Positions 1 to 64,000 of a DNA stretch of 64,000 bases are shown piece after piece. The stretch is taken from NCBI GenBank assembly GCA_910579805.1, contig CAJTWM010000014.1:14126-78125 (forward strand). Direction: 5' to 3'. How positions within the stretch are numbered: position 1 is the stretch's first letter; each line of letters opens with the position of its first letter. The notes under the pieces are model-generated. The model saw only the letters and a list, made by a program, of their open reading frames with translations. It searched no databases and had not been told where the DNA came from. The stretch is from an uncultured Lachnospiraceae bacterium (GTDB lineage: Bacteria > Bacillota > Clostridia > Lachnospirales > Lachnospiraceae). The position numbers and the translations under genes were made by a program.

Positions 1-5
1 ATTAT

Positions 6-695
6 ATGATAGAGGGGAAGAATTATGAATTAAATCCCTATGATATTGTGTTTGTGAACCGCGGCGAAATACATAAACCGGAAGTAGATTTTTCCGTATC
101 CTATGAAAGATATGTGTTTTATATATCGCCGGAATTTTTGGAAAACTATGGAACGGAGGATTATGGGCTTAGAAGTTGTTTTGAGAAAGCAAAGAGAGAA
201 AAGTCCAATGTGATCCGGATCTCGGCGATCAGAAATACGAAATTAATGCAGAAATTAAGGGAGCTGGAAACGGCATTTTCCCAAAAGGAGTATGCGGCGG
301 CTCTGTATGAGCGGTTACTCTTTTTGCAGTTTATCATTGATCTGAACCGTGCCTGTTTGGAGGATAAGGCAGATTATGAACATTCGGCCGCGTATGACAA
401 AAAGATCGTGGATATCTTGGAATATATCAATGCCCATCTTTATGAAGAGCTTTCTATCGACGGGATAGCGGCGGCTTTTTTCTTAAGTAAGTATCACATG
501 ATGCGCCGGTTCAAAGAAGAGACGGGATATACCATGCACCAGTACATCACGGAAAAAAGAATATTGGCGGCAAGGGATATGATTTTAAACGGAATGCCGG
601 CCACAAAGGCGGGATTGGAATGCGGATTTAAGGACTATTCGACTTTCCTGCGGGCATTTAAGAACAGGCTTAATAGGAATCCGTCGGAGCTGTAG
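6..695 (+). CDS. AraC/XylS-family transcriptional regulator with a cupin-like sensor and an AraC HTH. The frame is open to base 1, so the N-terminus may be cut by the window edge.
   Basis: The C-terminus has the double helix-turn-helix typical of AraC (SKYHMMRRFKEETGYTMHQYITEKRILAARDMILNG...GFKDYSTFLRAFKNRL). The N-terminal 'IVFVNRGEIHKPE' is a cupin-like strand. Confidence 0.85.
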   Translation: MIEGKNYELNPYDIVFVNRGEIHKPEVDFSVSYERYVFYISPEFLENYGTEDYGLRSCFEKAKREKSNVIRISAIRNTKLMQKLRELETAFSQKEYAAALYERLLFLQFIIDLNRACLEDKADYEHSAAYDKKIVDILEYINAHLYEELSIDGIAAAFFLSKYHMMRRFKEETGYTMHQYITEKRILAARDMILNGMPATKAGLECGFKDYSTFLRAFKNRLNRNPSEL

Positions 696-751
696 AGGAA
701 ATCTTATGATGATAGTATTGAGATAAGCTGGAAAGGGAACAGGAGATAGCG

Positions 752-2005
752 ATGACAACAGTATTTATATCGTATTCTTGGGATTCGGATTTTCATAAAA
801 AACGAGTGAAAGAGTTTGTGGAATATTTGCGTAAACATCAAATAAAAGTCATATTTGACGGGGATGCAAGGCTTGGGGAACCTCTGCCTGATTTTATGGA
901 AAAGGGAGTGAGGGATTCTGATTATGTTTTAATGTGTTTGACGCCGATATATAAGAAAAAGGCTGATGGAAGACTAAATAAAGAAAGCGGCGGCGTTGTT
1001 TATGAAAATACCATAATAACCGGAGAAATTTATAGACGGAATAATCAATACAAATTTATTCCTGTGTTATTTGAAGGAACATGGGAACTGTCGACACCAT
1101 ATTGGGCTATCGGTAAACTTGGGGTTGACTTAAGAGAAAATATTGTTAAATCAGAAGCGGCTAAATCAGAAATAGAAAGATTGTTGAAAACATTGAATGG
1201 GAAGATGCCGGACGATGTATTTTTTGGGTCCTGTCAAATACCGGATGAAGAAAAGGCCAAGAAGAAAAAAAGTAATAAACGGATTATTGTTTTTATTATC
1301 ATTATAGCTGTAGTGATTGTTGCCGCCTTATTTGGAGTCGATCTTATAAAGAAGGTAATAGTAGCAAAAGAAAATACTCCTGTGGGTACATACATTTCTG
1401 AATCTGATTTTGTTGAAAAGAGTGTAAAATCGGACATTGATTTATCTATGGAGGAACTTTTAAATACAATATGGGAAGATAGTAACTATATACGCTCCCA
1501 ATATATAAAAAATTTGATTGGCACGGGGATTCGGCGTTATAATAGGAAAGATTTTTCCTGTGCAGGCGCTTTGTTTGAACAGGCGATTATAGAAGGCGAT
1601 GAGGGGGTTACTGCGAAAAATAATTTATCTTTCATGATCCGGCGGCAGGAATATAAATCTGAAAATTATGAGCTGGAAGATTTATTGAAACAGTGTAGGG
1701 AAAACGGAGGTGCGTTTGCATCAATTAATTATGCTATGTATCTTGTTTCTGTTAATGAATGGGAGGAAGCGGATTTACAATTTAAAATGATAACATCCTC
1801 CGACCCGGAAATAAAAGAATGTATTGACTGGTGGAAAGGTTTGTATGACCAAAACGAACCGGAAGGCAGTTTGGTTTTGGGCTGGTTATTAAAATATGGA
1901 TTTTATGAAGATAAAGAAAAGACGGCATCCGATTATTTTGAAGAGGCAAAACAATATTATGAGGATATGCCGGATTCTTTGTATTCGGAATCTGATTCAG
2001 ATTAG
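752..2005 (+). CDS. TIR-superfamily (SEFIR/TIR_2-like) domain, one TM helix and a C-terminal TPR/Sel1-like helical repeat domain
   Basis: AGGAG RBS. The N-terminus 'VFISYSWDSDFHKKRVKEFVEYLRKHQIKVIFDGD...DSDYVLMCLTPIYKKKAD' matches the SEFIR/TIR beta-A/alpha-A/beta-B pattern. 'KKKKSNKRIIVFIIIIAVVIVAALFGVDLI' is a positive-inside TM helix. The C-terminal ~215 aa is helical, rich in aromatic and acidic residues, and repeat-like. The gene is visibly more AT-rich than its neighbours. Confidence 0.7.
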   Translation: MTTVFISYSWDSDFHKKRVKEFVEYLRKHQIKVIFDGDARLGEPLPDFMEKGVRDSDYVLMCLTPIYKKKADGRLNKESGGVVYENTIITGEIYRRNNQYKFIPVLFEGTWELSTPYWAIGKLGVDLRENIVKSEAAKSEIERLLKTLNGKMPDDVFFGSCQIPDEEKAKKKKSNKRIIVFIIIIAVVIVAALFGVDLIKKVIVAKENTPVGTYISESDFVEKSVKSDIDLSMEELLNTIWEDSNYIRSQYIKNLIGTGIRRYNRKDFSCAGALFEQAIIEGDEGVTAKNNLSFMIRRQEYKSENYELEDLLKQCRENGGAFASINYAMYLVSVNEWEEADLQFKMITSSDPEIKECIDWWKGLYDQNEPEGSLVLGWLLKYGFYEDKEKTASDYFEEAKQYYEDMPDSLYSESDSD

Positions 2006-2102
2006 CGGAATATAAGCGAAATTACGATTATCGAGTTTATTTGGCATATTATCATAATGGGGATTTGGCGGCGGAATAAAAGTTAGGAATATATTGTATT
2101 TT

Positions 2103-2133
2103 AAGGCGTTTGTAATATACAGGCGCCTTTTTA
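2103..2133 (+). terminator. Putative rho-independent terminator after the TIR gene
   Basis: AAGGCG (2103-2108) pairs with CGCCTT (2124-2129) and is followed by a T-run. The stem is short. Confidence 0.45.
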
Positions 2134-2188
2134 TATTGGATTAGAAACAAATTAGGAATAAAAAGCGGAGGGCAGGAAAAGAAGAAAT

Positions 2189-2515
2189 TTACAGATGATC
2201 CGCATAGGCTTTCAGCATATGGTAAAAAAGCCGTTGATCCCTTTTGGGAAGGCTCTCATATAATATCAGGAACTCGTTGGATACGATATCGAACCGTTCT
2301 GTATGGGAATGCCCAATTACGTCTCCGGCGGAACACTCCAAAAGATCGCAGATAGAAACTAAAGTATCCAGACTTAGTCTTGCAATTCCGCGCTCTATCT
2401 GACTGACAAATCCGGTAGACAGATCCAGTAGTTCAGCCATCTGTTCCTGCGTCAGTTTTTTCTGTTTTCTGTAATATTTGATATTTTTTCCGAGGATTTG
2501 ATAGTCAACGCCCAT
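2189..2515 (-). CDS. XRE-family helix-turn-helix transcriptional regulator
   Basis: 'LTQEQMAELLDLSTGFVSQIERGIARLSLDTLVSICDLL' is a canonical Cro/C1 HTH. A GGAGA RBS lies upstream. Confidence 0.85.
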   Translation of the reverse strand: MGVDYQILGKNIKYYRKQKKLTQEQMAELLDLSTGFVSQIERGIARLSLDTLVSICDLLECSAGDVIGHSHTERFDIVSNEFLILYESLPKRDQRLFYHMLKAYADHL

Positions 2516-2707
2516 GGCAGGATTCTCCTTTATTTCTGATACCGAGTTTTTTATGTAACTTATTGTCTATGATTAGTTGAAGCAAATACAGAAGTTTATA
2601 GTTCTGATTTCATATAAACTAAAGTATATAATGTTGTTTTATGATAGTAATAGTGCTAATATATAAAAAACAAGAAGTAATAGTGTTACTTTTATGAGGA
2701 AGGAGAA

Positions 2708-5698
2708 ATGAGGATGATGAAGCTGATGAAGAAAATTTTGGCGGCTGTCTTGATTGCTGGTCTTTTGGGAAGTTCTTGTGACATGACTGTGTCAGCCAAA
2801 GAAAGTGCGGTTGTACAAACAGCTCAAGAGATACAGGAGACAGAGGGGATGGAAAGCGGCCCATCCATGGAAACGGATGGAAAGGAAACTTACGATGCAG
2901 GCAAAAAGAGTGCGTTAGAAGAATCTGGTACGGATGTCAAAAGCAGAACGGAAGAAGAATCCGGCACAGATGTCAAAGACGAAAGGGAAGAGGAATCCGC
3001 GACGGATGTCAAAGACGAAAGGGAAGAAGAATCCGCGACAGATGCCAAAGACGAAAGGGAAGAAGAATCCGCGACGGATGTTAAAAACGAAACGGAAGTG
3101 GAATCCTGTACGGATGCAAAAAATGAGACAGAAGAATCCGAAACGGATACAAAAGAAGAGCAAACAGAAGAAATGACGGGAAATGAATCCGAGCCCGAAA
3201 AGGAAACAGATGTGCAGAGAAAGGATACATCAGAGACAGAGCCGGGAACAGAAACAGGGCCTGAGCTTCTGACGATAGGCGGCGGGACGCTTCTTTCGGC
3301 GGCCGGGGATGGGGTCAGCCGTGTGGAATGGCTTTCGGAATTGACGGCATTGTTTGAAATGTCAGTGGAGCAGGACAACTATCCGGATAATTATTTTTTG
3401 GATATAGACGCCTCGTCCCCGTATTATTATGCGGTCATGCTGGCAACGGAATTTGGGCTGGTGGATGTGGAGGCAGGCGACGCCTTCAGGCCGGATGATG
3501 CGGTGACAAGGGAATTTGCGGCGCATACGATGAACTTCTGTCTTGGCTTTGAGACGGAGGAAAATGCGGGATATAGCTTTAATGAAGCGGATAGTGTCAC
3601 TTATGCGGAGGACATTCAGGTCGCGGTCAACAGGGGGTGGTTCCAGCTGGTATCTGGCAGTTTCCTTCCTGACGCAGCCGTCACCGAAGCGGAAAAGGCG
3701 GCAATATTTGCGGATGCGGAGGGGATACTAGCGGCAGACCAAAAAGACCCTGCGCATGTCAATACCTACACCTTTGCCGATGGCGTGACGGAGCTGGCGC
3801 AGGCGGAAGTAAGTGCGGAGCAGACGGGAGAAAATGAGCTGACCTTTTACAGCGGCTGGGAAAAATTAACGGCGGGCAATAAATACGGAATGGTATTGGA
3901 CGGGTTTCCGATCGTCTTTAAGGTTACCGGCCTTGTGCCTGCTGACGCAGGAGCCGTGGTGCAGTTTGAGACTGTTCCCATGGAGGAGGCTTTCAAGGAT
4001 ATTGATTTTCAGGGAAACGGTGAGGTGGACCTTGCCTCCATACAGGCATACAGCGACGAGGTGGAGCTGCACTATATCGTGGGCGGCAGTGAAGAGCAGA
4101 AGTGGGAGGACGGTACAAAATATGATACCCTTGCGGAAGTCGGGGAGCAGGAGATCAGCGCGGTTGAGGTAATTACGGATTACCCTTTGGACGGCGTGTC
4201 TAAGGACATCAATCTGGGGAACGGCGCAAAAGCGAAGATAAGCTGTAAAGTGAGCAATGTAAAGAAGGATTTTGGCGTGAGCCTGACCAAAGGCTATGCT
4301 TTTGTCAATGTGGACGCAAAGGTAGAGTTTGGCTGCAATGTCAATATAGGAATGATGGAGGGCGCCGGCATATCCCCGGTGCTTGAATTGGTGCGCATAC
4401 CGGTTTCAGGTATCGGCTATTTCAGCGTAAAGCTGGATGCGAACATAACGGGCGGTGTGACGGTGAGCCTTGTGGAGAATGTATCCTTGGGGTTGAGGTT
4501 TGACGGGGACGGTTTCCGCATGACGAAGGATTTCAGCAAGGATTCTTTTACCATACAGACGCGGATGGAGATCAGCGCAGGGGTGACGGCAACGCTTGCC
4601 CTGAATAACTGCGGCTTTATGTCGGGAGAATTATATGCAAAGTTCGGGGCAAAAAACGTGCTTGACTCGATCCGGTATAACGACGGCAGCTCACCGGCAA
4701 TGTGCGCCAACCACAACGCATGGCTTTATGCCACGGCAGGCGGGTTTGCAAGGGTGGACTTTGGGGTTTATGACAAATCATGGAGTAAGACTTATTCCAT
4801 CTACAACGAGAAAAACAGCCCGGTGCGAATCTCCTTCCATTATGAGGACGGTGTGGCGGTATCAAAATGCTCGAGAGGGACAAAGTGGGGACCTTCCGGA
4901 AGGAGATGGGGGTATTATACTGCGGCGGATTCAAGATACGGGTATAACGGCGAGAGCGGCGGAATCGGGGCAGGCGGTGAGCCCTTTACGATTTTTGAGT
5001 ACAGTCTGGACGAATACGATAATGCTACGATTACAAGCTATAGGGGGAATGTGTCGGCGCTGAGCATTCCGGAGACGCTGGACGGGCATACGGTTGTTGG
5101 GATTGGAAGTGGGGTGTTTCAAAATAATAAGCTGTTGCGGATGGTGGTGATGCCAGATAGTGTGACGGAGATAGGGAATTATGCATTTGAAGACTGTAGC
5201 AATCTGTCAAGCGTGACATTATCCAAAGGGGTGACAAGCATAGGATATAGAGCATTTTGCAATTGTGATTCTCTAACGGAAATAGAAATACCAAAGAGCT
5301 TGAAAACGTATTATGGTGGTCCTTTTAGAGACTGTGATGGGTTAAAGGAAGTGACTTTTGAGAAAGGGACAACGGAGGTTGCCAGCAATCTGTTTTCATA
5401 CTGTCCGGGAATAGAGGAAATAACAATACCGGATACGGTCACGGTAATAGAGTATGGCGCGTTTAATAATTGTAAAAATTTATGTAAAGTTGATATTCCA
5501 AGTTCTGTAACAGAAATAGAAAGAGATGCATTTAGCAAATGTGTAAATTTGGAAAGGATATTGATACCAGACAGTGTAACGGACATGGGTACTTACATAT
5601 TCGCAGGCTGCAGCAGCCTTACAGAGGCAAAACTGCCCAGCAAAAGAAAAAATATTACCGAAGGGACTTTCAAAGACTGCGTAAGCCTTGAAAAGTAA
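2708..5698 (+). CDS. Secreted cell-surface protein, N-terminal part of a split giant adhesin: signal peptide, acidic tandem repeats, SLH-like modules, a central beta-rich region and BspA-type leucine-rich repeats
   Basis: AGGAAGGAG RBS. The signal peptide is MRMMKLMKKILAAVLIAGLLGSSC. There are (EESxTDVKDERE)n repeats. The C-terminus has repeated '...IP.SVT.IG..AF..C..L..V.L' LRR_5/BspA units. It ends at a TAA that interrupts an LRR unit. Confidence 0.8.
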   Translation: MRMMKLMKKILAAVLIAGLLGSSCDMTVSAKESAVVQTAQEIQETEGMESGPSMETDGKETYDAGKKSALEESGTDVKSRTEEESGTDVKDEREEESATDVKDEREEESATDAKDEREEESATDVKNETEVESCTDAKNETEESETDTKEEQTEEMTGNESEPEKETDVQRKDTSETEPGTETGPELLTIGGGTLLSAAGDGVSRVEWLSELTALFEMSVEQDNYPDNYFLDIDASSPYYYAVMLATEFGLVDVEAGDAFRPDDAVTREFAAHTMNFCLGFETEENAGYSFNEADSVTYAEDIQVAVNRGWFQLVSGSFLPDAAVTEAEKAAIFADAEGILAADQKDPAHVNTYTFADGVTELAQAEVSAEQTGENELTFYSGWEKLTAGNKYGMVLDGFPIVFKVTGLVPADAGAVVQFETVPMEEAFKDIDFQGNGEVDLASIQAYSDEVELHYIVGGSEEQKWEDGTKYDTLAEVGEQEISAVEVITDYPLDGVSKDINLGNGAKAKISCKVSNVKKDFGVSLTKGYAFVNVDAKVEFGCNVNIGMMEGAGISPVLELVRIPVSGIGYFSVKLDANITGGVTVSLVENVSLGLRFDGDGFRMTKDFSKDSFTIQTRMEISAGVTATLALNNCGFMSGELYAKFGAKNVLDSIRYNDGSSPAMCANHNAWLYATAGGFARVDFGVYDKSWSKTYSIYNEKNSPVRISFHYEDGVAVSKCSRGTKWGPSGRRWGYYTAADSRYGYNGESGGIGAGGEPFTIFEYSLDEYDNATITSYRGNVSALSIPETLDGHTVVGIGSGVFQNNKLLRMVVMPDSVTEIGNYAFEDCSNLSSVTLSKGVTSIGYRAFCNCDSLTEIEIPKSLKTYYGGPFRDCDGLKEVTFEKGTTEVASNLFSYCPGIEEITIPDTVTVIEYGAFNNCKNLCKVDIPSSVTEIERDAFSKCVNLERILIPDSVTDMGTYIFAGCSSLTEAKLPSKRKNITEGTFKDCVSLEK
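2918..3140 (+). repeat. In-frame 36-bp tandem repeat array of about 6 units encoding the acidic 12-mer EES(G/A)TD(V/A)K(D/N)E(R/T)E
   Basis: Direct reading gives units starting at 2918, 2954, 2990, 3026 and 3062, then degenerate units. Neighbouring copies differ by a few bases only. Confidence 0.9.
5689..5698 (+). other. Frame-change site that splits the adhesin gene, at the A4 tract 5691-5694
   Basis: The upstream frame reads ctt gaa aag TAA (LEK*). The -1 frame reads (tga) aaa gta aac ttc cca aaa acc ttg gaa tgc = KVNFPKTLEC. This continues the LRR unit 'FKDCVSLEK|VNFPKTLECIRPYAFYN' in phase. Confidence 0.85.
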
Positions 5699-5712
5699 AC
5701 TTCCCAAAAACC

Positions 5713-8700
5713 TTGGAATGCATCCGCCCTTACGCCTTCTACAACACCAAATTATCCGAAGCAGTATTACCGGAGTCGCTGACCAAAATAGAAAGCTACG
5801 CCTTCTACAACTGTGACAACCTAACCAAAGTAGAACTGAAAAATAACCTAACCGAAATCGGAAACTACGCTTTCTACGACTGCGACGCATTGGAAACCAT
5901 CGCCATCCCCGACAGCGTCACCACCCTCGGCATTTACCTCTTCGCAGAAAGCGAACTCCTAAGCGACGTGACACTTGGCACAGGGATCACCACGATCCCG
6001 TCCTATGCCTTCAACCTATGTCCGTCCTTAAAAAAGATCATCCTGCCGTACCGTGTGGAAAAGATCAACAGCAGCGCGTTCACCAACTGTACCGCCCTGA
6101 CGGAGATCACCATACCGCGGGCAACCGCCGCGATTGCAGACAGTGTATTCAGCTACCCGTCAAGGCTTACCATATACGGCATCAGCGGAACTTATGCGCA
6201 AACCTATGCCGACCAGATAGGGGCGACGTTTGTCAATAAAGAAACAAAAGCGACATCCGTGTCATTTAATAAAACCGAGATGAAGCTGATAAAGGGAAGC
6301 AAATCCAAACTGGTATTGCGTATATCACCTTCCGATTTTACGGATCAGGTTTCATGGAAGAGTACGGATACCGATGTGGCTGCTGTGGATGATGCAGGGA
6401 CTGTGACTGCCAAGGCAGTGGGCAGTGCGACTGTCAAAGTAACAGTCGGTGACGTCAGTGCGTCCTGTAAGATTACCGTGACCCAGCCTGTTACCTCCAT
6501 CAGCCTGAGCAAGACGTCCCTTTCCCTTGAGGCGTTTGACACCGAAACCCTTACCGCATCAGTATATCCTTCCAATGCGGAAAATAAGGAAATCCTGTGG
6601 AGCACTTCGGATGATAAAATAGCATCCGTAGACGGAAACGGCACAGTCATGGCAAAAACAAAAGGAAACGCGACGATTACGGCAGCGGCACAGGACGGCA
6701 GCGGCGTTTCAAGAAGCTGCAGCGTGACAGTGGTAAATAACGGGTATCTCTGCAGCAGCGTATCGGAGCTGGAAAGCGGGCATAATTATCCGGCAAACTG
6801 CTCTGACTTCTGGATTTATACGAAAGAAGGGGCGGAATCATTACATATTGCTTTTGACGCGAGAACGAACGTGGAGGAGGGGTTTGACTATATTTACCTT
6901 TATGACGGCAGCGGAAAAGAAACGGGAAAATATACAGGGACACAATTGGCAGGGCAGAGTGTGGAAATTACCGGCGATACGGTAAAGATCAAGCTGGTTT
7001 CGGATGATGCGGGAAACGCGTGGGGCTTCAAGGTCACCTCTGTCATTGGGACGGGAAATGTAGAAAATGACGAATGTCTGGTTACTTTTGACCCACAGGG
7101 AGGCAGCCCGGTTCCGTCTGTCCAGATTCCCAAAGGTGAGGCAGTAGGGGAGCCGCAGGCGCCGGTGAGAAAGAATTACGTCTTTTTAGGCTGGTATCTG
7201 GACGGGGAGCTTTATGATTTTACAAAGCCAGTAACGGGGAATATTGTCCTCAAGGCAAGATGGAAGTTTACACCCGGGGAGGAAACGCCGGGAGAAGCAG
7301 ACGGCGTCTTAACGGAGGATATGCCCGCGGACGGCATCATACCGGACGGGCTGTGGATTGCGGGAGTCAGCGACCAGATCTATACGGGAAAGGCATTGAA
7401 GCCGGAGGTAAGGGTATATGACGGAAACCGGAGGCTGAAAGCAGGGACGGATTATACTATAAGCTATAAAAGAAATACAAAGGCAAATGATGCCTCCGAT
7501 GCAGGGAAAGCGCCGACAGTCACGGTCAAAGGAAAGGGCAACTATTCAGGCAGCGCGTCAGCCGCCTTTAAGATCATCCCGGTAGACCTGAATGACAGTA
7601 CGGTATCGGCAGCAGATATTACGTTGGCCTATAACGGGAGATTACAGAAGAAAGTACCGGCAGTAACATTTAACGGCAGGAAACTGTCCGTGAACAGGGA
7701 CTTTACCGTATCCTATCCAGACGGAGCGGGCGGGGCTTACCGGCGGACCGGCGAATATTCCGTAGAACTTAAGGGAAGCGGGAACTTTGCCGGGACAAGG
7801 ACTGTAAAGCTGGAGATCACGGACAAGGAGCTGATAGAAAAGGCGAAGGTGGCAAAAATAAAGAGCCAGCCCTATAGGGATGGGGAAGAAGTGACCCTGC
7901 CAAAGTCGGAGCTGACCGTGTATACAAAATCAAAAAATATGCCGCTGACAGAAGGGACGGACTATACGCTCCGCTATGAGGATAATAAAGAAATCGGCAC
8001 GGCGTCTGTTTTCATCACAGGGATGGGTAGCTATGCCGGGACGAAAAAGGTTACTTTTCAGATTGTTGGCACGCCGCTTAATAAAGCCGCTGTGGAGGGA
8101 ATAGAAAATAAAGTTTATAACGGGGAAGGGCAGCGCCAAAACCTGAAGCTCTCACTGAACGGCACGGAGCTAAGGGAAGGCAGGGACTACACCGTCTCCT
8201 ATGAGAAAAATGTCGATGCAGGGACGGCAAAGATGACAATAAAGGGCTGCGGCGGCTACAGCGGCACGATCAGGAAGACCTTCAGGATCACCGCCTACGA
8301 TCTGGGGAGGGATGACAGCCGCCTGCTCACAGGAATAGATAAAAACCTTGCCATGCATTATGTAAAAGGCGGCTGCAAGCCGGAATTAGTATTAAAGTTT
8401 AACGGCAGGGAATTAACAGGCGGAACAGATTACAAGGTTTCTTATGCGAATAACAAAAAGCCCGCCGATGCCTCCGCGGATAAAGCGCCGCTTATCATAA
8501 TAAAAGGCAGGGGGAATTTCAAGGGCACGATATCCGTCCCCTTCTCCATCCTAAAGAAAAACCTTGCAGACTCCGAAGCCCCTGTGTCCGTTGAGGCAGC
8601 GGATGTGGGGTATGTGAAAGGTGCCGGGAAATATATCAGCAGACCGGTCCTGACGGATACGGACGGCAAAGTATTAAAAGCGGGCACGGATTATGAAGTA

Positions 8701-9153
8701 AGCTACACGCTTTCGGACGGGATCACGAAGCTGGATAAGAAGAGCACTGTCAGTGCAGGAAATGACGTATGTGTGACTGTGAAGGGAAAAGGGAATTACG
8801 AGGGGACGCTGTCCACGACCTACCGCATAACGGAAAACCGGTTTGCACAGGCAAAGGTTACGGTTACGCCGAAGATTTATACCGGAAGGAGGGTATACCT
8901 GTCCAAAGAGGATGTAAAGGTGACGGTAAAAAATGCAGGAAAAACGGAGGAGCTTACATACGGCACGGATTATGAGATCATAGAAGACAGCTATACCAAT
9001 AACCTGAAAAAAGGGACTGCCAGTGTGAAGGTCAGGGGACTTGGAAAATACGGCGGGACAAAGACTGTGAAGTTTAAGATTCAGGCGAAGAAGATGGAGG
9101 TGTTTGACATTATTGTGAAAAATTCCGGAGTATTGAAGTTTGCGATACAATAA
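5713..9153 (+). CDS. C-terminal part of the split giant adhesin: more BspA-type LRRs, two Big_2-like Ig domains, a CUB-like domain, a Listeria-Bacteroides (Flg_new) repeat and seven MBG-like repeats
   Basis: The track start is a TTG with no RBS, and the frame is open from 5692. LRR units run up to ~aa 170. Big_2 pattern: 'SWKSTDTDVAAVDDAGTVTAKAVGSATVKV'. CUB-like: 'GHNYPANCSDFWIYTKEGAESLHIAFDARTNVEEGFDYIYLYDG'. Flg_new: 'VTFDPQGGSPVP...YVFLGWYLDGELYDF'. No LPXTG-type anchor at the C-terminus. Confidence 0.8.
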   Translation: MECIRPYAFYNTKLSEAVLPESLTKIESYAFYNCDNLTKVELKNNLTEIGNYAFYDCDALETIAIPDSVTTLGIYLFAESELLSDVTLGTGITTIPSYAFNLCPSLKKIILPYRVEKINSSAFTNCTALTEITIPRATAAIADSVFSYPSRLTIYGISGTYAQTYADQIGATFVNKETKATSVSFNKTEMKLIKGSKSKLVLRISPSDFTDQVSWKSTDTDVAAVDDAGTVTAKAVGSATVKVTVGDVSASCKITVTQPVTSISLSKTSLSLEAFDTETLTASVYPSNAENKEILWSTSDDKIASVDGNGTVMAKTKGNATITAAAQDGSGVSRSCSVTVVNNGYLCSSVSELESGHNYPANCSDFWIYTKEGAESLHIAFDARTNVEEGFDYIYLYDGSGKETGKYTGTQLAGQSVEITGDTVKIKLVSDDAGNAWGFKVTSVIGTGNVENDECLVTFDPQGGSPVPSVQIPKGEAVGEPQAPVRKNYVFLGWYLDGELYDFTKPVTGNIVLKARWKFTPGEETPGEADGVLTEDMPADGIIPDGLWIAGVSDQIYTGKALKPEVRVYDGNRRLKAGTDYTISYKRNTKANDASDAGKAPTVTVKGKGNYSGSASAAFKIIPVDLNDSTVSAADITLAYNGRLQKKVPAVTFNGRKLSVNRDFTVSYPDGAGGAYRRTGEYSVELKGSGNFAGTRTVKLEITDKELIEKAKVAKIKSQPYRDGEEVTLPKSELTVYTKSKNMPLTEGTDYTLRYEDNKEIGTASVFITGMGSYAGTKKVTFQIVGTPLNKAAVEGIENKVYNGEGQRQNLKLSLNGTELREGRDYTVSYEKNVDAGTAKMTIKGCGGYSGTIRKTFRITAYDLGRDDSRLLTGIDKNLAMHYVKGGCKPELVLKFNGRELTGGTDYKVSYANNKKPADASADKAPLIIIKGRGNFKGTISVPFSILKKNLADSEAPVSVEAADVGYVKGAGKYISRPVLTDTDGKVLKAGTDYEVSYTLSDGITKLDKKSTVSAGNDVCVTVKGKGNYEGTLSTTYRITENRFAQAKVTVTPKIYTGRRVYLSKEDVKVTVKNAGKTEELTYGTDYEIIEDSYTNNLKKGTASVKVRGLGKYGGTKTVKFKIQAKKMEVFDIIVKNSGVLKFAIQ
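7378..9090 (+). repeat. Seven tandem protein modules of ~80-90 aa (MBG-like: Y.G....P.V....G..L..GTDY.VSY..N...GTA.V.V.G.GNY.G....F.I)
   Basis: The motif 'GTDY(T/K/E)(I/V/L)SY' followed by 'KG.GN(Y/F).G(S/T)' recurs seven times in the translation. The repeats are divergent at the DNA level. Confidence 0.75.
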
Positions 9154-9173
9154 ACCGGATAATAATAAGTTGC

Positions 9174-9220
9174 AAAACAGCCGCAAACTGTATGATTACA
9201 AACATTGCGGCTGTTTTGCT
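9174..9220 (+). terminator. Rho-independent terminator of the adhesin gene
   Basis: Perfect 13-bp stem, AAAACAGCCGCAA (9174-9186) with TTGCGGCTGTTTT (9205-9217), and a T-rich tail. Confidence 0.85.
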
Positions 9221-9373
9221 GTCAGAACAGATTTTAATGGCTTTTATTTTTTACAAATGATATAATGGGGAAAATATAGGAATAAACAAAAGCAATATTG
9301 TGTTTGATGAAATACCAATGAAGTGTATATTTTGGCCATAAAATGTAAATATGTCATGAAACGGAGGGAGTTT

Positions 9374-10003
9374 ATGCTTACAAGGCAGCAAAATATTTTT
9401 TTAGCAAAGAAAATATTTACGGAACTTGTGTTTAATACTGCTTATATAGAAGGATGTAATGTAACTTTTCCGCAGACGCAGACTATTATTGACGGGGCTG
9501 TGGTCAATGGCATATCCGTAGACGATATACAAACCGTTTTAAATCTTAGGGACGGATGGAAATTCGTTATAAATTCCGTGGATAAACCGTTGACATTAGA
9601 GTATGTCTGCACGATAAATGCATATGTATCGAGAAACGAAAGTCTGGAATGGGGAGTATTAAGAAAAGGAACTGTCGGAGTAGGCAGCTTTCTGCCGACT
9701 ATTCCTGTTAAAGAAGATGTGGTAAAAGAAATAGAACGTATAAACGGGATCGATAAACCTATCGACAGGGCGTTGGAGTATTTTGCATACGCTTGTAAGC
9801 AACAATTATTTTGGGATGGAAACAAACGAACCTCTACGATGGTTGCCAGTAAAATTCTGATAGAGAATGGAGAGGGCATATTGACCATTGGAAAAGATCA
9901 GGCGGAAGAATTTAATGTAACCTTGAATAATTGGTATTTAAGGGACGAATTGCAGCCGTTAAAAGATTGTCTGAAAAAATGTATCAGAACGTTAGAGATA
10001 TAA
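9374..10003 (+). CDS. Fic/Doc-fold protein with a non-canonical active-site motif
   Basis: GGAGGG RBS 5 nt before the ATG at 9374; the track start at 9323 is less likely. N-terminal 'TAYIEGCNVTFPQTQTII' and 'GVLRKGTVGVG' match the Fic core layout. The motif region reads 'ACKQQLFWDGNKRTSTMVASKILIENG', compared with canonical HPFxDGNGRxxR and Doc HxFx(D/N)(A/G)NKR. Confidence 0.65.
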   Translation: MLTRQQNIFLAKKIFTELVFNTAYIEGCNVTFPQTQTIIDGAVVNGISVDDIQTVLNLRDGWKFVINSVDKPLTLEYVCTINAYVSRNESLEWGVLRKGTVGVGSFLPTIPVKEDVVKEIERINGIDKPIDRALEYFAYACKQQLFWDGNKRTSTMVASKILIENGEGILTIGKDQAEEFNVTLNNWYLRDELQPLKDCLKKCIRTLEI

Positions 10004-10041
10004 AGACAATGCCATGTACGGCATGAAAAGAAGACAAAAAG

Positions 10042-10069
10042 AGCTCTGTAAAAGTCAGGGCTTTTTTTT
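10042..10069 (+). terminator. Putative terminator after the Fic-like gene
   Basis: AGCTCTG pairs with CAGGGCT (one G-U pair) and is followed by T8. Confidence 0.5.
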
Positions 10070-10072
10070 AGG

Positions 10073-10121
10073 TTGACAGTCTAACAGTTGTTAGGTATAA
10101 TAGAATCTAACAACTGTTAGG
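10073..10121 (+). promoter_or_regulatory. SigA-type promoter with two copies of a 14-bp palindromic operator, a likely TetR autoregulation site
   Basis: TTGACA (10073-10078), 17 bp, TATAAT (10096-10101). 'TCTAACAGTTGTTAGG' (10080-10095) fills the spacer. Its inverted version 'TCTAACAACTGTTAGG' (10106-10121) sits between the -10 and the RBS. Confidence 0.75.
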
Positions 10122-10132
10122 GAGGATGAGAA

Positions 10133-10744
10133 ATGAATGAAACGAAACAAAAAATATTAGACGCCGCATTAGATCTGTTTTCTCAAAAAGGGTTCTCTGC
10201 GGTTTCTATCAGGGATATTTGTAAAGTGGTAGATATCAAGGAAAGCTCGGTCTATTATCATTTCAAAAATAAACGGGACATCTTTGATGAATTGCTGCTG
10301 CGTTTTGAAGCGATAGCTGCGGATCTGATGGGCCGGTTGGAAGAGGGGCTGTCGACTCCGCCGGATACCTATGAGGGAGATTTATTTGAAAAGACCTGCG
10401 ATTGTTTTTTTGAAAAGTATCTGATGGACGGATATTGTAATAAAATGATGCGGCTGCTTTCCATTGAACATTTGCATAATGAGGAGATGCAAAAAATATA
10501 TGCCGACTGGATTTTTGACAGGCCGCTGCAGTTTCAGGCAAAAGTGTTTTCCGTGTTGACGGCGGCGGGTATCGTCAAAACAAAAGACAGCGATTATCTG
10601 GCAGTAAAATTTTATGGGCCGATTTTTCTTTTTATGCAGCGCTGGCTTTTTCATGGGGCTTTGACGGAGGAATGCAGACAAACTTTTCGGGAAAACGCGT
10701 ATCGGCATGTGAATTATTTTTTTAAGGAAATGGAGGAAATATAA
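10133..10744 (+). CDS. TetR/AcrR-family transcriptional regulator
   Basis: 'KQKILDAALDLFSQKGFSAVSIRDICKVVDIKESSVYYHFKNKRDIFDELL' is a canonical TetR_N HTH. Confidence 0.9.
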   Translation: MNETKQKILDAALDLFSQKGFSAVSIRDICKVVDIKESSVYYHFKNKRDIFDELLLRFEAIAADLMGRLEEGLSTPPDTYEGDLFEKTCDCFFEKYLMDGYCNKMMRLLSIEHLHNEEMQKIYADWIFDRPLQFQAKVFSVLTAAGIVKTKDSDYLAVKFYGPIFLFMQRWLFHGALTEECRQTFRENAYRHVNYFFKEMEEI

Positions 10745-10745
10745 T

Positions 10746-11504
10746 ATGGCAAATATACTGATCGTAGGCGCCAATCAGGGGATTGGTTACTATCTTACGG
10801 AAAGATTGCTGGAATTGGGAAATTTTGTAGCGGTATTGGATATTAGGACGGATGCGGTTGAAGCGCTAAAAGCAAAATATCAAAAGGCGGTTTTGCCGGT
10901 CATTGCTGACGCGCGGAATCTTTCAAGCATCGAAAACGGAGTACGGCAGGCTGTCGAACGTTTCGGAACGATCGATATTGCGATACATAATGCCTGTATG
11001 TGTACTTTTGAAGGCGAGAAGGATACGGATTATGAAACGTATCAAAAGGTAATGGACATAAATTATTTTGGGGCGCTGAGGCTGGCGAAAACCGTTTTAC
11101 CGTATATGCGGAAAGCGAAAAAGGGGCGTATTATTTTTACGAGTTCAGGCGTAGGGGTTACCGGATTTTTTAATATTTCTCCTTATGCCGCTTCGAAAGG
11201 GGCGATAGAATCATTGGCAAAATGTCTGGAAATAGAAAATGAAGAATATGGGATTTCCTTGCACTTATTTCATCCCCCGTTGACAAACACAAGGTCGGCG
11301 TCAGGTATTCCGATCCCAAAAGAATTTAAGGCGGAAGCAAAAAAAGTCGGTTATGGCTTGGCCGAGCGCATTTGGTCAAAAAAGTTTGTGATCTGTCATT
11401 GCGCCAGTCAGGCGGCCCAAGTCAGGTTTTGCTACCGGCATCCTCTTTATATAGGGAAAATGATGACGAAGGCAGCCAGAAGGGCTGTCGGATCAAAAAA
11501 ATGA
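10746..11504 (+). CDS. Short-chain dehydrogenase/reductase (SDR) family oxidoreductase
   Basis: 'ILIVGANQGIGYYL' is the Rossmann TGxxxGxG variant. 'SSGVG...YAASKGAIESL' is the catalytic S...YxxxK. It lies 1 nt downstream of the TetR gene. Confidence 0.85.
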   Translation: MANILIVGANQGIGYYLTERLLELGNFVAVLDIRTDAVEALKAKYQKAVLPVIADARNLSSIENGVRQAVERFGTIDIAIHNACMCTFEGEKDTDYETYQKVMDINYFGALRLAKTVLPYMRKAKKGRIIFTSSGVGVTGFFNISPYAASKGAIESLAKCLEIENEEYGISLHLFHPPLTNTRSASGIPIPKEFKAEAKKVGYGLAERIWSKKFVICHCASQAAQVRFCYRHPLYIGKMMTKAARRAVGSKK

Positions 11505-11619
11505 AGAGGAACGGAAATGGTTTTTATTTAGTATTTTGAGAGGTTTGCGTACTTCACATTTCTTTCTTTGTTTGGTACAATAGTACTATCATTGGCAGAT
11601 AAAGAAAGAAGGGGTATGA

Positions 11620-13368
11620 ATGATACACAAAGAGAAAGCGGAACAGCTTTTACATCAGCAGTATCATTGTTCACAGGCTTTGTTTGGTGCGTTTGCAAAG
11701 GATTTCGGATTGGATTTGAAAACGGCGTTTAAGATCAGCACATGCTTTGGGGGAGGCATGCGTCAGGGCGGAACGTGCGGATGTATTACGGCGTCCCTGC
11801 TGGTGCTTGGGATGGCGCTTGGATTTTATGATTCTCAGGATAGGGAAAAAGAAGTATACGGAAATAAAAAGACGGATGAGTTTATTAAACGTTTTACGGA
11901 CGAGATGGGAGGAGACGTTTATTGCCGCGATATTTTGGGGAAAGATATTTCAAAACCGAATGAAATGGCGGTCATCCGTAAGGAAGGTCTGATTCTCCAG
12001 AAATGTCCGAGAGCATTAAATGCCAGCATAGAAATTCTTGAAGATATGCTGTCAGATTATTTTAAAGACATGGTGGAGAGCAGTATCGGGCTGGAAGATA
12101 TCCCGGAAAACGACGAGATGCGCAGCGTATTGAAGAGCGTCAGTAAGCTCAACCGTTTCAGGAGAAATGTGAATAATCTATTGTATTCCTCTTCAAAAGA
12201 GATCGGATTTATTCAGTTCGATATCCGTAAATTTAAGATTGTAAACGATTTGTACGGAGAAAGATTCGGAGACGAAATTCTGGATTTTGTTATAAGGCAG
12301 TTACAGGAAATCTGCCACAGCGAGCAATTTTTTATCAATCTGAGGAGCGATGTGTTTATGGTGGTGACGGAATATGAAGAGGAAGAGGAACTGGTAGACT
12401 TCATACGCCGCCTGAATGAAAAGATCAGTAATTTTAAAGAAGTAAAGCTGCAGATGTCTTACAGCGTGTATACGGTAGAAGACCGGGAAATGGAGCTTCG
12501 ACAGATGGAAGACCGGGCCGCCATGGCAAGAAAAGCCGCCAAAAAAAATATACTGACGAATATTTTATTTTATAAAGAACAGTTTAAAGAATCTCTCTAT
12601 AACAGAAAATTTATCGAAGAGAATATGCAGGCTGCCGTTACGGAGCGACAGTTTATGATGTATCTTCAGCCTAAATACAGCATTGAAAAAAACGAGATCA
12701 TAGGGGCGGAAGCATTGGTAAGGTGGAAACATCCTGAAAGAGGGATGATCTATCCGAATCAGTTTATTCCGATCATTGAAGAAAATGGATTTATTAAAAA
12801 AGTAGATTATTACATATGGGCGGAAGCCTGCCGGTTTATTAAAAAATGTGAAGAGGCGGGAATAGAGTCCTGTCCGGTATCCGTAAATGTGTCCCGGATC
12901 CATTTAAGGGATGATGAATGTATCCATGTATTGTCCGATCTGATCAAAGAGAATGACATTCAGAAGCAGTTACTGGAATTGGAGATTACGGAAACTGCGG
13001 ATGACCAGCAGGTCAGTATGAAGGCGCTGCAGTTGAAAGAAGAAGGGTTTACTTTATTGATGGATGATTTCGGCAGCGGATATTCTTCTTTGAATATTCT
13101 GCTGGAGACGCCTTTTGACGTGATTAAACTGGACAAAAAATTTATGGAAAACATGATGGTTTCGGGAAAAGGAAGGCTCATTCTGGAACAAGTTGTTTCT
13201 ATGGCGGATAAACTGGATCTGGGGCTTTTGGCAGAGGGAGTGGAGACGAAGGAACAAATCGACTTGCTGCAGAGTATCGGCTGCGATCAGGTACAGGGAT
13301 ACTATTATGCAAAACCTATGCCGGAAGAAGAATTTTTTGTACTTTTGAAAAAACAGAAGCTGGGATGA
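11620..13368 (+). CDS. C_GCAxxG_C_C-family domain, degenerate GGDEF and EAL: a putative c-di-GMP phosphodiesterase
   Basis: N-terminus: 'YHCSQALFGAFAKDFG...CFGGGMRQGGTCGCITASLLVLG...VYCRDILG...QKCPRAL'. Middle: 'FDIRKFKIVNDLYGERFGDEIL' but 'LRSDVF' in place of RxGGDEF. C-terminus: 'EALVRW', 'ELEITE', 'DDFGSGYSSL', 'KLDKKF', 'AEGVET', 'QGYYYAKP'. Confidence 0.8.
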   Translation: MIHKEKAEQLLHQQYHCSQALFGAFAKDFGLDLKTAFKISTCFGGGMRQGGTCGCITASLLVLGMALGFYDSQDREKEVYGNKKTDEFIKRFTDEMGGDVYCRDILGKDISKPNEMAVIRKEGLILQKCPRALNASIEILEDMLSDYFKDMVESSIGLEDIPENDEMRSVLKSVSKLNRFRRNVNNLLYSSSKEIGFIQFDIRKFKIVNDLYGERFGDEILDFVIRQLQEICHSEQFFINLRSDVFMVVTEYEEEEELVDFIRRLNEKISNFKEVKLQMSYSVYTVEDREMELRQMEDRAAMARKAAKKNILTNILFYKEQFKESLYNRKFIEENMQAAVTERQFMMYLQPKYSIEKNEIIGAEALVRWKHPERGMIYPNQFIPIIEENGFIKKVDYYIWAEACRFIKKCEEAGIESCPVSVNVSRIHLRDDECIHVLSDLIKENDIQKQLLELEITETADDQQVSMKALQLKEEGFTLLMDDFGSGYSSLNILLETPFDVIKLDKKFMENMMVSGKGRLILEQVVSMADKLDLGLLAEGVETKEQIDLLQSIGCDQVQGYYYAKPMPEEEFFVLLKKQKLG

Positions 13369-13579
13369 CCGGTTTCTGTTTTTTGGCGTATGGCAGGCGT
13401 ATATACGGACTCTTCCGGCTGCGCCTGCATCTTGAAGGTTCCATTGTTTCCTTTCCATTGCGTCAGCAGTTCCGGACAATGCTTCTATTGACACCAAAAT
13501 AGGGAAAAAGATATAATATAAATCAGGATACATTTATGCTTTCAATAAGGCATAGGACGAGCAAATCTGGAGAACGTAG

Positions 13580-16168
13580 ATGAAAAAGAGACAAAACAAA
13601 AGTAAAACGGACAAAGGAGTTCCTTTGCTTCTTTCTATCATATTGGTTTTTTGTGTTTTGGGGGCGGCGGTATTTTCTGTGTCACGAAAAATATCAAAAG
13701 AAATGTCGGCGGCGGCAATCCAAAATCTGAATGAAAGTCTGGACCTGATACAATGTACTATAGAGGCTATCCTAAATAAAGAAGCGGAATTTCAAAAACT
13801 GATGGCTCAGGAAATCGCCATGAGGGAAGATCCGGAAGAATATATCCGTTCCTATCAGAAAAACCGGACCATGGTAAGGGTCGCGCTGATCCCCGTGGGG
13901 GAAACGGAGGGGATTTCCAGCACGGGAGAAGTCTTTTCCGAAGAAGGACTGGAATTTTCTTCGGGAGATGCAGTAGACGGGCTTGCAGTCTCCCTTTCTT
14001 ATCTGAATTATATGGGTACATGGGCTTATGCCATTAAATGCCCGGTGGTGAAAGACGGTGAGGAGATCGGTACGCTCTATGTAGAGTATACTTATGATTC
14101 GCTGGACAGATCCCTTCCGAACGGGTTTTACGGTAACTGTGCCATGCTCTATATTATGGACGCAAAAACGGAGCGTTTTGTACTGAAACCAAAAGGAATG
14201 GGGGAACGCAGTGCGGGTCATTTGAATCTGCTGGATTTTTATCGGGCAAATGACATCAACGAAGAGTCCCTTCGCGCCCAAGTGGAACAGTGTGTGCAGA
14301 ACGGGGAAAGCATTATGTTTTACCATGACATACGGGGAAAAAGGGCGCTGAATTATATGTGGGCGGTAAACGACGGTTTGATCTATCTGACCGGATATGT
14401 GCCTGTCGAAGCTATCCAGCAGGAAGGAAAGACCGTAACTCAGAATATATTTATCGTTGTGGCTGTAATGCTGATCGCATTTTTGATCTGCTGTATTTTG
14501 TACTATTTTAACCAAAAACAGCAAAACAGGGTCAGGAGAGAAAGAGAAAAGGAAAGAGAATTGCATAATAAACAGTTGGCCGAAGCGCTGCAGGCCGCGC
14601 AGGTGGCAAGTCATTCCAAGACCACGTTCCTTTCCAATATGTCCCATGATATCCGTACGCCGATGAACGCGGTGCTGGGGTTTACGACGCTGCTTGCCAA
14701 AGATGCGGAAAATCCTGATAAAGTCCGGGAATATACGAAAAAGATCACGGCATCCGGCCAGCATCTGCTCAGCCTGATCAATGACGTGCTGGACGTTTCC
14801 AAGATCGAAAGCGGAAAAGTCGTACTTAATATGGAAGAATTTACCCTGCATGATCTCGTATCTTCCGTGGATGCGATCGTCAGGCCGATGGCGGTTGCGA
14901 GATCCCAAAAATTTCATGTGGAAGTAACGGACATTAAGCATGAATATTTGATAGGGGATGAGACAAGGATCAACCAGATACTGATCAATCTTCTTTCCAA
15001 TGCGGTGAAATATACGCCGGAAGGAGGGAACATCTGGTTTCGCATGATCGGTTTAAAACAGCGCTCCGGTCAGTTTGAACATATCCGTATCGAAGTGGAA
15101 GACGACGGATACGGAATGACGAAAGAATACCTGAAGACGATCTTTGATGCGTTTACGAGAGCCGAAAACAGTACGACGAATAAGGTGCAGGGAACGGGAC
15201 TGGGGATGGCGATCACTAAAAATATCGTAGAGCTTATGGGCGGAACGATCGAAGTATCCAGCGAGGTGGACAAAGGAAGCCTGTTCCGGGTAGAATTGGA
15301 ATTCCGCATACCGGAAGGGACAGCGGATAAAAAGTTTTGGGAAGAAAGCGGAATATCCCGGATTTTATCTGTGGACGGAAACGCCCAGGACGATAAAAAT
15401 CTCCGGCTGCTTATAGGGGACAGCGGTATTTCGGTGGATACGGCGTTCCACACGGAAGAAGCGCTGCGTATGATAGAAGAGGCAAACCATGCGGATGAAA
15501 GATATCATATGGTATTACTGGATTGGGATGCGCCGGATACGGGCGGCATCCAAACGGCGGAAAAGATACGGAAAGCACTGCCGGAAAACGCACTGTTGTT
15601 GTTTTTGACGGCTTACGGCGCGGACGGTTTAGACAGTATGGAAGAGGCGCTTAAACTGGAATATACAGGTGTGCTCATGAAACCGTTTTTCGTATCTGCC
15701 CTAAAGGAAAAGGTAATGGAAATACAGGCGGGGCTGGACGGAGAAAACAGAGCGGTAAAGACTGACGATGACGGCAGTTTAGAAGGGCTGCATTTCCTTG
15801 CGGCGGAAGATAATGAGATCAATGCGGAGATCCTTTCAGAAATTTTATCGATGGAAGGAGCGGATTGTGAGATCGCCCAAAATGGCAGACTGGCATTGGA
15901 ACGGTTCGGCGAATCAAAAGAAGGTGAATTTGACGCGATCCTCATGGACGTCCAGATGCCGGTGATGAACGGTTATGAAGCCACAAGGGCGATCAGGGCG
16001 TTAAGACGTGAAGATGTGAAAACGATCCCTATTATCGCCATGACTGCGAACGCTTTTGCCGAAGATGAAAAAGAAGCGCTACATGCGGGAATGAACGTGC
16101 ATCTGTCGAAACCCATTGATATAGGACTGCTAAAGAAAGTAGTAAAACAATATGTAGGCAGGACATGA
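13580..16168 (+). CDS. Hybrid sensor histidine kinase with an extracytoplasmic sensor domain, HisKA, HATPase_c and two receiver domains
   Basis: Two TM helices flank a domain of ~250 aa. H-box 'SHDIRTPMNAV'. N/G boxes 'NLLSNAVKYT', 'DDGYGM', 'GTGLGMAI'. C-terminal REC 'ILMDVQMPVMNGYEA...AMTANAF...HLSKP'. Confidence 0.9.
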   Translation: MKKRQNKSKTDKGVPLLLSIILVFCVLGAAVFSVSRKISKEMSAAAIQNLNESLDLIQCTIEAILNKEAEFQKLMAQEIAMREDPEEYIRSYQKNRTMVRVALIPVGETEGISSTGEVFSEEGLEFSSGDAVDGLAVSLSYLNYMGTWAYAIKCPVVKDGEEIGTLYVEYTYDSLDRSLPNGFYGNCAMLYIMDAKTERFVLKPKGMGERSAGHLNLLDFYRANDINEESLRAQVEQCVQNGESIMFYHDIRGKRALNYMWAVNDGLIYLTGYVPVEAIQQEGKTVTQNIFIVVAVMLIAFLICCILYYFNQKQQNRVRREREKERELHNKQLAEALQAAQVASHSKTTFLSNMSHDIRTPMNAVLGFTTLLAKDAENPDKVREYTKKITASGQHLLSLINDVLDVSKIESGKVVLNMEEFTLHDLVSSVDAIVRPMAVARSQKFHVEVTDIKHEYLIGDETRINQILINLLSNAVKYTPEGGNIWFRMIGLKQRSGQFEHIRIEVEDDGYGMTKEYLKTIFDAFTRAENSTTNKVQGTGLGMAITKNIVELMGGTIEVSSEVDKGSLFRVELEFRIPEGTADKKFWEESGISRILSVDGNAQDDKNLRLLIGDSGISVDTAFHTEEALRMIEEANHADERYHMVLLDWDAPDTGGIQTAEKIRKALPENALLLFLTAYGADGLDSMEEALKLEYTGVLMKPFFVSALKEKVMEIQAGLDGENRAVKTDDDGSLEGLHFLAAEDNEINAEILSEILSMEGADCEIAQNGRLALERFGESKEGEFDAILMDVQMPVMNGYEATRAIRALRREDVKTIPIIAMTANAFAEDEKEALHAGMNVHLSKPIDIGLLKKVVKQYVGRT

Positions 16169-16238
16169 CAGCGCTTATGGAGTTATGGGAAAGGATAATA
16201 TATAGATTGATCAGGCAGGGAGAAAGAAAAATAAGATT

Positions 16239-17558
16239 ATGAAAAAAAGCAAACAAAACGGTTTTAGGAAAGCAGCGGCAGCGTGCATAATAGGGACTAT
16301 GGCATTGGTTTTGGCGTCCTGCGGGAGTAAAGAAGGGGAGCATGAGAATCTGATAGTCACGAAAAAAGACGGCGACCGGCTTGTGAATCTGTTCAGCCCC
16401 ATGGAAAAGACCAATCCGGATGCGGATAATGTTGCCAGAAGCGCAGCCGATAAAACGATCGTCATGGCAGAGGAGACATTGGGATTGACCGTCGGTTATA
16501 CTACTTATACGGCGGAGGATTATCAGGATAAGACTTATGACGATGTGGCGCTTGACAGGGCGCGCAACGATATGGACGATATTTATCTGCTCAATCCGGA
16601 TGTGATCCAAACGCTGGGGGAAGAGGAAAAGCTGATGGATCTGTCGGGTCTGGAATGCGCCGGGAATTTGAGGGACGTGGTCAGGACGGCGAACACGGTC
16701 AACGGAAAATTAGTGGCGATTCCGCAGGAAGTGGTAGCTTACGGGCTTTTTATCAATAAAGATATGTTTGATCGATACGGTCTGGAACTGCCGGAAACGC
16801 CGGAAGATTTTTTGGAGTGCTGCAGAGTGTTCAAAGAAAACGGGATCGAAACGCCGGTAGGGGCAAACCGTTGGTGGCTGGAAACCTTTGTTTTGGCGCA
16901 GGCATACGCAGATCTGTATAACGGCGGGAACACAGAAGCCGAAATTGCGGCGTTAAACAGCGGGGAAAGCAAATACAGCGATTATATGCGGCCCGGCTTT
17001 ATGTTTCTTCAGGAGATGATCGACTGCGGTTACATCGATGCGGAGAAAGCATATGTGAGTGAAGCGATCGAAGGGGAAGGCGAAGATTTCCTTAATCAAA
17101 AAACGCCTATTGTCATGGCATATTGGGGAGCGGCAAATACGGAAACCGCATACGGGAAAACAGATTTCAATATGTTAGTCATCGGATTCCCCAGCAGCAG
17201 AGGCCAAATGCCGGTAATGCCAATGACAGGATTCGCGGTAGGCGTTAATTCGGAACATGCAAAAGACGCCATGAACGTTTTGGACGTGATCCTTTCCGAT
17301 GAAGCGCTGCAGATCTATGCGGAAACGAACAGGGTGATCTCACCGTCTAAGAATGTGGAAGTGGACTGTGTCCCTGCCTTAAAGCCGTTAAACGACAGGA
17401 TTGAGGAGAATGTTTATGTGCTTGGCTCAAATGCGGGAATGAAAGTAGAGCAGTGGGGAAATACCTGTCTGATCGTCCGCAGGCTTTTAAACGGCGCTAC
17501 GGTAGACGAATGTATGGCGGAATTTGACAGGCTTCAGGAAGAGTCTTTGAAAAAGTAA
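16239..17558 (+). CDS. Extracellular solute-binding lipoprotein (ABC-type, sugar family); no permease or ATPase gene is adjacent
   Basis: Lipobox 'LVLASCGS'. Size and composition are typical of SBP_bac_1 proteins. It lies next to the hybrid kinase. Confidence 0.75.
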   Translation: MKKSKQNGFRKAAAACIIGTMALVLASCGSKEGEHENLIVTKKDGDRLVNLFSPMEKTNPDADNVARSAADKTIVMAEETLGLTVGYTTYTAEDYQDKTYDDVALDRARNDMDDIYLLNPDVIQTLGEEEKLMDLSGLECAGNLRDVVRTANTVNGKLVAIPQEVVAYGLFINKDMFDRYGLELPETPEDFLECCRVFKENGIETPVGANRWWLETFVLAQAYADLYNGGNTEAEIAALNSGESKYSDYMRPGFMFLQEMIDCGYIDAEKAYVSEAIEGEGEDFLNQKTPIVMAYWGAANTETAYGKTDFNMLVIGFPSSRGQMPVMPMTGFAVGVNSEHAKDAMNVLDVILSDEALQIYAETNRVISPSKNVEVDCVPALKPLNDRIEENVYVLGSNAGMKVEQWGNTCLIVRRLLNGATVDECMAEFDRLQEESLKK

Positions 17559-17646
17559 GCAGTCTGCATGAAAAGTCTGTCTTTTTTAATCAGATATTAT
17601 ATGCTATAATAACCAAAGAATATAGGTAAGGGATGGTAGGATAAGC

Positions 17647-18036
17647 ATGAAGAAAAGAAAACAAAACGATCTGCTGTTATTTTTCGGCGGATTGGCAATG
17701 CTGGTAGCAGGGCTTTATTGGTTTATGAGCAAAGTGACCGTAACGAACCATTTTATCGGAGGAAATTTCCGGTTAGGAGGTTTTTCCGTCAGCAGCGGAC
17801 TGATCGTCGTACCTTTTATTGCTTCGGTCATCTGGCTCTTTATAAGGCCGGACTCTTTTCTGCCTAAGGTCTGCGTGGTCCTCAGTATCATATTGATCCT
17901 TGCGGCAGTGATCATCAATACAAGCATCTACTTACAGCCTACTTCCCTCTATGAATATTTGTTGATGCTTATATTTATTTTTGGCGGCGGGGCTATGGTG
18001 CTTAAAGTTTTATTCAATCCTAAATATAAGGACTAG
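17647..18036 (+). CDS. Small integral membrane protein with four predicted TM helices, function unknown
   Basis: Hydrophobic segments LLLFFGGLAMLVAGLYWF, GLIVVPFIASVIWLFI, VCVVLSIILILAAVII and LLMLIFIFGGGAMVL. Confidence 0.6.
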   Translation: MKKRKQNDLLLFFGGLAMLVAGLYWFMSKVTVTNHFIGGNFRLGGFSVSSGLIVVPFIASVIWLFIRPDSFLPKVCVVLSIILILAAVIINTSIYLQPTSLYEYLLMLIFIFGGGAMVLKVLFNPKYKD

Positions 18037-18123
18037 CGTATTGTCTTGTATCGTTCGCATTTCGCCAAATAAAGTACTGCTAAAAACGGATCTGCCTGTT
18101 TTGAGCGGGGACAGAGGATACTT

Positions 18124-18447
18124 ATGGAATGTAAGGAAGCAGAAAAACTGATAAGAAAGTTTATTGACGATGAATTGGACTATGGAGAAAGCATAGAATT
18201 TCTGGAGCATATGCAGGAATGCCCGAACTGCAGGGAGGAACTGGCGATCCAGTTTCTTGTGACGGAAGGGATGGCAAATCTGGAGGAAGGTTCGGCATTC
18301 GATCTGCAGGGGGAACTGAACGAACGTCTGGAAGAGCTTGAGAAACGGATAAGCAGGAATGAAAACCTTCGGTATTTTTCTTATGTGGCGGAATTTTTTG
18401 CCATAGTCCTTATTATAATATTTTTAGTGTTGGTGTTTGTAAAATGA
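18124..18447 (+). CDS. zf-HC2 (anti-sigma-factor-type zinc finger) membrane protein
   Basis: 'CKEAEKLIRKFIDDEL...HMQECPNCREEL' is an Hx3Cx2C zinc motif. There is a C-terminal TM helix, FAIVLIIIFLVLVFV. Its stop overlaps the polA start (ATGA). Confidence 0.65.
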   Translation: MECKEAEKLIRKFIDDELDYGESIEFLEHMQECPNCREELAIQFLVTEGMANLEEGSAFDLQGELNERLEELEKRISRNENLRYFSYVAEFFAIVLIIIFLVLVFVK

Positions 18448-21083
18448 GTGAAAAATTAGTGTTGATCGATGGAAACAGTATATTGAACAGGGCTTTTTAC
18501 GGAGTTCCGGACTTGACGAATTCCCAAGGGCTCCATACGAATGCAGTATTTGGTTTTTTAAATATTTTGTTTAAAATTTTAGAAGAGGAACAGGCGGATT
18601 ATCTGATGGTGGCTTTCGATGTAAAGGCGCCTACTTTTCGTCATGCGCTTTATAAGGAATACAAAGGAACGAGAAAGCCGATGCCGGAGGAACTAAGGGA
18701 ACAGCTGCCGGTTATGAAGGAAGTACTGCACGCCATGGGCGTTGTGACGGTGGAGCAGGCAGGACTGGAAGCGGATGATATTCTGGGTACTTTGGCAAAA
18801 CGGGGAGAGAAAGAAGGGATGGAAGTTTCTCTTGTTTCAGGAGACAGGGATCTGTTACAGATCGCCTCCGGGCATATCAAGATCAGGATCCCGAAAACAA
18901 AAGGCGGAAAAACGGAAGTGGAAGACTACTATGCCGAGGACGTGGCTGCTTCATACCGGGTGACGCCGGAGCAATTTATCGATTTGAAAGCGCTGATGGG
19001 AGATACTGCGGACAATATTCCGGGAGTACCGAAAGTAGGGGAAAAGACGGCAACTGAATTAATGGCAGCTTACGGATCCATAGAAGGGATCTATGAACAC
19101 ATCGAAGAGATCACCAAAAAGAGTATCAAGGCATCCTTACAGGAAAATAAAGAGCTGGCACAATTGAGCAGGGTTCTTGCCACGATTAAAACGGACAGCG
19201 ATGTAGATGTTTCTTTCCAAGAGGCAAAACTGGAAAATCTGTATACGAAAGAAGCTTACGAGTATTTTAAAAAACTGGAATTCAAAGCATTTTTATCCCG
19301 CTTTGAAGCAGGCGAAACAGAGAAACATTTAGAGATAGAAAACTTTTTTAAAGAAGTTACGGAACTTGAAGAAGCGGAAATCTTATTTGAAGAAGCAGCA
19401 AAAGAAAAAAGGGCGGCGTTCCATGTATTTCAGGATAAGAAGGAAAAAAACAGCTTTTCCGGAATAGGACTCGCTTATGGGGAAAAGGCCGTATGGTTAA
19501 GGCCGTACGGGTTTTTGACGGAAGAATATATGAGAGAAAAACTCCGCGCACTTTCGGAAAAGGCGGATTTAGCGGCCTTTGACATAAAAAAGCAGTATGA
19601 TTTTTTAAATCAGGAAAAGACGGACCGGTATTTTGACGTACTGATCGGGGCTTATCTTTTGAACCCGTTGAAAAATGATTATGAGATAGAGGATATTGCT
19701 TCGGAACATCTGAATCTGATGTTAAAGAGCCGGAGGGAACTGTTCGAAAAGATAAGCCTGCAGGAAGCTTCGGAAAAAGAAGAATTTTTACAATATGTAT
19801 GTTATTATGTGTATGCAATAGAGAAATCATCGGCAGTGATAGAAGAAAAATTAAAAGAAACGGGAATGTATGAATTATTCCGTGAAATAGAGATGCCCTT
19901 ATCGATGGTTTTGTATGACATGGAAAAAGAAGGTGTCATGGTCCGTCCCGAAGAATTAAAAAACTACGGGGAAAATCTTGCCGGAAAGATAGGGGAATTG
20001 GAGGAATCCATTTATTCCCTTGCAGGAGAGAAGTTCAATATTAATTCTCCAAAACAATTAGGCGAGATCCTGTTTGACAAGTTAAAACTTCCGGGAGGGA
20101 AAAAGACGAAAACGGGATATTCCACGGCAGCCGATGTGCTGGAAAAACTGGCGCCGGATTCCCCGCTTGTCGCTGCCGTGCTCGAATACAGAGGGCTTGC
20201 AAAACTAAAATCCACTTATGCGGACGGGCTGGCCGCGTTTATTGACGATACGGACAGGATCCATTCTAACTTTAACCAAACGATAACCGCTACCGGGCGT
20301 ATCAGTTCCACGGAGCCTAATCTGCAGAATATTCCGATGCGTATGGAGCTTGGGAGGCTGATCAGAAAGGTATTTGTTCCTAAAGACGGATATTTATTCA
20401 TGGACGCGGATTATTCGCAGATCGAGCTTCGGGTACTTGCCCATATGTCGGGTGACGAACAACTGATAGAAGCATATAAGATGGACGAGGATATCCACCG
20501 GATTACGGCGTCAAAGGTATTTCATACTCCTTTTGAAGAAGTTACCGATCTGCAGAGAAGGAATGCCAAAGCGGTAAATTTCGGCATTGTATACGGCATC
20601 AGTTCTTTCGGGCTCAGTCAGGATCTGAGCATTACCCGGAAGGAGGCGGCTGAATATATCGAACAGTATTTTGCAACTTATCCGAAAGTAAAAGAATTTT
20701 TAAATCAGTTGGTGAGCGACGCTAAAGAAAACGGATATGTCACGACAATGTTCCACAGAAGGCGTCCGGTTCCGGAGCTTGCCTCCAGCAATTTTATGCA
20801 GCGCTCCTTCGGAGAGCGTGTCGCCATGAATTCGCCGATTCAGGGAACGGCGGCGGATATTATTAAAATTGCGATGATACATGTATGGAGGAGGCTGAGA
20901 GAAGAAGGGCTTAAATCAAAGCTGATCCTGCAGGTGCATGACGAACTGTTGGTGGAGACGGCGTCCGAGGAGGAAGAAACGGTACGTCGTATTCTGACGG
21001 AAGAGATGCAGTCGGCGGCTAAATTGTCGGTAAAACTGGAAATAGACCTGCATACGGGGAAAGATTGGTATCAGGCTAAATAA
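18444..21083 (+). CDS. polA: DNA polymerase I
   Basis: 5'-nuclease N-terminus 'LIDGNSILNRAFYG...GDRDLLQ'. Pol motifs 'DYSQIELRVLAH', 'RRNAKAVNFGIVYG' and 'QVHDELLVE'. Confidence 0.97.
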   Translation: MSEKLVLIDGNSILNRAFYGVPDLTNSQGLHTNAVFGFLNILFKILEEEQADYLMVAFDVKAPTFRHALYKEYKGTRKPMPEELREQLPVMKEVLHAMGVVTVEQAGLEADDILGTLAKRGEKEGMEVSLVSGDRDLLQIASGHIKIRIPKTKGGKTEVEDYYAEDVAASYRVTPEQFIDLKALMGDTADNIPGVPKVGEKTATELMAAYGSIEGIYEHIEEITKKSIKASLQENKELAQLSRVLATIKTDSDVDVSFQEAKLENLYTKEAYEYFKKLEFKAFLSRFEAGETEKHLEIENFFKEVTELEEAEILFEEAAKEKRAAFHVFQDKKEKNSFSGIGLAYGEKAVWLRPYGFLTEEYMREKLRALSEKADLAAFDIKKQYDFLNQEKTDRYFDVLIGAYLLNPLKNDYEIEDIASEHLNLMLKSRRELFEKISLQEASEKEEFLQYVCYYVYAIEKSSAVIEEKLKETGMYELFREIEMPLSMVLYDMEKEGVMVRPEELKNYGENLAGKIGELEESIYSLAGEKFNINSPKQLGEILFDKLKLPGGKKTKTGYSTAADVLEKLAPDSPLVAAVLEYRGLAKLKSTYADGLAAFIDDTDRIHSNFNQTITATGRISSTEPNLQNIPMRMELGRLIRKVFVPKDGYLFMDADYSQIELRVLAHMSGDEQLIEAYKMDEDIHRITASKVFHTPFEEVTDLQRRNAKAVNFGIVYGISSFGLSQDLSITRKEAAEYIEQYFATYPKVKEFLNQLVSDAKENGYVTTMFHRRRPVPELASSNFMQRSFGERVAMNSPIQGTAADIIKIAMIHVWRRLREEGLKSKLILQVHDELLVETASEEEETVRRILTEEMQSAAKLSVKLEIDLHTGKDWYQAK

Positions 21084-21136
21084 GTATACGGCAAATGGCG
21101 GACAGAAAGAACGGCGGAAACGTGGAGAGGACCGGA

Positions 21137-21742
21137 ATGCGTGTGATTGGAATCACGGGAGGCATTGGAGCCGGAAAAACGGCGGTGCTTTCCTATATAA
21201 GAGAAAAATATAACTGCCGTGTTCTTTTGGCAGACGAAGTAGGACATCTTGTAAAACAGCCGGGACAGCCGGGGTATGAAAGTTTGGTGAAGCTTCTTGG
21301 AAACGAAATTCTCCGGCCGGACAAAACGATTGATAAGGCGAAGATGGCGGATAAGATCTTTAAAGAGGAGTCTTTACTGAAACGGGTCAACGCATTACTG
21401 CATCCCGCCATAGAACGCTATATCATAGAGGAAATAGAAAAAGAAAAGGCCTCGGACAGTCTGGCTTTCTTTTTTGTGGAGGCGGCGCTTCTTTTGGACA
21501 GCGGTCTGAAAGAGAAAGCCGAAGAAATTTGGTATATCCACGCAGACGAGCGGATACGCAGGGAGCGGCTGAAATCATCAAGAAATTATACGGATGAAAA
21601 AATCAATGAGATCATGCGTATGCAAAGAACGGAAGAGGAATTTAAAAAAGAGAGCGGCGTTATCATTTATAACGACGAGGATTTTGAAGTTACAAAGAAA
21701 CAAATTGATGAAAAACTGGGGGATCACCTGTGGCGGAATTAA
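21137..21742 (+). CDS. coaE: Dephospho-CoA kinase
   Basis: 'MRVIGITGGIGAGKT' P-loop. The length and the polA-coaE synteny are typical of Firmicutes. The start is chosen at the ATG after a GGAGAGG RBS; the track start is 21095. Confidence 0.9.
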   Translation: MRVIGITGGIGAGKTAVLSYIREKYNCRVLLADEVGHLVKQPGQPGYESLVKLLGNEILRPDKTIDKAKMADKIFKEESLLKRVNALLHPAIERYIIEEIEKEKASDSLAFFFVEAALLLDSGLKEKAEEIWYIHADERIRRERLKSSRNYTDEKINEIMRMQRTEEEFKKESGVIIYNDEDFEVTKKQIDEKLGDHLWRN

Positions 21743-23925
21743 AAAGATATTTGGAAAAACCGGTATTTGGGCTTGACATTGGGACAAGAAGCATTGTAGG
21801 AACGGTAGGGTATCTAAAAAACGATACTTTTATCGTTCTGGCACAGCGGGTAAAAGAGCATGAAACAAGGGCTATGTTAGACGGTCAGATCCATGATATA
21901 AAAAAGGTAGGCGCTGCAATCGAACAGGTAAAAAAAGAATTGGAAGAGGCGCTTTCCATGGAATTGGAAAATGTCTGTATTGCGGCGGCAGGACGTGTGT
22001 TAAGGACTGTTACGATCAATGTGGAGCAGGAGTTCCAGACAGAGAGATCCGTGACGGAGGAGGATGTTTATGCGCTTGCTTCTTTGGGGGTAGAAAAGGC
22101 GTACGAAGAGTTTTTAAAGAATCATGAAGAATATGACATGAAGTTTTACTGTGTCGGCTATTCCGTGATCCATTATTATATGAATCATTACCAGATCGGG
22201 AATCTGGAGGGACATAAGGCGAGAGTGATCGGCGCGGACATGATCGCTACTTTTTTGCCGGACGACGTAGTGGACGGGCTTTATAAAGCGGTGGAATATG
22301 CAGGGCTTCAGGTAGTAAACCTGACATTGGAGCCTATTGCCGCCATACAGGTCGCCATACCGGAGATGTATCGTATGCTGAATATGGCGCTGGTGGACGT
22401 GGGCGCAGGAACTTCCGATATTTCCATTACAAAGGACGGCAGCATCGTTGCATACGGTATGATCCCGACAGCGGGAGACAGCCTGACGGAAACGATCGCA
22501 AGGCACTGCCTTGTAGATTTTCAGACAGCGGAAACGATCAAAAGGAGCGCTACGGAAAAAGACAGCGTTTCCTATAGGGACATTATGGGGATAGAACAGG
22601 TCATTACGGCGGAGGAGATCTTAAAAGTGGCAGAACCGGAGATCCTTGCCATGACAAAGCAGGTATCCGATAAAATAAAAGAATTGAACGGTGGGAAACC
22701 GGTCAGCGCGGTATTTGTTGTGGGAGGCGGCGGAAAAATCCCTACTTATACGGACAGGCTTGCAGAGGAATTGGGAATTCAGGTACAGAGAGTCGCGGTC
22801 CGTGGGGAAGAGGTCATGCAGAAAATCACTTTCTGCGAGGAGGATGCAAGAAAGGATTCTTTACTGGTGACGCCTATCGGTATCTGCTTAAGCTATTATG
22901 AGCAGAGCAATAATTTTATCTTTGTAACATTTAACGAAGAGCGGATCAAACTCTATGACAACAGTAAGCTTGCGGTAGTGGATGCGGCAATGCAGGCAGG
23001 TTTTCCCAATGACGGTCTTTTCCCGAAGAGAGGAAAGGAACTGAATTACACGGTGAACGGAACGGCAAGACTGCTGAGAGGAGAGTTGGGAGAAGCAGCA
23101 CAGATCCTTGTGAACGGAACGGAAGCGGATATCCATACAAGGATCGCGGCTAACGATATGATTCAGGTGAAAGAATCCACAGCGGGCGCCGCCGCCTCTT
23201 TGGAACTGCAGCAAATTCCTGAATTTGCCGGCAGACTGAATATTTTTGTCAATGAAAGACAAGTGGAACTGCCGGTGTTTGCAAGTGTAAACGGCGCGCT
23301 CCAATCAGGGTTTTATGATATACGCGATCAAGACAAAATCGAAATGCTGAATTTTTATACAGTAGGGCAGATCATCGAATTTATGGATGTTATCTTAGAA
23401 CCGGAAATGAATATTTATGTAAATAATAAAGTGGCCGACAGGGATACAAAGGTATACGAGAATTTTTCCGTGATCTGGACAATGGAAGAATTAAATCTGT
23501 CGGAAGTGATAGAAGAGGTCAAAGAGGCGGCAAAACGCGGCGAGTTTTATGAAACCGCATATGAAGATCCGTTACATGAAGACTTTTCCTATGAGGAAAC
23601 TGTTTACGGAGAGGAATCCGGATACGGCGAAGGGGCGGAGGAAGAACCGGAAAGGGAGGAGCCGGCTGACGGAGACGTTACGGAAAATGAGGCAGAAAAA
23701 GCGCCGGAAGCCTTTTTTACAGAAATGACTATTATAGTCAATAAAAGCCCGATCACTTTAAAAGGAAAAGAACATTATATTTTTGTAGATATTTTTGATT
23801 ATATCGATATCGACCTTTCAAAGCCTCAGGGCAGCACCATCGTAACAGAGATCAACGGAAGAACGGCGCAATACATGGAGGCGCTGCATGACGGAGACGT
23901 AATAGAAGTATATTGGAGGAAATGA
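21730..23925 (+). CDS. Actin/Hsp70-fold ATPase of the FtsA/PilM type with a long C-terminal extension
   Basis: 'VFGLDIGTRSIVG' (phosphate-1), 'ALVDVGAGTSDISI' (phosphate-2) and 'VFVVGGGGKIP' (adenosine motif). GTG start overlapping the coaE end. The C-terminal ~300 aa is unassigned and includes an acidic tract. Confidence 0.7.
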   Translation: MAELKRYLEKPVFGLDIGTRSIVGTVGYLKNDTFIVLAQRVKEHETRAMLDGQIHDIKKVGAAIEQVKKELEEALSMELENVCIAAAGRVLRTVTINVEQEFQTERSVTEEDVYALASLGVEKAYEEFLKNHEEYDMKFYCVGYSVIHYYMNHYQIGNLEGHKARVIGADMIATFLPDDVVDGLYKAVEYAGLQVVNLTLEPIAAIQVAIPEMYRMLNMALVDVGAGTSDISITKDGSIVAYGMIPTAGDSLTETIARHCLVDFQTAETIKRSATEKDSVSYRDIMGIEQVITAEEILKVAEPEILAMTKQVSDKIKELNGGKPVSAVFVVGGGGKIPTYTDRLAEELGIQVQRVAVRGEEVMQKITFCEEDARKDSLLVTPIGICLSYYEQSNNFIFVTFNEERIKLYDNSKLAVVDAAMQAGFPNDGLFPKRGKELNYTVNGTARLLRGELGEAAQILVNGTEADIHTRIAANDMIQVKESTAGAAASLELQQIPEFAGRLNIFVNERQVELPVFASVNGALQSGFYDIRDQDKIEMLNFYTVGQIIEFMDVILEPEMNIYVNNKVADRDTKVYENFSVIWTMEELNLSEVIEEVKEAAKRGEFYETAYEDPLHEDFSYEETVYGEESGYGEGAEEEPEREEPADGDVTENEAEKAPEAFFTEMTIIVNKSPITLKGKEHYIFVDIFDYIDIDLSKPQGSTIVTEINGRTAQYMEALHDGDVIEVYWRK

Positions 23926-23928
23926 CGG

Positions 23929-24729
23929 ATGAGATTGTGCAGTATAGCCAGCGGCAGCAGCGGAAACTGTATTTATGTAGGTACCGGAGCGACCCACATT
24001 CTTGTGGATGTGGGAATAAGCGGAAAGAGAACGGAACAGGGGTTAAATACGCTCGGACTAACCTGCCGGGATCTGGACGGGATCTTTATTACGCACGAGC
24101 ATATGGATCATATCAGCGGTCTTGGAGTGATTGCAAGAAAATATCAAGTGCCGATTTATGCGACAAAGGGAACGATAGCGGCAATCAAGAAGGCGGGTAC
24201 GGTAGGCCCGATCGACGACAGTCTGTTTCAGACGATCAACGCGGAGGAAAAGCTGATCGTAAAAGATATGACGTTAAACCCTATGACGATCTCCCATGAT
24301 GCGGCGGAACCGGTGGCATACCGGATCAGTTACGGGAGAAAAAAGATTGCGGTGATCACGGATCTGGGAAATTATAACGACTATACGGTGGAATGTTTGA
24401 AAGGGATGGACGCTCTTTTGTTAGAGGCGAACCACGATGTAAACATGCTTCAGGTAGGCCCTTATCCGTATTACTTAAAGCAGCGTATTTTGGGAAACAG
24501 GGGACATTTGTCCAACGAACTTTCGGGAAGGCTATTAAGCAGGCTGCTGCACGATAAAATGCAGGCAGTAGTGCTGGGGCATCTGAGTAAGGAAAATAAC
24601 CTGCCGGAGCTTGCTTACGAGACGGTCCGTTTGGAAATTACCATGGCGGATAATGAATATAAGGCGGCAGATTTCCCGATCACCGTGGCAAAGAGAAGCG
24701 AGGTTTCTCAAGTAGTACATATTGCTTAA
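23929..24729 (+). CDS. MBL-fold metallo-hydrolase
   Basis: 'ITHEHMDHISG' (HxHxDH motif), later 'EANHD' and 'LGHLS'. GGAGG RBS. Confidence 0.85.
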   Translation: MRLCSIASGSSGNCIYVGTGATHILVDVGISGKRTEQGLNTLGLTCRDLDGIFITHEHMDHISGLGVIARKYQVPIYATKGTIAAIKKAGTVGPIDDSLFQTINAEEKLIVKDMTLNPMTISHDAAEPVAYRISYGRKKIAVITDLGNYNDYTVECLKGMDALLLEANHDVNMLQVGPYPYYLKQRILGNRGHLSNELSGRLLSRLLHDKMQAVVLGHLSKENNLPELAYETVRLEITMADNEYKAADFPITVAKRSEVSQVVHIA

Positions 24730-24754
24730 AAAAATTTATGCCTGCGCCTAAATT

Positions 24755-24897
24755 TCCGGGTTGCAGCAAAAATGGAGAGAAGGTTGAAAAATCACACCGA
24801 TGTGCTGATTTTTCAACTACGAGTTTGTGCCGGAGCCACAAACTCAAAATTGCAGAGCCAAATTTGGCTCGCGGCCTTCGCAAAAAACTGCTCCGGC
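24755..24897 (+). other. Compact multi-hairpin element: three tandem near-perfect hairpins enclosed by a possible closing helix. It is either a structured 5' leader or a REP/MITE-like repeat.
   Basis: Hairpin 1: GTTGAAAAATCA (24783-24794) with TGATTTTTCAAC (24806-24817). Hairpin 2: GAGTTTGTG (24821-24829) with CACAAACTC (24837-24845). Hairpin 3: the 16-nt palindrome GAGCCAAATTTGGCTC (24855-24870). Outer helix: CCGG..GCAG (24756-24768) with CTGC.CCGG (24889-24897). It ends 12 nt before the ACT-gene ATG. Confidence 0.6.
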
Positions 24898-24909
24898 ATG
24901 GAGGTAAAT

Positions 24910-25182
24910 ATGAAAAAAACAATTATTACCGTAGTAGGAAAGGATACAGTTGGAATCATAGCAAAAGTATGTTCCTATCTGGCAGAAAACAAGATCAATA
25001 TTTTGGATATTTCACAGACGATCGTCCAAGGGTATTTTAATATGATGATGATAGTGGATACGAATGAGACGGAAAAAGCGTTCGGAGAGATGGCGGACGA
25101 GATGGATACATTGGGAGAAAGTATCGGCGTTATCATCAAATGCCAGAAAGAAGAAATTTTTGACCAGATGCACAGAATCTGA
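24910..25182 (+). CDS. ACT-domain protein (UPF0237 family)
   Basis: GGAGG RBS then ATG at 24910. 'IITVVGKDTVGIIAKVCSYLAENKINILDISQT' is an ACT fold signature. The track ORF start at 24772 reads through the hairpin element and is not credible. Confidence 0.85.
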   Translation: MKKTIITVVGKDTVGIIAKVCSYLAENKINILDISQTIVQGYFNMMMIVDTNETEKAFGEMADEMDTLGESIGVIIKCQKEEIFDQMHRI

Positions 25183-25239
25183 TCTTCACGCCTTTACGTC
25201 GTGGAATTGGGTCCGCCAAAGCGGAAGATGGGAGCAGGA

Positions 25240-26604
25240 ATGATTAATTTATATGAAGTGACTGAAACAAATAAAATGATCGAAGAGGAAAATCTGGACG
25301 TCAGAACGATCACGCTCGGCATCAGCCTGTTAGACTGTATTGATTCCGACCTGAAAATAGTAAATGAAAAGATCTATCAGAAAATTTATCATGCGGCCAA
25401 AGATTTGGTGAAGACCGGTGAAGAGATCTCCAAAGAATACGGGATTCCTATTGTCAATAAAAGAATTTCCGTAACGCCTGTGTCGCTTGTGGGGGGCGCG
25501 GCATGTAAAACGGAAGAAGACTTCGTAGGGATCGCAAAGACGCTTGATAAGGTGGCGCATGAAGTCGGGGTAAACTTCATCGGAGGATATTCGGCGCTGG
25601 TATCCAAAGGGATGTCAAGGGCAGACGAACTTTTGATCCGTTCCATCCCGAAAGCGTTGTCTGTTACGGAAAGAGTATGCAGCTCGGTGAATGTGGGTTC
25701 TACAAAAACCGGCATCAATATGGACGCCGTAAAATTGATGGGAGAAATGATCGTAAAGACTGCCGAATTTACGAAAGAAGCGGATTCTTTAGGATGTGCA
25801 AAGCTGGTAGTATTCTGTAATGCGCCGGACGACAATCCCTTTATGGCGGGTGCTTTTCACGGCGTAACGGAAGCGGACAGGATCATCAATGTAGGAGTCA
25901 GCGGACCGGGAGTGGTGAAAACGGCGCTGGAACAGGTGCGGGGCAGGAATTTTGAAGTTTTGTGCGAGACAATCAAAAAGACTGCTTTTAAAGTAACGAG
26001 GGTAGGACAGTTAGTGGCCAAAGAAGCTTCCAAAAGGCTGGGAGTCCCCTTTGGCATTGTGGATCTGTCGTTGGCTCCGACGCCGGCAATCGGGGATTCA
26101 GTGGCGGACATTTTATGTGAGATCGGTTTGGAACATGCGGGAGCGCCGGGAACTACAGCTGCCCTTGCCCTGTTAAACGATCAGGTGAAAAAGGGCGGCG
26201 TCATGGCTTCTTCTTATGTAGGGGGACTGAGCGGTGCGTTTATTCCGGTCAGCGAAGATCAGGGGATGATCGACGCCGTTACGGCAGGGGCCCTGTCTTT
26301 GGAAAAGTTGGAGGCCATGACCTGCGTATGTTCGGTAGGACTGGATATGATCGCAATTCCGGGAGATACGAAAGCGTCAACGATCTCAGGCATTATTGCG
26401 GATGAAATGGCGATCGGTATGATCAACCAAAAGACGACGGCCGTAAGGCTGATACCGGTGATAGGAAAAGGGGTAGGTGAAACGGTTGAATTTGGAGGAC
26501 TTTTGGGCTATGCGCCTATTATGCCCGTCAATCCGTTTTCCTGCGACGCATTTGTAAACAGGGGCGGACGCATTCCCGCGCCGATTCACAGCTTTAAAAA
26601 TTAA
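25240..26604 (+). CDS. UPF0210 (DUF711) family protein, the conserved partner of the ACT protein
   Basis: '[33 protein letters not shown]' matches the UPF0210 N-terminus. Length is ~450 aa. The ACT+UPF0210 pairing is conserved in Firmicutes. Confidence 0.85.
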
Positions 26605-26622
26605 TAGAAGGGGTGTGGCTGT

Positions 26623-28419
26623 ATGGATTTTAATGGGGTATATCATAGGGCGAACGATAATTACTGTTATGCGCTGGACGAGAACCGGCTGATCGTCAAT
26701 ATCAAAACAGGTTATGATGTGAAAGCTGTCAATATTTATCAGGGAGATCCGTTTAAATCGGGAATTTTAGGCGGCGCGGAAGGCTGGGAAGGCGAATGCG
26801 TAAACATTGCTTTTAAGAAGCGGCTGAAAAACCAGATCTGGTGGACGACGACTTTGGAACCGGAATTTAAGCGTTTGAAATACTATTTTGAACTGATCAC
26901 GGATACGGAGAAATGGTATTATTTTGAAGACGGTTTTTTGAGTGAAACGCAGATGCACTTAGAGGGCAGGAGTAAGCAGTGCTTTGTCATGCCGTGGATG
27001 AATGCCAGCGATATTGCAAGGACGCCCGCATGGGTAAACGATACTGTCTGGTATCAGATTTTTCCGGAACGTTTTTATAACGGGGACGAAAGCTTAAATC
27101 CTGAAAATACATTGCCGTGGAGAGAAGACGGATATGTGAGCAATGCCGAGTTCTTTGGCGGGGACATTCCGGGGATCATAAAGAAACTGGATTATTTGAA
27201 AGATCTGGGGATCACGGGGATCTATCTGACGCCGGTTAATGAATCGCCCTCCAGCCATAAATATGATACTACCGATTACTTTAAGATCGATCCTCATTTT
27301 GGAACGGAAGAGGATTTCAAAAAGCTGGTAGAGCAGGCCCACGAAAAGGGAATCCGTATTATGGTCGACTGTGTATTTAATCATAGCGGCGAGCAGTTCG
27401 CACCATGGCAGGATGTGATAAAGAACGGCGAGAAATCCCAATATTTTGATTGGTTTATGGTAAACGAATGGCCATTTGAAAAAGGGGCGGCAAAGAAAAA
27501 GCAATATTATACGTTTGCTTTTTTCGATGAAATGCCTAAATTGAATACGAACAATGCGGAAGTCAGGAATTACTTTTTGGATGTTTGTACGAAGTGGGTC
27601 AAGGAGTATAAAGTGGATGGGCTGCGGTTTGATGTAGCTAACGAGATTTCCCATACATTTTGTAAAGAGTTAAGGAGCAGGATGAAAGCCATCAATCCGG
27701 AGATCTATATCCTTGGCGAGATCTGGCACGACGCAATGGGATGGCTGCGGGGAGACGAATTTGACGCGGTCATGAACTATCCTTTAGGTCAAAGCATCAA
27801 AGATTTCTGGATCGATAAATCTTTGACGGGAGAAGATTTTGAGTATACGGTAAACCGGTGTTATACGGGATATATGCAGCAGACGAACGACGTACTGTTT
27901 AATCTTTTGGATTCCCACGATACCAAAAGGCTGCGTTCCGAAGTGCGCAGTTTGGATGAATTTTACCAGCAGCTTGCGGTACTTTTTGCCATGCCGGGAA
28001 GCCCGTGCATCTATTATGGTACGGAGATCGCCATGGAGGGCGGACACGATCCCGACTGCCGCAGATGTATGCCTTGGGGCAAGATTGAGTCGGGCGAATA
28101 TAAGCATCGGATCGTGCTGGTCAGACAGCTCATCCATCTTAGAAAAACAGAACCGCTGTTAAAGAGCAGGAATTTCCATTTTCCGGATACTTATGACAAT
28201 CCAAGAGTCATCCATTTTACAAAGGTAGGATGGGTAGACAATTTTATTGATGTTATTATTAACTGCTCCGATGAGGAAATCGAACTTTCCGAGGACGGTG
28301 AAGTTTTATTTGAAAGATATCTGGAAGACGGAAAGCTGTTAAAAAACGGCATTTTATTCAGACGGATCAGTAGCCTTGGCGATGATAAACAGGAAAAGGC
28401 GGAAACAATCAGTAGATAA
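26623..28419 (+). CDS. Cytoplasmic GH13 alpha-glucanase of the neopullulanase/cyclomaltodextrinase/maltogenic-amylase type
   Basis: GH13 regions 'DCVFNHSG', 'GLRFDVANE', 'GEIWHD' and 'LLDSHDT'. It has an N-terminal N-domain and no signal peptide. Confidence 0.88.
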   Translation: MDFNGVYHRANDNYCYALDENRLIVNIKTGYDVKAVNIYQGDPFKSGILGGAEGWEGECVNIAFKKRLKNQIWWTTTLEPEFKRLKYYFELITDTEKWYYFEDGFLSETQMHLEGRSKQCFVMPWMNASDIARTPAWVNDTVWYQIFPERFYNGDESLNPENTLPWREDGYVSNAEFFGGDIPGIIKKLDYLKDLGITGIYLTPVNESPSSHKYDTTDYFKIDPHFGTEEDFKKLVEQAHEKGIRIMVDCVFNHSGEQFAPWQDVIKNGEKSQYFDWFMVNEWPFEKGAAKKKQYYTFAFFDEMPKLNTNNAEVRNYFLDVCTKWVKEYKVDGLRFDVANEISHTFCKELRSRMKAINPEIYILGEIWHDAMGWLRGDEFDAVMNYPLGQSIKDFWIDKSLTGEDFEYTVNRCYTGYMQQTNDVLFNLLDSHDTKRLRSEVRSLDEFYQQLAVLFAMPGSPCIYYGTEIAMEGGHDPDCRRCMPWGKIESGEYKHRIVLVRQLIHLRKTEPLLKSRNFHFPDTYDNPRVIHFTKVGWVDNFIDVIINCSDEEIELSEDGEVLFERYLEDGKLLKNGILFRRISSLGDDKQEKAETISR

Positions 28420-28503
28420 AACAAGGGAAAAGCAAAAGATAAGAATGAAGTTAAGCGATAGAAGAAAATTGCCCCGCTTAAGAAACGGGAATGGAGGATG
28501 AAA

Positions 28504-29316
28504 ATGGCAGAACAATTTGGCAGTACCAGAGACTATGTGGCTTCTGAGGAATTGATGGCGAGCGTCAATATTGCGGTAGCTTTAAAAAAGCCTTTGCTGA
28601 TCAAAGGCGAACCGGGGACAGGGAAGACCATGCTGGCGCAGGCCGTGGCAAATTCCATGGGGAAACGGCTGATCATTTGGAATATCAAGTCTACGACGAA
28701 AGCGCAGGAAGGGCTTTATACTTATGATACGATACAGCGTCTTTATGACGGACAGTTCGGAGAAGAGGGTGTAGACGATATTGCAAGATATATTAAACTG
28801 GGAAAGCTGGGCGAGGCTTTCGAAGCCGAAGAGCAGGTAGTGCTGCTGATTGATGAGATCGATAAAGCGGATCTGGAATTTCCGAACGATCTTCTTTGGG
28901 AACTGGATCAGATGGAGTTTTATATCCATGAAACGAAAAGAACCGTAAAGGCAAAGCACAGGCCCATCGTGATCATCACTTCCAATGCGGAGAAAGAGCT
29001 GCCGGACGCTTTCCTTAGAAGATGTATCTTTCATTATATTGATTTCCCGGATAAAGAGCTTATGGAAGAGATCGTAAAGACACATTTCCCGCAGGTAGAG
29101 GAAAACCTGATGAAGAACGCCATGGAGGTCTTTTATTGGATCAGGGATATCAGGGACGTAAGAAAAAAACCGAGTACTTCCGAGCTGATTGACTGGATCA
29201 ATGCGCTTCAGATCGGCGGGATACCGGCAGACAGACTGAAAAAGGAACTGCCGTTTTTAGGAGTAATGGTAAAAAAAGACGAAGATTTGGACTCTGTGAA
29301 AAAAAGGGTTGAGTAG
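28504..29316 (+). CDS. MoxR-like AAA+ ATPase (AAA_5, CbbQ/NorQ-like)
   Basis: Walker A 'GEPGTGKT' and Walker B 'VLLIDEIDK', with a sensor region. The start is chosen 7 nt after GGAGG. Confidence 0.85.
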   Translation: MAEQFGSTRDYVASEELMASVNIAVALKKPLLIKGEPGTGKTMLAQAVANSMGKRLIIWNIKSTTKAQEGLYTYDTIQRLYDGQFGEEGVDDIARYIKLGKLGEAFEAEEQVVLLIDEIDKADLEFPNDLLWELDQMEFYIHETKRTVKAKHRPIVIITSNAEKELPDAFLRRCIFHYIDFPDKELMEEIVKTHFPQVEENLMKNAMEVFYWIRDIRDVRKKPSTSELIDWINALQIGGIPADRLKKELPFLGVMVKKDEDLDSVKKRVE

Positions 29317-29319
29317 CCT

Positions 29320-30525
29320 ATGTTTAGTAAATTTTTTTATACCTTGAAAGAATTTGGTCTGAATATTACGCTCAGCGAGTGGCTGACTCTGCAGGAGGCT
29401 TTGGATAAGGGACTGTGCGAGAGCAGCCTTACCGCATTTTACTATATGGCAAGAGCGATTCTGGTAAAAAGCGAAACGGAGTATGACAAATTCGACATGG
29501 CGTTCGAAAGAGATTTTAAAGCAATACAGCACGAGCCGGAGCTGACAAAGCAAATGCTGCGGTGGCTGGATAAATCGGATGAAGAACCGGATGAACGGCT
29601 GAGTAACGAGGAACGTTACTGGCTGAGTAATGAAGAAACGCTGATAGAAAAAGAAGATATCGAGCAGAAATTTAAAGAACGCTTAAAAGATCAGGACAGC
29701 GAACATAACGGGGGCAGTTACTGGATCGGTACGATGGGAAAAACGTCTTTTGGAAATACGGGCGGAAATGTGGGCGGTGTGCGCGTAGGCGGAAAGACCG
29801 GTTTTCAGTCGGCATTTGCTGTTGTGGGAGAGAGAAAATACAGGGATTTCAGGGACGATAAAGTATTGGATAACCGGCAGTTTCAAATGGCTCTTAGAAA
29901 ACTGCGTCAATTTTCTACCAAACTGGATATCCCGAAAACGGAACTGGATATCGATCAGACAATAGATAAGACCTGCAATAACGGGGGATGTCTGCAGATC
30001 GTGATGGAGAAGCCGAGAAAAAATGCGGTGAAGCTGTTGCTCTTAATGGATTCGGGGGGGACTATGATCCCTTATAGCACGCTGTTAACAGAGCTGTTCC
30101 AGTCGGTGCATAAATCCAATCATTATAAAGACGTAAAGACTTATTTCTTCCATAATTGTATCTATTCCCATCTGTATAATACGCCGGAGTGCGAAAACGG
30201 GGACTGGATCGAAACGGAATGGATGTTCAGGAATCTGGACAGCGATTATAAGGTGATCGTCGTAGGAGATGCCGCCATGGCGCCTGAAGAATTGTATTCC
30301 GACAGCGGAAATTACAGAGGGCCGAACAACGGGCTTTCCGGAGAGGAATGGCTGCTGCAGTTAAAGAGACACTACAAGAAAATAGTCTGGCTCAACCCTA
30401 AAATGGCGCCGGGACATGCGCCGTGGCGGGAGGCGGAAACGGCAATCAAGGCGATCTTTCCTATGTATAAGCTGACGGTTGACGGTTTAAATCAGGCTAT
30501 GGCAAAATTAATGGTTAACAAATGA
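29320..30525 (+). CDS. VWA-domain protein (CoxE-like), the cognate partner of the MoxR ATPase
   Basis: It lies 3 nt downstream of the ATPase. 'LLLLMDSGGTM' resembles a DxSxS MIDAS motif. The size and pairing are typical of MoxR-VWA modules. Confidence 0.75.
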   Translation: MFSKFFYTLKEFGLNITLSEWLTLQEALDKGLCESSLTAFYYMARAILVKSETEYDKFDMAFERDFKAIQHEPELTKQMLRWLDKSDEEPDERLSNEERYWLSNEETLIEKEDIEQKFKERLKDQDSEHNGGSYWIGTMGKTSFGNTGGNVGGVRVGGKTGFQSAFAVVGERKYRDFRDDKVLDNRQFQMALRKLRQFSTKLDIPKTELDIDQTIDKTCNNGGCLQIVMEKPRKNAVKLLLLMDSGGTMIPYSTLLTELFQSVHKSNHYKDVKTYFFHNCIYSHLYNTPECENGDWIETEWMFRNLDSDYKVIVVGDAAMAPEELYSDSGNYRGPNNGLSGEEWLLQLKRHYKKIVWLNPKMAPGHAPWREAETAIKAIFPMYKLTVDGLNQAMAKLMVNK

Positions 30526-30570
30526 TAAATGAATTTGGTTACAAAAATTAGAATTTTCATTACAATTCAC

Positions 30571-30597
30571 TTCAAATAAGATAAATTGTGCCGATAT
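30571..30597 (+). promoter_or_regulatory. Possible sigma-28 (SigD/FliA)-type -10 element, GCCGATAT, within a motif shared with 31387-31413
   Basis: GCCGATAT at 30590-30597. The upstream 'AAATAAGATAAATTGT' and downstream 'CATAAGGA' are homologous to the second copy. The -35 match to TAAA at canonical spacing is poor. Confidence 0.3.
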
Positions 30598-30636
30598 TAT
30601 CTATAGCATAAGGAAGTGCGAAGGATCTACGAAGAG

Positions 30637-30689
30637 GGTACTGTCATCGAAGGAACGAGGTAAACAGTTTCGGGTGACAGTGCCTTTTT
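30637..30689 (+). terminator. Stem-loop plus T5: a terminator for the MoxR-VWA operon and/or an attenuator or sRNA end downstream of the GCCGATAT motif
   Basis: GGTACTGTCA (30637-30646) pairs with TGACAGTGCC (30675-30684), with one G-U pair. TTTTT follows at 30685-30689. Confidence 0.6.
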
Positions 30690-30802
30690 ATATGTATGGA
30701 GCTGTGCAGGAAAAATGCTGCTAAACAATACAGGGACCGTGCAGCGCAGGGGAGAGAAACGCCGCCCGGTTAAAACGACAGGAATGGGGATGACGATGAA
30801 GA

Positions 30803-31357
30803 ATGAAAACGCTTTGGATAGGCATATGCGATGATGAGAAAAAAATAGAAGATTGTATGAAAGAGATCATAAAACTAAAGCAGGAAGATTACCAGATGCA
30901 CAGATTTCCGGCAAAAAAAGAGTTGTCAGAGGAAAAAGAAAATCCGGATATTTTATTGTTTGCGGTAGAAAAAAGAAAATTTGATAACATCCTGAAGCGG
31001 GTGTCGCAACAGCGGGAAGAAGCCGGACATATTCCACTGATCGTAAAGACCGGAAACAGTTATCATTCGATTCCGCTTGAGAATATTGTTTATGCCGAAA
31101 ATAACGGACGTAAGATCATTCTTCATACCAATGACGACACACTGGAATTTTACGGTAAGATGAACGATCTGGAAGAAGAGCTTGGAGGGGAGTTTTTCAG
31201 GTGCCATAGGGGATATCTGGTGTCCATGGCATATATATCCGGTTATGACAGCGGCAATATCTATTTGAAAAACGGGGACCAGATCTATCTTGCCAAAAGA
31301 AAACTGGCAGAATTTTCCAAAGAATACAGAGCGTATTTAAAACGCAATACTTCATGA
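30803..31357 (+). CDS. LytTR-family DNA-binding protein with a short, atypical receiver-like N-terminus
   Basis: The C-terminus 'IPLENIVYAENNGRKIILHTNDDTLEFYGKMNDLEEELGGEFFRCHRGYLVSMAYI' is a LytTR domain. The N-terminal 'LWIGICDDEKK' starts like a REC domain, but that region is only ~75 aa. Confidence 0.75.
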   Translation: MKTLWIGICDDEKKIEDCMKEIIKLKQEDYQMHRFPAKKELSEEKENPDILLFAVEKRKFDNILKRVSQQREEAGHIPLIVKTGNSYHSIPLENIVYAENNGRKIILHTNDDTLEFYGKMNDLEEELGGEFFRCHRGYLVSMAYISGYDSGNIYLKNGDQIYLAKRKLAEFSKEYRAYLKRNTS

Positions 31358-31386
31358 CGAAAACATGCTAATTTATTGCAGTTTCC

Positions 31387-31413
31387 TTTATAAATATGAA
31401 ATATGGCCGATAT
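31387..31413 (+). promoter_or_regulatory. Second copy of the GCCGATAT-containing motif (possible sigma-28-type promoter)
   Basis: GCCGATAT at 31406-31413, preceded by 'AAATATGAAATATG' and followed by 'AAAACATAAGGA'. It lies ~40 nt upstream of the 31453 ATG. Confidence 0.3.
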
Positions 31414-31452
31414 AAAACATAAGGACAAAAGAGGGAAGAACGGAGGCATTTT

Positions 31453-32169
31453 ATGAAAATATCTAAAAATAATATCGCATTTTCAACGATAAGGGCAAAG
31501 ATGATAAGAAGCAGGAAAACAAAGGGCGGCGGTTTTTACAATACGTCTAAAACCAATAACAGCGTGAAGGCAAGAGCCGCTACGCTGGCGCAGAAAAACG
31601 CGGCTATGGCGCAAAGCGGACGAAGAAAAAGTACGGCTTCTTCCATGCTGGAGGAGACCAGATCCAATTATACGGCAATGAAAAGCGCAGCAGAAGACGT
31701 ACAGTCTTATTTAGGCCATCTTTTGTCTACAAAAGAAGGGTCTTTATTCCAAAAAGCGGAAGAATCCAAAGATACGTCCGGGATCGTAAGCGAGATCAAG
31801 TCTTTTGTAGAAGACTACAACAAGATGGTCAGAAAGATGACCAGCGAAGGCGGCGCAGTAAACGAACTGTATGTCAGACAGCTTAAAGGGCTGGTCGTTT
31901 CGAATAGAAGCAAGTTAGAGAATATCGGTATCACGGAGGATAAAAACGGGCTGCTTACTATTGACAGGGAAAAATTAGAGAGCGCAGACCTTGAAAAACT
32001 GAAAAATGTATTTCAGGGAGAAGACAGCTTTGCCAGCAAGGTGGCGGAGAAGGTTAAAAAAATAGAAGAAAACGCGCAGACGAATCTCAATTCGTTAAAC
32101 AGCGCTACTTACAGTTCTTTATTGGCAAATTACGGGTCAAGCGGAAGTAAATATAACTTTTTGGCTTGA
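31453..32169 (+). CDS. Hypothetical protein with a FliD_C-like (flagellar cap C-terminal) segment
   Basis: GGAGG RBS. 'IKSFVEDYNKMVRKM...LYVRQLKGLVVSNRSKLENIGITEDKNGLLTIDREKLESADLEKLKNVF' resembles the FliD C-terminal pattern (afV.aYN...GD...lGI....dG.L..D...L). At 238 aa it is far shorter than a real FliD. Confidence 0.45.
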   Translation: MKISKNNIAFSTIRAKMIRSRKTKGGGFYNTSKTNNSVKARAATLAQKNAAMAQSGRRKSTASSMLEETRSNYTAMKSAAEDVQSYLGHLLSTKEGSLFQKAEESKDTSGIVSEIKSFVEDYNKMVRKMTSEGGAVNELYVRQLKGLVVSNRSKLENIGITEDKNGLLTIDREKLESADLEKLKNVFQGEDSFASKVAEKVKKIEENAQTNLNSLNSATYSSLLANYGSSGSKYNFLA

Positions 32170-32234
32170 TGTGGCAGGGACCGGGCATTCGAAAACGGAG
32201 GGGCAGGTCTGTAACGGGGATGGAGGTTTATGGA

Positions 32235-32912
32235 ATGGGAATATCAAGAATAGGATATTTTAATACATTTTACGGCGGCAGTACAACGGCAGGAAGCGGT
32301 ACTAAAAAGATGAACGGCTATTTGGGAAAGTATGAAGAATCTTTGACGCCGGGACAGGAGCAGGATAAAGACGGACTTCTGGCAAAGCAGGAGAATGTGA
32401 AAACGGGACAGACCGAGGTAATAAGAGGAATGCGTCTGAGAGACCATTTAAGCGGTAAAGACGACCAAGCGCCCTATTATTTCCTATCGGAGGACGGGAT
32501 CATCGATTATAACGGGGTGATTTTCGTATGTGACACAGAACATAATCAGCTTCATCTGGGAGATACGTCCGACTCCAAAAACTGTCTGACCATCCCGTTG
32601 TCAAAGGGCGGCAGCCTTGTAGTGAACAGGAATAACATTGATCAGTTGTCCAAAGCGATATCCATGTTTTCGCCTGAAGACATCAATCTGATCATGAGAG
32701 CCCTTGCGGTAGATGCAAAAGCAAGGCAGACCCTTGAAGAGATCGAAGACGAGGAATGCTCCGTAGGGGAAGAAATCTCCGAAGGAGAGGAAAACGGTAC
32801 GGAAAAGGGCGTAAACAACGACGACGGCGTTTCCGTATTGGAAACGGTAGGATCAAGCGGCGAATGGAGATCGGAAGTTTATCAGAGCATGACTTATGAA
32901 AAGAAAGATTGA
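32235..32912 (+). CDS. Hypothetical protein with an acidic C-terminus
   Basis: ORF with GGAGG 8 nt before the ATG at 32235; the track start at 32166 overlaps the previous gene. No motif recognised. Confidence 0.5.
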   Translation: MGISRIGYFNTFYGGSTTAGSGTKKMNGYLGKYEESLTPGQEQDKDGLLAKQENVKTGQTEVIRGMRLRDHLSGKDDQAPYYFLSEDGIIDYNGVIFVCDTEHNQLHLGDTSDSKNCLTIPLSKGGSLVVNRNNIDQLSKAISMFSPEDINLIMRALAVDAKARQTLEEIEDEECSVGEEISEGEENGTEKGVNNDDGVSVLETVGSSGEWRSEVYQSMTYEKKD

Positions 32913-32937
32913 CAAACGGATCGGTCTGCGTTACAAT
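32909..32937 (+). promoter_or_regulatory. SigA-type promoter of the tyrS T-box leader
   Basis: TTGACA (32909-32914), 17 bp, TACAAT (32932-32937). Confidence 0.7.
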
Positions 32938-32944
32938 CTTGGCA

Positions 32945-33220
32945 TAAAGAAAAGGCTATGAAGAGAACAAGTAATAACAGGCGGAAGAAACAGAAAGCAG
33001 CCGGATGATGAGAGGCGCATCGGAAACAGGTTATGAATACATCTCGGAGCTGCACACCGAACAGATAAGAGTAGGATGTGACGGGGCGTGTGTCCGTTAT
33101 TACACAAAAGTATCGTTTCGGCTGTACTTGCTAAGGCAGATAATGTGAGTTATCTGTGAATGAAGGTGGTAACACGGGAGCTTTGGCCTCGTCCTTTTTA
33201 TAAAAGGACGAGGTTTTCTT
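32945..33220 (+). promoter_or_regulatory. T-box riboswitch leader with a tyrosine specifier (UAC)
   Basis: Stem I has AGAGA and AGUA elements (32961-32975). The specifier loop '..AUGAAUACAUC..' has UAC at 33038-33040 followed by a purine. The T-box sequence 'AAGGUGGUAACACGGG' is at 33163-33178. The terminator is CCTCGTCCTTTT (33187-33198) with AAAAGGACGAGG (33202-33213) plus a T-run. tyrS follows. Confidence 0.88.
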
Positions 33221-33322
33221 TATGCGCAGACCCGTGCAGAAAAACTTCCCTTTGATTTACTGAAAATCTATATAAGGACACACGGAAAATCAGCGTAGGA
33301 CGCTTTGGAATGGAGGAAAAAA

Positions 33323-34546
33323 ATGACGGTATTTGAGGAATTGAAAAAAAGAGGGCTGCTTGCCCAGCTTACGGACGAAGAGGAGATCAAAGAATTGATC
33401 AATAACGGAAAGGCAACATTTTATATCGGCTTTGATCCTACGGCAGACAGCCTGCATGTAGGACATTTTATGGCGCTGTGCCTGATGAAAAGGCTGCAGA
33501 TGGCAGGAAATAAACCGATTGCGTTGATCGGAGGCGGCACTGCCATGATCGGAGATCCATCGGGACGGACGGATATGCGTTCCATGATGACAAAAGAAAC
33601 GATCGATCACAATTGTGAGTGCTTTAAGAAACAGATGAGCCGGTTTATTGATTTTTCGGAAGGGAAAGCGTTAATGGTAAACAATGCGGATTGGCTGCTT
33701 GATTTAAATTACGTTGCATTTATCCGTGACATCGGGGCGCATTTTTCAGTAAACCGGATGCTTTCTGCAGAATGTTATAAACAGAGGATGGAAAAGGGCC
33801 TCAGCTTTTTGGAATTTAACTACATGATCATGCAAAGCTATGATTTCCTTTCACTTTATGAAAAATACGGCTGTAATATGCAGTTTGGCGGGGACGATCA
33901 GTGGAGTAACATGCTAGGAGGAACGGAACTGATACGCCGTAAGCTGGGAAAAGACGCGTATGCCATGACGATTACCCTGCTTTTAAATTCGGAAGGCAAA
34001 AAAATGGGAAAGACCCAGAAAGGCGCGGTATGGCTCGATCCTGAGAAAACGTCTCCTTTTGAGTTTTACCAGTACTGGAGAAACGTTTCCGATGAAGATG
34101 TGCTAAAATGCTTAAGAATGCTTACATTCCTGCCGATAGAGCAGATAGAAGAGATGGAAAGCTGGGAAGGAAGCGAACTGAACCGGGCGAAAGAGATCCT
34201 TGCATACGAACTTACCGATCTGGTGCATGGGGAAGAAGAGGCTAAAAAGGCGCAAGAAAGCGCAAAAGCGCTGTTCAGCAGCGGCAATGCGGCGGATATG
34301 CCGACCAGCGAACTTCAGGAAGAAGATTTCACGGATGGTCAGATCGACATTCTGGCCGTACTCGTAAAGAGCGGGCTGACCGTTTCCCGGTCCGAGGCGA
34401 GGCGGGCCGTAGAGCAGGGAGGCGTCGTTTTTGCAGATGAAAAGGTTACGGATATCAAAGCGGTATATGAAAAAGATACCTTTGCAGGAGAAGGCGTCGT
34501 AGTCAGGCGCGGAAAGAAGAACTTTAAAAAGGTCGTGTTGAAATAG
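33323..34546 (+). CDS. tyrS: Tyrosine--tRNA ligase
   Basis: 'HVGH' (HIGH) motif, 'KMGKT' (KMSKS) motif and a C-terminal S4-like domain '[14 protein letters not shown]'. GGAGG RBS before the ATG at 33323. Confidence 0.95.
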
Positions 34547-34565
34547 AAAAGAAAGGGGCTGTGGC

Positions 34566-35288
34566 ATGATCCATAATGTAGATTCTTACACATCCAATAT
34601 AGCAGGTCAGGAACATAATCTTAAAAACTGCGTTCATAAACATTCGGGCGGTTTTTTGGATATGGATATCAAATTGAAAATGGATTCCGGAAAACCGGAG
34701 AATCTACAGACGGAAGAGACGAAATTGCCGACGTTTGATTTGTTCACGGGCGGTATAAAAAAGATAGTAGGAAAAGGAATCGGGTTTTTGAAAGGAATCT
34801 GGAACGAGCAGGGCGATAACGGACAACGTGCGAGTACCGCTGTAACGGTAAGAGAGGGCGCAGGGAATCTGAACGGAAAGACGAACCAGACCGGGATTGC
34901 CGCCGTTTTAACGGCAGAAGCCGTTGCCGACATCAAACCGCCCAAACAGACGGAGGCGATACAAGAACCCGAAACCGGAAAACGGACGGGGGCGATCCCT
35001 GCGCTGAGGGTGAAGACCGGACAGGCAAGAGAGCGTTTTGCTGCAAAAAAAGACGCTTTTCTGAAAAAAATGAAAGAGACGGCTAAAAACAGACGGGGAT
35101 TTTTTAAGGATAACACGCAGGAAAGGCCGGGGCAGCAAGAGAAACAGACGGAGTGGTTCGAATTGGAGAACATTCATTTGCTGGATTCTTATAACAAAAA
35201 CGGGGAATATACCAATCTGGGCTCTGATGTAAACATACAGGGGTACAGTGGGAATCCCATGCGGGATAATTATTCGTCTAAGGCATGA
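34566..35288 (+). CDS. Hypothetical low-complexity, basic protein; the start is uncertain (alternative ATG near 34662)
   Basis: Called from the ORF only. It is K/R/Q/T-rich and has no recognisable motif. Confidence 0.4.
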   Translation: MIHNVDSYTSNIAGQEHNLKNCVHKHSGGFLDMDIKLKMDSGKPENLQTEETKLPTFDLFTGGIKKIVGKGIGFLKGIWNEQGDNGQRASTAVTVREGAGNLNGKTNQTGIAAVLTAEAVADIKPPKQTEAIQEPETGKRTGAIPALRVKTGQARERFAAKKDAFLKKMKETAKNRRGFFKDNTQERPGQQEKQTEWFELENIHLLDSYNKNGEYTNLGSDVNIQGYSGNPMRDNYSSKA

Positions 35289-35317
35289 AACATGGGGGAT
35301 ATGCTTTCCGATCCCAG

Positions 35318-35346
35318 AAAAAAGGGGCTGCGACAGCCCCTTTTTC
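35318..35346 (+). terminator. Rho-independent terminator
   Basis: AAAAGGGGCTG, loop cga, CAGCCCCTTTTT: a perfect GC-rich stem with an A-run and a T-run on either side. Confidence 0.85.
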
Positions 35347-35462
35347 TTTGGAAATTTTGGACATGAGAGCATGGGAATCAGAATTTAAGAAAATATTAAA
35401 GAAAAGTATAGTTTGTGTTAAAATAAAAATGTTAACGTGAATAAATACAAAGGAGAGGAAAT

Positions 35463-36155
35463 ATGGCAAACATTTTAGTATGTGATGATGACAAAGAGAT
35501 TGTAGAGGCAATAGAAATATATTTATTACAGGAAGGCTACCATATTTTCAAAGCATATGACGGCGAGCAGGCAATAGAAATCTTAAAAAAAGAAGATATT
35601 CATCTGTTGATCATAGACGTAATGATGCCGAAACTGGACGGAATCCATGCCACGCTGAAGATAAGGGAGTATAGCAGTATTCCCATCATTATCCTGTCGG
35701 CAAAATCGGAAGATGCGGACAAGATATTGGGACTTAATATCGGGGCGGACGATTATATGACAAAGCCGTTCAATCCCCTTGAATTGGTGGCAAGAGTCAA
35801 ATCCCATCTTAGAAGATATACCAGTCTGGGTAATTTAAACTCAGATAATAATGCCATGTATACGGTAGGCGGCCTTGTGATCAACGACGAGACCAAAGAA
35901 GTCAGCGTAGACGGAGAAATCGTCAGGCTTACGCCCATTGAATATAATATCCTGCTCCTTCTTGTTAAGAATCAGGGAAGGGTATTTTCCATTAATCAGA
36001 TCTATGAAAGTATATGGAACGAAGACGCCATTGGCGCGGATAATACGGTGGCAGTGCATATCAGGCATATTAGGGAAAAAATAGAGATCAATCCGAGAGA
36101 ACCCAGATATTTAAAAGTAGTGTGGGGCGTCGGGTATAAGATAGAAAAGCAATAG
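35463..36155 (+). CDS. OmpR/PhoB-family response regulator
   Basis: REC: 'ILVCDDDKEIVE...LLIIDVMMPKLDG...LSAKSE'. Winged helix: 'LTPIEYNILLLLVKNQGRVFS...YLKVVWGVGYKI'. Confidence 0.93.
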   Translation: MANILVCDDDKEIVEAIEIYLLQEGYHIFKAYDGEQAIEILKKEDIHLLIIDVMMPKLDGIHATLKIREYSSIPIIILSAKSEDADKILGLNIGADDYMTKPFNPLELVARVKSHLRRYTSLGNLNSDNNAMYTVGGLVINDETKEVSVDGEIVRLTPIEYNILLLLVKNQGRVFSINQIYESIWNEDAIGADNTVAVHIRHIREKIEINPREPRYLKVVWGVGYKIEKQ

Positions 36156-36169
36156 AACGGGGCGTGCGG

Positions 36170-38818
36170 ATGAAGCAAAAGAATATATTGGGAAGAGGAA
36201 ACGGAATATTTTTGTTTGTATTACAGCAGCTTATTGCCGTTATTGTAGCGATCGGCCTTACGACAATCATTTTGAACAGCAGCCTGCAGATCGGCGGCTA
36301 TAAAGATGAAAGTATATTTTTGAATCCCCTTGAGTATAATATGAAATTTGAAGAAAGCGATATTTATCAGATTCTGCTGGAAAAGGGAATCCGGGATGCC
36401 GTAAGGATGAGCGTAATCAAGAGTCAATTGGAAACGGACGGAGAATTTGACGGAAATAAAGAAATCGACGTGACCGCGTATGTCAACCGTGCCGAACAGC
36501 TTTCCGGAAAGTATGTGACGGCAGCATATCACTTGGAAGAACTTTTAAAATGGGGAAAATACGGGTTCGAATATACGGGAAAGCTTTTTGACTCCGAAGA
36601 TGAAATGCGGAATTTTTTAGCCCCGTCCACGACCTATACCCAGTATGAAGGAACTTATACCACGGGTTTTCATCCGGTACAGGAAGAGTCAAAAGAAGAA
36701 TACCGGGAATATCAGAAAACTTGGGCGATCGATGAAGAAACGGGCGCATATGTGATGCTGGAGAGTGAGGAAATGGGTGTGGAATATGCAGTATCTTCGG
36801 AAAGTCCCATGTCAGCGAGCGTCACGGTTTCCACTTATTCCGACGACGAGGAAGTAAGCGCCGATACTTATCATACGATTTTGTCAAATCGCTATAAAAC
36901 AGTGGACGGAAAGACGCCGGAGGAACTTGTATCGACTTGGGAGGAATACTATCAGTTATGCGATAATATCAGCATCGCGGCGAACAGCCTGTACAGCAAT
37001 TACAGGGAATATCTTGACTATCAGAAGTCTTACAGTATAGAAAATTCTAATCTTCTCTATTGCATGATCATGATGGTAAACGGGAAAAATGTGTGTTTCA
37101 CCAACGTTACCCTGCCGGAGCTGAATGTGGCGGCAATCAGCGACTATTTCGGGAAATTTAAAAATACGATCTATTACAGTCCTTATGATATGGAATACCG
37201 TACGACTACGGGGATCACGGAAGACTATTTTCTGAAGCTTATGAACGACTATAATTATGTATACACGGATAACACGAAAATCTGGATCGCGGTGGATGAT
37301 AATTACGGAGCGGAGGATGTGTTTGCAAAAGCCGAGTATACTTTTAATCATCTGCTTCCTTCCTGGTGGAAATATGCGGTTGCGATCGTAGGCGGAATTC
37401 TGGTCTGGATAGCGTTATTGGTCCTACAATCCTATTTTACAGGAAGACGGATTGTGATAGAAGGCGATGAAGATATGGAGGATGTGGTAGAAGTCTTCCC
37501 CACAAGGTTTGAAACGCTGCCGACGGAAATCTGGATGCTTCTTTGCGGTCTGGCAGTTGGTATCGTATTCGTTATGATTTTGTTCACCGCCGATATGCTG
37601 AACTGGAAGAAACTGGAGCAACAGACTGTTCTCAATATAGCGATCGTGGAAACTTTGATAACGAGCAGTACGGGATGTCTGGTCTTTTACAGTTTCATAC
37701 GAAGATGTAAAGTGCGTAATTTGTGGACGGGCAGTTTCGCTTATGGGGTTTTAAAATGGTTTTATGAAAAATTCTTATTAAAGATTGCGGGGGCAGGCGG
37801 TGTGATCTACAGAAATATGCCCGTGGCGTTCCGGACTCTTGTGCCTTACGGCGGGCTGATGCTTACAAATGCAGTCGGTATGCTGCTTGGAGTTTTATGG
37901 GGAAACGTTTTCATTATTTTCTTATTGTGCCTGCTGGATCTGGCAGTCGGCTGGATGATGTTCAAAAAGAGCATCGACAATAAGAAGATAGTGGACGGCA
38001 TCGGAGAGATCAGAAACGGAGATTTGAACTATCAAGTCGATACGGAAAAAATGTACGGCGAAAATAAGATTCTGGCGGAGGCGGTAAACAGTATCGGAGA
38101 CGGTATCAGACAGGCAGTGGAAACAAGTATGAAAGATGAAAAATTAAAGGCCGATCTGATCACTAATGTGTCGCATGATATCAAAACCCCGCTCACTTCC
38201 ATTATCAATTATGTAGATTTGTTAAAACGGGAGAAGATCGAGGACGAAAAGATAAAAACTTATATACAGGTTCTGGATGCAAAATCCCAGAGACTGAAGC
38301 AGCTTACCGACGATTTGGTGGAGGCCTCCAAGATCTCTTCAGGAAATATTACCCTTCACATTGAAAAAATCAATATCGTGGAGCTTTTGAATCAGGCAAT
38401 CGGTGAATTTTCAGAAAAGTTTGAGACGAAAGATCTGCAGATGGTAGTCACTTTTGAAAAGAAGGCGATGCATATTGAAGCGGACAGCCGGAGAATGTGG
38501 AGAGTCATTGAAAACTTATTTAATAATATATTTAAATATGCAATGGCAGGAACAAGAATCTATATTGACGGGAAAACAGAAAATAGACAGGTGATACTTT
38601 CCATCAAGAATATATCAGCCCAACCACTGAATATAAACGCAGACGAACTGACGGAAAGGTTTATCAGGGGAGACGTTTCCAGAAGTACCGAGGGAAGCGG
38701 ACTCGGGCTTTCTATTGCCAAGAATCTGACGGAGGCTCAGAACGGAAAATTCCGTATTTATTTGGACGGGGATCTGTTTAAAGCAATCTTAAGTTTTCCG
38801 GAAACGGGAGAAGCGTAA
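36170..38818 (+). CDS. Sensor histidine kinase with a large (~370 aa) extracytoplasmic domain, several TM helices, HAMP-like region, HisKA and HATPase_c
   Basis: H-box 'SHDIKTPLTSIINY', N-box 'ENLFNNIFKYA' and G-boxes 'GSGLGLSIA'. It lies immediately downstream of the response regulator. Confidence 0.9.
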   Translation: MKQKNILGRGNGIFLFVLQQLIAVIVAIGLTTIILNSSLQIGGYKDESIFLNPLEYNMKFEESDIYQILLEKGIRDAVRMSVIKSQLETDGEFDGNKEIDVTAYVNRAEQLSGKYVTAAYHLEELLKWGKYGFEYTGKLFDSEDEMRNFLAPSTTYTQYEGTYTTGFHPVQEESKEEYREYQKTWAIDEETGAYVMLESEEMGVEYAVSSESPMSASVTVSTYSDDEEVSADTYHTILSNRYKTVDGKTPEELVSTWEEYYQLCDNISIAANSLYSNYREYLDYQKSYSIENSNLLYCMIMMVNGKNVCFTNVTLPELNVAAISDYFGKFKNTIYYSPYDMEYRTTTGITEDYFLKLMNDYNYVYTDNTKIWIAVDDNYGAEDVFAKAEYTFNHLLPSWWKYAVAIVGGILVWIALLVLQSYFTGRRIVIEGDEDMEDVVEVFPTRFETLPTEIWMLLCGLAVGIVFVMILFTADMLNWKKLEQQTVLNIAIVETLITSSTGCLVFYSFIRRCKVRNLWTGSFAYGVLKWFYEKFLLKIAGAGGVIYRNMPVAFRTLVPYGGLMLTNAVGMLLGVLWGNVFIIFLLCLLDLAVGWMMFKKSIDNKKIVDGIGEIRNGDLNYQVDTEKMYGENKILAEAVNSIGDGIRQAVETSMKDEKLKADLITNVSHDIKTPLTSIINYVDLLKREKIEDEKIKTYIQVLDAKSQRLKQLTDDLVEASKISSGNITLHIEKINIVELLNQAIGEFSEKFETKDLQMVVTFEKKAMHIEADSRRMWRVIENLFNNIFKYAMAGTRIYIDGKTENRQVILSIKNISAQPLNINADELTERFIRGDVSRSTEGSGLGLSIAKNLTEAQNGKFRIYLDGDLFKAILSFPETGEA

Positions 38819-38825
38819 TGATCAG

Positions 38826-38867
38826 GAGCATTAGGAGAAACTGCAGAATGCGGTTTTCCTAATGCTC
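38826..38867. terminator. Hairpin between convergent genes, a probable bidirectional terminator
   Basis: Perfect 11-bp stem, GAGCATTAGGA (38826-38836) with TCCTAATGCTC (38857-38867). Confidence 0.65.
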
Positions 38868-38873
38868 TAAGTT

Positions 38874-39146
38874 TCATTTTTTTGTTTTTGCAGCAAGCAT
38901 TTTTTCAATTGTGGACAGTTCTGCTTCGGAACTGTATTTTTTGATCGTCTGGATCAGCAGATTCATTTCATTTTCCTGAAAGGTAATATTCTGGGTTTTT
39001 GCCCGCTTCATGATCGACATAAGAAAAGGGAACATTTCTTTTTGCGAAAGTCCCCTGCTTTCAAATACAAGAGCCTGTAAAAAATCCAGTTTTTCAGGAG
39101 CAATATGGGCAACGGCAGGGTCATCCATCCATTTTGGGCGTTCCAT
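38874..39146 (-). CDS. Small helical hypothetical protein (90 aa), third gene of the Cys/Gly-rich operon
   Basis: An AGGAGG RBS is embedded in the end of the upstream gene. Its start lies 1 nt after the upstream stop. No recognisable motif. Confidence 0.6.
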   Translation of the reverse strand: MERPKWMDDPAVAHIAPEKLDFLQALVFESRGLSQKEMFPFLMSIMKRAKTQNITFQENEMNLLIQTIKKYSSEAELSTIEKMLAAKTKK

Positions 39147-39147
39147 C

Positions 39148-39636
39148 TTAGTCCTCCTTATTTTGAAACATGGAAAACATGGTTTGTTGTTCCGGTGATA
39201 AAAGCTGCGACAGCATATCCGGGGAGAAATTAAAAAATTCGTTTCCGCCTTCGCCGCCGGCCATGCCTTCGGGAAACAGTTCTTTCATCATGGTCATGGC
39301 AGCTTCTAAATCTTTGTACTGTTTTATCATATTTTGCATATTCTTAAACTGCGCCAGATAAGAACGTTCCTTTTCGCTGCAAAAAGGAGAGAGTTCATCA
39401 CAAAGGGCACAAAGATCGAAAGTGGGCGGATCGTCTCCCTGACAAAGATTCAGTGAAAAGGGAGAGCCTTCCCGTAAAGAAATAGTGTACTGCAGTTCTA
39501 AATATTTGATATAAATAGCTAAATGATGCCGAAGTTCTTTTTTTACATTCGGAAAAAGAATTTTCAACATTTGAATATGGTTGTTCGTATATAAAGTATC
39601 AAATGCGGCGATCTTATCAGGTTGTTTTAAGTCCAT
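39148..39636 (-). CDS. Hypothetical protein (~162 aa) with a CxxxxxxxxxCxxC...C patch and a Q/M-rich tail; second gene of the operon
   Basis: AAGGGAG RBS before the ATG at 39636. 'CQGDDPPTFDLCALCDELSPFC'. No family recognised. Confidence 0.6.
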   Translation of the reverse strand: MDLKQPDKIAAFDTLYTNNHIQMLKILFPNVKKELRHHLAIYIKYLELQYTISLREGSPFSLNLCQGDDPPTFDLCALCDELSPFCSEKERSYLAQFKNMQNMIKQYKDLEAAMTMMKELFPEGMAGGEGGNEFFNFSPDMLSQLLSPEQQTMFSMFQNKED

Positions 39637-39720
39637 GGCATCTCCCTTCATCTGTCATACCATTTTATGAAAAATGAATGGGGATTATGCAAACAACAAA
39701 AGAGACGCACGATGCGGCCG

Positions 39721-39760
39721 TTCAAAAAAATAGGCCCTTTTAAGAGCCTATTTTTTGAAC
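39721..39760. terminator. Symmetric hairpin with an A-run and a T-run, placed between the Cys/Gly-rich gene and the two downstream genes
   Basis: TTCAAAAAAATAGGC (39721-39735) pairs with GCCTATTTTTTGAA (39746-39759). On the minus strand it lies directly 3' of the 39780 stop. Confidence 0.7.
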
Positions 39761-39779
39761 ATGTGACGATCGCCCCAAA

Positions 39780-40028
39780 TTAGCAGCAGGAATTTCCGCC
39801 GCAGCAGCTAAGCAGGATAAGGATCCAGATGATGCTTTCGCATCCACAGCCGTTGTTTCCGCCTAAGAAATTGCCAAAACCGCCGCCGCATCCGCAGCCA
39901 TTATCGCAACCACAGCCATTATTTCCGCCACAGCAGCAGAGAAGGATAAGGATCCAGATCCAGCTTCCACATCCGTTATTGCTTGCTACATTGTTGCATC
40001 CGCAGTTTGTTGCAGTTAAATCACTCAT
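39780..40028 (-). CDS. 82-aa Cys/Gly-rich protein with two copies of a hydrophobic 'WILILL' core module
   Basis: GGAGG 7 nt before the ATG at 40028. The translation is MSDLTATNCGCNNVASNNGCGSWIWILILLCCCGGNNGCGCDNGCGCGGGFGNFLGGNNGCGCESIIWILILLSCCGGNSCC, with 16 Cys and ~19 Gly. The module NNGCG(S/C)..IWILILL(C/S)CCGGN occurs twice. The DNA repeat 'AAGGATAAGGATCCAGAT' occurs at ~39815 and ~39942. Confidence 0.7.
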   Translation of the reverse strand: MSDLTATNCGCNNVASNNGCGSWIWILILLCCCGGNNGCGCDNGCGCGGGFGNFLGGNNGCGCESIIWILILLSCCGGNSCC

Positions 40029-40267
40029 TGATTTGCCTCCAAAAATATTTGTTTTATGGTATATCTTATGTATGGGGCATGTCACTGTTTCTAGAAAAAT
40101 AAAAAAATATAAAAAGTCCCGGTCATGGAAAATTTTTCTGAAAATTTTCTTCTTTTGAAAAATACTTGAATTTATTATCAGATATAGTAAAATAGATAGT
40201 GTATGAAAATAAAAATGGTAAAGTGAGTAATTTAATGATATAATATACCTTAAAGGAGAAATTCAAT

Positions 40268-41425
40268 ATGCCAACAGGCGGACGGGAAGTTGCCGGAAGG
40301 CAATTCAGGACGAGGGCTGATTATGAAGCTGCCTGCCGGGACGAAAAGAAGATAGAACAGTTAAAACAACGTTATAAATTGGAGGATCCTGACCAGCTCT
40401 TGGAGCTGAATAAAGAGCTTCAAGGCAAAAAATACCGCTTTGAAACGATGGTCGGGGAAGACTTCATTTATGAAATAGAGCAGGCCGCCAAGCATACGAC
40501 GCCGTTGTCTGCCAAGGATAAAAAAAAGAAAAAGAAGCTACATAAGTCAGAAAAGAAGGGGAACTCAAAAACTAAGGAAAAAAAAGATTTGGATGAATAT
40601 GACAGGGAGATGCAGCAGGAGATCCTTAAACAGCTCAGTTTAAGGGAGAGACGCAGAAAATGGATTATCATTTTATGCAGTCTTGTCGCCGTTATTTCCT
40701 TTGGGTATTTTGGAGTCTATTATTATTTTGTAGACCGGACGGCTTCTACCTATGAAAAATGGGCGGATCTCAAGAAGCAGGAAGGGCAGACAGTACCCAG
40801 AACGTCACAAAAGCGCCAAACAGAGGAGGAGACGGAGGAAGAGAGAGAGATTCTGGATGAATATAAAGTTTTATATAATAAGAACAAAAGTCTAATCGGA
40901 TGGGTGAAAATTGACGATACAATTATTGATTATCCGGTTATGCAGACAGTCAATAACGAATATTATCTTACCCATAATTTGGAACAGGAATATGATAAGA
41001 ACGGTTCCATTTTTATGGATACGGACTGCGATATATTGGAACCCAGCACAAATCTTATTATATACGGGCATCATATGAAATCGGGAAGAATGTTTGGAGA
41101 CCTTGATAAATATAGTAATAAGAAGTATTATGAAGAACATCCGATGATTCAGTTCGATACGATATATGAAAAAGGCACTTATGCGGTCATGTATGTGTTC
41201 CGGTCCAAAGTATATAATGAGAATGAAATAACATTTAAGTACTATCAGTTTATAGATGCCAATTCGGCAGAAGAATTTGATTCCAATATGGAAGAAATGA
41301 GCAGGTTATCTCTTTACGATACGGGGGTAACAGCGGGCTACGGCGACAGGCTCTTGACCTTATCCACCTGTGACAGTTCGGAGCAGGACGGAAGATTCGT
41401 CGTAGTGGCAAAAAAAGTAAATTAA
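40268..41425 (+). CDS. srtB: Class B sortase with a long N-terminal cytoplasmic extension and a TM anchor
   Basis: 'GWVKIDDTIIDYPVMQ', 'YYLTHN', 'GSIFMD', 'IIYGHHM' and the 'LLTLSTC' catalytic Cys motif. TM helix WIIILCSLVAVISFGYFGVYYYF. Confidence 0.88.
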   Translation: MPTGGREVAGRQFRTRADYEAACRDEKKIEQLKQRYKLEDPDQLLELNKELQGKKYRFETMVGEDFIYEIEQAAKHTTPLSAKDKKKKKKLHKSEKKGNSKTKEKKDLDEYDREMQQEILKQLSLRERRRKWIIILCSLVAVISFGYFGVYYYFVDRTASTYEKWADLKKQEGQTVPRTSQKRQTEEETEEEREILDEYKVLYNKNKSLIGWVKIDDTIIDYPVMQTVNNEYYLTHNLEQEYDKNGSIFMDTDCDILEPSTNLIIYGHHMKSGRMFGDLDKYSNKKYYEEHPMIQFDTIYEKGTYAVMYVFRSKVYNENEITFKYYQFIDANSAEEFDSNMEEMSRLSLYDTGVTAGYGDRLLTLSTCDSSEQDGRFVVVAKKVN

Positions 41426-41452
41426 TAAATTTACGGTTAGAGGAGAGTTGTG

Positions 41453-44400
41453 ATGGCAAAGCAAGCATCAAAGAAAAAAAGGGTAAACAGAAAATTAAAA
41501 AGGACGATCCGCAAAACGCTGTCAGCGGTATTTATGATCACGGCGCTCATCGTTGCCGCAATACCGGTGCAGAATAACGTGGAGGCAAGCAGCCCGGGAA
41601 CAGGCGGGACTGTGTCGGGAAATACGGAATCGGAGATACCGGCGGTAGGGTACGGCGTGACCAGGGAATATGTAGAAAACGAAAAGATTAAATTTGAGGT
41701 AAATCTTCAAAACGGAGATATCGACGGTTTGGATTCTGCGTTTGATATCGTGAATGTAGGCGGTACCTATTATCTGCAGGAAATCTATAAAGTCGGGACG
41801 TTCAAACTGGGAAATCAGATTTATAATACGTTAGCCGCTTATAATAAATCTTTTATGGCTTCCAATAATAACGAGGTGACAATACCGGGCAGTGTAGTTA
41901 CCAGTTACGGGCAATTTGAGTTTGACATGGAAGAGGTACAAAAGATATATATGGATCCGGCTACCCATACCCCTAATACTGATGCGGATGCTTTGCAGGA
42001 AAGGTATAATAAGCTGTATCCTTCTAATATCATAAGAGCCGGAGATCCGGATACCGGAGAGGGAGCGGTCTATGATATTGATATCCGAAATGAAGATTTG
42101 GCGGCAGAACCGTTGGCAACAAATGTGAAAAAAGTAGTTTTGGATATTTATGCATGCCAGCAGCAAGGAGCGGTTGCTTCCGGTAAGGCAGATGCGCCCT
42201 GCCGCGCACAGGAAGTAGCTATGATTCAGGAAGGGGCAGACGATAAAATCGTTTATGTTGCCTATAATCCTGTTAAGGGAGAGTTTTATGCAGACAAAAC
42301 CCGTACTTTACGGGCAATTGCGGACGACGCTTTTGGGAAAAATGCCTATCCCGGAGACAGCAACGTGATCCAATTAAATAAACTTGTCCTTCCGGATACA
42401 ATCGCTTATATTGGAAATAACTCCTTTGAAGGCTGTTCCGGTATCCGTTCTTTTGAGTTGACAGGTACCGTTACGAATATTGGCTGTCAGGCATTTAAAG
42501 GCTGTACTTCCATGCAGAGCATTAAAATCAACAATTTACAGAAAATAGGGGCGGAAGCTTTTGCGGACTGCAACAGTTTGGGATCTATTACCTTTCCGTC
42601 TACGTTAGATGAGATCGGTCAAGGCGCGTTTTACAATTGTACTTCATTAAAAACGGTAGATATGTCCCAAATAACCGGTGGGGTCATTATTGATGATTTT
42701 GCATTTTATGATTGCACCGACTTAAATAGTTTTAATTTTGGCTCAACGGTATCATCTATTGGCAAAGGCTGTTTTGCCGTAACGGATAATAAGCCGATCA
42801 ACGGTTCGTGGACAAAAATCCAGTTGGCGGATTCAGCCTCGGAATTAGGGGACGCGATGTTTGACGGAAGGACAAATATTGAAGAAGTGATCTTCCCGTC
42901 TACTTACGGCGCCGTTCCAAACTCGGCCAGAACTTCCATACTGGACGACAATTTCTTTAGACGGTGCAGCGCGCTTAAGAGCGTGACCATACCGGGAGCT
43001 TATGCTTCGTTCGGAGTTGACGTATTTCAAAGTGTGGAATCCGACCAGTTTTATGTAGAAGGTCCTGCAACGTATCGGGCGGATGCAGATTATACATTGG
43101 AAGAAAATTATGCTAACCCAAGGGTTTCGGCACATAATGCAAGAATCACTTATAAATTTAAATATGGTAATGAAGAGTTTTTTGATGTGGCCTACAACTA
43201 TCAGCCCAGTGATAACGACGGGAATCCGGTAGTAGATGCCGACGGGAATCCGGTAAAGGTAACGGATTATTATCTGATCAATGTAGCGACCGGAGAGTTA
43301 GAGAAGTATACACCTGATCCAGATAATAATTACAGTACTAAGATTGTAATTAAGGCAAATTATAACGGCGTTTCGGTTACGGGTATCGCGGAAGGATGTT
43401 TTGACTCGGTAAAAGAGACGGCAACCGAATTGATTGTAGAAGACGGTACAATTTCTTTAATCGGTAAGAATGCTTTTAAAGGTTTTGTCCGTCTGCAGAA
43501 GGTACATCTTGGCAATTCCGTTAAGGAGATTGGTGATGGTGCGTTTGCCGGATGTAACTTGCTTGAAGACGTATATTTCAATATGGACGAAGTGAAAATC
43601 GGAAATGAGGCTTTTCAAAAGGATGTAACTGCTTCTCCCACGGGACTGACTTTCCATGGCAAGATCGAAGCGGGATTCGAACCTTATGACTGGGCTATGA
43701 AGCCGGAAAACGAGTTAAGTACTGCGGGCTTGCGTATCCTTTATATGAATCTTCCGCCAAGTAATTTGGGAACGATCTATGACCGGACGTCGGAAGGAGA
43801 AAATATCTCCGTTCCGTTGATCTTTTATCCGATCTATAACTATTTGGATGCGGATAATGAAGACTACAGAAAAACAAAAGCGGAACAGCTTGGATTAGGA
43901 AACTGGGAAGATTATAGTATTATTAAAAGAGTAGAGGCCGGGGCTGCCGGAGACAATCAGGACGGAGATTATGCGGATGCGGACGATTTGGCATATGCAA
44001 ATGCGACAAAGCATATAGTGATCCCGGCGGGAGTCACGTCTATCGATACGCCCAAGTACTATGGCTCTGCAGAAAATAATACAAATGTTACTACTTATGT
44101 GCAGTATAGTGAGGGGCCTGGGAAAGTAACCAATTCAAGAGAAGCGATACGTTATGCGAGTCTGACGAATGTGGTAGATGACCATACGGTCGTGCCTGGT
44201 TTGTTCAGCGGCTGGTACGAGGATTATGTTCCGGGAACTGATGAGGCTTCAGAATATGAAAAAGAAGTCAAAGGAAACGACCGGGTAGAATCCATTACTA
44301 TGTTCACGGTAGAATCCATTCCCGATTATGCGTTTGACAGTTGTGAACGGTTACAGAAAGTGGATTTGGGCGCGGGATGTAAAAAGATCGGCCTTGCGCC

Positions 44401-46126
44401 GTTTAGAGGCTGCACTTCTTTGGTAGAAGTAATAGGCAATGAAACGATCATTTGCGAGAACGATATTTTATATACTACCAATGAAGACGGCAGCTATACG
44501 TTAGTGGAGTGTCTGCCCTCCAGAGGAAAGAACGGAAACGCCGAAGTTTCGGTGGCAAACGATCCGAAGCTTGCCAATGTATCCAAGATTAGCGAAAGTG
44601 CGTTCATAGATTGTAAAAATCTTGTCAGCGTTAATTTATCAGGATGCAACTATATCACAACCATTCCGAAGGACTGCTTTAAGGGCTGTTATTCCTTGAG
44701 AAACGTTGTTTTCCCAGGATCGGTCAATAATATTGCGGAAGGTGCTTTTAAAGGACTGACGCAGATCCATGTAACGATACCGTCCAAGGAAGTCTATATT
44801 CATAGGGATGCTTTCGAACATGGAAACGGAGAAAACGGCACCAGCGTAGGCGAAAAGTTATCAACGGTTGTAATACAAAGTTTTCCGGATTCGGCGGCAT
44901 TCCGTTATACGGAAGACAACTATATCGGTTTTGAAGGTTATAATGAAGACGAACATTCCGTTACTTTCTTAAATTGGGACTTTTCGGAACTGTACAGGAC
45001 ACGGGTAAAAGACGGTGCGTCCGTTCGTCCGTTCCTTGAAACCCAGACAGAACCCAGCAGGTCGGGATATAAGTTTGTCGGATGGGCTACCATTACCAAT
45101 GGCGCTACTTTGGACGTGATCACTGCAGATACGATATTTATTGCGCAGTTTAACTCTAAGGGCGGTAACAATGGAAACGGCAATGGAAATGTGAGTGGAA
45201 ACGGTAGTGGAAATGGTAACGGAAATGGTAGCGGCGACGGAAACGGCAACGGATCAAAAATGCATACCGTAACGGTTATCAACGGCAGCGGCAGCGGCAG
45301 TTATATTGAGGGTGCAGACGTTGTGATCGCAGCCAATAATCCGCCGACAGGCTATCAGTTTAAAGACTGGACGGTAAATACGAACAATGCCACGCTTGCA
45401 AGCAACAGAGTGGCTGCAACTACTTTTAAAATGCCGGCAGGGGACGTAAGGGTTACTGCAAACTACGAAAAATCAAAATCCTCGGGAAGTTCGGTAAGCG
45501 GAAACGGCAGCGGCGGCAGTAGTTCCTCAAATAAGAACAATAATAATAACAGCGGAACTAAAGTAGTCATTACGAGACCGGGGATATCGGATACGGATCT
45601 GGCTTCGGCAAAAGTAAACGGATCCAAAGACGGATTTATCGTTAAAATTTCCGAAACGGCAGAAGCGACTGCGGCAGTAGAGCAGGCGCTGACAAATAAA
45701 TACGGAAGTTTGGATAATATACGTTACGCAGCAATGGATATTAGTTTGTATGATTCTACCGGTACGAACAAAATCACAGACACCACAGGGTATACCATTG
45801 ATATTACCATACCGATTCCGGACGTACTTAGAGAATATGCAGGCAATAATAAAACGGCAGCCGTTGTGAATGCCCAACTGGAAAATTTAGCTCCTAAATT
45901 TACAACGATCGACGGCGTACCTTGCGTTACGTTCAGGGCAACGCATTTCTCACCGTACACCGTATATGTAGATACCGGTAATTTAACGGTAGGCGGACTT
46001 GACAGTACGCCGAAGACCGGAGACGGTATCCATCCTAAATGGTTTTTGGCAATAGGCCTTGTATGCCTTTCCGTTGTAATGTTTATGAAGAAAGACAAAA
46101 AAGCGCCGAAGGTTAAAACTGCATAA
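41453..46126 (+). CDS. Giant sortase-anchored surface protein with BspA-type LRRs, a Listeria-Bacteroides repeat, a (GNG/GSG)n linker and a C-terminal TPKTG sorting signal
   Basis: N-terminal signal/TM 'LSAVFMITALIVAAIPV'. Many 'IP..V..IG..AF..C..L' units. 'VTFLNWDFSELY...YKFVGWATI' (Flg_new). 'GGNNGNGNGNVSGNGSGNGNGNGSGDGNGNGS'. The C-terminus is 'TPKTGDGIHPKWFLAIGLVCLSVVMFMKKDKK'. Confidence 0.88.
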   Translation: MAKQASKKKRVNRKLKRTIRKTLSAVFMITALIVAAIPVQNNVEASSPGTGGTVSGNTESEIPAVGYGVTREYVENEKIKFEVNLQNGDIDGLDSAFDIVNVGGTYYLQEIYKVGTFKLGNQIYNTLAAYNKSFMASNNNEVTIPGSVVTSYGQFEFDMEEVQKIYMDPATHTPNTDADALQERYNKLYPSNIIRAGDPDTGEGAVYDIDIRNEDLAAEPLATNVKKVVLDIYACQQQGAVASGKADAPCRAQEVAMIQEGADDKIVYVAYNPVKGEFYADKTRTLRAIADDAFGKNAYPGDSNVIQLNKLVLPDTIAYIGNNSFEGCSGIRSFELTGTVTNIGCQAFKGCTSMQSIKINNLQKIGAEAFADCNSLGSITFPSTLDEIGQGAFYNCTSLKTVDMSQITGGVIIDDFAFYDCTDLNSFNFGSTVSSIGKGCFAVTDNKPINGSWTKIQLADSASELGDAMFDGRTNIEEVIFPSTYGAVPNSARTSILDDNFFRRCSALKSVTIPGAYASFGVDVFQSVESDQFYVEGPATYRADADYTLEENYANPRVSAHNARITYKFKYGNEEFFDVAYNYQPSDNDGNPVVDADGNPVKVTDYYLINVATGELEKYTPDPDNNYSTKIVIKANYNGVSVTGIAEGCFDSVKETATELIVEDGTISLIGKNAFKGFVRLQKVHLGNSVKEIGDGAFAGCNLLEDVYFNMDEVKIGNEAFQKDVTASPTGLTFHGKIEAGFEPYDWAMKPENELSTAGLRILYMNLPPSNLGTIYDRTSEGENISVPLIFYPIYNYLDADNEDYRKTKAEQLGLGNWEDYSIIKRVEAGAAGDNQDGDYADADDLAYANATKHIVIPAGVTSIDTPKYYGSAENNTNVTTYVQYSEGPGKVTNSREAIRYASLTNVVDDHTVVPGLFSGWYEDYVPGTDEASEYEKEVKGNDRVESITMFTVESIPDYAFDSCERLQKVDLGAGCKKIGLAPFRGCTSLVEVIGNETIICENDILYTTNEDGSYTLVECLPSRGKNGNAEVSVANDPKLANVSKISESAFIDCKNLVSVNLSGCNYITTIPKDCFKGCYSLRNVVFPGSVNNIAEGAFKGLTQIHVTIPSKEVYIHRDAFEHGNGENGTSVGEKLSTVVIQSFPDSAAFRYTEDNYIGFEGYNEDEHSVTFLNWDFSELYRTRVKDGASVRPFLETQTEPSRSGYKFVGWATITNGATLDVITADTIFIAQFNSKGGNNGNGNGNVSGNGSGNGNGNGSGDGNGNGSKMHTVTVINGSGSGSYIEGADVVIAANNPPTGYQFKDWTVNTNNATLASNRVAATTFKMPAGDVRVTANYEKSKSSGSSVSGNGSGGSSSSNKNNNNNSGTKVVITRPGISDTDLASAKVNGSKDGFIVKISETAEATAAVEQALTNKYGSLDNIRYAAMDISLYDSTGTNKITDTTGYTIDITIPIPDVLREYAGNNKTAAVVNAQLENLAPKFTTIDGVPCVTFRATHFSPYTVYVDTGNLTVGGLDSTPKTGDGIHPKWFLAIGLVCLSVVMFMKKDKKAPKVKTA
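46007..46126 (+). other. Cell-wall sorting signal: TPKTG motif (46007-46021), hydrophobic helix and basic tail
   Basis: Read directly from the sequence. The motif resembles the (S/P)PxTG class cleaved by clostridial SrtB rather than LPXTG. Confidence 0.75.
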
Positions 46127-46283
46127 TATATGTCAAGTTTTCTTAACAGGTAGGATTTGATTTACAGGTTAACATTGTTTAGCCGCAAAAAAGAACGGAT
46201 GTTAGCAAATTTGGATGAAACTTCCAAACTGCTTATTGGTAGCAGTATCGCAGGCTTTGTTTGCGATATGCAGGGGTATAAGT

Positions 46284-47384
46284 ATGAAAAAAAGGCTGAA
46301 AATTTTGGCGGGTACGCTGCTGCTTGGTGTAGCAGTAGCGACTGCCGGAATATCTGCTTCCGTTGTGGAAGCAACAGAAAAAACCGTTATTTCCGATTTT
46401 CAGTTGAACGGTACTACTTTGGTAAAATATCAGGGTTCGGCAAGTACGGTTACGATTCCGGATTCCGTAACTAAAATCGGAGAGGACGCATTTTCCGGAA
46501 ACAAGACATTGGTAAGCGTCAATATCCCTTCGTCGGTGGAGACGATAGGGTATAATGCGTTTGCCGATTGCACCGCTTTGGAACATATTTCTATTCCAAA
46601 TGGAACGAAAGTACTTGAAGATGCCGTATTTTCAGGCTGCTCTAATTTGTCCAAAGTGAGTTTTGGAAAAAACGTGAAAAAATTGGGAAGCGGCGTTTTT
46701 GCAGGTTGTACGAAACTGCAGAAAGTAAGCATTTCGTCTAAGAACGACTATTTGGTTTGCACTTCAGGCGTTTTATATGACAAGGATAAAACGACTTTGA
46801 TTGAAATGCTGCCGGGAAGGACAAACAAAACTTTCTATTTTCCTTCTACCGTTACGGATATTTATCCCTATGCGTTTTGGGGAGTGAGTCATTTGGAAAA
46901 GACGGTGCTCAGTCAGAATCTTCATGAGATTCCGGCTTATGCGTTCAGCAACTGTACGGCGCTCACCGGAATAGAGATTCCTTATGCAGTGTATAGCATT
47001 GATATAAAGGCATTTGAAAATTGTACGGGGCTTGAGGAAGTGGTTATTCATGAATCGGTAAACGAGATTCATGATACGGCGTTTGACGGATGTGATAATT
47101 TAAATATTATTGCTAAAGAAGGTACGGCCGGATATGAGTTTGCCAAAAACCATTCCGCTATTCATGAGGCAGAGATTCAGGGAGAAGAACCTGCACCTAA
47201 TACAATGCCGGGCGTATTAAACGGAACGGTAGGAAACGGCGGCACACAGAGCGGTGCAGGAACGGGAAACGGTTATTCGGATCCTTTGGAATATCCGGAA
47301 GACGAGTCCGTGATTGGGAAAACAAGGACGATCGGTAATAATGCGGTAGTGATCATTGACGGTACAAAACAAACAGTTCATTAA
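46284..47384 (+). CDS. Secreted BspA-type LRR protein with no anchor motif
   Basis: Signal peptide MKKRLKILAGTLLLGVAVATAGISASVVEA from the ATG at 46284. LRR units such as 'IPDSVTKIGEDAFSGNKTLVSVN' and 'IPSSVETIGYNAFADCTALEHIS'. Confidence 0.82.
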   Translation: MKKRLKILAGTLLLGVAVATAGISASVVEATEKTVISDFQLNGTTLVKYQGSASTVTIPDSVTKIGEDAFSGNKTLVSVNIPSSVETIGYNAFADCTALEHISIPNGTKVLEDAVFSGCSNLSKVSFGKNVKKLGSGVFAGCTKLQKVSISSKNDYLVCTSGVLYDKDKTTLIEMLPGRTNKTFYFPSTVTDIYPYAFWGVSHLEKTVLSQNLHEIPAYAFSNCTALTGIEIPYAVYSIDIKAFENCTGLEEVVIHESVNEIHDTAFDGCDNLNIIAKEGTAGYEFAKNHSAIHEAEIQGEEPAPNTMPGVLNGTVGNGGTQSGAGTGNGYSDPLEYPEDESVIGKTRTIGNNAVVIIDGTKQTVH

Positions 47385-47408
47385 AAGCAGATGAAGAATA
47401 AATGACAA

Positions 47409-48374
47409 ATGAAAATCTCTCAGCATAGAATAAAACAAAAATGCTGGGAGATTTTTTTCGTGAATCGGGTAAGAATGCAGATAGAATGCACGGATGACCT
47501 ACTGCCCGGAAACAAAAGAGCGCCTGTTGGGATTGCGGTATTGGATACGGGAATTGCAAATCATCCTGATTTTAAAAGCAGAATTATAGATTTCTATGAT
47601 TTTATAAACAAAAAGCAATATATTTATGACGATAGCGGACATGGTACGCATGTGGCCGGCTGTATTGGCGGAGACGGACGGATGTCCGGCGGAAAATACA
47701 GAGGGATTCATCCAAAATGTAATTTTGTTGTTGGAAAAGTATTAAACGAATACGGGGAGGGCAGTCTGAAAGATATGATAAGCGGGCTCGAATGGGTATT
47801 CGGGCGTGCGGAAAAATATAATATCCGCGTCGTTAATATATCTGTCGGCGTTACGGATACGGAAGAAAAAGAATTGTTAAAAACAATGTTGGAATTGGTG
47901 GAGGAAGCCTGGAGGAGAAACATTCTGATCGTGTGCGCGGCAGGCAATAAAGGTCCAAAACCTATGACGATCTCACCTTTAGGAATCGGAAAGCATGTTA
48001 TTTCCGTAGGATGCCATGACGGAGATTATTTCAAAAATAAGGAAGGAACCTGTGAAATATATTCCGGAAGAGGTCCTACGCCCTTTGCAATTAAAAAACC
48101 GGATCTGGTGGCTCCCGGAACGGACATTATATCGTGTAATGCAGGATTTCGTGCAGGAAACAGAAGAAACCCAATCCCTTATATAAAGAAAAGCGGGACG
48201 TCTATGTCTACGCCTATAGTAGCCGGAGCGGCAGCTTTGCTGATCCAGAAAAACGGGAATATGGAATGTGAAGAAATCAAGCGGAGATTGGTATATAGTG
48301 CCGTCGACTTGAAAGAACCGTGGACAAAACAAGGGTGGGGAATGCTTAATGTAAAGAGATTGCTGGAAGTTTAA
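47409..48374 (+). CDS. S8 (subtilisin-family) serine peptidase that is short and has no signal peptide or propeptide; the start is uncertain (47409 or 47475)
   Basis: Catalytic triad contexts 'AVLDTGI' (Asp), 'HGTHVAG' (His) and 'SGTSMSTP' (Ser), with oxyanion Asn in 'AAGNKG'. Confidence 0.85.
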   Translation: MKISQHRIKQKCWEIFFVNRVRMQIECTDDLLPGNKRAPVGIAVLDTGIANHPDFKSRIIDFYDFINKKQYIYDDSGHGTHVAGCIGGDGRMSGGKYRGIHPKCNFVVGKVLNEYGEGSLKDMISGLEWVFGRAEKYNIRVVNISVGVTDTEEKELLKTMLELVEEAWRRNILIVCAAGNKGPKPMTISPLGIGKHVISVGCHDGDYFKNKEGTCEIYSGRGPTPFAIKKPDLVAPGTDIISCNAGFRAGNRRNPIPYIKKSGTSMSTPIVAGAAALLIQKNGNMECEEIKRRLVYSAVDLKEPWTKQGWGMLNVKRLLEV

Positions 48375-48489
48375 GCTTCGTTAACAAGCTATAAAAATAG
48401 TACTAAAGGTTTATTTACAAATAGCGCCTTTATAGATATGATAATCGTGAGAGATGAGAAAATATAGGATTATTGATTTGATATTTGGA

Positions 48490-48517
48490 GAGTCATTTGA
48501 AAAAATGGCTCTTTTTT
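48490..48517 (+). terminator. Rho-independent terminator after the S8 gene
   Basis: 9-bp stem, GAGTCATTT with AAATGGCTC (one G-U pair), a GAAA loop and T6. Confidence 0.7.
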
Positions 48518-48654
48518 GTCGCTTTTTAGAGTCATTCAGTTAATAAGAGAAAGGATTGAAATGTTTCAGCAGCAAGTTTGTGTCTGTACGGCGTCCGCAA
48601 ATTTGCCGTTCGTTTGGAATCCGGACAAGAAAGCCGTGCAGAAAGAGGGTAAAT

Positions 48655-49926
48655 ATGAAATCAATAAGCAGGACACTTATCATCGCAGGCTCCGCACTTC
48701 TATTCTTAATATGCATACTGGCCGGTGTGCTTTATTATAGGAATTTAAAGCGCGGCGAAGAAGAAATGGCAGTTACGATCGAGAGAAATTTGCAGACATA
48801 TCTAAATGAACGCGTCAGCGAACTAAATCCTGAGTTTTTGGAAAAGACGGATAATGAAGAAATATTAAGGCAGCTTTCAGAGCAGATCTTAAAGGAAATG
48901 TCCAGACAATTGAATATGGAAAATATGACATGGGAAGAGATCTTACAGTATTTTAATGAGGAGCAGATAAAATCAGTGATTGAGTATGTGATCAATCAAT
49001 TTGATGATGACTGGCTGAATCAGTTTATAAACGAAGCGGGAGATATTTTTATTACGGAAGAAGAATGTCAAGTGATCAGTAAAAACATTTTTGCTGCCTT
49101 GAAGGAAGAGTTATTAAGGCAGCTTGAAAAAATAACGGGAGAGGAGCGGGAAAAACTGCTGGAGCTATTGAAGATCGTAAACGAATATAAAGCCGAAGGC
49201 GATCATCAGCTTATGGGGCTGAAAGTAATATTGGAAAGTCTGCAGAAAGACAATTCTTTTTCTAAAACGCTTCTAGAACAGCTTAAACAGGAAAATGAAA
49301 CGGTAAAAAAACGTCTGTCACAATTACAAAAGGACAGTGAGGGCGTAAAAGGATGGTTATCACAGTTACAGAAAGAGCAGGAAGGCGTAGGCGGATGGCT
49401 TGCGAAATTGCAGGAGAGCAGCCAGGGATTAATAGGACTACTGGCACAGTTACAAAAAGAAAATGAAGGAATGAAAGGGACATTAGGACAGCTTCAGAAT
49501 GAAAATGAAGGGATAAAAGGAACGTTAAGCCAGCTTCAGAACGCAAATGAAGGGATAAAAGGAACATTAGGACAGCTTCAGAACGAAGACGAAGCAGTAA
49601 AAAGAACGTTGGAGCGGCTTCAAGGAGACAATGAGGAAATGAAAGGGATATTGGGACAGTTAAAAGAAGGCGGCGAAAAGATAAACGGCTCTTTAGATCA
49701 ACTGAGAAAAGAACAGGCCGCGTTGACCGGACGAGTGGGAATAGCGGAAAAAAATATAACGGATGTACAGGAACGTATGGCAGGCAATGAGAATACTATT
49801 ACTATAATAGAGCAAAAACTGGCAGGTTTTATAAAGAGAGTAGACAATCTGGAAAACGGTGCAAATTTAAAAGTAGAGCGCTGGGATGAAGCAACCCAAA
49901 GTCTTTATCTTGTTCCAGTAGAGTGA
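48655..49926 (+). CDS. N-terminally membrane-anchored coiled-coil protein with 11 tandem 14-residue repeats
   Basis: ATG at 48655 after AGAGGG. TM helix 'TLIIAGSALLFLICILAGVLYY'. The repeat consensus is L(G/S)QLQ.E.EG.KG. Confidence 0.75.
   Translation: MKSISRTLIIAGSALLFLICILAGVLYYRNLKRGEEEMAVTIERNLQTYLNERVSELNPEFLEKTDNEEILRQLSEQILKEMSRQLNMENMTWEEILQYFNEEQIKSVIEYVINQFDDDWLNQFINEAGDIFITEEECQVISKNIFAALKEELLRQLEKITGEEREKLLELLKIVNEYKAEGDHQLMGLKVILESLQKDNSFSKTLLEQLKQENETVKKRLSQLQKDSEGVKGWLSQLQKEQEGVGGWLAKLQESSQGLIGLLAQLQKENEGMKGTLGQLQNENEGIKGTLSQLQNANEGIKGTLGQLQNEDEAVKRTLERLQGDNEEMKGILGQLKEGGEKINGSLDQLRKEQAALTGRVGIAEKNITDVQERMAGNENTITIIEQKLAGFIKRVDNLENGANLKVERWDEATQSLYLVPVE
49273..49734 (+). repeat. 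42-bp in-frame tandem repeat array of 11 units
   Basis: Units run from LEQLKQENETVKKR to LDQLRKEQAALTGR. Central units 5-8 are nearly identical at the DNA level ('cagcttcagaa.g.aaatgaagggataaaaggaac.tta'). Confidence 0.9.
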
Positions 49927-49959
49927 TCTGGAAGTATATTTGGAAGGGAGAAGATTTTA

Positions 49960-50943
49960 ATGCGAAATAGAAGAAAAATAACAGGTGTTGCAGTATTATG
50001 CGCCATTTGTTTATTTACTTTGTTAAGGCAAGTGGAAGTAAAAGCAGAACAGGTAACGGCATTTACATATACATATTCCGGAGAGAAACAGGTTTTTGAA
50101 AGTCCGTATACGGGAATCTACCAAGTTGAACTGTACGGCGCGCAAGGCTCGAATGCCGCCTGTGAAGGAGGGAAGGGAGGAAAAGTTACTGTTTCCTTAT
50201 GTATAAAAAAGGGAGAAAAACTGTCGGTTTATGTAGGCGGCCAAAACGGTTATAACGGAGGAGGCGGCGGAAGAGTTTCTAACGGCGGGGGCGCAACGGA
50301 TATCAGAAAAGAGGGAGAACGGATCGCAATTGCCGGAGGAGGCGGCGGCGGTACGAACGCTTTAGAAGGAGGAGCGGGAGGAAGCAATGAAAATGGGGAT
50401 TATGAAGTATTATATGAAGGCGGAGGAAATTTGGATGTAGAAGGTTCGGCAGGAGGCGGCAGCGGCTATAAAGGCGGCAGCGCGGGATACTATTATATCG
50501 AAGTGATCCAGCATAATCATAAGCCGGGGTGCTATGAACAGTGTTACGGAAGAATCGTTTGGGCGGATGCTAATGGAGACGGATTATCCATTGGAATATG
50601 CGACATCTGTCATAAACAATATGAAGACCGGAACCAGAAGCCGGGGATGCATCCGGAGTCGATCCAGTGCGGCGTACAAAACATTATATGCGGCAAATCT
50701 ACCGATCCGGTCAGAAACGTCTATTCCAAAAGAGCTATGGGAGGATCCAATTGGTATGATGCGCAAAACTGCGGGAACGCGGTAAGCGAGGCGGGAGTAC
50801 AGTCCGGAGACGGCCTATGCTGTATTAAACTGCTGTCCATGCATAATCTGTATTTTTCGGGGGTAGAAGGACTTAACGTATATTATAACGGGTGTAAAGT
50901 AAAAAGAGTTTATTATAAGGGGAATCTGGTTTATTTTGAGTAA
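49960..50943 (+). CDS. Secreted glycine-rich-domain protein (Gly_rich/PF12810-like) with a Cys-rich C-terminal region
   Basis: Signal peptide 'ITGVAVLCAICLFTLLRQVEVKAEQ'. 'YTGIYQVELYGAQGS...GGKGGKVTVSL..KKGEKLSVYVGGQNGYNGGGGG...GGGATDIRKEGERIAIAGGGGGG' is the hallmark pattern of that family. It is followed by 'HNHKPGCYEQCYG...ICDICHKQY...IQCGVQNIICG'. Confidence 0.7.
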   Translation: MRNRRKITGVAVLCAICLFTLLRQVEVKAEQVTAFTYTYSGEKQVFESPYTGIYQVELYGAQGSNAACEGGKGGKVTVSLCIKKGEKLSVYVGGQNGYNGGGGGRVSNGGGATDIRKEGERIAIAGGGGGGTNALEGGAGGSNENGDYEVLYEGGGNLDVEGSAGGGSGYKGGSAGYYYIEVIQHNHKPGCYEQCYGRIVWADANGDGLSIGICDICHKQYEDRNQKPGMHPESIQCGVQNIICGKSTDPVRNVYSKRAMGGSNWYDAQNCGNAVSEAGVQSGDGLCCIKLLSMHNLYFSGVEGLNVYYNGCKVKRVYYKGNLVYFE

Positions 50944-51011
50944 AGAAATGCGCTGAAGAAATGTGATGGAACGGATAAAATCCACAAAAATCCACAAATG
51001 CCGAAATTTAC

Positions 51012-51050
51012 TTGACACGCCTCGTATGATTGTATACAATTATACGAGGC
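51012..51050 (+). promoter_or_regulatory. SigA-type promoter overlapped by a 32-bp near-perfect palindrome, a candidate GntR-family operator
   Basis: TTGACA (51012-51017), 17 bp, TACAAT (51035-51040). The palindrome is GCCTCGTATGATTGTATACAATTATACGAGGC (51019-51050, one mismatched pair) with the core ATTGTATACAAT (GT..AC type). Confidence 0.7.
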
Positions 51051-51142
51051 ATAAGTGCAAATGACTGACGGAAACCGGATCGGTATCGGATAGGAAAACG
51101 TATAGTAAAATGCCAATAAAACTTATGAGGAGAAAGTCAGAT

Positions 51143-52552
51143 ATGAGAGAAAATGAAACATTTATGAATCGTCCGATCTCAATGAACGAGAAAAACAATC
51201 TGCTGGAAATAGAAGAACATATGTATATTTTGGATGATGTGGAAAAACCGAATGTCTTCCGTAACATGTTCCCTTATTCGGAGATACCGAAAATTCCATT
51301 TAATGACCGTATCGTACCTCATAATATGCCGAAAGATATTTGGATAACCGATACGACATTCAGAGACGGTCAGCAGTCCCGGGCGCCATATACGACGGAG
51401 CAGATCGTAACGATCTATGATTACTTACATAAGCTGGGAGGTCCGAACGGGATGATACGGGCCAGCGAATTTTTCTTATACAGTAAAAAGGATCGGGACG
51501 CCGTATACAAATGTATGGAGAGGGGCTATCCGTTTCCGGAAGTGACAAGCTGGATCCGTGCAAGTAAAGAGGACTTCAAGCTCGTAAAAGAAATCGGGAT
51601 GAAAGAAACAGGGATTCTTGTAAGCTGTTCGGATTACCATATTTTTTTGAAACTGAAAATGACGAGACGTCAGGCTATGGAGCATTATCTGAGCGTGATC
51701 AGAGATTGTCTTGAGGAGGGGATCAGTCCCCGATGCCATTTGGAAGATATTACAAGAGCAGATATATACGGTTATGTGGTGCCGTTTTGTTTAGAGCTTA
51801 TGAAACTGATGGAGAGTTATCAGATCCCGATCAAGGTCAGAGCCTGCGATACGATGGGATATGGCGTAAACTATGCCGGCGCCGTTATCCCGAGAAGCGT
51901 ACAAGGGATCATTTATGCGATTCATACCCATGGGGGAGTTCCCCACTCCCTGATAGAGTGGCACGGCCATAATGATTTTTATAAGGCGGTATCCAATTCT
52001 ACGACTGCCTGGCTTTACGGCTGTTCGGGCATCAATACCTCTCTTTTCGGGATCGGTGAAAGAACAGGGAATACGCCTCTTGAGGCAATGGTATTTGAAT
52101 ATGCGCAATTAAAAGGAAATCTGAACGGAATGGATACAACGGTGATTACTGAGCTGGCCGAGTACTATGAGAAGGAGATCGGATATCAGATCCCGCCAAG
52201 GACGCCCTTTGTGGGAAAGAATTTTAATGTAACGAGGGCGGGAATCCATGCGGACGGACTGTTAAAAAATGAAGAGATCTATAATATTTTTGATACGGAC
52301 AAGTTTTTAAACAGACCGGTTTTATGTGCCGTATCCAATACGTCCGGCCTTGCGGGAATCGCCCATTGGATCAATACTTATTATGGGCTAAAAGAGGAAA
52401 AGCAGTTGAATAAAAATTGCGAATTGGTAAAGGTTCTTAAGGAATGGGTGGATAAAGAGTATGCGGACGGTCGTGTGACGGTTCTTACGGATGAAGAGCT
52501 GGCCGCGCAGATTGAAAGGGTTTGCAATGAACTGTCGATTACATTACAATAA
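51143..52552 (+). CDS. Homocitrate synthase/isopropylmalate synthase-family enzyme, probably a Re-face citrate synthase
   Basis: The HMGL-like core begins 'WITDTTFRDGQQ', followed by 'EWHGHNDF'. Length is ~470 aa. It is clustered with a GntR regulator and isocitrate dehydrogenase. The start is chosen after GAGGAG; the track start is 51110. Confidence 0.7.
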   Translation: MRENETFMNRPISMNEKNNLLEIEEHMYILDDVEKPNVFRNMFPYSEIPKIPFNDRIVPHNMPKDIWITDTTFRDGQQSRAPYTTEQIVTIYDYLHKLGGPNGMIRASEFFLYSKKDRDAVYKCMERGYPFPEVTSWIRASKEDFKLVKEIGMKETGILVSCSDYHIFLKLKMTRRQAMEHYLSVIRDCLEEGISPRCHLEDITRADIYGYVVPFCLELMKLMESYQIPIKVRACDTMGYGVNYAGAVIPRSVQGIIYAIHTHGGVPHSLIEWHGHNDFYKAVSNSTTAWLYGCSGINTSLFGIGERTGNTPLEAMVFEYAQLKGNLNGMDTTVITELAEYYEKEIGYQIPPRTPFVGKNFNVTRAGIHADGLLKNEEIYNIFDTDKFLNRPVLCAVSNTSGLAGIAHWINTYYGLKEEKQLNKNCELVKVLKEWVDKEYADGRVTVLTDEELAAQIERVCNELSITLQ

Positions 52553-52676
52553 TAATGATCCGGTATGACTGTTTGCCGTCTGCGATCCTGTTCATCAGTC
52601 GTGGGCGGTATGCCGGAACCGGAAGAAGATAGGGACGGCGCTTTTGACGCCGAAACTTGTTTCATGGAGGTAGAGC

Positions 52677-53399
52677 ATGGGGAATTATGATGTGAAGCAG
52701 GAAGTAACAGATAAATATTCCCTTCGCGGACGTGTTTTTCATAAACTTCGGGAAGATATTCTGAGCGGAAAATATAAGGAACATGAAGAACTAAAGGAAG
52801 TTGCAATCGGAGAAGAAATGGGAGTGAGCAGGACTCCGGTAAGAGAGGCGTTCCGGCAGTTAGAATTGGAAGGACTGATTCAGATCATTCCCAATAAAGG
52901 AGCTTATGTGACCGGTATTACGGTGGAGGATGTGAAAGACATTTACATGATCCGCTCTTTATTGGAAGGGCTGTGCGCCAGATGGGCGACAGAAAAAATG
53001 ACGGAAGAGCAGCTTTCGGAAATGGAAGAAAATATATATCTTGCGCAATTCCATGCTTCAAAGGGGCATTTGGAACAGATGGCGGAAATGGATAATCGGT
53101 TTCATGAGATTTTATATGAAGCATGCGGCAGCAAAATGCTGGAGCATTTATTAAGAGACTTTCACCAGTATGTACTCAGAGTAAGGAAAAAGACACTCTC
53201 TAACGCAGGACGGGGAGAGGCATCAAATCAGGAGCATCGGCTGATCATGGAAGCCATAAGGGAAAAAGATGCGAAAAAGGCGGAAAAACTTGCAAATAAG
53301 CACATTATCAACGCTTATGAGAATATGGTCAGAAACGGTCTCAGTGAAGCTTATGACGAGCAGACGGATTCGGATGGGCATTCAGATTCCAACCGGTGA
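52677..53399 (+). CDS. GntR-family transcriptional regulator (FadR/FCD subfamily)
   Basis: 'LKEVAIGEEMGVSRTPVREAFRQLELEGLI' is a winged HTH. The C-terminus is an FCD-like helical domain. Confidence 0.9.
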   Translation: MGNYDVKQEVTDKYSLRGRVFHKLREDILSGKYKEHEELKEVAIGEEMGVSRTPVREAFRQLELEGLIQIIPNKGAYVTGITVEDVKDIYMIRSLLEGLCARWATEKMTEEQLSEMEENIYLAQFHASKGHLEQMAEMDNRFHEILYEACGSKMLEHLLRDFHQYVLRVRKKTLSNAGRGEASNQEHRLIMEAIREKDAKKAEKLANKHIINAYENMVRNGLSEAYDEQTDSDGHSDSNR

Positions 53400-53474
53400 A
53401 ATCCCGCCTCAGGCAATAGAATCCCCGCCCAAGGCGGAGGGCATCAAAATAAACAGGAAAAGGAGAGCAGGAAC

Positions 53475-54680
53475 ATGGAAAAAATTAAAATGACGACCCC
53501 GTTGGTAGAAATGGACGGAGATGAAATGACGAGAGTCCTTTGGAAAATAATAAAGGAGGAGCTATTACTTCCCTTTATTGACTTAAAGACGGAATATTAC
53601 GATCTTGGTCTGGAATATCGTAATGAAACGAACGATCAGGTAACGGTGGATTCCGCAGAAGCCACAAAAAAATATGGCGTTGCCGTAAAATGCGCAACGA
53701 TCACTCCTAACGCGGCAAGGATGACGGAATATCATTTGAAAGAAATGTGGAAAAGCCCCAACGGAACGATCCGGGCGCTTTTAGACGGAACCGTGTTCCG
53801 CGCACCGATCATAGTAAAAGGAATCGAGCCTTGCGTAAAGAATTGGGAAAAGCCTATTACATTGGCAAGACATGCTTACGGAGACATATACAAAAATACC
53901 GAGATCAAAGTTCCCGGTGCAGGTAAGGCAGAATTGGTATTTACAGCGGCGGACGGAACTGAGACAAGGGAAGTGATCCATGAATTTAAAGGCGCCGGAA
54001 TCCTTCAGGGAATCCATAATACGGAAAGCTCCATTGAAAGCTTTGCAAAAGCATGTTTCAATTATGCACTGGACATTAAGCAGGATTTATGGTTTGCTAC
54101 CAAGGACACGATCTCGAAAAAGTACGATCATACGTTTAAGGATATTTTTGCGGAGATTTTTGAAAAAGATTATAAAGAGAAATTTGAAAAAGCAGGCATC
54201 GAATATTTCTATACGCTGATCGATGATGCGGTAGCCCGTGTAATGAAGGCAAAGGGCGGGTTTATCTGGGCATGCAAGAACTATGACGGCGATGTCATGA
54301 GCGATATGGTATCTTCGGCATTCGGCTCCCTTGCCATGATGACCTCCGTTCTGGTCTCCCCTCAGGGAGTTTATGAATACGAAGCGGCGCACGGAACGGT
54401 ACAGAGACACTACTACAAACATTTGGCAGGGGAAGAGACTTCAACCAACTCCGTAGCGACTATTTTTGCCTGGACGGGCGCATTAAGGAAACGCGGGGAA
54501 CTGGACGGGATCAAAGAACTGACGGAGTTTGCCGACAGACTGGAGCGCGCGACTTTAAAAACAATAGAAGACGGTAAGATGACAAAAGATCTGGCGCTCA
54601 TTACATCATTAAAAGATGTGACTACATTAAACAGCGAAGCATTTATTATAGAGATCAGAAAGACTTACGAAACTTTATAA
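53475..54680 (+). CDS. icd: NADP-dependent isocitrate dehydrogenase (eukaryote-like type II homodimeric form)
   Basis: '[29 protein letters not shown]...[16 protein letters not shown]...KCATITPN...[10 protein letters not shown]' closely follows the IDH1/IDH2-type sequence. Length is 401 aa. Confidence 0.93.
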
Positions 54681-54731
54681 TCAAAATTTTTCACAGAGTG
54701 CTTTTTCTTTTGGGAAAGCCTCCCGGATAAG

Positions 54732-54782
54732 ACCTTCAGACCGGCCTGATGCAGGATGCTCAGTTTGGTTTGAAGGTTTTTT
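54732..54782 (+). terminator. Rho-independent terminator of icd
   Basis: ACCTTCAGACC (54732-54742) pairs with GGTTTGAAGGT (54767-54777), with one G-U pair, followed by T6. Confidence 0.75.
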
Positions 54783-54864
54783 GGTTATAACGCCGTTCTC
54801 ATTCATTGACATTATTTTAACGTTAATATAAAATAGAACTATCATTTATTTAGGAGGCGCTATC

Positions 54865-55530
54865 GTGGAGCAGAAGGAAATATCACAGGCTGTCATCAGC
54901 AGATTACCAAGATATTTTCGATATTTGGGAGAGTTAAAAGACGAAGGTGTGGAACGTATTTCCTCGCAGGAGCTTAGTGAGCTGATGCAGGTTACGGCAT
55001 CCCAGATCCGTCAGGATTTTAATAATTTCGGAGGGTTCGGACAGCAGGGATACGGATATAATGTAGAATATCTTTATGATGAGATCAGTAAGATACTCGG
55101 GCTTAACAAGACCCATCATCTTATTATCATAGGGGCGGGGAATTTAGGGCAGGCAATCGGGAATTATATGAATTTTGAAAGACGGGGATTTATTTTAAAG
55201 GGCTTGTTTGACTGTAATCCGGCTTTGGAAGGAAAGAAAGTCAGGGGAATCTCCGTACAGCCAATGGATCACATAGGGGAATTTGTGAAAGAAAACGATA
55301 TCGATATCGCCGTACTGACCATTCCGAAGACCAGTGCGGTTGCAATAGCCGAAGAACTGGTTTCATACGGAATAAAAGCGATTTGGAATTTTGCGCATGT
55401 GGATCTGCATGTACCGGAAGGGATTCAGGTAGAAAATGTGCACCTATCGGACAGCCTGATGAAATTATCTTACAATATCAACCGGTATAACAGTGAAAAT
55501 ACAGAAAGTCGGCAGGGGGAAGGACGATGA
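54865..55530 (+). CDS. rex: Redox-sensing transcriptional repressor Rex
   Basis: 'ISRLPRYFRYL...ISSQELSELMQVTASQIRQDFNNFGGFGQQGYGYNV' and the Rossmann motif 'IIIGAGNLGQAI'. GTG start after AGGAGG. Confidence 0.93.
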   Translation: MEQKEISQAVISRLPRYFRYLGELKDEGVERISSQELSELMQVTASQIRQDFNNFGGFGQQGYGYNVEYLYDEISKILGLNKTHHLIIIGAGNLGQAIGNYMNFERRGFILKGLFDCNPALEGKKVRGISVQPMDHIGEFVKENDIDIAVLTIPKTSAVAIAEELVSYGIKAIWNFAHVDLHVPEGIQVENVHLSDSLMKLSYNINRYNSENTESRQGEGR

Positions 55531-56168
55531 AAAACGTACCGAATACAGAGGATAAATATAGACAGGCGCTTAAGGGAAAAGAACTCCCTTTACTGCCTTT
55601 AGACAATAAATGGCATCAGCTTTTTACACAGACGGAAACCAACGCTAAGATACGCCGTTTGGAAGAACAGTTGAACAGCCTGATCAAAAGACAGGGCAAG
55701 TTGAACACGGAGAAAAAAGAGATCCGTAAGCTGAAGAGAAAATTAATGGATCAGATCGTCGTTACCGTAGACGAACTGGATCAGGGCGTCAATCAAAAGA
55801 TCAACGATAAGAAGATCGATACGGATAAGCGGCTTGTTAAAGAATGCAATACAAAACTATCCTCATATGAAAAAGAACTGAAGGAACTTCCGAAACAGAT
55901 TGAAGAAATAAACGTACAGCTCATGCTTGCCACCATGGATATCTGTTATAAGAAAATACAGGAAAATACGGCCCAGATCGAAGAGCTTACGGAATGGATC
56001 GACTCCATGCGCATAGAATTAAAGAAGAATGTAGTAAGAAAGCAGGACAGGGAAACGCAGAACAGACAGCTATATTCCTATATGCATGATATTTTTGGCG
56101 CTGATGTTTTGGAAGTTTTCGATATGAAGTATAATCCTTTGGAGAAGTCTGCTGCAAAGAAAGAATAA
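55527..56168 (+). CDS. Hypothetical coiled-coil protein
   Basis: ORF overlapping the rex stop (ATGA). The sequence is heptad-rich and K/E-rich. No motif recognised. Confidence 0.55.
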   Translation: MKNVPNTEDKYRQALKGKELPLLPLDNKWHQLFTQTETNAKIRRLEEQLNSLIKRQGKLNTEKKEIRKLKRKLMDQIVVTVDELDQGVNQKINDKKIDTDKRLVKECNTKLSSYEKELKELPKQIEEINVQLMLATMDICYKKIQENTAQIEELTEWIDSMRIELKKNVVRKQDRETQNRQLYSYMHDIFGADVLEVFDMKYNPLEKSAAKKE

Positions 56169-57832
56169 TGAGTATGGAAAATGAGATTACAAATTTAGTC
56201 AGCGCAGAAGAAATGCGTTGGTGTGAAAAAAATACAATAGAAAGATTCCATATGCCCGCCGCCGTATTAATGGAGCGGGCTGCTCTTGGTACTTTTGAGA
56301 CGGTTCGGGAATATTGGAGAAAAAGTACGGGAAGAGTACTGATCGTAGCGGGAACAGGAAATAACGGCGCGGACGGTATCGCTGTCGGGAGGCTTTTGGC
56401 ACAGGCGGGTTTTGAAGTTACTTTTTTGGCGGCCGGAGAAAGAGAAAAGTTTTCAGGACTTTTAAAAAGCCAGATCTCTATCATTGAAGCATATGGTTTT
56501 GAAGTAATCACCGAATTTCCGGAAACGGAATATGATATTATAGTCGATGCCTTATTCGGGATCGGTCTGTCCAGAAACTTAGACGGCATTTGGCTGCTGC
56601 TTACGGAGAAGATCAATAAAAGCAGCGCGTTTAAGGTCAGCGTAGATATGCCCTCAGGAATACATACGGACACAGGCGCCGTGATGGGAGGAGCAGTAAG
56701 AGCGGATGTAACGGTTACTTTCGGATGCTGCAAGCTGGGACTTGTATTATATCCGGGCGCGGAGTACGCCGGAAAAGTGGTACTGAAAGAAATCGGTATT
56801 ACAAGGGCAGGATTTTTAGGGAAACTGCCCAAAGTATTTACTCAAAACCAAACGGCGCAGCTTTTGCCGATACGTCCAAAAGACGGGAATAAAGGAACGT
56901 TTGGAAAGGCGCTTGTGATCGCTGGCAGTAAAGAGATCATAGGAGCCTGTCTTTTAAGCGCGGAAGCGGCGTTCCGTATCGGCTGCGGTATGGTAAAAAT
57001 ATTGACGCCGAAAGAGAACAGGACAGTACTGGCTCTTAAACTTCCCGAAGCCATGCTGCAAGTATATGATACGAAAAAGGAACTGAAAATGCAGTTAAAA
57101 GAAAGCTGTTTGTGGGCGGACTGCATTTTGATCGGGCCGGGATGCGGCGTAGGGCCGGAAACGGAAGAAAAACTGTCTTTTGTAATAGAAAAGTGTGAGA
57201 AACCGCTTGTGATCGATGCGGATGGATTAAATCAGATTGCTGAAAACGAAAGCTTATATCATTCTTTAAAAAAATCCGTGGAAAAAACAAAAAGACCTGT
57301 CATATTGACTCCGCATCTGGGGGAATTTTCAAGGCTGACAGGAACAGATGTGAAAAACATAAAGGAAAATCTTTTGAAGGAAACGGAAAAATATGCAGCC
57401 GGGTCCGGCTGTATCGTCGTCTGTAAGGATACCAGAACGGTCGTGGCGGCAAGCGGCCATTCCACTTATTTAAATCTTTCCGGTAACTGCGGAATGGCCA
57501 GCGCGGGATGCGGAGACGTACTGGCAGGGATGATTGTGGGGCTTTTGGCTCAAGTGATTAAAAAAGCCGGAAAGACCTGTCAAGAGAAGCAGGCGGCTTT
57601 TGAGGCAGCGGTAGCGGGCGTATATTTACACGGCCTTGCAGGGGACGAAGCCTGCAAGGCCGATATAAGAAACCGGTTGGAAAATACGACGTCTTTTCCG
57701 ACCGTTTATGAAGCCGGCAGGGAGGAAAGAACCTGCAATATACAGAGATATAAGAACGAATATACGCTTCTTGCAGAAGACTTGATCAAACAGTTTGATT
57801 CCTTATTCCGAACCGGGCCGTCGGATCTGTAA
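56168..57832 (+). CDS. nnr: Bifunctional NAD(P)H-hydrate repair enzyme (YjeF_N epimerase plus ADP-dependent dehydratase)
   Basis: N-terminus 'AGTGNNGADG...DALFGIGLSR'. C-terminus 'KGTFGKALVIAGS...GPG...LTPHLGEF...GDVLAG'. Confidence 0.88.
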   Translation: MSMENEITNLVSAEEMRWCEKNTIERFHMPAAVLMERAALGTFETVREYWRKSTGRVLIVAGTGNNGADGIAVGRLLAQAGFEVTFLAAGEREKFSGLLKSQISIIEAYGFEVITEFPETEYDIIVDALFGIGLSRNLDGIWLLLTEKINKSSAFKVSVDMPSGIHTDTGAVMGGAVRADVTVTFGCCKLGLVLYPGAEYAGKVVLKEIGITRAGFLGKLPKVFTQNQTAQLLPIRPKDGNKGTFGKALVIAGSKEIIGACLLSAEAAFRIGCGMVKILTPKENRTVLALKLPEAMLQVYDTKKELKMQLKESCLWADCILIGPGCGVGPETEEKLSFVIEKCEKPLVIDADGLNQIAENESLYHSLKKSVEKTKRPVILTPHLGEFSRLTGTDVKNIKENLLKETEKYAAGSGCIVVCKDTRTVVAASGHSTYLNLSGNCGMASAGCGDVLAGMIVGLLAQVIKKAGKTCQEKQAAFEAAVAGVYLHGLAGDEACKADIRNRLENTTSFPTVYEAGREERTCNIQRYKNEYTLLAEDLIKQFDSLFRTGPSDL

Positions 57833-57923
57833 CATTTGCGGCGGCGTTCAGACCAAAGGCGTCCGAATTGGGCTGACTGTCAAAAGAAGAGCGATTGCGG
57901 ACAATAAATTATGGGAGGACATC

Positions 57924-59114
57924 ATGGAAGATCGTATCAAAGAATATGCAAGAGGCTATGCGGTCGTGGATTTGGATAAGATCCGCCGTAATATGGAGCG
58001 CATGAAGGACAATCTGGACAGTGGCACGCTTATGATAGGCGTGATCAAAACGGACGGATACGGTCATGGAGCCGTACCGATCGCGGAGGAATTAGAAGGG
58101 CTTTCTTATCTGTATGGCTTTGCAGTAGCAACTTTTGAAGAGGCGCATATTTTAAGAATGGCAGGGATAAAAAAACCGATTCTTATTTTGGGTTATGCTT
58201 TTCCTTACAGCTATCCGCAAATGATCGAGGAAGAAATACGGCAGGCAGTTTTCCGGGAGGATACGATACAGGAACTTTCGGGTATTGCAAAAAGACTTAA
58301 AAAAAATGCCAAGGTTCATATAAAGATAGATACGGGTATGTCACGGATCGGGGTTTTGCCGGATAAAAACGGATTTTCGTTTGTAGAAAAGGCGGCGTCC
58401 ACTCCGGGGATCGAAATAGAAGGGATCTTTACACATTTTGCCACGGCGGATCATAAGGATAAACATTTTGCAGAGGAGCAGCTGGAGCGTTTTCAGTGGT
58501 TTTGTAAAGAAACGGAAGAGCGCTTGGGCATAAAAATACCGATGAAGCATTGTTCCAACAGCGCGGGCATTGTGGAAATGAGAAATGCCAATATGGACGC
58601 GGTGCGTGCAGGTATCACGCTCTATGGGTTATGGCCCTCTGAAGAGATATCAAAAGACATTGTCCCTTTAGAACCGGCATTAGAGTTAAAAAGCACTGTC
58701 ATATATATGAAAACCATACCTGCCCAGACGGCGGTAAGTTATGGCAGGACTTATATTTCGCAGTGCGAACGAAAGATCGCTACGATTCCGTTGGGTTACG
58801 GCGACGGTTATCCGAGAAGCCTGTCCAATAAAGGATATGTTTTGATAAGAGGGAAAAAAGCACCTATTACAGGAAGGATCTGTATGGATCAGTTCATGGT
58901 AGACGTGTCGGATATCGAAGGAGCAGAGGAAAATGATGAAGTCACTTTACTCGGAACCGACGGGGAGGAAACGATAACGATGGAAGAGCTGGGGGAACTT
59001 TCAGGAAGGTTCAATTATGAGCTTGCCTGCGATCTGGGGAAAAGAATACCGAGAGTATACCTGAAAAACGGTAAAATACTGAAAACAAAAAATCATTTTC
59101 ATGATTATGAATAA
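57924..59114 (+). CDS. alr: Alanine racemase
   Basis: 'VIKTDGYGHG' contains the PLP-binding Lys motif. 'VSYGRTY', 'IPLGYGDGYPR' and 'GRICMDQ' are also present. GGGAGG RBS before the ATG at 57924. Confidence 0.93.
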   Translation: MEDRIKEYARGYAVVDLDKIRRNMERMKDNLDSGTLMIGVIKTDGYGHGAVPIAEELEGLSYLYGFAVATFEEAHILRMAGIKKPILILGYAFPYSYPQMIEEEIRQAVFREDTIQELSGIAKRLKKNAKVHIKIDTGMSRIGVLPDKNGFSFVEKAASTPGIEIEGIFTHFATADHKDKHFAEEQLERFQWFCKETEERLGIKIPMKHCSNSAGIVEMRNANMDAVRAGITLYGLWPSEEISKDIVPLEPALELKSTVIYMKTIPAQTAVSYGRTYISQCERKIATIPLGYGDGYPRSLSNKGYVLIRGKKAPITGRICMDQFMVDVSDIEGAEENDEVTLLGTDGEETITMEELGELSGRFNYELACDLGKRIPRVYLKNGKILKTKNHFHDYE

Positions 59115-59150
59115 CTTTCCGTCAAGCTGTCAATATTATTGACAGGAAAG
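59115..59150. promoter_or_regulatory. Inverted repeat between alr and mazF: a terminator-like hairpin without a T-run, or an operator
   Basis: CTGTCAATA-T-TATTGACAG (59127-59145) is a perfect repeat, extended by CTTTC (59115-59119) with GAAAG (59146-59150). Confidence 0.5.
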
Positions 59151-59234
59151 AGGCAGGTAAAGCGGCGGCGGATATTTTGCTTTAAGCTGAAGCGGCTGCA
59201 GATGTAAAGAATCCTGTCCGGAAAGGTGGAAATA

Positions 59235-59576
59235 ATGAGACGTGGAGATATTTATTATGCGGATTTAAGACCGGTGATCGGTTCGGAGCAGGGGGGCGTA
59301 AGGCCTGTGCTGATCATCCAGAACGACGTAGGAAATAAGCACAGTCCCACGGTCATCTGCGCGGCGATCACTTCCAAGATGAATAAGGCAAAGCTGCCCA
59401 CGCATATAGAATTATCCAGTAAAGAATATGAGATTGTGAAAGATTCTGTCATTTTATTAGAGCAGCTTCGTACTATTGATAAAAAACGATTGAAAGATAA
59501 AGTGTGTCATCTGGAGGGCAGCATTATGAAGGAAGTAAACAGCGCGCTGGCAGTCAGTCTGGAGCTTACTACATAA
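59235..59576 (+). CDS. mazF: MazF/PemK/EndoA-type toxin endoribonuclease
   Basis: '[46 protein letters not shown]...LPTHIEL' is near-canonical EndoA/MazF. AGGTGG RBS. Confidence 0.92.
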
Positions 59577-59603
59577 TGTTACGGAAAATCAGACAAAAGA
59601 TCG

Positions 59604-59646
59604 AACTCCCCTTTTGCAATTATTGCTGCGAAACGGGGAGTTTCTT
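59604..59646 (+). terminator. Rho-independent terminator after mazF
   Basis: AACTCCCC (59604-59611) pairs with GGGGAGTT (59635-59642), followed by TCTT. Confidence 0.65.
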
Positions 59647-59789
59647 GACGTATGCCTCAAGGAATGGTATATTTTTAAGTGATCACGTTTCATAAGATCC
59701 TATTTCATAAGATAACGGTCAGAAAACAGATCTGAGTGATAAAGGATGATCAGGCGAAATTACAAGAAGAACTTAAAGGAGATGAGAGA

Positions 59790-61079
59790 ATGGGCGACGA
59801 CGGTCCTACTGCCAGTATACTTGTATTTATTGTTTTATTATTGATCGACGTGTTTTTTTATGGGTTTGGTGCAGCGCTTACCACGCTGGAAGGAAAAGAA
59901 TTAAAGGGAGAGGATAAAAGAAGCGCTAAGTTAAAACAGATCATGGAGAATCCATCCAGATATGTCAATACAGTGCAGCTTGTAGTCACGATGATCCATA
60001 TCGGGGTCGGCGCTTTTTACCTGCAGCTTTTAGGAAATTACATAAACAGTTTTTTGGGCGCGGCCGTGATCCTGCTTTATGTGCTTTTAACATTTGGAGT
60101 TTTGATGCCGAAGAAGCTGGCTGCCAGATATCCTGAGAAATGGGCTTATACCTGCGTAAATGCAGCTTATTATATTACTTTGATCTTTTCGCCGCTTACA
60201 GGGCTTATTACGGTAACGGTCAATCTGCTTTTAAGATTGTTCGGGATCAAAGAAGATGAGGATAATGCAGACGTGACGGAGGAAGAGATCATTTCTATGG
60301 TTAATGAAGGCCACGAGCAGGGAGTGATCTTAGCCAGTGAAGCGGAAATGATCACCAATATCTTTGAGTTCGGAGACAAAGAAGCAAAAGATATTATGAC
60401 GCACCGGAGTAATATTACGGCGGTCGACGCTAACACTCCGTTAAAAGAAGCGCTTCATTTTATGCTGTCGCAGAGCAACAGCCGCTATCCGGTATATGAA
60501 GAGAATATCGATCATATCGTCGGAGTGCTGCATTTAAAAGACGCCATGCGTATCCACAACAAGGATCCCCGTATCAATCTTCCGGTGAGAAGCGTAAAGG
60601 GGCTTTTGCGTGAGGTGAAGGTGATTCCCGAGACCCGTAATATAGATTCTATTTTTAAAATGATGCAGTCCACAAAAACACAGATGGTCATTGTGATTGA
60701 TGAATACGGTCAGACGGCGGGACTTGTTGCAATGGAAGATATCCTTGAAGAGATCGTCGGCAATATCTGGGACGAGTATGACGAGGATGAAAAACATATA
60801 GAAGTAAAAGGTGAGGACGAATATGTAATAGAAGGGATAACCCCTTTAAAGGAACTGGAGGAACGCTTTGCTATTTCTTTCGAAGAGGAGGAATTTGAAA
60901 CTTTAAACGGATTTTTAATATCCAAAATGGACAAGATTCCTGAAAAGGACGAGCAGTTTTCGGTAGAAGTCGCCGGATATGAATTTAAGCTGCTTTCCGT
61001 AGAAAATAAAATGATACAAAGCGTACTTGTCACAAAATTGGTGGAAGAAGAGACGGAAGAAAAGGCGGACGAAGCATGA
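59790..61079 (+). CDS. CNNM/CorC-HlyC-family membrane protein (DUF21, CBS pair and CorC_HlyC domains)
   Basis: N-terminal TM bundle, 'AKDIMTHRSNI' and 'YPVYEENIDHIVGVLHLKD' (CBS), and 'DEYGQTAGLVAMEDILEEIVG'. AGGAG RBS before the ATG at 59790. Confidence 0.88.
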   Translation: MGDDGPTASILVFIVLLLIDVFFYGFGAALTTLEGKELKGEDKRSAKLKQIMENPSRYVNTVQLVVTMIHIGVGAFYLQLLGNYINSFLGAAVILLYVLLTFGVLMPKKLAARYPEKWAYTCVNAAYYITLIFSPLTGLITVTVNLLLRLFGIKEDEDNADVTEEEIISMVNEGHEQGVILASEAEMITNIFEFGDKEAKDIMTHRSNITAVDANTPLKEALHFMLSQSNSRYPVYEENIDHIVGVLHLKDAMRIHNKDPRINLPVRSVKGLLREVKVIPETRNIDSIFKMMQSTKTQMVIVIDEYGQTAGLVAMEDILEEIVGNIWDEYDEDEKHIEVKGEDEYVIEGITPLKELEERFAISFEEEEFETLNGFLISKMDKIPEKDEQFSVEVAGYEFKLLSVENKMIQSVLVTKLVEEETEEKADEA

Positions 61080-61185
61080 GAAGAATTTCCAAGGCGTCAA
61101 AAAACACCGCCAAGCGGTATGCGGGCTGAAACGCACAAGGGGTATCAGAATAAAAGAAATAGAAAAATAAAGGAGAGATAAGAAG

Positions 61186-61914
61186 ATGTCAGGACATTCA
61201 AAATTTGCAAATATCAAGCATAAGAAAGAAAAGAACGATGCGGCGAAAGGCAAGATCTTTACGATCATCGGAAGAGAGATCGCAGTGGCGGTAAAGGAAG
61301 GCGGGCCGGATCCGGCAAACAATTTTAAGCTGGCACAGGTGATCGCAAAGGCCAAAGCCAACAATATGCCGAATGATACCATCGACCGCGGCATCAAGAA
61401 AGCGGCAGGAGATGTAGGTAACGTAAATTATGAATATGTGACTTATGAAGGTTATGGGCCTAACGGGATCGCCATTATCGTGGATGCGCTTACGGATAAT
61501 AAGAACAGGACTGCGGCAAATGTCAGGAGCGCTTTTACAAAAGGACAGGGGAGCATTGGGACGCAGGGGTGCGTATCGTTCATGTTTGATAAGAAAGGAC
61601 AGATCATCATTGATAAAGAAGAGTGCGATATGGAAGCGGACGATCTGATGATGACAGCCTTAGATGCAGGCGCGGAGGACTTTTCGGAGGAAGAGGACAG
61701 CTATGAGATTTTGACCGATCCGGACAACTTTGAAGAAGTGAGAAAAGCGTTGGAAGAGGCAAAGATCAGCATGATATCCGCAGAGGTGACTATGATCCCT
61801 CAGAATTATGTGGAGCTTTCCGATGAGACGGCGATTAAGAATCTACAGAAAACGTTGGATCTGTTAGACGATGACGACGACGTGCAGGCAGTATATCATA
61901 ATTGGGATGAATAA
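61186..61914 (+). CDS. YebC/PmpR-family DNA-binding regulator
   Basis: '[26 protein letters not shown]...' is the invariant YebC N-terminus. Length is 242 aa. Confidence 0.93.
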
Positions 61915-61954
61915 GACCGAAACATCTTTAGAGGGAAAGAGGAGAAGAAGGGCA

Positions 61955-63229
61955 ATGAAAAAAGAGACAATTTGTATCCAGTCCGGCTGGCAGCCTAAAA
62001 ACGGAGAACCAAGGATCTTACCGATCTATCAGAGCACTACTTTCAAATATGAAACATCCGAACAGATGGGGAGATTATTTGATTTGGAAGAATCCGGATA
62101 TTTTTATACGAGGATGCAGAATCCGACGAATGATTTTGTGGCGGCAAAAATTTGCGAACTGGAGGGCGGCGCGGCGGCAATGCTTACGTCTTCCGGACAG
62201 GCGGCTAATTACTACGCTGTTTTTAATATCTGTGAGTGCGGAGATCATGTAGTCATGTCCTCTACCATTTACGGCGGTACGTTTAACCTTCTGACCGTGA
62301 CGATGAAAAAGATGGGGATTGAGTGTACGGTGGTCGACCCTGATCTGTCCGAGGAAGAACTTGAAAAAGCTTTCCGGCCCAATACGAAATGCGTGCTGGC
62401 GGAAACAATAGCCAATCCTGCGCTGGTAGTTTTGGATGTCGAAAAATTTGCCCGTATTGCTCACGCGCATCAGGTGCCGCTCATTGTAGATAATACTTTT
62501 GCGACGCCGATTAATTGTAATCCCTTTGAATGGGGAGCGGATATCGTGACGCATTCTACAACCAAATACATGGATGGCCATGCCATGACGGTAGGCGGTG
62601 CGATCGTAGACTCGGGGAATTTTGATTGGATGGCCTGTCCTGACAAATATCCGGGACTATGTACGCCGGACGAATCTTACCATGGGGTTACCTATGCGGA
62701 AAAATTCGGCAAGGCGGCCTATATCACAAAGGCAACGGCGCAGCTTATGCGGGATCTGGGATCCATTCAGGCGCCTCAGAATGCCTTTTTGCTGAATATA
62801 GGACTGGAGACTCTGCCTCTCCGTATAGAAAGGCACTGTTTTAACGCCCAAAAAACAGCGGAATTTTTGGAAAATCATGAAAAAGTGGCATGGGTAAATT
62901 ATCCGGGGCTTAAGAGCAACCGGTATTATGAGCTTGCAAAGAAATATATGCCGAACGGTACATGCGGGGTTATTTCTTTTGGATTAAAGGGCGGACGTCA
63001 GGCTGCGGAAAAGATGATGGATAAGCTGCATCTGGCAGCGATCGTAACGCATGTCGCCGATGCAAGGACCTGTGTCCTCCATCCTGCCAGCCATACCCAC
63101 AGGCAGATGAATGACGAGCAGTTAAAGGAGGCCGGCGTAGCGCCCGACCTGATCCGTCTTTCCGTAGGGATAGAAAATGTGGAGGATATTATCACGGATC
63201 TGAGACAGGCACTGGACGCTTTAGAATGA
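61955..63229 (+). CDS. PLP-dependent O-acetylhomoserine/O-acetylserine sulfhydrylase (Cys/Met metabolism family)
   Basis: 'TICIQSGW...PIYQSTTF', 'SSGQAA' and 'HSTTKYMDGH' (PLP Lys). The start is chosen at the ATG at 61955 after a GGAGAAGAAGGG RBS. Confidence 0.88.
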   Translation: MKKETICIQSGWQPKNGEPRILPIYQSTTFKYETSEQMGRLFDLEESGYFYTRMQNPTNDFVAAKICELEGGAAAMLTSSGQAANYYAVFNICECGDHVVMSSTIYGGTFNLLTVTMKKMGIECTVVDPDLSEEELEKAFRPNTKCVLAETIANPALVVLDVEKFARIAHAHQVPLIVDNTFATPINCNPFEWGADIVTHSTTKYMDGHAMTVGGAIVDSGNFDWMACPDKYPGLCTPDESYHGVTYAEKFGKAAYITKATAQLMRDLGSIQAPQNAFLLNIGLETLPLRIERHCFNAQKTAEFLENHEKVAWVNYPGLKSNRYYELAKKYMPNGTCGVISFGLKGGRQAAEKMMDKLHLAAIVTHVADARTCVLHPASHTHRQMNDEQLKEAGVAPDLIRLSVGIENVEDIITDLRQALDALE

Positions 63230-63322
63230 TTTTCAAATGTGACAGGGAAGAGACGGGATGCTGTCGGAAGGATATAAAGAAGAACGGGACAGAAGAAAAA
63301 CCGAAAAGGAAGAATCTGGAAG

Positions 63323-64000
63323 ATGAGTTTTAAGAAAAATTGGTTTGATTACATAATAGGAACGGTTATTTCTATCGTACTGTGCATTATTTTAGCGACT
63401 TTTCTGAATGCGCAGTGCGTCCTGTATCAGATTGGAAAATATGAGACAGTTTTTATCGTATGCGTAGTTTTTGCCGGCATCTATACTATTTACAAGATTT
63501 TGCACTGTTGTTTTGAAAAGTGGGGCTCCCGTCTTTTTCAGATCAGCGGGCGTTCTAAAATGCTGTGGGAGATCTTTTGTGTTCTGTCTTTATTTTCGGG
63601 AGCCGTTTTAATAAGATGTTACCGGTATCTTCACTGTTTTACAGAATTATATGGTACAAAGGAATTTTATGAAGCGGCCATAATAAGGGAAGGGATGGAG
63701 ATCCCTAAGATGGTTCATGGCGCGTCTTATCTTTATACCGGCGTATTGTCCGTTATATTTTCCTTTTTAGGAAATAAGCAGTCTGCAGGAATCGTGTTGC
63801 AGGCCGTGCTGCAGCTTGCGGGGATCTTATTTTTGTATCTGGCCGTCAGAACGCTTTTAGGAAGGGCGGAGGCAGTGATTTCCATGGCTGTTATGTCCTT
63901 TTTTCCGGTTTCTTTGCAGAACGGTTTTACACTGACGCCGCAAAATTTATACTTCTTTTTGTTTGCAGGGATTTTCTTTTTTCTTTCCTGTTGCCGGAAA
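63323..64000 (+). CDS. Polytopic membrane protein, 3'-truncated by the window edge
   Basis: My own translation from the ATG at 63323 stays open for 226 codons to base 64000. It begins MSFKKNWFDYIIGTVISIVLCIILATF and has several hydrophobic helices. It is not in the ORF track because no stop is reached. Confidence 0.6.
   Translation, partial: MSFKKNWFDYIIGTVISIVLCIILATFLNAQCVLYQIGKYETVFIVCVVFAGIYTIYKILHCCFEKWGSRLFQISGRSKMLWEIFCVLSLFSGAVLIRCYRYLHCFTELYGTKEFYEAAIIREGMEIPKMVHGASYLYTGVLSVIFSFLGNKQSAGIVLQAVLQLAGILFLYLAVRTLLGRAEAVISMAVMSFFPVSLQNGFTLTPQNLYFFLFAGIFFFLSCCRK

What the first reader, a model, noticed from the sequence alone, without database searches (positions are those of the whole stretch)
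752..2005. Receptor-like TIR/SEFIR - TM - TPR/Sel1 protein in an AT-rich patch between AraC and XRE regulators
**Architecture**
- The N-terminal ~140 aa begin VFISYSWDSDFHKK..V.EFVEYLRKHQIKVIFDGD and continue with DSDYVLMCLTPIY. This is the typical SEFIR/TIR-superfamily opening.
- A KKKKSNK stop-transfer patch and one TM helix follow.
- An extracytoplasmic helical repeat domain of ~215 aa completes the protein.

**Why it stands out**
- A cytoplasmic TIR coupled through a single TM to an outside repeat domain is the logic of Toll/IL-17 receptors.
- Characterised bacterial TIR defence proteins (Thoeris ThsB, TIR-STING, TIR-SAVED and similar) are soluble, or are paired with an effector gene.
- Here no ThsA-like or other effector gene is adjacent.
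- The gene is clearly more AT-rich than its flanks, which suggests horizontal acquisition.

It could be a stand-alone NAD-consuming, envelope-triggered defence or signalling protein.
Basis: partly seen in the sequence, partly recalled or inferred. Interest (0 to 1): 0.6.

Follow-up and report, generated by a model that had tools for sequence, protein, structure and literature searches.

The report
Membrane-anchored SEFIR immune protein variant
This gene encodes a rare, horizontally acquired relative of the known one-gene bacterial SEFIR anti-phage protein (which kills infected cells by destroying NAD+). Its usual soluble sensor half is replaced by a membrane helix and a helical-repeat domain predicted to sit outside the cell, a receptor-like layout not yet studied in bacteria.

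Summary
Window 752-2005 (+) is an intact 417-aa ORF with three parts:
- an N-terminal SEFIR/TIR domain (PADLOC bSEFIR E=2.8e-49; B. cereus SEFIR structure 5y8e E=1e-11), with the candidate catalytic Glu85 invariant in 14 homologs;
- one strongly hydrophobic TM helix (residues 178-196) with a conserved positive-inside bias;
- a confidently modelled all-helical TPR/Sel1-like C-terminal domain.

The gene is not a new kind of system. Its N-terminal domain is that of the published single-gene NAD+-depleting SEFIR defence system, so the lack of an adjacent effector gene is expected.

What differs is everything after residue 150, which matches neither the bSEFIR model nor any Pfam family. The closest relatives of this C-terminal domain are TM-anchored or fused to secreted subtilases. 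More distant relatives cap SIR2, calcineurin-like phosphoesterase, TIR and STAND-NTPase immune-type proteins.

The gene is low in G+C (35.7% against 44.1%). It lies in a ~10.9-kb segment missing from a congener. It moves as a 1.9-kb single-gene unit. Full-length homologs occur in only three Lachnospiraceae MAGs among 185,579 species genomes.

Best reading (0.55): a membrane-anchored bSEFIR variant that triggers NAD+ depletion from an extracytoplasmic sensor. Function is untested. The scan has seen ordinary bSEFIR genes on other DNA, but none with this sequence.

The parts
752..2005 (+). Complete ORF, 417 aa: SEFIR - TM - Sel1/TPR-like protein
   Evidence: ORF; 13 full-length homologs at 52-99% identity; alignment.
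741..745 (+). Ribosome-binding site AGGAG, 6 nt before the ATG. It lies only 56 nt after the AraC stop codon, and no promoter-like site was found in that gap.
   Evidence: In homologs a conserved TGnTATAAT-like element sits ~115-130 nt upstream; it is absent here.
758..1201 (+). Cytoplasmic SEFIR (TIR-superfamily) domain, residues 3-150; predicted NADase effector
   Evidence: Pfam TIR_2 and SEFIR. PADLOC bSEFIR gives 164 bits on residues 1-150 alone. PDB 5y8e 1e-11. Foldseek top hit is 5y8e.
1004..1006 (+). Codon of Glu85 in the G-G-V-x-Y-E motif, the candidate catalytic glutamate
   Evidence: Invariant in 14 family members. A motif of this form is present in 109 of 120 SEFIR-domain hits. It aligns with the Glu of the B. 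cereus SEFIR structure.
1253..1282 (+). Basic juxtamembrane patch (KAKKKKSNKR), predicted cytoplasmic face
   Evidence: K/R enrichment before the TM is conserved in all 14 homologs.
1283..1339 (+). Single transmembrane helix, residues 178-196, ending in the invariant L-F-G
   Evidence: Mean Kyte-Doolittle 3.52. Helix 177-194 in the model. L193/F194/G195 invariant.
1340..1447 (+). Acidic, poorly conserved stalk, residues 197-232
   Evidence: 34% mean pairwise identity against 71-75% for the two domains. pLDDT below 50. Net negative charge in all homologs.
1448..1984 (+). C-terminal all-helical Sel1/TPR-like domain, residues 233-411, with motifs NNLxFMxRRxEY and EGxLVLGWL. Predicted extracytoplasmic sensor.
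   Evidence: pLDDT ~85-95. Foldseek to CTPR, SEL1L and MamA at E~1e-2. 219 relatives among 1.84 billion representatives. Fusion partners.
2103..2129 (+). Intrinsic-terminator-like hairpin (12-bp stem followed by a T-run), ~100 nt after the stop codon
2189..2515 (-). Convergent XRE-family HTH gene (108 aa). An XRE gene recurs at this position, but it is not an orthologous neighbour and is not part of the mobile unit.
   Evidence: Pfam HTH_3 2.6e-14. An XRE gene sits immediately downstream in 5 of 7 distinct contexts. The XRE lies outside the 1.93-kb shared segment.
696..11545 (.). ~10.9-kb strain/species-specific segment absent from congener G003, where AraC is followed directly by the GGDEF-EAL gene. 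Contents: SEFIR gene, XRE, two BspA-type LRR surface-protein ORFs, Fic, TetR, SDR.

Best explanation
The gene encodes a stand-alone, membrane-anchored variant of the single-gene bSEFIR anti-phage system.

Shown:
- The N-terminal 150 residues are a bSEFIR-type SEFIR domain that keeps the conserved glutamate.
- A single, very hydrophobic helix follows.
- The C-terminal 180 residues form a highly conserved helical-repeat domain.
- The gene is accessory and travels as a one-gene unit.

Inferred:
- The protein inserts with its N-terminus inside and its C-terminus outside (type II). SEFIR then faces the cytoplasm, where NAD+ is, and the Sel1-like domain faces the cell wall.
- In the resting state the monomers are kept apart in the membrane.
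- An event at the envelope (phage adsorption or injection, or wall damage) is bound or sensed by the outer domain and clusters the protein.
- Clustering brings the SEFIR domains together into the oligomer that TIR-superfamily NADases need for activity.
- NAD+ is cleaved to ADP-ribose and nicotinamide, and the infected cell stops supporting phage growth (abortive infection).
For: Effector domain:
- PADLOC bSEFIR 2.8e-49; 164 of 167 bits come from residues 1-150.
- SEFIR structure 5y8e is the best hit by sequence (1e-11) and by fold.
- Glu85 and Asp36 are invariant.
- Published work describes SEFIR as a single-protein system that depletes NAD+ through its N-terminal SEFIR domain (10.1101/2022.05.11.491447; 10.1101/2024.02.11.579819; 10.64898/2026.09.04.749371).

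Topology:
- One TM with Kyte-Doolittle 3.5.
- K/R-rich N-flank and net-acidic C-flank in all 14 homologs.
- The closest relatives of the C-domain (over 90 bits) sit either just after a TM helix or at the C-terminus of signal-peptide-bearing Cu_amine_oxidN1 + S8 subtilases.

Sensor role of the C-domain:
- Of 41 long relatives, 10 carry SIR2_2, 9 Metallophos and 1 TIR_2. STAND-NTPase models hit several more (AAA_16 in 8, NPHP3_N in 6, NACHT in 3; these overlap). One carries a bacterial death-like domain.
- This is the effector-swapping pattern typical of immune sensor modules.

Both domains are under constraint:
- SEFIR 71% and C-domain 75% mean pairwise identity, against 34-41% for the stalk and TM region.

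Accessory and mobile:
- G+C at the 5th percentile.
- Not found in 5 congeners or in 300 genera of the family.
- Absent at the syntenic site of G003.
- Full length in only 3 of 185,579 species genomes, all Lachnospiraceae.
- L010 and L037 share 95.6% DNA identity over just 1,928 bp (the gene plus 113 bp upstream) with unrelated flanks. No partner gene is therefore needed.

Defence-like neighbourhoods of homologs:
- PDC-S61 and PDC-S05/RhuM, plus small-phage-like genes.
- A NACHT-pentapeptide gene and a Sel1/TPR gene.
- Transposases.
Against: - No experiment exists for this architecture. NADase activity, phage protection and topology are all inferred.
- The window itself is not a recognisable defence island. 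Upstream lies the plsX-rnc-smc-ftsY housekeeping cluster. The co-inserted genes are surface proteins, Fic, TetR and SDR.
- The sensor domain is as conserved as the enzyme domain. This is unusual for a module that recognises fast-evolving phage proteins directly.
- Distant relatives of the C-domain sit in proteins without TM helices and are presumably cytoplasmic, so the domain is not intrinsically extracellular.
- In Pfam, TIR_2 scores above SEFIR (57 against 42 bits).
- In this genome the gene has lost the upstream promoter-like region seen in homologs and starts 56 nt after AraC, so its expression is uncertain.
Confidence: 0.55

Rival explanations
1. Membrane tether rather than outside sensor. 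The TM helix and C-domain hold a constitutively dangerous SEFIR NADase inactive or localised. Activation comes from inside the cell, by a phage protein or by proteolytic release from the membrane, and not from an extracellular ligand.
For: An amoebal TIR NADase acquired from bacteria is tolerated only with its TM helix, and its authors suggest that proteolytic release from the tether could activate it (PMC13142454). Canonical bSEFIR and other TIR systems sense infection in the cytoplasm. Several other SEFIR-TM proteins have unrelated C-termini (P0023, P0026, P0027, P0037). This suggests that membrane anchoring itself is the selected feature.
Against: A mere tether would not need a 180-residue domain conserved at 75% identity, with its own motifs and a wide family of relatives. 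The stalk and TM region are the least conserved parts.
Confidence: 0.17
2. Non-immune envelope signalling or stress protein. The outer Sel1-like domain monitors a cell-wall or environmental cue. The SEFIR domain then acts as a protein-protein adaptor or makes a signalling nucleotide for a target encoded elsewhere, without abortive infection.
For: The close C-domain relatives on secreted subtilases suggest binding to an envelope component. The high conservation of the C-domain fits a host ligand. Bacterial SEFIR domains were earlier proposed to be general interaction modules (Yang et al. 2018, as quoted). The local neighbours are surface proteins and regulators, not defence genes. A SIR2-domain ORF with ThsA-like similarity exists elsewhere in the genome (G000:C1:350630-351334).
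Against: The distribution is sporadic and the gene is a mobile single-gene unit, which is not what a physiological sensor looks like. The SEFIR domain matches the defence-family model at 2e-48 and keeps its Glu. More distant relatives of the sensor module are fused to NAD+-degrading and STAND immune domains.
Confidence: 0.15
3. Two-gene module in which the convergent XRE repressor is an obligate regulatory or antitoxin-like partner.
For: An XRE/HTH_3 gene lies tail-to-tail immediately downstream in 5 of 7 distinct contexts. Only about 38 HTH_3 matches (~1% of genes) exist in this genome. The window's XRE resembles CapH and restriction-modification control proteins.
Against: The XREs are mutually unrelated outside the HTH, or not similar at all. 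SEFIR genes that are 94% identical (L010 and L037) have unrelated XREs, and the shared DNA ends 15 bp after the stop codon. Two contexts lack an XRE (L006, L036). The genes are convergent and share no promoter.
Confidence: 0.08

Closest known systems
bSEFIR / 'SEFIR' single-gene anti-phage system (Bacillus sp. NIO-1130; Millman et al. 2022; PADLOC PDLC03957)
   Same: Both have an N-terminal SEFIR domain, matched here at 2e-48 with the G-V-G-x-E glutamate kept. Both are single-gene organisations with a sporadic, accessory distribution. NAD+ depletion is the expected output.
   Different: Canonical members are soluble proteins of ~300 aa whose C-terminal half matches the family model out to position ~284 (P0068, P0097). 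Here nothing after residue 150 matches. That half is replaced by a TM helix, an acidic stalk and a Sel1/TPR-like domain predicted to be outside the cell.
IL-17 receptor / Toll-like receptor logic (single-pass receptor with a cytoplasmic SEFIR or TIR domain)
   Same: Both have one TM helix separating a SEFIR/TIR-superfamily domain on the cytoplasmic side from a repeat-type binding domain on the outside. Activation by clustering is plausible in both.
   Different: The polarity is opposite: here SEFIR is N-terminal and the ectodomain C-terminal (type II). The ectodomain is unrelated. The expected output is enzymatic (NADase) rather than adaptor recruitment. No evidence points to shared ancestry of the whole architecture.
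TIR-TPR and TIR+TM defence systems (E. coli TIR-II and others, PMC11350192; BcTir/Tpr, 10.1101/2023.05.26.542521) and SIR2- or STAND-type sensors with Sel1/TPR ends
   Same: All pair a TIR-superfamily or other NAD+-degrading effector with a helical-repeat sensor. Relatives of this C-domain cap SIR2, Metallophos, TIR and STAND proteins.
   Different: Those proteins are cytoplasmic, or carry the TM and TIR on separate proteins. None has a SEFIR domain and a repeat domain on opposite sides of a membrane in a single polypeptide.
Thoeris (ThsB TIR + ThsA effector)
   Same: Both use a TIR-superfamily domain that acts on NAD+.
   Different: No ThsB model is matched. No ThsA-like gene is adjacent. The mobile unit is one gene.

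Membership tests
bSEFIR single-gene defence system | N-terminal SEFIR-type domain recognised by the family model | tested here: met
   PADLOC PDLC03957: E=2.8e-49 for the whole protein and 2e-48 for residues 1-150 alone. A search of the whole genome with this family finds only this locus.
bSEFIR single-gene defence system | SEFIR similarity stronger than TIR similarity (the criterion the authors used, by HHsearch) | tested here: inconclusive
   Pfam hmmscan ranks TIR_2 (57 bits) above SEFIR (42 bits). PDB phmmer finds only SEFIR proteins (5y8e, Act1). Foldseek ranks 5y8e first. HHsearch was not available.
bSEFIR single-gene defence system | Conserved glutamate of the G-V-G-x-E motif (TIR-type catalytic position) | tested here: met
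   E85 is invariant in 14 homologs and aligns with the Glu of 5y8e.
bSEFIR single-gene defence system | Canonical soluble C-terminal half (model positions ~185-290) | tested here: not met
   Residues 151-417 give no PADLOC hit. Canonical members P0068 and P0097 match out to position 284 with 228-246 bits.
bSEFIR single-gene defence system | Functions as a single gene | tested here: met
   The only DNA shared between two contexts with 94%-identical proteins is the ORF, 113 bp upstream and 15 bp downstream. No gene neighbour is conserved across contexts other than non-orthologous XRE genes.
bSEFIR single-gene defence system | Protects against phage by depleting NAD+ on infection | not testable with these tools
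   Requires infection assays and NAD+/ADPR measurement.
Sel1 / TPR helical-repeat proteins | Match to Sel1 or TPR repeat models | tested here: inconclusive
   No Pfam Sel1 or TPR hit at E<=1. PDB Sel1 protein 6ork at only E=0.17. Fold matches to CTPR, SEL1L and MamA at E~1e-2. 16 of 41 relatives carry bona fide Sel1 repeats just upstream of the homologous module.
IL-17R/TLR-type receptors | Type I topology: N-terminal ligand-binding ectodomain, TM, C-terminal SEFIR or TIR | tested here: not met
   The domain order is reversed (SEFIR 3-150, TM 178-196, repeat domain 233-411). The resemblance is one of logic, not of family membership.
Thoeris | ThsB-type TIR protein with an adjacent ThsA effector | tested here: not met
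   No ThsB model hit. The neighbours are AraC and XRE. The only ThsA-like SIR2 hit is on another contig.

The most novel reading that the evidence does not exclude
This would be the first bacterial 'outside-in' immune receptor built on a SEFIR domain. An extracytoplasmic Sel1-like domain would detect phage attack, or the wall damage it causes, at the cell surface before or during genome entry. It would then switch on a cytoplasmic NADase by clustering across the membrane. This would be a prokaryotic counterpart of IL-17R/TLR signalling logic, and the conserved C-terminal module would be a previously unnamed sensor domain shared with SIR2, phosphoesterase and STAND immune proteins.
Probability: 0.35. 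Interest if true: 0.75.

Novelty: new variant of a known kind. Interest (0 to 1): 0.55.

Why it matters
Almost all characterised NAD+-depleting defence proteins sense infection inside the cell. A SEFIR NADase wired through a single membrane helix to an outside repeat domain would show that bacteria can couple surface sensing directly to a TIR-superfamily effector. This is the logic of animal IL-17 and Toll receptors, which the literature read here still describes as apparently missing from bacterial TIR systems (PMC11350192).

The finding also picks out a conserved C-terminal module with no matching Pfam family (motifs NNLAYMxRRxE and EGxLVLGWL). This module recurs on SIR2, calcineurin-like phosphoesterase, TIR, STAND-NTPase and secreted subtilase proteins, and it is a candidate sensor domain worth naming and studying.

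If the gene proves to be only a tethered bSEFIR, it is a modest extension of a known family.

Tried and rejected
- **Thoeris-like pairing:** rejected. There is no ThsB hit and no adjacent effector, and the only ThsA-like SIR2 ORF lies on another contig.
- **XRE as a co-inherited partner:** rejected as an obligate part. The XREs are non-orthologous and lie outside the shared 1.93-kb unit. The positional association itself is real and unexplained.
- **AraC as a functional partner:** rejected. AraC is conserved in all five congeners, which lack the SEFIR gene.
- **Prophage or integrative element carrying the gene:** not supported. There is no tRNA within 20 kb, no flanking direct repeats, and no integrase among the segment's ORFs scanned against Pfam.
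- **Full membership of bSEFIR:** rejected for the C-terminal half.
- **Fold of the extra ~190-aa C-terminal extension in the 600-aa homologs:** the model was too poor to search (mean pLDDT 49.5; it looks beta-rich).
- **Weak Pfam hits** (DUF4419, DUF6548 and others, E of 0.01 or worse): ignored as noise.
- **Literature:** searches for 'bSEFIR' and for membrane-anchored bacterial SEFIR or TIR receptors found no description of this architecture. The library lacks many subscription papers, including Wu et al. 2012 and the final Millman et al. 2022 text.
Full report
**1. Observation**

The region 752-2005 (+) is one intact ORF of 417 codons. It has an AGGAG ribosome-binding site 6 nt upstream of the ATG and starts only 56 nt after the stop codon of an AraC-family gene. 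A terminator-like hairpin lies at 2103-2129. A convergent XRE-family gene occupies 2189-2515 on the minus strand.

The gene's G+C is 35.7%. Genome windows of equal size average 44.1% with sd 4.2, which places the gene at the 5th percentile.

**2. Anatomy: N-terminal domain**

- Residues 3-134 match Pfam TIR_2 (3e-15) and SEFIR (1.2e-10), both above their gathering scores.
- The PADLOC model bSEFIR matches at 2.8e-49.
- The only solved structures found by sequence are SEFIR proteins: B. cereus SEFIR 5y8e/5y8f (1e-11) and human Act1 (1e-3).
- The motif GGVVYENTIIT aligns with GGVGTETMIIT of 5y8e.
- Glu85 is invariant in the 14-member family. A motif of this form is found in 109 of 120 SEFIR-domain hits.

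**3. Anatomy: TM helix, stalk and C-terminal domain**

- Residues 178-196 are the only hydrophobic segment, with mean Kyte-Doolittle 3.5.
- In all 14 homologs the 15 residues before this segment are K/R-rich and the 40 after it are net acidic. By the positive-inside rule this predicts the N-terminus inside and the C-terminus outside.
- AlphaFold2 with the family alignment (mean pLDDT 70) models residues 233-411 at pLDDT ~85-95 as ten helices. The stalk is left disordered.
- Foldseek ranks 5y8e first, then many TIR domains. For the C-terminal part it finds consensus TPR, SEL1L and MamA at E~1e-2.
- Mean pairwise identity across the family is 71% for SEFIR, 41% for the linker and TM, 34% for the stalk and 75% for the C-domain. 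The protein is therefore two constrained domains joined by a free linker.

**4. Relation to the known SEFIR system**

Published work describes a single-gene SEFIR system from Bacillus sp. NIO-1130 that protects against phi29 and depletes NAD+ through its N-terminal SEFIR domain.

The PADLOC score of the window protein comes entirely from residues 1-150: 164 of 167 bits. Residues 151-417 match nothing in PADLOC. Canonical ~300-aa members (P0068, P0097) match the model out to position 284, with 228-246 bits.

The protein therefore shares the effector domain of bSEFIR but not its C-terminal half. It fails one defining feature of the family as modelled while keeping the effector and the single-gene organisation.

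**5. The C-terminal domain elsewhere**

An exhaustive phmmer search of 1.84 billion representatives with residues 225-417 found 219 proteins at E<=1e-3. Nearly all carry the module at their extreme C-terminus.

The closest relatives (over 90 bits) fall into two groups:
- TM-anchored proteins with the TM just upstream of the module (P0015, P0123, P0126);
- Cu_amine_oxidN1 + subtilase S8 proteins with classical signal peptides (P0124, P0125, P0127, P0128, P0131).

This supports an extracytoplasmic location for this branch of the family.

More distant relatives lack TM helices. A Pfam scan of 41 long relatives gave these counts:

| Pfam family | Members |
|---|---|
| Sel1 | 16 |
| SIR2_2 | 10 |
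| Metallophos | 9 |
| AAA_16 (STAND-type NTPase) | 8 |
| NPHP3_N (STAND-type NTPase) | 6 |
| NACHT (STAND-type NTPase) | 3 |
| nSTAND_NTPase5 | 2 |
| Peptidase_S8 with Cu_amine_oxidN1 | 6 |
| TIR_2 | 1 |
| Bacterial death-like domain (bDLD3) | 1 |

SIR2, TIR/SEFIR and calcineurin-like phosphoesterases are all listed in the literature as NAD+-depleting immune effectors. One terminal module combined with interchangeable effectors is the usual signature of a sensor module in conflict systems. No Pfam model matches this module in the window protein; the best Pfam hits on it are noise.

**6. Genomic context and mobility**

- Upstream lies a housekeeping cluster: plsX, rnc, smc, ftsY, a PLP enzyme, YitT and AraC.
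- All five congeneric species genomes keep ftsY, the PLP-enzyme gene and YitT; three of them (G001, G003, G004) also match AraC. None has the SEFIR gene.
- In G003, AraC is followed directly by the GGDEF-EAL gene that sits at window 11620. The DNA alignment resumes about 75 bp upstream of that gene's start. Window ~696-11545 is therefore an extra segment.
- In G001 and G004, AraC is followed by ylxM-ffh, which in this genome lies on another contig.
- The extra segment has mixed composition. It carries the SEFIR gene, XRE, two BspA-type LRR surface-protein ORFs, Fic, TetR and an SDR.
- No tRNA or flanking direct repeats were found.
- The C-domain was not found in 300 other genera of the same family.
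- Full-length homologs occur in only 3 of 185,579 species genomes, all Lachnospiraceae MAGs, plus a dozen metagenomic clusters.
- Two homologs that are 94% identical (L010, L037) share 95.6% DNA identity over 1,928 bp only. This covers 113 bp upstream through 15 bp past the stop codon, and the flanks are unrelated. The transferable unit is the single gene with its upstream region.
- Homolog neighbourhoods include PADLOC candidates PDC-S61 and PDC-S05/RhuM next to small-phage-like genes, a NACHT-pentapeptide gene and a Sel1/TPR gene, and transposases.
- A same-species metagenomic contig has the same AraC-SEFIR-XRE arrangement.

**7. The XRE neighbour**

A convergent XRE gene lies immediately downstream in 5 of 7 distinct contexts (window, L010, L030, L033, L037). 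Only ~38 HTH_3 matches exist in this 3.6-Mb genome.

The XREs are not orthologous, however, and they lie outside the shared unit. I treat this as an unexplained positional preference or a loose regulatory association, not as a second component.

**8. Mechanism**

Established knowledge of TIR-superfamily NADases is that activity requires ordered oligomerisation; this applies, for example, to SARM1, AbTir, TIR-STING and TIR-SAVED filaments. A single-pass membrane protein is naturally regulated by lateral clustering.

The best-supported model is therefore a type II membrane protein. Its outer Sel1-like domain binds a ligand that appears during phage attack, or it loses contact with a wall component. 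Clustering of the cytoplasmic SEFIR domains follows, and NAD+ is depleted.

The unusually high conservation of the sensor argues for a conserved ligand, either a host envelope component or a conserved phage feature, rather than a rapidly evolving phage protein.

The steps shown are domain identities, conservation, mobility and fusion partners. The steps inferred are topology, NADase activity, the trigger and the defence role.

**9. Rivals**

The main rivals are:
- a pure tether or autoinhibition role for the membrane part;
- a non-immune envelope signalling role;
- an obligate XRE partner.

See the rival entries for the evidence on each.

**10. Novelty and verdict**

This is a new variant of a known kind: a bSEFIR effector on a new, membrane-spanning sensor chassis.

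The scan has met ordinary bSEFIR genes in other genomes, but no look-alike of this sequence.

Interest is moderate to fairly high (0.55). The architecture is rare, clean and directly testable, but function is untested and the effector class is already known.

Noticed in passing
G000:C14:12215-12531 (upstream of the window, between the PLP-enzyme gene and the YitT gene): A short intergenic element matches at least 30 other places in the genome at 83-93% identity over 40-110 bp. It looks like a dispersed REP/MITE-like repeat.
   Followed up: no
window 2708-9153: Two adjacent large ORFs (996 and 1146 aa) encode BspA-type LRR surface proteins with SLH, Big_2 and Listeria-Bacteroides repeat domains. 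LRR_5 repeats end the first ORF and begin the second, in different frames, so this may be one ~2,150-aa gene split by a frameshift or an assembly error. The first ORF also contains six tandem 36-nt copies (2881-3168) that encode an acidic 12-aa repeat.
   Followed up: no
window 9323-10003: A Fic/DOC-family ORF (226 aa) lies in a second low-G+C patch (33-35%) of the same variable segment. A TetR gene and a short-chain dehydrogenase follow it.
   Followed up: no
L010:5888-6000, L037:7888-8000, and upstream of the gene in L036, L006, L030, L028: Homologs share a conserved ~115-130-nt upstream region with an extended -10-like TGGTATAAT/TGATATAAT element and a conserved ATATAGTTATATT..GGGGTATG box before the start codon. 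The window's copy lacks this region and abuts the AraC gene.
   Followed up: partly
homologs P0002, P0006, P0007, P0009, P0010, L036, L037 (residues ~415-604): About half of the family carries an extra, well-conserved ~190-aa C-terminal extension that looks beta-rich. It has no Pfam match and the model was too poor (pLDDT ~35-60) to classify.
   Followed up: partly
L006-L009 (upstream of the P0009 homolog): Four co-oriented genes (694, 373, 471+272 or a fused 754 aa) with no Pfam or PADLOC match precede the SEFIR homolog in many metagenomic contigs. They may be an uncharacterised neighbouring system.
   Followed up: partly
window 2352-2367 and 2612-2627: The 16-nt motif ATAGAAACTAAAGTAT / ATATAAACTAAAGTAT occurs once inside the XRE gene and once in the XRE/surface-protein divergent promoter region. 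It could be an operator or could be chance.
   Followed up: no
G000:C1:350630-351334 (-): A 295-aa open frame matches the SIR2 part of the Thoeris ThsA model (E=1.4e-20). It is unlinked to the SEFIR gene.
   Followed up: no
proteins P0023, P0026, P0027, P0037 (metagenomic): Other SEFIR-domain proteins have a TM helix right after the SEFIR domain but unrelated C-termini. Membrane-anchored SEFIR proteins therefore exist in several forms.
   Followed up: no
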